DNA from: Negaprion brevirostris
Taxonomy: Eukaryota
Reading direction: 5' to 3'
NCBI GenBank assembly: GCA_030324005.1
Contig: JARDVH010000132.1
Span: 36,260,682-36,324,681, forward strand
DNA length: 64,000 nt
The notes beneath the pieces were generated by a model, which saw nothing but the letters and a program-made list of their open reading frames with translations, ran no database searches and was not told the DNA's origin. Every line of letters begins with the position of its first letter. Position 1 is the stretch's first letter. This document shows, one piece after another, positions 1-64,000 of the stretch. The position numbers and the translations under genes are program-made.

Positions 1-271
1 AACAGTTCTACTAGGTAAGTTCTTACTACAAAAGTGTTTTAAACTTATTTAAACAGGTTTTTAACAGGTAATTTCTTGTCTCTCTGCTCCTTCACTTGTC
101 TGCTCCAGCACACAAATGCTCTCAAATGGTAAGTTACCAAGCAGCTGAAATGGATGGGTAATTCCTTAAAACTCTGCATTATGAATATTTCCACAAAAAT
201 TAGCAGCAAATTTATTTTCACAATGCAAAACACCTGTACTTACCACTGAACACAGAACAAAACTGACTTAC

Positions 272-1728
272 CTGCATTCTGTAGAGTTTCAATATTTTGT
301 GGTCTTGTTGCAAGTTCTGCAATTGTTTGTACAAATTGTGCCCTAGCCTTCTGGTATTGCTCAAAAACTGTGGTGGGGGAGGGAAAGGGTGGGGTAAAAA
401 TAAAAGTAAACAAATTCTTGAAACATTAATTCTCATATATAATGATTCAACAAGTGTTCTAAAACAAAGCAGATAATACTAACTGTGGTTCAATAGTAGA
501 ACTCTTGCCTTTGAATCAGACAGTTAGGGGTTCAAGTCTAACTCCAGAATATAAAATATAAGCTGACACTTCAGTACAATACCAAGAGAGTGCTGCACTG
601 TGTTAGAGGCCCTGTCTTTCAAATGAGCTGTTAAAAGTGAAGTCCTGCCTTCCCACTCAGGGGCTATAAAAGATTCCGTGGCACTGTTTGAAGAGATGGG
701 AAATTCCCCTGGCTAATATTTACCCCTCAAATAATATCACAAAATAGGTTTATCACCACATTGGTGCCTGTGGTAAACTGCAGTCCAGTTTCTGACATGA
801 TAACATTAACTACAATTTGTATAAAATTCATTGACTATGAAGCACTTTGGGACATCCTGCGATGCTATATAAATGCAAGTATTTACTTTTGTATAAATAA
901 TCACTGCTTAATTGCAATTTCAGATCAAATAAATAACTTTACATCCTTCCCTTGTCTATTAAGATCAATAATTTTTAACTGATTCATTTCTAATGAAAAG
1001 CAGCCAGCATAATCAAGGACCCCATGCACCCTAAACATACTTTCTTCCACCTTCTTCCATTGGGAAAAAGATACAAAAGTCTGAGGTCATGTACCAATTG
1101 ACTCAAGAACATCTTCTTCTCTGCTACCATTGGACTTCTGAACGGACCTACCTCATATCAAGTTGATCACAGAATCACTACAGAGAAGGCCATTGGACCC
1201 ATTGAGCTTGCACTGACAACAATCCCATCCAGGCTCTATCCCCATAACCCCATGTATTTACCCTGCTAGTTCCCACGACACCAAGGGACAATTTGTCATG
1301 ACTAATCAACCTAACCCGCACATCTTTGGACTGTGGGAGGAAACCGGTCTTTCACCCTAGCTATGATTGTAACACTCCATTCCGCACCCTCTCCTTTCCT
1401 TCTCTATGAGCGGTATGCTTTGTCAGTAAATTGCACAAGAAACCATACNNNNNNNNNNNNNNNNNNNNNNNNNNNNNNNNNNNNNNNNNNNNNNNNNNNN
1501 NNNNNNNNNNNNNNNNNNNNNNNNNNNNNNNNNNNNNNNNNNNNNNNNTTTCCTTCTCTATGAGCGGTATGCTTTGTCAGTAAATTGCACAAGAAACCAT
1601 ACTTTTCACTGTGCACCAATACATGTGACAATAATAAATCGAATCTAACAGTAGCCTTCATGAAACAAGTCAATAATGCTTATAATTTCTGAAAGATGAT
1701 TACCTTGTAAAGCTAATCTTTGAGTCAT
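272..1728 (-). CDS. SPAG6: Sperm-associated antigen 6 (armadillo-repeat axonemal central-pair protein), 5' part only. Coding exon 1 is 1704-1728 and exon 2 is 272-367; the gene continues beyond the left edge.
   Basis: Exon 1 reads GCACC-ATG ACT CAA AGA TTA GCT TTA CAA G|gtaatc (25 nt). Exon 2 reads cag|TTTTTGAGCAA...AATGCAG|gtaagt (96 nt). The spliced product MTQRLALQVFEQYQKARAQFVQTIAELATRPQNIETLQNAG matches the SPAG6 N-terminus. Its position downstream of BMI1 fits the known synteny. Confidence 0.95.
483..882 (+). mobile_element. DeuSINE (SacSINE1/AmnSINE-like), degenerate, in SPAG6 intron 1
   Basis: It has a tRNA-like head with B-box GGTTCAAGTC, a Deu-domain-like segment (taaaagattccgtggcactgtttgaagag...ctggctaatatttacccctcaa) and an L2-type tail (gctatataaatgcaagt). 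It is similar to the copy at 6145-6445. Confidence 0.65.
1020..1650 (+). mobile_element. 3' end of a Rex1/Babar-like LINE, interrupted by a SINE fragment and a gap
   Basis: The motifs actcaagaacatcttcttc...cttctgaacgg and the tail acatgtgacaataataaatc are typical of fish Rex1-like 3' ends (family recognised from memory). Confidence 0.45.
1168..1348 (-). mobile_element. HE1/V-SINE fragment (3' half)
   Basis: It is colinear with the fuller copy at 6758-7035 (aaggccatt.g.cccat.gag...acctaacc..cacat.tttggactgt.g.aggaaacc). Confidence 0.7.
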
Positions 1729-1819
1729 GGTGCCCGTACAGTGTGTAGATGATATATATTAGATGATATATATTGGATCCCACACACACGGGATCTGGTC
1801 CGCTGCTATGCTCTGCGCA

Positions 1820-1869
1820 GTGTCCAAGACAACCGGTGAATTGTGCTGTGCCGCGGTTACCACGGCGAC
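1820..1869. promoter_or_regulatory. Two RFX X-box-like motifs in the SPAG6 promoter/5' leader
   Basis: GTTACCACGGCGAC (1856-1869) and GTGTCCAAGACAAC (1820-1833) resemble the palindromic GTTRCCATGGYAAC consensus. They sit in a CpG-rich patch about 90-140 nt upstream of the ATG of a ciliary gene. Confidence 0.6.
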
Positions 1870-2320
1870 GAACCGGAAGGGGATGCTGGCCGATCCTTGG
1901 TGGAGGTCGCCACTTTGTGATTGTGAGCTGAAGCGCGTGAGCGGAGCGGCTTGTAGAGTGTGAGCTCCGCTCATTATTACCGTTGTCACTTGTTGTTAGC
2001 AAGTGTTTAGAGTGCGAGTCTGCAACTTGAAGCTCTCAAGCATTCCCCCCACACTTTTTTTCTCTCTTGTTCCCCGCTTTGATTGNNNNNNNNNNNNNNN
2101 NNNNNNNNNNNNNNNNNNNNNNNNNNNNNNNNNNNNNNNNNNNNNNNNNNNNNNNNNNNNNNNNNNNNNNNNNNNNNNNNNNNNNNAGTGCTGTGGTTCT
2201 CGGCCTGTGTCGCCGATTCTACAGTGCAAATGCCATATTTTCCGATAAAAAATATAATCGGCTGTGCAATACTCCACAGTACAATTCACCTGAACATGTA
2301 TTAAGCATGCAGTGTGTTGT

Positions 2321-2394
2321 ACAATCTTGTTAAGCATGCTCTCTTGGGACTAAATTTTTCTTTAGTCCCAAGAGAGCATGCTTAACAAGATTGT
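2321..2394. repeat. Perfect inverted repeat with 34-bp arms and a 6-nt loop
   Basis: acaatcttgttaagcatgctctcttgggactaaa (2321-2354), then tttttc, then its exact reverse complement (2361-2394). Confidence 0.95.
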
Positions 2395-2675
2395 TAGGAA
2401 CCCCAAGAGTAAAACACGAATTCAGTTAAAGATATTTACATCTTGAAAGGTTAAAGCGGAAACGATTCAAGTAGCAGCAAATGCAAACGCGAGCTCTGTC
2501 TCAGCATCTTTGCGATCGTCCTGAATACAAATGCCTTTGCTCAATATTAAAGTGATTTGTGGCTGGTGTTTTGACTTTTGATTGCGTAACATGTGGAGAA
2601 ATCGTTTATAGAGTCAATGTCATGCAACAAATGCTTCTTGACTGGCGGTCCTACCTAGATACCAAGAAAATCAAA

Positions 2676-3120
2676 ATCACGGAAATGTTACATTGCAGAA
2701 GGCGGCGTTCAGCCCATCGTGCCTGCACCGGCTCTCCAATGAGCAATACACTTAGTGCCACTTGCCTCCTTCTCCCTACACATTCTTCTTTTTCAGATAA
2801 GCCTTTTGAATGCTTGATTGAACCTGGTTCCACCATACTGTCAGGCACTGCATTTAGACCTTAACCACTCCCGGCGTGAAAACGTTTTTCCTCGTGTCAT
2901 TAAGTGCTTATTTTAACCAATTATTATAAGTCTGTTCTCCCTAGTTCTTGATCCTTTTGCCGTGAACACAGTTTCTCCCTTTCTATTCTATCCAGGACCC
3001 TCAATTTTGAATACCTCTGTCAAATCTCTGCTCAGCCTTCTTTTCTCCAAGGAAAACAGTTCGTTTTTCCCAATCAATTGTCATAACTTGCGTTTTTCAC
3101 CCCTGGAACTAGTCTGGTGA
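2676..3120 (-). mobile_element. Degenerate CR1/HER1-like LINE 3' end
   Basis: It carries the shared tail motif (cattcagcccatcgtgcctgcaccggctc-like) and reverse-strand CR1 3' sequence like that at 40052-40625. Confidence 0.55.
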
Positions 3121-6100
3121 ACAATCATAACCATTTTCGCAGAACAAAATGTGTGCCTATTATGTATGAAACAATATAGGTGAAAAAATAATTCGCCAAG
3201 AACAATCCATGTTTAGACTGCGTATACGTCTATGTTCTAAAATACAATGTTCTACTTTTTGAAATGGGCTAGCCAGCTACCACGAACAGCAACTGAAATT
3301 GTAAATTGTGTCCATCTAAGGCCTGAATTTAAGTTACTCACACTGATATGTTAAATATATACAATTTATTTTACATCTCAACCCTCTTTTAATGGTCGTG
3401 TGTTTGTAAGAATATACAAAAAGCTTCTTTGGATGCTGCCCTTCATATCCAGTTGGTCCTGCTACTCATGGTTGGTTCTNNNNNNNNNNNNNNNNNNNNN
3501 NNNNNNNNNNNNNNNNNNNNNNNNNNNNNNNNNNNNNNNNNNNNNNNNNNNNNNNNNNNNNNNNNNNNNNNNNNNNNNNNNNNNNNNNNNNNNNNNNNNN
3601 NNNNNNNNNNNNNNNNNNNNNNNNNNNNNNNNNNNNNNNNNNNNNNNNNNNNNNNNNNNNNNNNNNNNNNNNNNNNNNNNNNNNNNNNNNNNNNNNNNNN
3701 NNNNNNNNNNNNNNNNNNNNNNNNNNNNNNNNNNNNNNNNNNNNNNNNNNNNNNNNNNNNNNNNNNNNNNNNNNNNNNNNNNNNNNNNNNNNNNNNNNNN
3801 NNNNNNNNNNNNNNNNNNNNNNNNNNNNNNNNNNNNNNNNNNNNNNNNNNNNNNNNNNNNNNNNNNNNNNNNNNNNNNNNNNNNNNNNNNNNNNNNNNNN
3901 NNNNNTCGCGAAGAGCGATTAAGTTTTTAGTTTCGTTCCTTTTTGCCGATTTATGTGTCAATCGTGAAGTTTCACCAAACAGGTCAAAGTAAATGACAAC
4001 TGACGCAAAAATACTTGAACAAGAACTTACCTTTAAAATGTGAGGGTCGCCGCATGATAAACCAGTGCGAGTAACCATGTTTCCAAAATGCTGTGTGGAG
4101 TGGAAAGTGAAACTGTGAAACCAGTTTACTAACTCTGGCCGTCCTACATCTGACTTAATCCGTTACTGGGGTAATTACGCATCGATCGGCATTTCAAGGC
4201 CCGCCTCTAGTATTTGAACGTCACAGCTTGGAGCTGCTGAACTGCATCTCATTGACCCGGCGCTAGGCTGTCAATCAGTAGCTTTTGTCGTAATGAAATG
4301 GCTGTTTAAGGAGGTCCGATATAATTTAGGGACTAGGTACGGAACATTCTACAAACGTCTCAATTATGATTTGGGTGTCATTAAATATCTATAATAATAA
4401 CAGAAAAAAATCCGAATATTTTAAAGATTACAATTTTATTGGTTGTCAGGATAAAAACCTACGTCTGAAGCCATTTGCGACGCGAAATCGGTTAGTAATT
4501 TCGACCTTTGTCTATCTTTGAAAATTGAACTGTTGTGATTGCATGGGCCAAGCGCCAGTGATGCTCAACATTCACACTGAAACTTGAACTTTCTCAAGGG
4601 CATTTAAGCAGCTCATTTGTCATCTCATTACTATATCCCGTTAAACAGTGTTAAGGATGAATGCTTAGACATTGGCGAGTTCTGATATGTTCAGGTTGCG
4701 GAGTGCACGTTTGTATTTTTTTAACATATTCGATTATATATTACTGCCCAGTAATGGATCAGCGTATTGATCAAAATGTTTTGCCAGCTTCATGTATTAA
4801 AACTATTGGCTGCACGACCACCAAATCTTATAACCCTTGGAGAGACCAAGGCGATAGTCTGTTTAATGATTAACTAAATTTACAGGTCTGAATAGGGAGG
4901 AGGGGATTAGCCGTAGCAACTAGCACATAACTTCATAATTTTATACAAACAATTGGATTGGCACCATAACCTACTGAGGAATGTAAACCTTAAACACGTG
5001 ATCTTCATCCGTGCTCGCTTTAGCCAACTTACCTCAATACAAAGCAGTTCCATGTTTCCACTGAAATTGATTATCCGGGAAAAAAGCTCTGAAACTTACT
5101 GTTTACACCATAAGACCATAAGACATAGGAGCAGAATTAGGCCACTCTGCCCATCGAGTCTGTACCGCCAATGTTGGCGTTTGCTGTTGGTCTTCTCCTG
5201 AAGAATAGTTTGTACAATATTGTATTTATGAACTGTTTTCTCACCAAAAGAAATATTTCTGTGGTCCAATACTAACTATAATGTCAATGTCCACCATTTA
5301 TTTTTTAAAGTGCATTTTAAAGGATATCTTTGGAATTATTCAAAACTAGTACGTACTAGTACACTCGGTTCCAAACAAATGCAAAGCTACAAATATTCGA
5401 TATGCAAACGACGCACAATCTGGAATATAACAGCCAGACGAGTTCAATATTTGTATATAATGACGATACGACGCTAATGCTGCGGCAGTTTTTCCATGAG
5501 TTGATATAAAAGGTCGCATAGCCCACATAAGGCGCTGTTGCTGCTGGGTTAAACCCAAAACCAGCCCACGCGGAAACTAAAAAAAAAACAACATCGAAGG
5601 AGTGGATTTCCGTAACGAAACTCTGGTTGATTTTTGCCATCATTTAATGTATTTTGCATTCAACATATCAAGCAAACTGGCGAGGAACTACTAGAATATG
5701 AAAGGTTCGCATTGTAATGCCATCGCGACCTGCTCAAGGTGAAATTGTGATGACATTCGTGTGATAACTCAGGTCTCTGCTACCACGGGGGAAGAAACGA
5801 GGCAAGAAAAATGCGCATGTGCAGGCACTTACACTACGTATAATGTGCTTAATAATGATATTTATCAAATGTGAGATGTCATTATAGGTAAATCTTTTTT
5901 GCCACTCTATGTATTCAAATACAAGAGTATTTTTCCTCTTACATTTTTACTTTAAACTTCTATTTCTAAGAATAGTTATATAGAGGAAATATCCCAAACG
6001 TGCAGAACAGATATGGTGTTGGAGAACGAACTGCGTGTGGTTCTTCTGTTCTCTGCACTACTTTTCATAGATATTTTTAAAAATATGTTTGGCTTCAAGT

Positions 6101-6144
6101 AAATTATTCAACTCGACTGTGGGACAAATCATCGTCAAAAGTGC

Positions 6145-6445
6145 CCTGGCTCAAATGGAAGGCTAAATGGAGGCTCCGTCTGTCCTGTCATGTAGATTAT
6201 GGCACTAGTTCGAAGGAGAGCAGAAGAATTATACCTCTATCCTGGCCAATATTTATCCTTCAATCAACATCACAGACATGATCTGTTTATTATTACATTG
6301 CTGTCAGTGGGTAATTGCTGTGTGCAAATTGCCTGCCGCATTTCCTTTATTGCAATGGTGACTACACTTCACAAAAAAAAGTCCATTCGCTCTGGAACGC
6401 GTTGCGAAGTCCTGAGATCCTGAAAGTCGCTATATGAATGCATAT
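6145..6445 (+). mobile_element. DeuSINE, internally deleted
   Basis: Deu-domain-like atggcactagttcgaaggagagcag...cctggccaatatttatccttcaatcaacatcac, with tail aaagtcgctatatgaatgca. Confidence 0.65.
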
Positions 6446-6757
6446 CATTATTTTGTTTTTATAACAATTCATCCCTGCTTTTTTCGGCACTTTGGGGCAC
6501 TAATTGCACCATCTGCTAAATCCACTGGCCTCTCAAATCATAAAATACGACTGGCCTGCATTGGATATACTGCTGTGATTCAAGGTTGGCAGAAAATGTA
6601 AACTTTCTTTGCCGTTTAGATAAGCAGACAATGATATAGCACTGATGTTACTATTCAAAATCACATAATCATCAACTACACTCACAGCTTTACTTTAGGT
6701 TATTACTCAAAATGATTCGGTTCCAGGCCTGTCATTTGCAAGAAGAAACCGAACATT

Positions 6758-7035
6758 CATAGAATCCTTGCAGTGATAAGGCCATTCGGCCCATCGAGTC
6801 TGCACCGACCACAATCCCATCCGGGCCTATCACCGTAACCCCACATATTTACCCTTCTAATCCCCTGATACGAAGGGGCAATTTAGCATGGCTAATCCAC
6901 CTAACCTACACATTTTTGGACTGTAGAAGGAAACCCCGGGAAACACGGGGAGAATGTGCAAACTCCGCAGTTATCCGAGGCCGGAATTGAACCTGGGTCC
7001 CTAGCATTGTGAGGTAGCAATGCCACTATGCCACC
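6758..7035 (-). mobile_element. HE1-like tRNA-derived V-SINE, near full length
   Basis: The minus strand begins GGTGGCATAGTGG (A-box) ... GGTTCAATTCC (B-box). A V-domain-like core (GGAGTTTGCACATTCTCCCCGTGT) follows, then a CR1-derived tail ending TTCTATG. Confidence 0.8.
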
Positions 7036-9029
7036 ATTAGTTGCTTTCGGTCTCAGACAGGATACGGATCTTTAACTTGACGTTCGCTTGATGCATAAAG
7101 AAAAACGTTGAACCTATANNNNNNNNNNNNNNNNNNNNNNNNNNNGCAGTAGAAATTACTAAACAAGTAGTCATGCGTTTATTAACGCAATATCTACGTG
7201 CTTTTACGAAGGGCTATTCGAGCTGGCTATGGAACATTCGTTTGGTCCATTCTCAAGTTGACATTTTTACAGATACAACGTGTTGCTAATGAGTCATTTT
7301 ACATTTCAGAAGTAGTAACATTAATGCCAGATGTAGTAACGTCATTACATATCATGGTCATATCTCATGGCCCATTAACACCCACAGGAGCGAGGAAACT
7401 AATAATGTCAAGCCTGTGAATAACAATGTTTGTTCTCACATGTCAAATTCATGTATACGAAATATTGTACATCGTGTCTTTTTTTCCCCTTCTGAGCTTC
7501 ATCGACTGTTCCCTCCCACGCACCGTACAGGGGCCCGAGGAATACAGATTAGGTTATATATATTGATGTGCAGTTAAAAAAATCACACTTCCAAATGAAA
7601 TGAAGCTCATTTCTTTGAACAACCAATCTCATGTGAAGTAAAAGTGACGTTTTTAATGACAACGTCTTTCTGTGCACGTTCTTACGTGTTTTTGGAGCGC
7701 CGCTGTTTTTCTAAGCTGTACGCTGGATTTTACGGTTCGTTTTTGCCACTAGCATATTGCCACAGTATTCAACCTTCCCTGCACAACATTAACTACCCAC
7801 CCAATTCAACTGAAATAGGCGAGGCGAAATTCTACTAGTAAAGTCATTATGCAGTGTTAATGAAGCTGATCGTTTTACTGAAACGATGGTCAGAATCCAT
7901 TGCGGGCTGGCGTGGGGGCGGGGAGGTTGGGCGAGGGGGGACATGCTGAGAAAATGTTTCTCCCACAGGAGGTGTTGGGTGGGTGGTGGTGGCGGACGTC
8001 AGTGTTTGGGAAATATTGTCACAGTGATACTGGATATAGGCCTTATTGGAATCCATGCATCATGTTTATTTTTAAACAAGGGTTCCTCGTATTCCGGAAA
8101 TAAAATTGACCTTCTTCACCTACGCCGGAAAGACAAAACTAACCTCTGCCTTAGTCAGTGTGGAATGGGAATATTTGTTTAATTGCAATGGGGGGGGGGA
8201 GGGGGTTGCATTCGACGTACATCGTATGATATATTCAAAAGGATGCCGTTTATCAGAAAAAATATTCAGGTTAAAGCAAAAGCCTGCCCACTAAGTTCCA
8301 AACTGCAACTAGGTAAGAGGCGAGAGGCAATTTGTGGAATGGAAGTGGGAGAATCGCTGTTTTGTTTTCCCCATATTGTTCATTTTGCCTCTATGGAAGC
8401 CACTGGCAAAAATGTAGACAATCTTACAATTCAATTAAGCAATTTAATTTTGTACGGTTTGATCATGGTCTGCCGACCGGCCTTTTGCGTTGTATTTTCC
8501 CATTGCACGTCAAAAGTTGACTCAGCACGTTCGCCGCCCACGAAGCAGCGGCAGCTGTGATTATGGCTGAATTCTTCGAATTCAAAATGATGCGTAAACA
8601 TCTCAACACCAACAGTAATTGGTGAAATGCTTCGAGATTTCACTCCCCAAACCCCACAGCTACAAGGGGATGGTCAGATTATTAATCACGTGCATTTTTA
8701 GGGGTATCCGACCTGTGATATTGAAGACGTATCTCTCTCGTTTTTTGTGTTGTTTGCAGTTAATTAGCTTGATTATAAGATGTAGTGCATCCGCGGCTGG
8801 TTTCCATTTGTTTAGGGAACGATGTAATTCATGTCACTGGGCTGTAGCTTCACAGCGTCGAAAGAACTATGGTAGCCGTGTTCACACATGCTTCTAATCT
8901 ATCCTTCCGGGAACCTGAACGGGAACATGTGGCGTTTTATTCGTTTAGTGCATTCATATGGCATGTTTTGAGTCTCTGACATTTTTCCTATTCGCCATTG
9001 AGGCAAGATGACCTGTAGATAACAATGTC

Positions 9030-9430
9030 ACGGTAGCGCCAGCTTCTGGGTCGAGAAGGTTGTAGCTTCAAGCCATCATCAGATGTGCCAGCTTTCAGTT
9101 AAGGCGTTAAACCTTGGTGCATTCTGTGTTATGGTTTCCACAGCATGGTTTAACCTGGCTGGAATAAAATGGAAATGAAAACTGGGAATCTGAAATGCAA
9201 ACAGAATGCTGAAAATACACATAGGTCGGTCAGCGTGCATGGAAAGAAGGCAGACGCTAAACGACTTGCTGCGTATTTCCAGAATTTCTTGTAATTATTA
9301 ATTATGAAGTCCTTCACCATTATGATGAATATTCTTACCTCAGTCAACACGACCAGTCGTTGTTGCATTGTTTTAACTATGTTCCCAACGGCTGCCATAT
9401 TTGCTTACATAAAAACGGTCACTGCGATTC
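9030..9430 (+). mobile_element. Highly degenerate DeuSINE-like remnant
   Basis: Patchy similarity to the copies at 483-882 and 6145-6445 in the head, the aatattcttacctcagtcaacacgac segment and the ggctgccatatttgcttacat segment. Confidence 0.4.
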
Positions 9431-12400
9431 TACTATATCAGCAGTAATAACTTACAACCCAACTGGCGTCAGTTGGAAATCTCGATTAGAGGTGAGACCA
9501 CCTGATCAGATTATCTTCTATTAGCCTCCCCAAACTGAACAAACGCCGACAGTGCCAAATAGAAATGAAGCTGGAGTCAAGTCGCAGTCCAAGCATGACA
9601 ACGATGTAGAATTTGATTCAGGACTTCATAATGTTTGTTCCATTCTGTTAAGGAGGCATGTCAATGATCAGGAGGACCGATCTCCGCGAAGGGGGCGAGA
9701 GCTACAAGCGACAGTTACTCTTATATCTTCCTTCTTGAGGGGGGGAGACCTGGACTCCAATTATTTCCACCAGAAAGCAAATGAACCAATACTTTTGTGC
9801 AATAATCTATTCAAACGAGTAGATGTTAGAAAATGCAGCCAGCAACTTATGTTACATTGTGGCCAAAAGTAACGTTGGCTGCCAGGTCTAAGCAACCATG
9901 ATGTGAAGAGTTCTATTTCCTAGTGGCTGTCCTTCTTTAAATATCAAAGCAGCCAGGGACAGTGTGTGCTTTCTCAAAATGAATATAACTCAATGCTGGT
10001 GAGCCCACTGAAAATTACCTCGGAGCTTCTTGAATCCGTCCTAATACCGGATTGATGTCCGATTACTCGTCCCGGGAGATAAATTCCAACAAGCTGGAGG
10101 AATCTCAAACACCTTGACTTTAACTCATGGGTCTGTCAGATTGGGTCTATGTGATATTGCATTTTTGAGGCACATGTCCGTGTAAGGATGGATGCATGAC
10201 TGCAGCCTGCGCTTCCGATGATACAAAATAAATCTTTGTTTTCTATTATTAAAATTTCACCGGCGGTAGACGACAATATGCGTGTGAAAGAGAACATCTC
10301 ATTCAATCAATTTGTGTACAGGAATTCTTCCTTAAGCTTTTTTTTAAATTTTCCACGCAATAATTTTAAATAATATTTAAAATTGTAGATGTGTTCCTAA
10401 TGCCTTTCATATTCCGAAGAAGTTACACTCCAAACTGCGTCATTAAAATGTAAATGTTAATCAGATTCTTCAACAAGTTTGAACCACCTGTTTTAGGATG
10501 TACCTCATGAGGGAGCGGGGGTGGTGAGAGTGGACTCCAAAGCAGAGCTCCTCTACTCTTCCTCCTTGAAGAACAGTACCTTCTGGCTTCCCATTACAAA
10601 CCAACCACGAGTTTAATCTGGTAACTTATTCAAAGATCTGAATGCAATATTATTCGCTAATTCTGCGATCTTCCATATACTGGTACTGATTTCTACTAAC
10701 TCTTAAGAATGGTTTGCCATTTATCTCAACCCGAACATTAAAATAGAAGCTACAATCACATCGAAGGTTTCGGAGATTTGCCTTGTTCACAAATAGGTTC
10801 ACAAATTTTTTTGAACTGAATGTAGCAATGTCATTGTCCTAAAAGAGTGGCAAAGGGTATTCTGGTCCTAAGAGTCTCCAGTTAAAACCTAAATATGCTT
10901 ATTAGAATATTTTATTTCCAATTCTAAATTTTCCTTTATCCCTCTCTCCCCCTCCCCCATAACCTGACTGAAAGGGCGACAAGCCATCTGCCATTGCTTT
11001 ACTGGCTAGCCGCCGGAAAAAAATGCAATGGGAGAGTAATCACCGTGCCATGCATCACCTCTCTTAACCTGGCGCCGTATAATGTCCTGTGTTGGGATTT
11101 TCCTCCAGTGAAGTCGTTGACATGGATTTATGTTCAAACCACCTGCAATGTGATGGACGTTTGTTTTAATGAAAAAGGTTTAATTCAACGGTCAATGCAA
11201 CCACTTGACACTGCAAATAAATCTAGATTATCCGAGATCCTTGAAACCTCACCATTTCAGACACCGTTCACTATGTTGTCACGTTAAATAAATAATTCGA
11301 GTTTTATCAGTTTACGTGCTTCCTTGACCCATGTTTTTCCAAAAAAAAGTCTTTATAAATGTGTGTTCGGTTTAGAGGCACATAAGAAAAGGCATTCCCT
11401 CAAAATGTCTCCTTTACCCCAACCCCACCTTCACACACAAGGTCTAAAATAAATGCACAGTCAATGCAAGGCAACACGTTTTTTTCCTAACGTCATATTT
11501 CTTAGAATGGTTCTGTCCTCAAAAAACAACGTGTACCTGATGGTCCACCTTAGCGATCTATTGCTTCATAAAGTACTGCCTTCTTGGTCTGTTCAAAATC
11601 GTTGCGAGGAGTTGGTGTCATTCGGCAAATATTGTGTATTTAAAAGACTCAACCACTACCCACAAAAGTCAAACGTTTTGGCACTTGTACAAGCAGTTCG
11701 GTAAAGGAGTAGAAAAATGAAAGAAAAATCAATAATTCTGATGAGGTGACAAATTAACTTGCCTGTTCTCTCCGCGGGTGCTGACTGACCTTCAAAGTGT
11801 TTACAATATTTTCTGTTTTTATCTCATGTGCAGCTTTTTTTTTGCCAGTATTTCTACTCACGCGTTTAGGCAAAGTCACCGGTCTTTCAGACAGCACATG
11901 GTACAAATAGCAAGACGAAGTCAGCTGTGCCAGTCCGATCATTCAGAAACATTCCTGACATTAGGTGGCAGGAAGTGAAAATAGGGAATTCTGGAAGGGT
12001 ACCGCTTTCTCGGCTACAGTTTGGGCGATGATACACCTTCAGGCGTTAAACCTGATACAAATCCTGCAAGTGAAATTTGAGCTTTCTGAGAGGGCCCCAA
12101 AAGTGAAATCTCGCAAAGGCTTAAAAGGCTGTTGCTTGAATGCTGACTCTGCATCCAGTGCTGAATCACGACAACAAAGCTACCGATACGCCGCGGGTAG
12201 CAGAGAGTGAAGGGGTATCAGCCACAGATACACACAATTAGCGCCTTTAATCAAGTCTTTAAATTATATGACTACTTCATATATATAAATCTTTCTTGAC
12301 GTTCCACATAACGAGAATAGTAAACTTGACAAGTTGTTGGCTCACGTGCCAAACCAGAAGCAAAATCAAAGGCTAGAGATGGAATCAAGTATTGTCAAAA

Positions 12401-13307
12401 GTGAAATCTTTACGAGAACTGTCAGAAACGTCCCAACTTTAGCTGCAAAGAACTGATATAAATAGCCGCCTATTAAATTACTTTTAATGATGGCAACAAA
12501 AGAAAACACTTTCCGTGCCCATCGTGAATTGTCAAAATACTGTATTCTCTTACGTTTTAATTTATAAATAAAACCCTGTAATAGACCCCACGGCTTATAC
12601 AAACTGCAGGCACCGCCTGAAGTTTAACAGCAGGTTCAAGCTACTTTTTTTGAACAAAAATAAACGAACAAGGCACACTGTCCGTCTTCCAGAGATCACT
12701 GTTAACCATCTTTTAAAGATTCCGCATCTAATTAATTGACTATGTCCTTATCGTTCAAAGGGAATATATTCAATATTCAGACACTTCTATTGTGCAACTT
12801 TTGCTGCCAAAGATATTTCTACACACATCCACTACAGATGTGTAGAAAAACGAGGTTGTGAAAACATGCAAAATTTGTATTTTAAACATGACGGTGTGTC
12901 CTACAAGTTCAGTTCTATTTGAAAATAATAGTATGGCTTTGTGTTTGATGTCTGTAATAAAATGAGAAAGTATTGTATATGTCCAATATGTATGATCAGC
13001 TCTGTCTTCCTCCACAAGCTTATCTTTGGTTTCATATTATGTTTATCTGAAGTGTGAAAGCTGGATTTATTGAATATAAATTCATTCCTTTCTAAGTTAT
13101 ATTTTTAAAGTAACAGCAGTTGGACATTTATGTCCAAAGACTGTNNNNNNNNNNNNNNNNNNNNNNNNNNNNNNNNNNNNNNNNNNNNNNNNNNNNNNNN
13201 NNNNNNNNNNNNNNNNNNNNNNNNNNNNNNNNNNNNNNNNCCAATACGAACTCACTTTTCGAAACTTTTTTTAGAAATTTTTAAGTATTGGTTTTTGATC
13301 TTTCACA

Positions 13308-13440
13308 TGATGTAGGCATCTCTGGCTACGCCAGCGTTTGTTACCGATCCCTAATTGCCCCTGAGAAAGTAATGGTGAATTGCCTTCTTGAGTCTCTGTA
13401 GTCCATCTAGTGTAGGTACGCTCACGTTGCTGTTAGAAAG
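13308..13440 (-). mobile_element. LINE (L2/CR1 group) 3' end fragment
   Basis: It is the reverse-complement homolog of 41450-41612. Confidence 0.5.
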
Positions 13441-15448
13441 TATTGCAGTGATATATGACTATGAGCTTTATTTTGTCCGCTGACATGTTTGAATGGAAAT
13501 GTTGTTAAAATAATTTCGTGTGCAACTAAAAGGTTTATTACAAATCGATCAATGTAGCATACAAATGTCTGTAGCTCTAGCTTAGTTTATTCCTACTTTT
13601 ACTTTTTCCATCTTAATATCTCAAGCACAGATTAGAACATTTTTCCCAATGCTAAATCATCATTGCTGAATCAAGCAACCCTACTATTACAATAACAGTA
13701 AGTGATTCATATCGTAAAATGAATTGTCCCCTGTGTTACACATAATATAAAGATTTCCTATGAACATTACGTCAGCGAACTTACTCATGAGTTGACTTTT
13801 TAAAAAGCAATCCAACTGGAAAGCCTATACTTCATTTAAATTAAAAGAAAGAGTGGATGCATATAATGTTAATGAATGTCATGAAACATGTTTAGTTCCA
13901 GCATATAATACACGAATTAGTCATCATTACAGGAGAATTGTGATCTTTTTAACACACAATATGATCTATTTTCAAGTTTAACTACAAAATGGCGAGTTAC
14001 ACTTCTGTGAAGTTTAGCATCACTTAGTGTCAAATCCAGCAGTAACCACAGTAAGACATACCAATGAGAATAACGTCATATCGGATGATCCCATGGCATG
14101 ACAGTGATTTTTTTTAAAGCTGGTGCATGTTATCCGGATTTACGAGTTATGTTTCTATTCGTTTTCTTAACAATCTAATGTAAACACTGAAGGGATGTCA
14201 AAAACGGACATACGAAGAAGCATATGGGTAGTGCAAACATGTCTTTTTAAACCTAAAAACTAACTGAAGTGACGTAGTGCTTCAACTGGAATGGAGGTAA
14301 CGTTTAAGTGTACATTTTACCCCAGTTCCAAAAGGGTTAAGAAATAGTAAAACGGCTGGTGTTGCTGATTTCATTCTCATTCCGTTTAACTTTGTAAAAG
14401 CATTACCACACACATGTAGCAAATCCTAATATTACAACCTGCAGAGAAACTATCAACACTTCGAAAAATCGTCAGGAGTATAAAATTGCACATTCTTTGT
14501 GCCATATTTGCGACCTTTGCTCGGTTCACTTCGTAACATAGCATAGAATACAGGTTCTCTGGAAGTTGAATCAAAATGTATAGAACTAAGAATGAGTTCA
14601 AATGGAGCTGCATTTGGTGGCTATCAAACGTGATATGCTCTATTAATGAGCAATNNNNNNNNNNGAGCAATAATGTATTTATTACACAATAGTTATGCCT
14701 GAAACGTTAACTCTGTTTCTCTCTCCACGGATACTGTCAGACCTGCTGAGTATTCCCAGCTTTCCTTGTGTTGTTTGGGATTTTCAGCATTTTACTCGTT
14801 TATTGCGACCAATATGTGCTTTAACGTTAAGTTACACTTTCTCTATGCTGACGTTTAATGTTAAATTACATTTTATCCATGCCTGAGTAAATAGCAAATC
14901 AGCATTATTCTGTAGTCTGTAGAATCAAATTTTTGAATGATGTCCAGAATAGGAGATTTAAAATAATGTGTAAATACCTGAGTAGGATAATCTGCAAATT
15001 GAGCTTAGATATAGAATTTAAAATCATCTGACCTATACTTTAAACAACTTTGCTGTTTAGCACAATATTGCCCGCTTCTCGGGCCTTCATGTCAATGTTT
15101 GCCAAGGGTTCACAGTATGAAACCTGTAAGTGTTTGATCTTGTGGTTTAGAAACGAAATTTTAACATATGCGAATAGAAGCAAGTTTTGGAGTTTCGATT
15201 TGTAGATAATGATTTGAATTCTGGCTTTCATTTTTTTCACATGTCGAATGTTCCACCTAATGAATATGATTTCGAACACGATCCAGACCACTGTGGGTTT
15301 GAGAGTGCAATTACACAAATATAACGTTCGTGCTAACCAGTTTGGCTTTGCACTGACACAACGGATACCATATGGAACCAAGTTGAGGTCCATCCAATGT
15401 TGGGCACTCTGGAATCAGACCACCTTAGCACCCAATGCAGGGTTAGCA

Positions 15449-15600
15449 TCATAGAATAGTTTTAGCACAGTGGAGGTCATTCCGTCCGTCCTGTCCATGT
15501 CGGCTCTCTGCGGGAATCCCATTCTCCCGCCGTTACCCATAGCCCTGCACATTTTTTTTCTCTTCAGATAACTATCCAATTTCATTTGAAGGCCTCGAAT
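15449..15600 (-). mobile_element. CR1-type tail fragment
   Basis: catagaat...ggaggtcattccgtcc...ccatagccctgc resembles the SINE/LINE shared tail seen elsewhere in this window. Confidence 0.45.
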
Positions 15601-15889
15601 GATAGCACGGCGCCAAGCCAAAAACGACAAGCAGCAATATCATATTTTGTAAATGTAAGAATTTAGTCATCATCCACGGTTCCATTAAGTTTCTAAACTA
15701 CAGCGGTTAAGGTTTACCATGACAGGAAATCCCAAACTATTCGCTTAAAAACACGTATTGGGTTTGCTAATATGTTTTTTTAAAAAATGTTGGGATCTTT
15801 ACATTGGCTTTAATGTCTTCTTTGATGGCTACATTGAAATTGAAGAGGGAAGATTAAAGGACAAAGGCGTGTTTTTTATCTTTCTTTCC

Positions 15890-16500
15890 CGCCCGGGAAG
15901 AGAATTTTAACATGCGTACGCTCGCAATCAATAGTCATTTAACGTTCTTTTTGTAAAACGTGGGCGTTTTCTTTTGGAGAACAATCCAGAGAGCGCTGGT
16001 GGGTTTTGGTGTGGATTGTGGTGGTAACACAGGCCGGGACATGTGCTCTGCACTGGTTCTGAGGTCTGACCATTGCACTCTGCGGCGGGGAGCCCGGGGG
16101 AGGTGGGGGAGAGCACGCAGGCGCGTTGCAGACTGTCCCGACAGGGTCACGTGGCTGTTGAGCAGCCGCTCGGCGGGCTGCACTGGTGCTGCCTTCCTTT
16201 GTCATTCAGAGAGAGACATGTGGGCAGAGCGCTGGCCGGCCCTGCCTGCCTGCTCATACACTAGGTGCACAACCCCATCCAGCTGGCCCGCATAACCGTG
16301 CCAAGATAATGCAAAAGACAATGTGAAGACACACCTTCAGAAGATGCGGGCAGATTATCAGTGCTGCCATTCAAATCCCCTCTGCGAGCCCACAGTTACA
16401 GAATCAATGTTCATTCTCATTCCCCTCACCCCCATGGCTGCGATTTAAATTTAAACCCCTTTCTGCTGTCAAACGCGACCCCACCCACCCCCAGCCCCCA
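15890..16500. promoter_or_regulatory. Intergenic GC/CpG-rich island between BMI1 and SPAG6; candidate conserved non-coding element
   Basis: GC and CpG content rise sharply against AT-rich flanks. An E-box (GTCACGTGG) lies at 16146-16154. No credible protein is encoded. Confidence 0.55.
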
Positions 16501-18299
16501 CCCAAAAAATGTCAAGGTGAGAAATTAAAATTAAACTGCTATTTCTTTCCCCCTTAATGTTCCCAAGACGTGGCGCGTTACTAATAACTGTTCACTCCGC
16601 CCTTGTACTAGTTGCAAAAAAGAAACTGGTTGTTTGTGAGAAAAGGAAATCCGCTCGTTGAGCAAAGAGCTAAAAAAGATCATGCAGGAGACAAGAACGT
16701 TACCCACCGCTGACAAACAGGAAGCAGTTATCTGATTAAAACATTTACTTAGAATTTTGATGTAAGGTAATGTTTTTGTTTGATGTAAGGTAATGTTTTT
16801 TGTTAACGTCACAATGACACCTAACTGTTATTATGGTATTTTCAATATACAATGAACGCCCCATAAAAACTCTTACTGTCTATACCATAGGGCGCATTTC
16901 CTTAGCCCATATGTATATATAGAGAGACAGAGAGATAGAAATATAATTTACACTGGATTTTCAAATGTAGGAACACCAGTCTGTATTACGTCAAAATAAA
17001 TTAGTTATTTCTATGAAGTAATGGATTACTCAGCGTATATTGCCGCGTTTAAGAATCCTATGCCTTTTGCACGAAGAGAATTTGTTTTGAGCTAAGATTA
17101 CAACATTGAGATGCATTTATATATAGTTTACAAAATTGTAGCTTAAGGTCATGGATTGTTATCAGGAAAGGCAATCACAAGGTTACATTTAATCCAATGC
17201 ATTGATATCGGATGCTTTTGCATTGTTACCTGACGTTACTGTGAGACATAAGCATGTTGGATCCTTAAATACCTGCACAGGCTGCTCCTTTCTGTAGGCC
17301 AGAAAAATAACAAATTGAAAGAACTACATCATCTCCTACAAAACAACCCTGATAACTGTGCATCAGTTAAAACATTTACCAGAAACAATAAAAATAGTGG
17401 AGATCAGTAATAAACTTCGAGTGGATGCTGATACCTAACGTATTCGTCGTTTAGGAAAGCGACGGAAAGATCAGAAATAGAGTATCTGTTTAACTCGGCC
17501 GAATTGTCTTTGTTGATTCTATTGGAACTAGGGAGGCGGCGCCTTCACATCACTGGCGTTCATCTTTCCACCGGCAATTTAAAGCAAAAGCAGAGGATCG
17601 GGATACATTTAGCCCGACTACCCTCTCTCTCCCCAATACCCTCCCTTCCTCTCCCTCTTTGCCCATAAAATTATATGAGAATGAATCCAATGTGTACCAT
17701 GGTGAATTCACAACCACAACATTCACTCGAATTATCTGAAAAGACGGTAAAGGTGGTATGAGAATGTCACACTTGTAGGGTGGTGAGGGAGATCATTTTT
17801 GTGAATTAAAGATTAAGGTACTTAGGTTTTTCCAAGTGGAACGACTTCTCGGATCAGTACTTTAAACGGGCCTTGGAAGCAAGGGGAGGTTCAATTCTGC
17901 TGTTAGTAACTTTCATGGACTCTCCTCAGAATAATCCACGGTTTAAACACACTAATAGCAAGATTTTTTTTCTATGTGTTAGTGGAAAGCTAAACATCTT
18001 ATATTGCAACTGGCCTAATGCCCATGGGCATTTCTCGGTTTGTTTGTACTCACCATCAAAAAAGTATTGTTGATGCGATTGCAGTATAAGCTTCCTAATT
18101 ACCTGCTNNNNNNNNNNNNNNNNNNNNNNNNNNNNNNNNNNNNNNNNNNNNNNNNNNNNNNNNNNNNNNNNNNNNNNNNNNNNNNNNNNNNNNNNNNNNN
18201 NNNNNNNTTTGATGTGCCAGTTTCCAACTGAAAATAGGTTCCTATGAGGCCAAGGAAAATCCCAGCATCAGGAGTCTTACCCACTCTGTGTCAATAATG

Positions 18300-18558
18300 T
18301 GGAGTTGCTGGCATTGGACTGGGGCGGGCACAGTAAGTGGTCTCACAACACCAGGTTAAAGTCCAACAGGTTTATTTGGTAGCGCGAGCTTTCGGAGGAC
18401 ACCAGCAGATACAATCGCAGCATCAATTCTGGGATAAAAGCTCGCTGAAATTTGCTGCCAAAATTGACTCACCTGAGGAAGGAGTAGCATTCTGAAAGCT
18501 CATACTACCAAATAAACCAGTTGGACTTTAACCTGGTATTGTGAGACTACTTACTGTG
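18300..18558. mobile_element. Penelope-like (PLE)-derived fold-back element with 68-bp inverted arms and a flanking direct repeat
   Basis: Arms 18329-18396 and 18491-18558 are near-perfect reverse complements. ctgtgtcaataatg is duplicated at 18286-18299 and 18554-18567. A CTGAGGA...GAAAGCT core lies at 18473-18500. Confidence 0.75.
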
Positions 18559-21489
18559 TCAATAATGGCCTCAGTTGAGGCTAGGTGATCCATCCTCAAA
18601 CAAGGTTACAATTATATCCACCAGGTTAATTAATTTCTGTGTGTTTTGGATACTCCAGACCAAATTTCATATGACAAGTGACAAGTGTAAGTGATGCGCA
18701 TTACTGGTAAGTATCAGCAAGTAAATCTTTAGACTGATGTGATGATCTAGTTATGCTGGCCCACAGTCCCATAACAGCTATCTCCAGGTCTGTTATTTCA
18801 GTCCTGTTTTGTTCTGTTTACTCCCTGACGTATTTGTCATGGTTTGCTTTGGTGGTTGGAAGAGTCCAATGCAACACAACCCAGTGGGGCAGCATCATGA
18901 GCTGTGCCTACTCTAGTCTAGCTCCTGCCCCCATGCTCTCTCTCTACATGTTTGCATCTATTCCAAGTAATGTGCACAATTTTGGCTTACATAGAAGTCA
19001 TGCTGGAAGTTTGAAGATCCTGTGGATAAATGGGAACCAAGTGATTATCTGTGTGTAATTAAATAGACAGACATCATGCAGATTGTTTGGGTGATAAGCT
19101 TGCTGTGTTGGAAGTCTTTTCCAAATATTCAAGCAACAGCAGTTCAGTGGAAACTTCAACCAATTTTAAATAAACAGACCATGTCTCCATTGAAATAATA
19201 AAGGAATATTCTATGCACCTATTCCAATATTCCAAACAATTAATTTATTTCTTTTGCAGTTTCTCAGTGCATCTGAGAAATAAGGCTTCACTTTTCATTT
19301 ATGGATGGCAAAAACTTACCAAAAAATGACAATGTTGTTTCTGGTCAGGAAAAAAGAGCATATTTCTCTCCAGAGAAACAGATTGGTTTTTCTCTCCAGA
19401 TCTTACGACACTGCCAAAAAAAAATCAAAGGGGTGTATTTCATGCGTGTATAAAGTTAAAGGAAATTATTTTCTTAGACTATTATGAATTGCGATAATTT
19501 ATGGAAGACAAATAAGTAAAGTTTCTTATTTCACTCTTTTCACAGGAAAAATGCCAACCACCAACAACTACATTAATTTGGTTCCTACAAAAAGTTTTCC
19601 TGTCTAAGTAAAAGCCAGAGGAATGGTCGGCCTTAGTAGAGATCTGCTGTTCCAGGGGTAGGCTGATTTTTTTTTTGCCCCTTTGTGCAAGTGAAGTTGT
19701 CTTTGAAAAATACTAAATGCATATTCAGTGAAATACTGGGAATAAAATTATCCACAGTACTTACATAGCAAATCAAAGTAAATGTTACATAAACCTGTTA
19801 AAATAATCAAAGTACAAAACCAAGAATATTTACTGTTATTGCATTCATATTAATATAAAAAGACAACATGATACTAGCTTATTCACATGATTGCCCTGTT
19901 ACACGTATTTCCAGCTGTTTTCAATTGTGGATGTCAAGGGCAACGAAAATAATTCGATTACCAGTGATTAGGGAGCTTTAATTGGGTGTTACATGGCGTT
20001 CTCTGGTGTTTAAGATGTGAAAATGAAGGAAAATCGAAAAAGATTATTTTTTTGAAACATCTTCTTTGTCTACTTGTGCTGTATTTATTGGTGGTAATGC
20101 CACCAGCTAATTCCGGAAACTAGGAAAATATAAATCAGATATAATTGTTCACGTTTACTTCCTTGCAACATTAACTGAACTATCATTAGCTCAGTAGCTT
20201 CATGTGGAACTAGAAGTAATATAAAAGATTGTTTTTATAGGACGAGTCGCAAAGGAAATAGTTAACGAATACGCTTCAAAAACTTTTGATCTTGTTTTTA
20301 CTTGAAACTTAGAATCACAGTTGCAACATTTGAAAAGAAGGCAGAGGGATATGAGTCGCGTTTTAGGTTTCGAAAGCTAATTGAAGATCCATTTCCAGTT
20401 CTGTTGTATTGCAACAATCTGGGGACAGCGGAGTATAAAGAGAACGTATTTTCCTCAAACATGAATACGTGTATGGAACAATGCATTTAACAGGATAGTA
20501 TAGGGAAAACAGGGTTCGCTACAATGCCTTGAAGGACCCGAGGTATATTTCATATTTGGTGCAGTCCAAGCTCTGTGGACTGTCTTAGAAGATTTCTCAT
20601 TTCGAATTGCTCAAGAGCTACTTGTTGACGTGCATCTAAAATCATTAACCATTCTGTAAATGTTACAGTATGATTGCACCTTGAGGGTACTAGATGAATG
20701 TGATCTCATTCGCCCATTGCATTGTCTCCCTCTGATTCCCCATTTTGTAACATTCTATCATAACATCTTACACTTTTATGAAATTCAGGATCACTACTTT
20801 CCTTCTGCAAAACCACATCACCATAGTGACTCACGACGGAAAGGAATTTTGAGTGCAATTTACACCTTCACTAATTTGCACAATAAAGATTATTTAATTT
20901 CATCCGCAATTATGAAACCTGTTCACTAAATGGTAAACATTTTCTTCAACATTGTATTTGACGGTTGTGTCGAATTTACAACATTGCTGATTATTGTTGC
21001 TATTGAAATGCATCTGCAAACTGTAACCATACTTCCAAGAAAGAGCATGTTCGGGAGAAATAGGAAACAAAAAGTGAATACTAAGAGCTTATGCAAAATC
21101 ATTGCTTTTAATCGATCTCACAAGAAAATTAAAGCACGACTTGCATTGTGCTTTTCCTATTTAGGACGCAAAGAACTGTATTGTTCATTTGCTAATTTGT
21201 CTACAATATCAGCGACAGTAAAACTATGCCAACATTCAGACAAAAATACTGTGTTTTCCTACAAACAAAATTTGACCATCGTAGAAGAGAAATTCTTATA
21301 AAGCCCTCTGTAGAGACGGAGTTTGGACCGACCACGATAAAATAAGGCTAGCTTAGACAATCATTGTTCACGAGTAGATAGACATCAGTAGTTAAACGGT
21401 TGATAGATCATAGGCAATCTTATCCCTTTAAAGCATCACTTAAAACAACATGAACTGTTTAATATCCAGTACCTCTAAAGATTAAAACT

Positions 21490-23350
21490 CCAATATTTTT
21501 GGAATCTATTTTCATACACTTTGCATTTACAAATTAATACTTCATCCTCAAGAATGCCATTTGGAGTCAACCTTTGCAGCGTTAAATGTGAACCTACCAA
21601 CATGCTGAGATGTGAATATGAAAACAAATGCTACACCTTTAATTTCCCCAGCATAAGTTAGATTGTATTATTACAACACATCTCTCAATGCTTCATGTTT
21701 ACATATATCATAACAGAAACAAATATAGAAGAGATTTTGCAAGAATATTACACATATAGGTCTGATTTGCCAAATGGCATTGGGCCTGGGGACATTTGAT
21801 GATACTGCATAATAAGTATATCTTCTAATCATGTGTAATCATTCTGATTGAAGTTTTAAATCATCTGAAGCTTATTTCTTACGACCCTAGTGTTAATTAT
21901 TTTGTGTGGTTCAAATGTTGTCAGTTGAGTGTCTGAAATTTAATTTGTATATGTTACAGCTGAAAACAGTAATATTCTTAAACTATTCTGCTCAAGATGG
22001 TTAATCTTTTAGTGGAAGTAACAGCTAGCAAGTATCTGAAATCATCACTGTTTGGAAATTCAAACATCTTTATCGATTATATTCTTAAAGTCATTTAACA
22101 CCACCAGGTTTACTGGCACAGGTTGAACAAATATCAGGTTCAATGTTGACCAAGATTCAATTCATAACAATATCAATGGGAAAACCCCTTTGCATCCCCT
22201 TTAAAAATATCAAGTATATGTAATTCTTTAAATATTAAAATTTAACAAGAGATGGCATGCCTAATTTTAAAAAGTTTGTTAATAGTAATTTGGACTGTTA
22301 AATTTAAGTAAAAACAATGAAATGAACATTTCAAGTAAAAGACATATATAGCATGTACACATTGTTTGGCTATGGTGATATACAAGGCAGAATTTCTCAA
22401 GTTATTTGAATTCACAGGGGCAGTGTATTTTTAATTTATAGCTTATATCTACGCTTCATAGTAATTTATTGGATGTTTGGCTTCTATCCATACAACACCT
22501 TTGAATTTTCTTAAGCATTTCTAAGATCTAGAAACTTAACTGGTCAATGAAATTGAGATGTAAATATTGTTGTTCTATAGGCAATTCAAATACTTCATAC
22601 CCACATAAGGTCTAAAATGATAAATCATTAAAATAATTTTATTTTGGGGTTGATCAATTCAGTATTTTTTGTAATATGTGTACTAATGCTGCAGGTAAGC
22701 ATTTAACAACCATAGATGCCAACATCTATTGTCAATCGGTTTTCACAGTGAAATGGCTAAAAATAATATTTTTCTAATTTTTTATCTTAAATTCCTTCTC
22801 AATTGGTGTCATTGTGTAAAATCACTAGCCTTTTATATTTCATCTGTACAGCCAATATCACAATGCCTACTACTGGTAAATTAAAAGTATGTTGATATAC
22901 AGATATAGTAAACTTCAATTCAATTAAACAGTTGTACAAAATATCTTCCAACGTTTACATCTTTACAATAATTTCCTGCCCAGCTTTCCTTCCTTCATTT
23001 TTTATCTTGTGAGTTTCATCTCCTGCGAAATCATCGAGTCATTAAATCCAACGTTGTTAGCTGTAAATATCCTCAAATCTTTGCAATGCACATTTCAGAG
23101 ATGTAGATCCCTTGCTATTTTGCATTCCCAAATACTGGAAAATTGTCTTGAGGAGCAAAAGATGTTGTCAAANNNNNNNNNNNNNNNNNNNNNNNNNNNN
23201 NNNNNNNNNGAACAAAAATGTACAAGTCACTACAAAATAGTGATGTTAAGGATGCTTGCAATGCGAAGCATTCTCTATATCTATATATTATCACATGGTA
23301 TGAACAGGTCTTCGAATATAGATGTTGCACTGTCTATTTGGTGAATACTG
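21490..23350 (-). other. BMI1: BMI1 3'UTR (distal end approximate)
   Basis: AT-rich, repeat-free sequence after the TGA stop. Minus-strand AATAAA hexamers lie at 22638-22643 and 22465-22470, with a more distal one at 20084-20089. The true cleavage site cannot be determined from sequence alone. Confidence 0.5.
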
Positions 23351-27925
<4,575 letters not shown>

Positions 27926-30900
27926 TTAAGTTCACTGGTTTGGCTTAATGTAATTGGTCCATGTTACAAGTCGGATACAATCATTAAGCGAGGAAAAAAA
28001 ACGTATAATGCAAAATGGCAAGATACAAAATTGGATACATTATTTTCTAAAGCTACAATGATCAAATTATAATATACGAACCAATTTCTAGATAAAATGT
28101 TCGCAATACACCGGGTAATCAACGTTTTGACGTTTCTCTTTCTTGAGTTGACTTAATCTCAATTGGCAAGGTTGTAAAACAAAGTAGTTTTGTAAAAACA
28201 ATTGATAACCCCAAAGCTAAGAATCGTTTTTACTGAAGTACTGACAAGCTGACATTACCGGAGCTTCCCATGAGTTGTAAAATCCATATTGCATGTGCCA
28301 GATCACACCCAATGAAAGCAAAGCCATTGAAACACACACTCAATCATTTTCGTAATCAGACGGATTTTAAGATGATCTTATACACACCACCTTTCCCCTG
28401 ACCTTCACGGTGAGAATGACAAAAAAAACCACAGACCACAAACATGCAGGTTTATGACAATGAATTTTGAACACCGCTCCTGGTCGTTTTGTTGGCTTTG
28501 TTTCCTTCATGTTTTAAGCATAACAAAAACCGCCTTTTCTACACTTTACTCTCGGATACAAACCGGCTGCACCAAAACACATTTCTTTCCGCGAAACCCA
28601 CATGCCTTTGGGCTCATATTTGTGCCGTTTGACGGCACGTCGGAATCGATGAAAATTTGCGGAAAAAAAAGGACAAAGCGACTATCTATTTAGCAGAACA
28701 CTGTTGTATTACAAGAGTAATCGCATCTGGATTTGCAATCACACGTTTTATGCTTGACATGAAACCGACGATTCTTTAGCCCCGCGTAAAGCGAAACAGG
28801 AAGAATTGTGTTCTACAAAGCCATTTCCGGCAATTACATGTTCGTTGGAAATATTTTAATGAACATCGGGGTGCTGCATTAGTAATACGATGCAGATCCC
28901 AAAGCTTGAGCCGTTACAAATTTAAATAAATAAAATAATGTTCGTGTCCTACACGAGGACCGTTCTTAATGATCGAAAAGGCAAATTGACGTCTGCTGGT
29001 GCCCATACTCGGCAATTCTTACAGTTACTATAGCAACTTGGGTTACACTTGGCATTTCGCCAGAGGACCGAAAATAGAGCGAGCTTCTGCGGGAAGACCC
29101 ACGGCGCTCATGTGGAAATATCGCAAATGTATAAACCTTCAATCTGCAATCACGACCGGAGGAAGATCGGAGTAATCTAAACATGCAAATCTCACCGCCA
29201 TTTCAAATGAGCCCTAACTCAGCGCACATCATCGTTTTTTTGGCTCTCCTTGAGATAGACTCCACGTCGACACTAGCTGTAAGTAGTGGCTTTTGTGATC
29301 ACACGATTTTCTTCTGCAAACGCCTGTCTCCTTCTCGGGGCGATTAAGAGGTGGCTGCGGCTCCAAAGCAGAGGATCACTTTGATAGTGCACGCCTATTG
29401 ATTAATAATTAATTAATAAGTAATCAGGAAACAGGAATTAATAAAGATTCAATGTTTCAGTCAACTTTTGTGGTTTGTGGTCCATTTAACACGTGAAAAA
29501 GAAAAGAGTTTGTTGTACTCGAGAAACCAGCAAGAAAACTGACAACATGCAAATAACTGTGTGACGCACANNNNNNNNNNNNNNNNNNNNNNNNNNNNNN
29601 NNNNNNNNNNNNNNNNNNNNNNNNNNNNNNNNNNNNNNCTGCTACTCGCACTTATTTACAATACCTACACCGGTTTGCTTGCCATCAAAACAAAGGTATT
29701 TATTAAGGTTCGTGTACATTTGCTTTAAAGAAAGCATTTTTTACCCACAGCGCCGACGCGCGACGTTCCGAAGTAATCAAACTACATCAGGTCATAAGCA
29801 ATCAACATTTCTGTAGTTTCTTATATTTCAGTTGGCGTTAAGACACACACAAACGACATGTAGATCTCAATGAAGTTTCAGCCTTCACTCTTTCAGCAGT
29901 CTGACACAACCAACAGAACTCAACCGAAGTTCCCCGTTTGTTTACCCGATCTACACGGTTTGTCCTGCCTCCCCCCCCAACTCCATGCCCAGAAACTCAC
30001 AAACCCACCCCCGCCCCCTCTTTTCTCATTGAGTTGGAAGTCGCAGAGATCGCGACACGTTCAGCAATTTGGAGTTCGCACGCCAGCTTTTAGGCGGCTC
30101 TCGTTACCGAGTACCCTGGACCCATTCCGCGGGGGAAAAAAAAGAGAAAAAAAATTTAAAAACAAACCACGTGTTCCCAAACGCTCCGCTCTCCCCGTCA
30201 GGCCCTTCTGATCAGAGTGAGATTAACAAAACGGATGAGGATTTACTGATCAATAGATTAAAACACTCCATCTGTGAAACCTTCATGACCGGGAGACAAC
30301 TCGACCTTGGTACACACAACCATGTAAACACACGTGTTTTATTTCACAGACCCATGGGCTTCCGTTTATGCTGGGTAATTCATGTCAGCTGTGGAACTTC
30401 ATGTCTCCTTGAGTATTTTTTAAAGCCCGATGCGGGATGAACAATTAATCTTCATAACATCGTACTCAACCGTCCCAAAGCAACAAAGAAATAAGGAAGG
30501 ATGAAGTACAACAAAACAACGTAGACCATTTGACACATGGGTCTTTAAGATATTGTACAAGAGGAACCACACCTGAAAAATGCATAAAATATTCTAGGAC
30601 AGCCAGTAGCAATTCTGAGAAAAGCATGGTCTACTATAATATTTCAACTGTGGTGTTCAGCATGTATAATTGCAAAATAACCATAGCCAGAGCCAGTCCA
30701 AACATCGCCACTACGATATAAACACACACACACATATAAACAAGATTTCTGAAAGCTACATTAAAGCTATACAACAGCTCAGAACATAAATATTAGCTTA
30801 TTAACTAAAACTAACACATAGCATGACTGAAATCAAATACATGGGTAAAAAGGAGCGGGGTGGGGAGGGTGCAAATTGGATTGTTTTATTTCCTTTTCAA

Positions 30901-32117
30901 TGGCCATTCTGATTTTGGAATAATCAAACTATTAGACGAGAAACAAGGTTATTCGGCTGCGTATCATCCTTAGCTGCTCTCAGAACTTCTCAGTCATTTC
31001 GCTTAAGTACATCAGAGACCATTCTGTAACATTAAAACCCTGTATGACCGAAAGGACACGTTTACAAACACGGATTGTGTGCATGTGTTCTCACACAATC
31101 TCAGTTGTCCCTGTCAAGTTGCTGCTCGCTTGGATTAAGCCGAAAAGGTTTTGCGACCAAGACCATCTTGGCCCCTTGCAGTCGGCATCCTCGCAATCAA
31201 AACATCATTAGATTATATTGCAGCTCTCCGTCCCCAACCTAACACCACCAAACCGCCCCCCCCACCCCACCCCACCCCCTGCCCCACTACTACCGCCATC
31301 ATCACTATCAACAAGACAACACAGGACTGGGATAGCAAACGACGCCAACACGTTCTCGGAATCCATTCTAATAAATCTAACTGGGCAAAAAGGCGAAAAC
31401 AAAACACTTGCTCACTCCCACTCATTCAGCAAACCTCGTGCTCTGCCGGGAAAAATCACTGGTGTCAATCTGATACAGTCCTGGTTACCACTCACAAGAG
31501 ACAAAAAAAAGAGAAAACGTCCACAAACAGGCAGGGAAAAAAAATGTTTCAACATATTAATAGTTGATTATAACAAAGCTTTACAGGCTTCCTGGTTGTT
31601 TATTTACTTCTTGACACCACAAGTACTGTACAAGGATCCGAGGGGCACCGCCACCGACCGCCATGTTTACCGTCAAAACCCAAAGAAGTACTCCTGAGAA
31701 GTTAAGTTCAGAAAAGACCCCAGAGTCGACTTTTCACCCAAACAGCCAAACAAGCACATACCTCACCCTGTACGGATCCTAAGTCTATAAAATCGTTCCA
31801 CTGGGTTCCCCGTTTGATGTCAAAATACACATTTGTACATGAGCTGACTAATAACACTTCGGCGAAACAGCAGCAAATTTCCACCCTGGTCAACTTTCAA
31901 AGAAATATAAATAAAAATCCGCGACACTTCGAACCCCCCAACTTGCAATGATCGAAAGCACAAATATCATTCCCTCGATACAAACGAGCAGAAAGGTCGC
32001 AGACTCAAACGCGGCGGAGAATCGAACATTTTTTTTGCAAATGAAGTGCGTAAACGAAACTGAGTGGAAATAAGGACGGGCGATAAAGCCGCTGAGTTGC
32101 TGTCAGCCTTAAGAGCG

Positions 32118-32172
32118 AGGAGAGAGAGCGAGAGAGGAGAGAGAGAGAGAGAGAGAAAAGAGAGAGAGAGAG
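32118..32172. repeat. (GA)n/(CT)n microsatellite at the start of BMI1 intron 1
   Basis: An imperfect AG run is directly visible. A second run lies at about 32427-32466. Confidence 0.9.
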
Positions 32173-32230
32173 GCAGCACCGGGTGCATTTCAAACAGAGA
32201 AATCGGCCTCAAGTGGCGGCCACAATGTAC

Positions 32231-32480
32231 CTGGGAGATCTTTCCCAGACAGCGCAGCCTTGGTGAGACCATGCCCGGGGCACGGCGACTCCCAGCTCCA
32301 AGCCTGCACCCCGCGGAAAACAATGAAAGTTGTAGATCAGGGGGAAAAAATGAATCGCAGCCAAGCGGCCATCTTGCATGAGCTGCAGACGCTGTCAATT
32401 GCAATCGCAGAGGCTGCAGCTTCGAAAGAGAGAGAGAGAGAGAGAGGAGGGAGAGAGAGGAGAGAAAATAACATTCGTTA
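32231..32480 (-). other. BMI1: BMI1 5' leader (first) exon; TSS approximate
   Basis: The minus-strand ATTGACAGCGTCTGCAGCTC...CAAGATGGCCGCTTGGCT..ATTCATTTT...AACTTTCATTGT.TTTCCGC closely resembles the human BMI1 5'UTR as remembered. The donor CCCAG|GTACAT is at 32231/32230, within a CpG island. Confidence 0.8.
32337..32372 (-). CDS. Upstream ORF in the BMI1 leader, 11 aa, MAAWLRFIFSP
   Basis: AAG-ATG-G (strong Kozak): ATG GCC GCT TGG CTG CGA TTC ATT TTT TCC CCC TGA. Translation has not been demonstrated. Confidence 0.55.
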   Translation of the reverse strand: MAAWLRFIFSP

Positions 32481-32800
32481 AACACTAGCCCCCTCCTTCA
32501 ACCCTCACACCGACCCCTGGCAGGAGCCGATCAGCGCCCATGCAATATTTGTTCAGCCCGTTCTACCTGGTGGCGAGGCGGCCGGGCTATTCCCCGCTTG
32601 TAGAAGTTGGGAGGGAAAAAAAAACCCACCCCCGGAGCCCCAGTGATGGGTGCCGTGAAACTGACACCGTCCCCAAAATGGCTCGAGTTCGACCGCCCCG
32701 CTCCGTCACGTGGTCTCATTCCTTAAGGGTGGCCTGGGAATTAGAGTCGGTGTAATCAGAGACGATTCCACCCCCCATCCCCTTCCCCTCCTCCTNNNNN
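32481..32800 (-). promoter_or_regulatory. BMI1 CpG-island promoter with E-box
   Basis: CpG-rich sequence upstream of the leader exon, with CACGTG at 32707-32712 and GC-box-like ccgcccc nearby. A MYC E-box is an established feature of the mammalian BMI1 promoter. Confidence 0.7.
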
Positions 32801-34063
32801 NNNNNNNNNNNNNNNNNNNNNNNNNNNNNNNNNNNNNNNNNNNNNNNNNNNNNNNNNNNNNNNNNNNNNNNNNNNNNNNNNNNNNNNNCCTCTTCAAAAA
32901 AAACACCAAATAATGCACCCCTTACCAGCATAACTCGCACATCAGCTCCACCAATATCAAACCCTTTAAAAAAGAAATCTATACATGTCGCCGGGTAAAA
33001 TAAGAGTCTCGTGGTTACAATACAACAACAAAAAAGAGAATGTTATATAATAAAATATGACTGCAAACTTTTATTTCAGGCTCTTGTTCCACATTCGAGA
33101 ATACGTCTCAGCCAAGATTTCAGATGAAAGCTTCCCTTTATTAGGAATCTGCACGCTCGCATTTATAAAGTGCCAACAGGATATTATCATTACGATTAGA
33201 TTGCTGAATGATGATGTATAAAATCTTCATGTTGTAGCGACTAGGGATTGGCGGTGGGGCGACCCCCTCTTTTGATCCAATTTTTCATTTGAAATATGTG
33301 TTGTTACTGTTCACAGCCTCACGATTCCTCCCCAGCACAGATGAACTATAGTCACTGGAACGTGGACAAGTTCCCACAACTAGTTCACTTCACACATCCC
33401 GACTCTCCGTACTGATATGCCGTACAACCTCCGGGAAAGACGACTTCTTTGTATTTTTGTTTAAATTGGAAAGCAGAAACAAATACAAACGCGCGTTTCG
33501 AACGAGGGCAGAGCTCCGAAGTTGGACGTAGCAGCATTAGTTGGATACAAATGAACGGACTGACAGACATTTTGGGAAATATGGGTGTATGAAAAGTTTA
33601 AGAAAATATTCCGGGGGGNNNNNNNNNNNNNNNNNNNNNNNNNNNNNNNNNCGAGATCTGATTTAAAATTGACGTTTCCCCAAATTCCAACGAGTCTTGT
33701 AATGTTAGCAAGAAGAGGACAATAGCCGCCGAACGACTTCCAAGATGTGAATTTTATATATATATATATAAAATCACATCATTACCCATCATTAAAGAAT
33801 TGCAGCCAGTTCACAAGCTTCCCCCTTCACCCCAAACTGGCACCTGGAGACGTCAAGAATAGTAAGAGATCCCTTCAAAAACGTTGCTTTCATTCGAGGG
33901 GGGTTGGAATCAATTCGAATAGGTTTAGATCTTTGAAAGCGACTTAAAGTATCAATATTTTGACTTCTGGCAAAATATATTACGTACCCAACAAATTTGA
34001 AACAAACGTGGAATCATATCAAACAAAGTGCGAAATAAGAGCTCAGACTTTAGGAAGCATGTC

Positions 34064-34069
34064 TTTATT
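34064..34069 (-). terminator. COMMD3 polyadenylation signal AATAAA
   Basis: tttatt on the plus strand, about 240 nt past the COMMD3 stop. A second hexamer lies at 33070-33075. Confidence 0.7.
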
Positions 34070-34309
34070 GTGGAAAAATCGTATATACACAGTCAAACGC
34101 GACACATGATACAGCAAAATTCTCCCTTCACACCAGTATTTTTTTCAAGTATAGGGTGGAATACGTTCACTAAATGTAAAGTTTGAACTATTTATGGATT
34201 CTCTGTTGTTCGTCTTTTGCATAGAATGTGGAAGCACGCAGGTTCTGGAGAATTCCTTCTATACCACCCACAGCCTCGAGTTCAATCGCGGTTCCCACAG
34301 CTTCATCAA

Positions 34310-37300
34310 TTACATCTGACTCGCCTTCTCCATGCTTTTAGCTGCATCCTTCAACTTCCCCAAAAGATCCTGCAATGAGAAAGCAGATTTTTATAATTAC
34401 ATACACACGGGAGTCAGAAATGTATACTACCGTCCAGGAAAAAAATCATTTTAAATCTTTTCCCAAGATTACAAACCCGAGTAACTTTATGTAAAATATT
34501 TGCGAATCATACAGTAGTTCTCTCTCCTCTTTCCCTCCCCCCACCCAACCATCGTTAAAAATAGAAACAATTCATAGTCAAATCATCAACACCTTGATGC
34601 ATACACACTCAAACAAGTAACACGGCCAAGCTTTAGAAATTCACAAATGAAGTTTAAAATCTTTGTGGCTTGAAATAAAACGCTATTTTGCTAATATTTT
34701 CACTGAGCAATTCCAAGTCGCAAATTCGCGTTAGTTTGTAAAGTTCGAAGTAGAGATAGCTTTTTGTAAAATATGCCAATTGGAAAGCTGCCGAGCATAA
34801 TGTCTCCAAGTGTCTTGTAAATTGCTGAACTTTCTAAAATAAAAAATGTGCCAAATGGCATTAGTAATAACACTGAACCTTGTAAAGGCAAATGGTCATT
34901 TACATTAAAAAGTTTGAGAATAAGCCAGGAGGTGGCTTCACATTAGGCAGTCAGTAACATGCCCCCTAAAATTGGAATTAAAACAATGTTATATACAAAT
35001 TTATTAGAATTGATACACGCATTAGACGCTATTTAAATTTAACACTTCAAAAATGTAAAATGAGAGTGCAATGAAATGAGGTTTTTCTCTATCAAAATAA
35101 GTGGCGTAAATTCAGTGAAGGGTTAATCTTTCCATGGGCAGAGACACAGAAAATAATGAAACCCGGGTTTTTCCTCTTCCAATGGACAGCCGGCAACTAT
35201 TTGTAAGAGTCACTGCACAGGAATGAATGAAAAAGAAATCTTAATAGTGGCTCCTGAAATCAACGTGGTTGAAATTACAAACTAGAGTTTGTGTCTTTAT
35301 AAATCATACCCTCAAATAGAAACCGACTTTTAGCTAACATGTAGTTTGCCTGTAGGTGATTCCAGAATGTACTTGTTTTCAAACAATTTGTGTTCTTGTT
35401 ATGTTCCAAAAGAAAAGAGAGAATCATTGACGCAATGGCATCAATCCCAACTAGCCATATGTAAAGTCTACCATTTTACAATCGAGCCTAAAGTGCAAAC
35501 AGTAAAATAACCTCAATCTTCACCATTTCGGAGGGAAAGCGTCAATATTTTGTAAGGGAGATTAAGTTTTGCTGGTCTACCTGCAATTGCTCCATTGTAC
35601 AACTGAAAGTAACATCATGAGCTGGCCGGGACTCGCCATTCTGTAACGAAGTTAAAACAATATTAAACCGCGTTAAATAAGCAATTCAAACTCAAAACGT
35701 AACATCTGCTTGTTTTAATCCTTACCTCGACATTCAAGGTGAGTAAATATGCTGGTTGATTGACTTTGTGAAGATGGTTATTCTGGAATACAGATACAAA
35801 AAAAGTGCATTTAGCTCGGATATTTGTGACACCCAAATAATTTGAAGAAAGTGACTGGGTATTGTATGAAAATGTTTACCCTAATGTGATACTCCAGGCG
35901 CCAAGAAGCATCAACGATATGAGAAGGAAATCTTCCTAAACTGCAAGATTTTAACAGGAATAAAAATTAACGCATCTCAATCACACAATTCCTTTCATTA
36001 CATTTTCTGAACTAGTCAGAACCCACCCCCCTCCAAATTTGTATTAACAGTTTTGGTCAAACTATATTTTTAAACTCAATTAGAACAAGTTGTCGTTTTG
36101 TTGGAGATAGTTGTCAAAACGAAGGTGATTTTAAAAGAAAATCCATTTTAATGGCAATGGTGAACTGATCTTTAGGAGCAGAATTCACTATATGTTTATC
36201 CCTAAATTTGTAAACACGAGTTTCAGAAAACTTCACCCTCAAGTAAATGTATGGCTAATATTAACTAAATGTGTGAACAAGAACATGTTAATTAGCCAGG
36301 CTGCAAGTGCTGATGTTAAAATAATTAGATAGTTATAAAATTGAAGAAAAAGGAGGGGCAGAAATCAAACTAAGTTCAGTTTTCGTCATACACCTCGGCA
36401 GTATGAACTTTAGGGAGGCAGTCCACAATGGATTGGACTGGCGTTAAAATAATTAACTATTACCTTGCATTTATGATTGAGGCAGCCTGTGCAGTTTGAA
36501 CTGAACAACATCGTATGGTCAATTGAACAAAACATCTAAAATAGTTTTAGTATTTCAGTTATTTTAAACCCTTGCCGAGAAACATTTCCTAGGTAGAAAA
36601 TGGAGTGCCTTTATGATAAAAAAATTTATAACCCAAGTTGTTCCAGTGAAACAAGTTATAGATACCGCACCGAAGATGGAACACCGTTCCAACCCCCATC
36701 TCTACACAGGCACAGACAAACTAATATGCAATTAGTACTCACCTGCCTAGTAAGGTATCCACTTTATCTTTGTTCTTCTAAATATAATATCAAAAGAAAA
36801 CATAGGAACTTAGCCACCTTATCAAAGCTACAATAAAAGGTTAGCTTCGGTTACTACATTTTCAGTAATGATATGCAATGTAGATACTTGCTTTATTTCA
36901 CTTGTAATTCCATGTGAATTTATCAGAGCACGTTTATACAAGATCGTAAGGCCTTATTTTAAAAAGTTATCTATATTGTCAGCTGTAGGTTAGAAATTTA
37001 GTTGGTTTTAATGAAAAAAGTGAACCATTTGCCCGACTCGATTTTCTTTGTGGCAAAACTGCAGCACTCCCAATAACTTTACAAATACAGTATGGTATGT
37101 GAGGGACAGCAAACCTGGTATGCTGCGCAAAATATGTCTATTCTTTCTCCTCCAAATCTACAGTCTTCAAGTAACGTGCTGGAATTGAAGAACATAAGTC
37201 ACAAAATGCCTCCATATCCGAAAACAATGTTAAACGGAATACACAATATTCAGTAATCTTGGACAGGTAACCTTATAGTCGATTTGTCGGCGTTTTGTTT

Positions 37301-38151
37301 TGCTGCCTCCAACACGCAGGTGGCGATGGCTACATGGCATTGTTTCAGCAAAGTCAAGTCCAAATTTCTCAGCTCCGTATGGTCTGCACACAATGGTAGA
37401 TAGTGATTTCAATACCATTTCCACACAAAACGTTCCACTTATTAGAGGCCTTCGTCTAGTCCAAGGCTTACGTGACATTAATAAAGAGGTTATTTTGTCT
37501 GCTACTTCAAAAACCAAAAAAAGACCGTTAGTTCGAAGAAAAATCAAGTCCAACAGTTTATTCTGCTTTTGCAGAACTATTTTGATACATTCTGCCTTCA
37601 CTGATAAACACTACACAAGTCACTTGAGACAGTATTGTGTCCGCTTTTACTTACGCAGAACATATTGGGACCTTAAATATTTATTAGCAACTCGTAAAAC
37701 AGAATACACTTTCAGTTGGCTACCCTGATGCATTAGGCCCCAGGATATTCGTCCACAACAATGAACAATATACAGGCTCAGTGTGCATTTCGCGCCATCA
37801 AGTCGACAGCTCGAGAACAAGGAATCGGCCAACAGAAACGCATTTAGCAAATAACACCCTGTCCCAAATGTTATTTATAACTGGATTCGGGAGCATTGCG
37901 ACGCAGAGCTGTTTGCAAAAGGAACAAACCGAGCGTAACCTTCCTGTATTCAATCAGTATAAAGAAGCAGCAGCAGCCGCCCTCCACAAATAGCTCGAAA
38001 ATACGCGCTCACCAAATACTGCTCCGTCTGTTTGTGGGTTTATGAGGCTCTCGAAAGCCGCTTCCACTAAAATGTGGAATGTTTTGTTGGAGAAGTGGCT
38101 GGGATCGGCCAGCAATTGCAACCCTTTCAGTGTGTACTCTGGCAGCTCCAT
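34310..38151 (-). CDS. COMMD3: COMM domain-containing protein 3, 195 aa. Coding exons: 38013-38151, 37272-37383, 37115-37178, 36743-36777, 35880-35940, 35726-35782, 35581-35640, 34310-34369.
   Basis: The spliced translation reads MELPEYTLKGLQLLADPSHF...LKQCHVAIATCVLEAAKQNADKSTISTLLEDCRF...HIVDASWRLEYHIRNNHLHKVNQPAYLLTLNVE...VTFSCTMEQLQDLLGKLKDAAKSMEKASQM-stop, with the COMM-domain WR motif. Exon sizes 139, 112, 64, 35, 61, 57, 60 and 60 sum to 588 nt, and all introns are GT-AG. Confidence 0.98.
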
Positions 38152-38300
38152 TGTGCTGGACTGACCTTCGACACACAGCCACGTGATCCAGCTCAGCTGA
38201 TCCACGCGGATGTGACAGTGTTAGCAATGAACAGCAGCAGCCAGAATATCAACACACTCTGCCCCAGCAAGCTGCTCCCCACCAAACTCAGCCCACTTAG
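38152..38300 (-). promoter_or_regulatory. COMMD3 promoter/5' leader with E-box
   Basis: CACGTG at 38180-38185, about 30 nt upstream of the ATG, in a locally GC-rich patch. Confidence 0.55.
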
Positions 38301-40051
38301 TAGCCATTCCTACCGAAATATTACCATAATTAGTGTGCAAAGTGCGAATGCGTAATCATTTGTGCAATAATGTGAACATGCTCTTGCAAGCTATTTCCGC
38401 ACAGCGTTGCACACATTAAAACCAGCACATCGTTACTGTCTCCTCGCACAGGACATTTAAACCACTGTTTAAAATGCAAAGATGCAACAAAAAGATAAAA
38501 TGCCAATGTTACTGTCAATTCAAACATCAAAGCAGATCTTCAACGAGTTTAGAATTTACATATTTCTAGATATAAATGGGACAATAATTGTAAATATAAT
38601 CGTGTCTTTTACTACAGCTATAGAGAGCACGCTGGAATAAGTGATTATGCCCGGCTAAACAGTTATCACATTGAAATGAACCGCCCTATCCCGCCTTACA
38701 GAACCTTTGTCTGTCCCGGAACTCAAGTAATTATTTTTCAGGTGCTTTGGTACAATAAATACTTCTAGCAACACACCAAATAACAGCTAGCTTAAGTATC
38801 AGAACTAAACCGAGAGAAGTGGGTTAGGCCAATCGTTTATTAATGCTAATTTTGTTTTTGTTCAGTGTGGTTTTTCCATTTGTAGGGGTCCCATGGAGTC
38901 CACATTTACTTTGTGGCTCTCATCAGCTGCAGGATAAGCACAGCCAGAGCATGATCACCACTGTTTAAAACACATGTTTGATGACATTGATTAAGGACAG
39001 CTGTGATGTTCTTAAAGTTATCATTTAGCGTTTCATGTTCAAGCTCAACGCGAGTGGTATTATCTGGGAAATGGTTCCCAATTCCGTGAAGGATTACTTT
39101 CATGATGAGAGGAAAGTGGTACGTAAGTTTATTGTCACAATTATGTCCCAGAATTGTGTACAGCAGGGTTGTAATTTTCTGTTGAATGATTTACTAGAAA
39201 ACAATAGAGAAGATACATCTATCCCACTGATTTGGGTGAATTTAAACCCAGTTTAGACGCAAAAGAAAATGGTCTTTACAACGTATTATGCCATTTAGAT
39301 CTCCATGAATTATTTTGTGCTTGTAATTAGTTCAAAACTGTTTGACAATCAAAATTTGAAAACAGCTTTATAAAGCTTTGAGACTACTAATGTGTGCTGA
39401 TTTTGATTATGTAAAATCAGTTTGTATTTGTTTTATCTTTTATACNNNNNNNNNNNNNNNNNNNNNNNNNNNNNNNNNNNNNNNNNNNNNNNNNNNNNNN
39501 NNNNNNNNNNNNNNNNNNNNNNNNNNNNNNNNNNNNNNNNNNNNNNNNNNNNNNNNNNNNNNNNNNNNNNNNNNNNNNNNNNNNNNNNNNNNNNNNNNNN
39601 NNTAACTTGACAGTACAATGCTGATAGACCACAAGGACAGCAGGTTGGAAGAGAAAATAGTTTCCTACGTTACAATTATTTGTTGAGTCGCAAGGTGGCA
39701 ATTTGTTGAAACAAAGAGGGGGAGCTTATTTACACCAAATGAAACAATGCAATGTTGCGTGCATCAAAATGGAAATGTGAGTGTAATCGTGTACCTGCTA
39801 CATATTGATGGTGATTGGCATAAACCAGGCCTTCATTCATGTGTACTCAACACATGCATAGATTTTCACTCAACAGCATCTGACCACATATGGAATTTGC
39901 ATTCATACAGGAAAAACTGATAGTGTTACTCAATTCTTTATTATTGAAAAGTTACAGTTTAAAATGTTACTTTTGCATTAACTTCAGCTATGCTTCAGCA
40001 GATGTGCAGTGCTGACTGTTTTCAGTGTAAAGGATTGTACATAGATGCCAA

Positions 40052-40625
40052 ACATACGGTATAAAGAACAGTACAGGAACAGGCTCTTCAACCCTCCAAG
40101 CCTGCACTGATCATGATGCCTGCCTAAACCAAAATTGTATGCGCTTATGGAGTCTGTATCCTTCCATTCCCATCTTATTCAAATATTTATCTAGATGTCC
40201 TTTAAATGCCACTACCGTTTATGCTCCCACTACCGCTCCAGGCAGACATTCACCACCCTCTGTGTTTAAAAAAATTTGCCTCACACATCTCTGCTAAACT
40301 TTCACTTCCCTACCTTAAACCAATATCCCTTTTGTACTTGACTTTTCTATCCTAGGAAAGAGCATCTGACTGTCCACTCTGTCTATGCCACTCATAATCT
40401 CATTAACCTCTATAGGTCACCCACCAACCTCCATCGTTCCAGTGAGAATAAATCCAACCTCTCCTCAAAGATAATACCCTCCAGACCAGGCAACACCCTG
40501 GTAAATCTCTCTGTAGCCTCTCCAAAGCATCCACGTTCTTCTGCAAGTGTGGCGACCAGAATTGTACACAATATTTCTCTGAGGCCTAACTAAGGTTCTG
40601 TACAGCTGCAGCATGATCTGCAATT
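40052..40625 (-). mobile_element. CR1 LINE 3' fragment
   Basis: The reverse strand shows C-terminal ORF2 remnants (LYRTLVRP...YCVQFWSP-like) and the typical tail aagaacagtacaggaacaggctcttc. Confidence 0.75.
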
Positions 40626-41084
40626 TTTTTTATAATTAAATCTTGGTCCTGCATTAGGCCTGTGCTTGGCTTGAGCTAAAAGTACTATAGTAGGGTGACA
40701 AAACAGAATTGCATAACTTTCCAATCCCCAATAGACCACAGTTCACCAAAAATAATAGAAAAATAAATAGGATTACACAGTATAGAATTACATGTGAATC
40801 AGTAAGACTGATGTAAATTTGCATCTGAGATGTAAAAAGATTAGGCTTTGGAAAATAATTTACAAGAGATACAAACTGTTCTTCATGCATATATAATCTG
40901 AAAAACAAACTCTGATGTACCTTCTTTACTAATATATGTACCCAACTCTTGTATATGTATGGTAATCCTATTGCAAATAACTTTATAACCACTGTTTGAC
41001 ATTCCCAGATAATATTAAATGTTAAATGCTCCCATAGAGCAAATGAACAACAGAATTAGCAGTAAGTCAAAAGTAGACATGAGG

Positions 41085-55371: not shown

Positions 55372-58300
55372 CCATATGAACTTTGACTAACAAATCACTC
55401 TTGCTGTAGAATCTCGCAGACCTAAGAGATATTTTACTGAGGGAGAGTAACGGAAATTGTAAAATGTAGGTTCCCAATAAAATACAGCAAAATCAGGTGG
55501 AAATTTATACTTTTCAAGAACAAAGTTTCTTGTACCCCATGAGCGATGTCTACCGTGCCCAAGGAAAATAGCTACTGGAATCCCTACACAAGACAGTGTT
55601 TATTGATTCCAACATGGACCCCTGAGCCCTTCAATGCGGAGGGATTTGCCCAAATAAGTTAAGAATGGAAAATAAACCTTCACAAATATATAATCACTGA
55701 AACACGTCGATCTGTTCTAGAGGGGTCAGGATTTTTATTGTTTTATGAATTAGCAAACACTAAAATGTCCATGAAACGTTTCTTCATGTTTATGGCAGTA
55801 GAAGAAGATCATCAATAAGAAGCAACTCTATTAACAAAGTTGACGATCTAGTGAAAATGATATAACATTAGGGTAAGTAAAAATAAATGAGAAGATCTGT
55901 CAATTCAAGATTCATCGGTGTAACAGGAACGTGGTCACACTCAAGAACTTAAACATGATTTTTGAAATAAAGTTTCTTGAAGTATAGTTTCTCTGTCTAC
56001 CCAGCCTTTGGGGCTAGTTTATGTTGTTTGGCCTGAGAGCCCCTTTCAAAGGTTCCAAAGTTTGTGGCAAAACACCAACCAACTTTTAAGTTTTCCACGT
56101 TTAACTCTTTTTAACGACTGGAATTCGACAGTGATTTTACAGTCATTTACCACGTCGAGATTTGCCACACTGGCTCATCATTTGGCCTTCACTGACGATC
56201 AATGAAACATTGGAAATTCATCATTAACAATTTCATTCCGCATTTAAGTAGGGCGTGTCCTTTTAATTGATGTCTATCACTGACGAAAAGTGAAAACTTA
56301 AACGTGTTCAGTATACACTACCTTGCCATTTTACGGCACTTTTCAAATTTAAAGTAAATGGAAAGTGCTCTCCAGAAAAACGCAGAGAAATTCGAATGGC
56401 TGAGACTGATTGTATGCTCTGTTTAAACTGTGCTCTGATAAAGGGTCACACGCCAAACGTTAACCTGCATGTCCAATATTTCCTGTCCTTTTTAAGTGCG
56501 AAGCTTCCTCTTATCTCTGGTCTAAATCATTTCGTGTTTAGCTGTGATTAAGGATTACTAAGTTACTACATCGAAACTCTAGAAGAAATTGATCGTGGTT
56601 AAATTCAACATTTTCTGTGACAACTTTCAAACACGCGATGAGCAGAAGATTCTTGGGATAGGTGAACATTGTGAAAAAATTCAAGACATTACATGTGTGA
56701 AGTCGAGGCAGATTTTTGTTTACTCAATGGACGTGTGTCGTTTTTCAATTTAGTTACAGATAGGTGACAAATCATTGAATTTTCGCTCACAATCTAGTTT
56801 GTCTTCATTTTTTTCAATTAATTATCACGAATTATTGTCCCCATGTTGTTGTTGTTGTTTGCTGATTGAATAATATTTTGAACTCAATACAAACTTAGTA
56901 AAAAAAAAGTTAATTGAATGTTTAAAGAAGTTCAGGAACATTTAAAGGAATAAAAGAAATATATTCAAAAAGTTACCTTTTGAATTTTTCAGAATTTCAA
57001 GAGAATGACTTTTTGTTTAGGTTTTCTAAGTGTTTGGTTCATTTTTTTTTCCTTAATAAAGGTATCGTCCATATCACCCGTTTCCACCCCTTACCTGAAG
57101 TTTCATTTCAGACTGTTTTTATTCTGGATGACAACTCCGTCCAGGGAGCAACTACAAACNNNNNNNNNNNNNNNNNNNNNNNNNNNNNNNNNNNNNNNNN
57201 NNNNNNNCTTTATACATAGCAGTGAAAGTGTACGATTTATATATTGAAGAAAGCTGCTCTTTCGCTGAAAACAGCCATCCGGAAAAGTCAATTAATCTCA
57301 ATCCACATATAAATGCAACCAGTATGTGCGTGTATGTGATTGAGAGATAGAGGGAAAACACGCGTGCATGCACCATAAGTACATGAATCACCCCACCCTG
57401 TATCTGTCTATCCATTTATCATCAATTTAAAGTACTACAGTCTTCGCAGTGTACAAGAAGCTCGTTTTAACAGAGAGCTATAGTATAAGAAGTGTCTCAC
57501 GCTACGGACAGCAAACGGAATCAGTGAAATGTAACATGAAGAGTAGTTTTTTCACCTCCCAGACAGCATTTCCGGCAATTAACTCTCCTGCGACTTGGCA
57601 TTCCAGAATTTTAACATTCTGATAGGGGAGGACGTGATTTGCCGAACACCCCTATTCCGTATTGAAGGAGCCGTGGACTATTGATTGCAGAGCAGCAGCT
57701 ACATTGTTTCGTTACTATAACCGCGAAAACGAGAAACACTCTGGAACTAGTGGACAAACGGTACACACACACACACACAAAGACGTCTACAGCCTCGTTT
57801 GACTGTAACATTACATTCTACGTCCTCTCCTTTCCTTCTATATGTACTGTACGCTTTGACTATATAGCGCGCAAGAAACAATACTCTATACTAATACATG
57901 TGACATCAATTCAATTCATCACTTTTATTTCTTTAAAAAAATCATTATTTGCCAACAGCATACTCAAGTATATAAATCATTTAAAGCGCACAACCCGAGA
58001 AACTGAAGCAGGTATTCGCCAAATAAACTAGAAATAGCCAGCCTGATTCTTCAATTGCAATCATACCGCAAGGGATACTTCGACAGGTCAGACAATTCGC
58101 GAGACCCTATTTTACTGAGCATACAAAATCACTCGTCAGGAACAGTTCCGAGATTTATTGGCAACAACTGTTTGACATATTAGGTCACAGCATCACACAA
58201 ATTGTACCTCCAGCTACATTAGATCACGCTGAGAAATTCTACATTAAAAGCACACTTTATAGCACGAACGTTCCTATTTCAGGCGATAAAATTAGCAATG

Positions 58301-60949
58301 GGCGACGAACTGCCGCCTATATAGCGCCTCTAACGTCCTGGAGACCCCGACGTGCATCCTTGCCGGTGACTTTAACATTAGAAAGTAAACACCTATTTAT
58401 TGACGGTAAACAAATGATTCCGTTGTTATGAAATGTGATGGTCACCACCATTCTGGCCACTACCACCACCNNNNNNNNNNNNNNNNNNNNNNNNNNNNNN
58501 NNNNNNNNNNNNNNNNNNNNNNNNNNNNNNNNNNNNNNNNNNNNNNNNNNNNNNNNNNNNNNNNNNNNNNCTGCCCCCCCCCCCCCCCAACCCCCCCCCC
58601 CCCCCCCCCCCCGCGCCTTCCCCTCTGAAAAAAATAGTAACTTGAGCCTTTTGACCGTCTGGTTTAACATATCGTTGAATACAGATCCTGTATACGCAAC
58701 ATGCACAAATGTTGCACCAAGCAGACTATTTCACAGCTAAGGATATGCAAGATTCTATTAAAATTTATTTCCATTCCTCAAAACTGAAGGAATGACAATC
58801 TGGAGTAGAATAAGAAGCATTTCTCCCTCCCCCCATAACCCCAACTCTCCAGTTCACTGGTGTCAAGCTGCCTTTAAATGGTCCTACACATTTGTTATAT
58901 ATGCGAGCACGAACAGAAGATGCATTTTCTGATCACTGCAGTTTTCTCCCCTAAACAATTTCGAGTCGCCGATTTTCATTATATTCCGGCCTTTGTTATG
59001 TCCATTCTTTGAAGTGCCCATCTGAAAGAAGGGGAAAAAAAAGGAAATCAAAGGAGTTTCTTGGAATGTCAGATGAGGGAGTTCACAAGCCCGCTCTTTT
59101 CAATTCGCTGCATTTTTATTTACATTTCCGTATTTATATACATTTGATCATTATCAAAACTGGAATCTTCTGTGGTTTCCAAGTCTGATGTAATCTGATA
59201 TCAAAAATACACAAGATGCAACATCTTTACGCAGATGTTTTCTGTTCGCAAACATTGCCAATCAGACACGGTTGAAGTTCCACCATGCCAACTTTTACCG
59301 CTGTTATATAATTATAGCCAATCCTTCGCCACGTTCTTGTGTTTTATTGCAGTGAGCTCCCATTAATATAAATAACATTACACTTCGTCAATACTTATTC
59401 TTACCTGCTACTATAATGGCACAGGGAAAGCAGGCAGCATTCAGATGATCTTATGACAGTTTATGTAAATCCGAATTTCAATCCCTATGGTATCGGTTTC
59501 TGCATTTGATATAACATGTAGTGTTTTCATTGCATCTTGTATTTCAGCGACTGAATGTCTATTCCGTTAATTTCAGATCTCTTTTATATCCACCACCATT
59601 ACTGCAGCAGTGTCCTGCATCCATGTCATGCATGTCTAAACGACAATTTAATTCTGACCCATATGCTGCTTTGTAGATTAGTAGTTAGGATCAAGAAGGC
59701 ATTCATGTGATCTCACTGACAGTCAGTCTTATCTTTGATAAGTGACATATCTGAGAGTTGCTTAAACTGAGCAGCTACTACTATGTGTTTTCGGCTTATA
59801 TAGCTACAGTGATTTAGCTATTTGTTTTCACATTTTAACTCCTCTTACATTTGGAAAAAATACATGTGAATAGGCTAAGTATAAAACGTGCACCTCGTTG
59901 CTTATAACTATAACCTTTGATCAATTTCTCATGGGACTTGGACTAATGAATGTGAATGCAGTTTGATATATTTTAAAATCTCTACAGTACAATTACAGTA
60001 AATGGCATGTTACATTAGTGCTTTCTTTTATAACAAAGGGCATTTGAAACAGTCAACATGGAAAAAGTAAACTTGTTTTGTATAATTGAGTTTCACCATC
60101 AGTACTGATTTTAAAAATGGAAGTCATAAAGATTTACAATTAACTTAAACATGCTTTTTATAGTTTTCTGCTAAGGCCTTAGAGTATTTATGTTTAAACA
60201 GTGCTGATTACATCAGCAGAGGAAACTCTTGGAGGAATCTGATGAATGAAAGAACTGAATTAATCAGCAGCTGTTATTTTAACATTGTATGTTGATTCAC
60301 ATTAAGTCCTTCAAGCCAGTAGTCCATCATTGATCAGCACCCACAAACTAAACAAAAAAGTTGCTGTCATGCTCATGGTAAATCATGTCCATAGTAAATA
60401 TGACACCACACATACCTTAAAAAATACAAGCCACTGCTATCAAATTGAATTACACTGAATGTTTAATTGCATCCAACAGCTATCAAAGCATTCCAGATGT
60501 TGTCAAATCTGTGAAGTCTTCTTCAGTCATAAATCTCTCACAACAGAAAAAAGTATTTTACAAAGCTTCTATAGACTGAGGAATTACCTTTTTTTTGCTC
60601 CACCTGATGGCTGCAGCCAATATGTCTCATGCAGAAATCATACAAAGAAATCAGAAAATACTACTTGTCCCCAAAACTGAATACTGTGGACAGCAATGCA
60701 CAAACGAGTTTAATTAGCTCCCATGCCTGTTTATACAAAACTTGGATGGAGACCTCTACCCAAAGCATTATTTTCATTTTTGTCAGTAACCTGCAAGGTC
60801 TTGTGATGAAATGGATAGTGTCCGCGTCTCTGAGCAAGAAGTTTTGGGTTTGAGCCCCAATCCAGGACTTGATGGCCATAGAAGTTGTGTTCATGGTGTG
60901 GCATAACAGGTTGACTATCAACTTGTGAATCCTTCCAATATGCCTGATG

Positions 60950-61942
60950 GCAAGTGTTAAGAATGGAACAATCTCCTGGTTCATTAGAATCTGTAGATAA
61001 CAATGACAAGACACTGCAATACCTTGCCAAACATAATCATGGACCAATTCCATGATTGACAAGGCCCTCCTAGGGCACTGTATTTGAAGAGAAAGAGGGT
61101 TAGTAATGTCCAGTCCCCAAGAATTAACATAAAAATAATTGTCAGGTTTGTGTGAGGTACTGATCATTATTGACTTCAATTTTGCCAGATCTCCTTCATG
61201 TCACATGCAGTCAATTGCTACCTTGATGTCAAGGACAATGACTCCCCTGGAATTCCTATCTTTATGTTTGAACTATAGTTGGAGCTGAATGACCCCATTG
61301 AAACCTAAATTGAACATAATGGAGTCAGTTTTTGGTGAGCGAATGTTGACAGCAATGTTTATAATTCCTTCCATCACTCCGCTGATGATTGAAAGTGGAC
61401 TTATAGGGGAATAATTATTTGGGTTAAATTTGCTCTTTTCCTGGACAGGGCATATCTGGCCTATTTTTCATATTGTCAGTTAGATTCCAAGCCTTTTTAG
61501 CTGTATTGCATTCGCCTATCTGGAAGCGTAAGTAGTCCTGGAGCACTGGTTTTCATCTCTACAACCAACATATTGTCACAGACCAGAGCCCAAAGCCTTT
61601 GTTGTGTCCACCTCACTTAGCTATTTCTTGATATCATGTAGATTCAATCAAATCGACTAAAGACTGGCTTCTATATACTGGGGATTTCAGGAGGAGGCCA
61701 AGAAAAGTAATTTACACCAAACTTCAGGAAGTTCTTTTGCACTCCTATGCTGAGATCTGTGATTACTGCAAATGGGAATATTTTTGTAGCCTTCAGCACA
61801 CCCCATGATTTACTTCGTTATTTACCATCATCTGCAATTTAATATGGCAACACTGCAGAGCTTTCATCTAATATGTTGGTTTGAGATCACCTACTCTCTC
61901 ATTAGCATTCTGCTTCCATCGTTTAGCATACAGGAATCCTGC
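60950..61942 (-). mobile_element. Old degenerate LINE remnant
   Basis: LINE-like decayed sequence (e.g. ttccttccatcactccgctgatgattgaaagtggact) with no intact ORF. The family is uncertain. Confidence 0.4.
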
Positions 61943-63418
61943 ATTATAGGCCAGTTAGTCTTACTTCGGTGGTCAGTAAGTTAATGGAAAGGGTCCTGAG
62001 AGATAGGATTTATGACCACTTGGAAAGATGCACTCTAATCCGGGATAGTCAGCACGGTTTTGTGAGGGGTAAGTCCTGCCTCACAAATTTGGTTGATTTC
62101 TTTGAGGAGGTAACTAAGTGTGTGGATGAAGGTAGAGCAGTTAATGTCGTACACATGGATTTTAGTAAGACGTTTGATAAGGTTCCCCATGGTAGGCTCA
62201 TGAAGAAGATGAGGAGGTGTGGGTTAGGAGGAAATTTGGCCAATTGGATAAGTGACTGGCTGTATCATAGAAGACAGAGGGTGGTGGTGGAGGGAAAATT
62301 TTCAGACCGGACGCCAGTTACCAGCGGTGTACCACAGGGATCAGTGCTGGGATCTCTGCTTTTTGTGANNNNNNNNNNNNNNNNNNNNNNNNNNNNNNNN
62401 NNNNNNNNNNNNNNNNNNNNNNNNNNNNNNNNNNNNNNNNNNNNNNNNNNNNNNNNNNNNNNNNNNNNNNNNNNNNNNNNNNNNNNNNNNNNNNNNNNNN
62501 NNNNNNNNNNNNNNNNNNNNNNNNNNNNNNNNNNNNNNNNNNNNNNNNNNNNNNNNNNNNNNNNNNNNNNNNNNNNNNNNNNNNNNNNNNNNNNNNNNNN
62601 NNNNNNNNNNNNNNNNNNNNNNNNNNNNNNNNNNNNNNNNNNNNNNNNNNNNNNNNNNNNNNNNNNNNNNNNNNNNNNNNNNNNNNNNNNNNNNNNNNNN
62701 NNNNNNNNNNNNNNNNNNNNNNNNNNNNNNNNNNNNNNNNNNNNNNNNNNNNNNNNNNNNNNNNNNNNNNNNNNNNNNNNNNNNNNNNNNNNNNNNNNNN
62801 NNNNNNNNNNNNNNNNNNNNNNNNNNNNNNNNNNNNNNNNNNNNNNNNNNNNNNNNNNNNNNNNNNNNNNNNNNNNNNNNNNNNNNNNNNNNNNNNNNNN
62901 NNNNNNNNNNNNNNNNNNNNNNNNNNNNNNNNNNNNNNNNNNNNNNNNNNNNNNNNNNNNNNNNNNNNNNNNNNNNNNNNNNNNNNNNNNNNNNNNNNNN
63001 NNNNNNNNNNNNNNNNNNNNNNNNNNNNNNNNNNNNNNNNNNNNNNNNNNNNNNNNNNNNNNNNNNNNNNNNNNNNNNNNNNNNNNNNNNNNNNNNNNNN
63101 NNNNNNNNNNNNNNNNNNNNNNNNNNNNNNNNNNNNNNNNNNNNNNNNNNNNNNNNNNNNNNNNNNNNNNNNNNNNNNNNNNNNNNNNNNNNNNNNNNNN
63201 NNNNNNNNNNNNNNNNNNNNNNNNNNNNNNNNNNNNNNNNNNNNNNNNNNNNNNNNNNNNNNNNNNNNNNNNNNNNNNNNNNNNNNNNNNNNNNNNNNNN
63301 NNCATGGAGCACACTAGAATGATAGGGAGTGGGATAGCTTGATCTTGGGATTGGACATAGCTCGGCACAACATTGAGGACTGAAGGCCCTGTACTGTGCT
63401 GTAATGTTCTGTGTTCCA
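61943..63418 (+). mobile_element. 5'-truncated, relatively young CR1 LINE (reverse transcriptase ORF2), middle part in a gap
   Basis: YRPVSLTSVVSKLMERVLRDRI...SQHGFVRGKSCLTNLVDFFEEVT...MDFSKTFDKVPHGRL...VTSGVPQGSVLG is stop-free up to the gap. The CR1 tail gaaggccctgtactgtgctgtaatgttctgtgttc follows the gap. Confidence 0.93.
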
Positions 63419-63539
63419 TAGCATCATTAGGTTAGCATACTGTTCCTCACTTCTCATTGAAGCTGGCTTAGTTTTCTGGTTTGATGGTAATGGACAAGTG
63501 CCATAAGATTTATGCCACCAACAGCATGATGTCACAACC

Positions 63540-63845
63540 AGCACACCTTTCCTCCCAATTTCTTTCAACACTCTAAAGGGAGCATTCCCTCCCTAATATC
63601 CTAGTCCACTCCTCAATCACTTCCAACACCTACTCCCTTCCCAGGACACCTTTCCAGTCAAGCACATCTCTTTCCTCACTGTCCGCTGCTCTAAATACAC
63701 CTTCCAGGTGAAGGAATAATATATGTACACTTTACAATGATCCTGTGAAACTTAACGTAAGTTTGAGGAACAGCACCTCATCTTCCATTTAAGCATTTTA
63801 CACCCTTTTGGATTCCACATGGAATTCAACATTTTTCCAACCATA
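63540..63845 (+). mobile_element. Probable Penelope-like element remnant
   Basis: Decayed motifs such as cacctttcc...caccttccaggtga...gaggaacagcacctcatcttccattta resemble shark PLE 3' regions (recognised from memory). Confidence 0.4.
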
Positions 63846-64000
63846 AACTCTGTATGCCAACCCCTCAGCCTATTTTCTTTCTTTCTCTTTGCACATTTTG
63901 GTTTTTCCTCTTATTTTTATTTTCAGACAGCAGCACACCCACTTTTTTATTTCTTTTTTTTGCCCATCATCATTCCTTTTGGGACTATAAGACTAATTCT

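Follow-up and report, generated by a model that had tools for sequence, protein, structure and literature searches.

A short upstream open reading frame on a YY1-like motif in the BMI1 leader of Negaprion brevirostris, with a conserved stop and a block shared with PCGF2

The window analysed here is a stretch of 64,000 nucleotides of contig JARDVH010000132.1 from Negaprion brevirostris (assembly GCA_030324005.1). It carries BMI1 on the minus strand, with coding exons from 27832 down to 23354 whose best protein matches are chondrichthyan BMI1. Exons that we take to be those of COMMD3 lie just upstream of BMI1 (about 37954-39190, minus strand), and many of the database proteins among the matches listed are COMMD3-BMI1 fusions. 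Also present are a tRNA-Asn(GTT) call at 52781-52855 (plus strand) and, beside a gap, a reverse-transcriptase-like fragment at 61927-62370 (plus strand), presumably of a LINE. Untranslated exon 1 of this cartilaginous-fish BMI1 contains a short upstream open reading frame (uORF; Table 1). A first-pass annotation had described a strong-Kozak 11-codon ORF inside the BMI1 leader, and both points were confirmed: the ORF is read on the minus strand from 32372 to 32337, with a purine at -3 and G at +4, and the coding exons and their protein matches place it in the BMI1 leader. In the model of the mature mRNA its AUG and in-frame stop lie upstream of the main ORF, the arrangement of a regulatory uORF. 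The surrounding 251-nt region is single-copy in a genome search, and the 16-mer pattern occurs at three places genome-wide, two of them unrelated. Comparable ORFs (strong-context ATG, stop within 16 codons) are common, with 122 in 122,564 nt of the window on both strands, so the uORF by itself is not beyond chance; its conservation is. The full YY1/TISU-like 12-mer pattern occurs once in the same 122,564 nt.

Table 1. Features of the BMI1 leader and promoter region, in window coordinates.
Feature	Position	Strand	Remarks
Core-promoter block	32655..32720	minus	E-box 32712, GC box 32699, reverse YY1-like site 32682, TGTCAG 32666
Exon 1 short form, upstream donor after 32567	32567..32595	minus	one contig, run X5
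Exon 1 part, donor after 32231	32231..32418	minus	X6 and X7 junctions; X1 spans 32231-32418
Conserved block	32320..32400	minus	TGACAG motif 32397, ATG core, ORF, CTTTCATTGT motif 32331-32320 past the stop
Second ATG, 7 nt upstream of the uORF	32377..32379	minus	weak context; 55-codon overlapping uORF in the spliced leader
YY1/TISU-like core holding the uORF start codon	32365..32376	minus	core AAGATGGC as in PMC2518114; pattern match at 32375
11-codon uORF	32337..32372	minus	MAAWLRFIFSP-stop; AAG before ATG, G after
ATG	32270..32272	minus	30-codon uORF with exon 2; without exon 2, N-terminal extension in the BMI1 frame
Leader exon 2	29196..29394	minus	contig junctions and splice dinucleotides
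9-codon uORF in exon 2	29232-29203	minus	stop one base before ATG 29201
First coding exon, canonical BMI1 ATG 27832	27721..27862	minus	contigs, protein matches

Splicing was read from contigs guessed to be RNA, none of the runs listed being recorded as such; they come from relatives and were placed on the window. Position 32231 is joined to 29394 in two of four runs (X6, X7), 32567 is joined to 29394 in one (X5), whereby the uORF is skipped, and 29196 is joined to 27862 in all four; GT or AG is present in the window at each junction. The leader consists of three exons rather than the single one implied by the first-pass annotation. Annotated proteins of ray, chimaera and sawshark have exon 1 joined directly to the coding exon, which probably represents a third leader form. 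The span of the X1 contig makes possible a transcript start at least 46 nt above the uORF AUG. Contig ends at 32351-32381 were considered as a start site and not accepted.

With exon 2 included, 335 nt separate the uORF stop from the canonical ATG; the spliced leader holds five upstream ATGs and one in-frame strong ATG (29201). The first-pass annotation overlooked an out-of-frame ATG at 32379, 7 nt upstream, and those at 32541, 32474 and 32272; the ATG at 32474 shares both frame and stop with the 11-codon uORF. Four human uORFs are catalogued and the leader of this fish has five upstream ATGs, so the share of control that falls to this uORF may be small. A protein product of an overlapping 56-codon frame was rejected, its sole match among 1.84 billion representatives being unrelated. 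An ATF4-like overlap was also rejected: in the spliced leader every uORF ends before the main ORF, and the human counterpart is the last of the four listed. The ATG at 32272 serves as start of an N-terminal extension in annotated proteins P0004, P0006 and P0002. At the end of exon 2 (29232-29196) a second YY1-like strong ATG, that at 29201, stands in the BMI1 frame with a 12-residue extension, and annotated protein P0003 begins there. The coding-exon part of the extension (27862-27832) is near-identical across sharks, rays and chimaera, and contains a reverse-strand YY1-like site (27851-27842) just before the canonical ATG.

The proposed coincidence of the uORF ATG with a YY1-like motif was found as a match of sequence motif. 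The YY1 consensus used in the search pattern was our own assumption. It agrees with the core given in PMC2518114. The core is identical in a chicken primer and in the paralogue PCGF2 (see below). The surrounding 32320-32400 block is kept in fish, bird and mammal readings, and conservation reaches about 25 nt upstream of the uORF and 17 nt beyond its stop. We take the TGACAG motif to be of MEIS/TGIF type and the CATTGT motif to be of SOX type; the motif names in the core-promoter block (E-box, GC box, YY1-like, TGTCAG) are likewise presumed. That promoter block is kept in bird, eel, characiform and percomorph readings. CT-rich repeats flank the conserved block at 32112-32176 and 32421-32460, and similar repeats lie around the promoter and exon 1 of the paralogue. 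The block folds no better than its shuffles (z 0.92), and a search of 27600-33000 against Rfam returned three chance-level matches, all below the gathering score.

The BMI1 entries of Ji 2015 list four translated human uORFs (RibORF), the last being NM_005180:388-420, of 33 nt, with a 33-nt counterpart in mouse; the human-mouse difference is a non-synonymous change only (Ka 0.043, Ks 0). In the same source, the entries for uORFs translated more than three-fold over the main ORF include the first BMI1 uORF only, 388-420 being absent. The same ORF appears in Yang 2024, two of whose four BMI1 rows were used here, as ENST00000376663:500-533, called by RibORF and matched in full by RiboTish and PRICE; RiboTricer matched the stop only and RiboCode made no call. 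Ribosome profiling had been put forward as a check, and by the entries of these two Ribo-seq catalogues the human counterpart is translated. The human uORF starts 118 nt before the main ATG (hg19 coordinates), the spacing of ibex protein P0084, and 26 nt separate it from the stop of the uORF before it, the spacing of P0123. From this arithmetic of position and length the human 388-420 ORF would be orthologous to the shark uORF. In the mammal-like readings P0123, P0038 and P0125, Trp replaces the stop of the uORF that comes before this one in human, and that uORF continues in frame with BMI1; two of the three, P0038 and P0125, may represent processed pseudogenes. The presumed human peptide MAAWLAFIFC-stop offered by the first-pass annotation is compatible with the constraints from bird and ibex proteins at 11 of 11 codon positions, and its 33-nt length agrees with the published coordinates. 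In chicken, an RT-qPCR primer reported in PMC10694250 shares 17 nt around the ATG with the window, so the amplicon begins on the element; from its length of 255 bp, the AUG is 121 nt away from the main ATG, the same distance as in bird proteins. The start appears to be kept from shark to chicken and human, as had been proposed.

Other vertebrates were read through mis-predicted proteins that translate the exon in another frame, which fix two of the three positions of each uORF codon. The set is biased to species whose off-frame is open and is blind at one codon position; it derives from a protein search of which the best 120 of 665 matches were listed, with pools of 124 (+1 frame) and 126 (+2 frame) proteins. 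The +1 frame is read by 21 of the 124 (15 birds, ibex, frog, eel, characiform and two others), with codon 11 being NGA in all 21, and the +2 frame by two of the 126, both percomorphs, with codon 11 being TNA in both, which together fit TGA after 10 codons. A homologous stop fits 23 of 23 bony-vertebrate readings and the window despite spacer changes of 1, 4 and 5 nt, so the suggestion that the stop position is kept holds in every such reading found. The ORF is 10 codons long in bony vertebrates versus 11 in the shark, a whole-codon change. Conservation of the frame, also proposed, holds for the stop phase in these 23 readings. The frog reading among them was re-aligned, having gained a codon close to the start and lost one further on. 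In relative X10 two added T, possibly erroneous at a depth of 2.5, move the stop out of phase. Three of four runs from relatives cover the uORF (X8 is the one without cover): X6 has Ser10Phe, X7 has no listed change and X10 again has Ser10Phe. Relative X1 shows ten substitutions and a single gap, outside the ORF. Triplet indels make up 3/4 of those inside the ORF vs 1/5 in the flanks (hand count; p 0.17, not significant). Four relatives have one base fewer than the window in a G-run after the uORF (32297-32300), a species difference or an assembly error.

In the nearest readings the pattern M-A-A-x-L-x-F-x-F is retained while codons 2, 5 and 6 show several synonymous changes in the third position, the 10-codon length is fixed in bony vertebrates, and entries of Ji 2015 place the human uORF among peptides conserved in mouse. 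These points favour a uORF selected for its peptide, in which a hydrophobic nascent chain would slow or stall the ribosome at the stop and so gate BMI1. However, Trp4 is impossible in both percomorphs, Ile8 in one of them and Phe9 in Metynnis; the frog is shifted by a codon, Ser10Phe occurs in two relatives and the shark has an extra codon. Residue 6 may be Arg in shark and percomorphs and is excluded as such in birds, ibex, eel and Metynnis. The off-frame readings contain both synonymous and non-synonymous changes, one codon position being hidden. The peptide is also absent from the BMI1 rows in the part of the conserved-sORF tables of PMC4568590 that was searched and from the BMI1 rows of the Sandmann 2023 tables. 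A peptide-dependent mechanism is accordingly considered improbable. The uORF is real and conserved, but to call it peptide-conserved from shark to human, as the first-pass annotation did, is an overstatement.

The distance from the uORF start to the main start is 118 nt in human, 121 in chicken and, in this fish, 371 with exon 2 and 172 without it. It equals 1 mod 3 in human, chicken and this fish without exon 2. In the bird and ibex predictions no stop interrupts the +1 frame before the main ATG, and in the window none interrupts it before the donor, as would suit an entry to an N-terminally extended BMI1, through a +1 shift at the uORF stop or a non-AUG start in that frame. Against this, a single base is missing at 32297-32300 from all four relatives with cover, so that the phase is lost; exon 2 is present in both contigs that use the 32231 donor; the bird proteins came to light through their open frame in the first place; and the +1 frame is closed in the paralogue. 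Such an entry is judged highly improbable.

A second locus of the same genome (G000:C154) matches protein P0094 at 89% over the last exon, vs 56% for the window, and P0094 groups with Anolis PCGF2 (support 97/98 in a 21-row tree without outgroup); the locus is therefore taken as PCGF2. Its E-box and GC-box promoter block aligns with that of BMI1 (E 1.5e-9), and the ATG block follows 277 nt beyond (E 1e-4), about 10 kb above the first coding exon. A block of about 85 nt with the same YY1-like ATG is common to the two genes, and its alignment score was reached by none of 5000 flank shuffles in which the 12-nt core was held fixed. Both exon-1 donors, including 32567, also align in the paralogue, where their use in splicing is predicted. 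Identity is complete over the first 11 nt of the ORF, the motif beyond the stop is kept, four of the seven residues that follow Met are retained, and the wobble positions of codons 2-3 are identical in window, chicken primer and paralogue. The short stop is missing from the paralogue, in which the frame runs 67 codons on genomic DNA. A direct join of exon 1 to the coding exon there (L011 832-657, L010) would give a 63-codon uORF with its stop one base before the main ATG. A weak 27-nt intronic motif (E 0.15), which we take to resemble an RFX X-box, is common to the window (29050-29024, minus strand) and L010 (4250-4224), and in the window lies within a block conserved in bamboo shark. The single catalogued uORF of human PCGF2 has no evident likeness to the BMI1 uORF. 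From these alignments the block appears to predate the BMI1/PCGF2 duplication, and the short stop appears to be specific to BMI1, either gained there or lost in PCGF2. Retention of block and ATG without the stop points to an old constraint on the DNA, with the short ORF as a BMI1-specific overlay.

The same retention suits a pure DNA element of YY1 and neighbouring sites, whose ATG is simply the YY1 core, used incidentally by ribosomes, with the stop as a by-product of nucleotide constraint. Conservation past both ends of the ORF, the human-mouse substitution pattern, the X10 frameshift and a reverse YY1-like site kept in both promoters are in keeping with this. The homologous stop of the bony-vertebrate readings and the window, held through changes of spacer length, is not, nor is a shark length change of exactly one codon; moreover, a strong translated AUG upstream of a main ORF is in general unlikely to be neutral. 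We regard an element of DNA alone as rather unlikely.

The explanation found somewhat more probable than its absence is that BMI1 and PCGF2 share the block, and that in BMI1 only the ATG of the YY1-like site opens an ORF of 10-11 codons which lowers BMI1 translation through the positions of its start and stop and not through its peptide. The stop may be kept merely because the nucleotides are kept, which counts against this explanation. As far as the alignments indicate, the oldest constraint is on nucleotides, namely on a YY1-like core between TGACAG and CATTGT motifs without RNA structure. The block would have been held by transcription-factor binding since before the duplication; scanning ribosomes reaching the strong AUG would translate the short ORF; and BMI1 would come from re-initiation or leak across the rest of the leader. 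In general uORF biology, a strong AUG opening 10-11 codons, with about 85 nt or more to the next start, lowers output and allows re-initiation. The uORF is accordingly predicted to be a likely translational damper of BMI1, and its control of BMI1 dosage is plausible. Choice of the 32567 donor would lift the brake by removing the uORF. We entertain, tentatively and at low confidence, the wider reading that a YY1-site start older than the BMI1/PCGF2 duplication became a BMI1-only brake of fixed length through jawed-vertebrate history, and that an equally old pair of exon-1 donors switches it, setting PRC1 dosage.

Stem-cell self-renewal is governed by the dose of BMI1, which is elevated in many cancers. 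If true, deep retention of the uORF together with a splice switch would add a control point for BMI1 and an editable target, and the BMI1/PCGF2 pair offers a natural experiment on which of the two selection keeps, a YY1 site or the uORF start coincident with it. The sections seen of a review (PMC8056379) treat post-transcriptional control of BMI1 via microRNAs and the 3' UTR. A literature search, with subscription journals outside it, found in the texts covered no study of the function, conservation depth or PCGF2 copy of the uORF, no reporter or mutant study of it, and nothing on YY1 at the first exon of BMI1; in the portion covered of an eIF4G2 preprint, BMI1 is named solely as a marker.

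Dual use of a YY1 site and an AUG is already known from TISU, and the human uORF as a catalogue entry; the paralogous block without the stop is unexpected, and the splice switch is a prediction. The sections consulted of the TISU study (Elfakess and Dikstein 2008, PMC2518114) report YY1 binding and strong, non-leaky initiation, and state that the AUG of 36% of TISU carriers does not serve as main start and would be inhibitory to translation. The BMI1 element resembles TISU in its invariant core AAGATGGC, present in the sense orientation and, as there, in a single orientation in a 5' leader. It differs in position, as TISU lies at +5 to +30 from the transcription start, whereas the BMI1 core sits 387 or 499 nt from the 5' end in the main human transcripts and, in this fish, some 340 nt downstream of the promoter block; contigs of relatives extend to 32418 and 32595, also beyond TISU distance. 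One annotated human transcript starts 13 nt before the AUG, which may mark a minor nearby start. The BMI1 core further differs in standing within a longer conserved block and in opening an ORF that ends in a conserved stop. The human catalogue uORF (Ji 2015; Yang 2024) is alike in its position and length arithmetic, but the entries seen are rows only, without function or comparison beyond mouse, and give 10 codons vs 11 here. Conserved-peptide uORFs of animals found by ESUCA (PMC7530721) share the short AUG uORF of about 10 codons, deep retention and a regulatory gene. The BMI1 uORF differs from them in peptide changes at core positions and in synonymous sites that are frozen in the first codons. 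Paralogous conserved non-coding elements date from the early vertebrate genome duplications. The alignable non-coding block beside both BMI1 and PCGF2 is like these elements, and is unlike them in being exonic and promoter-proximal, with one copy overlapping a translated ORF.
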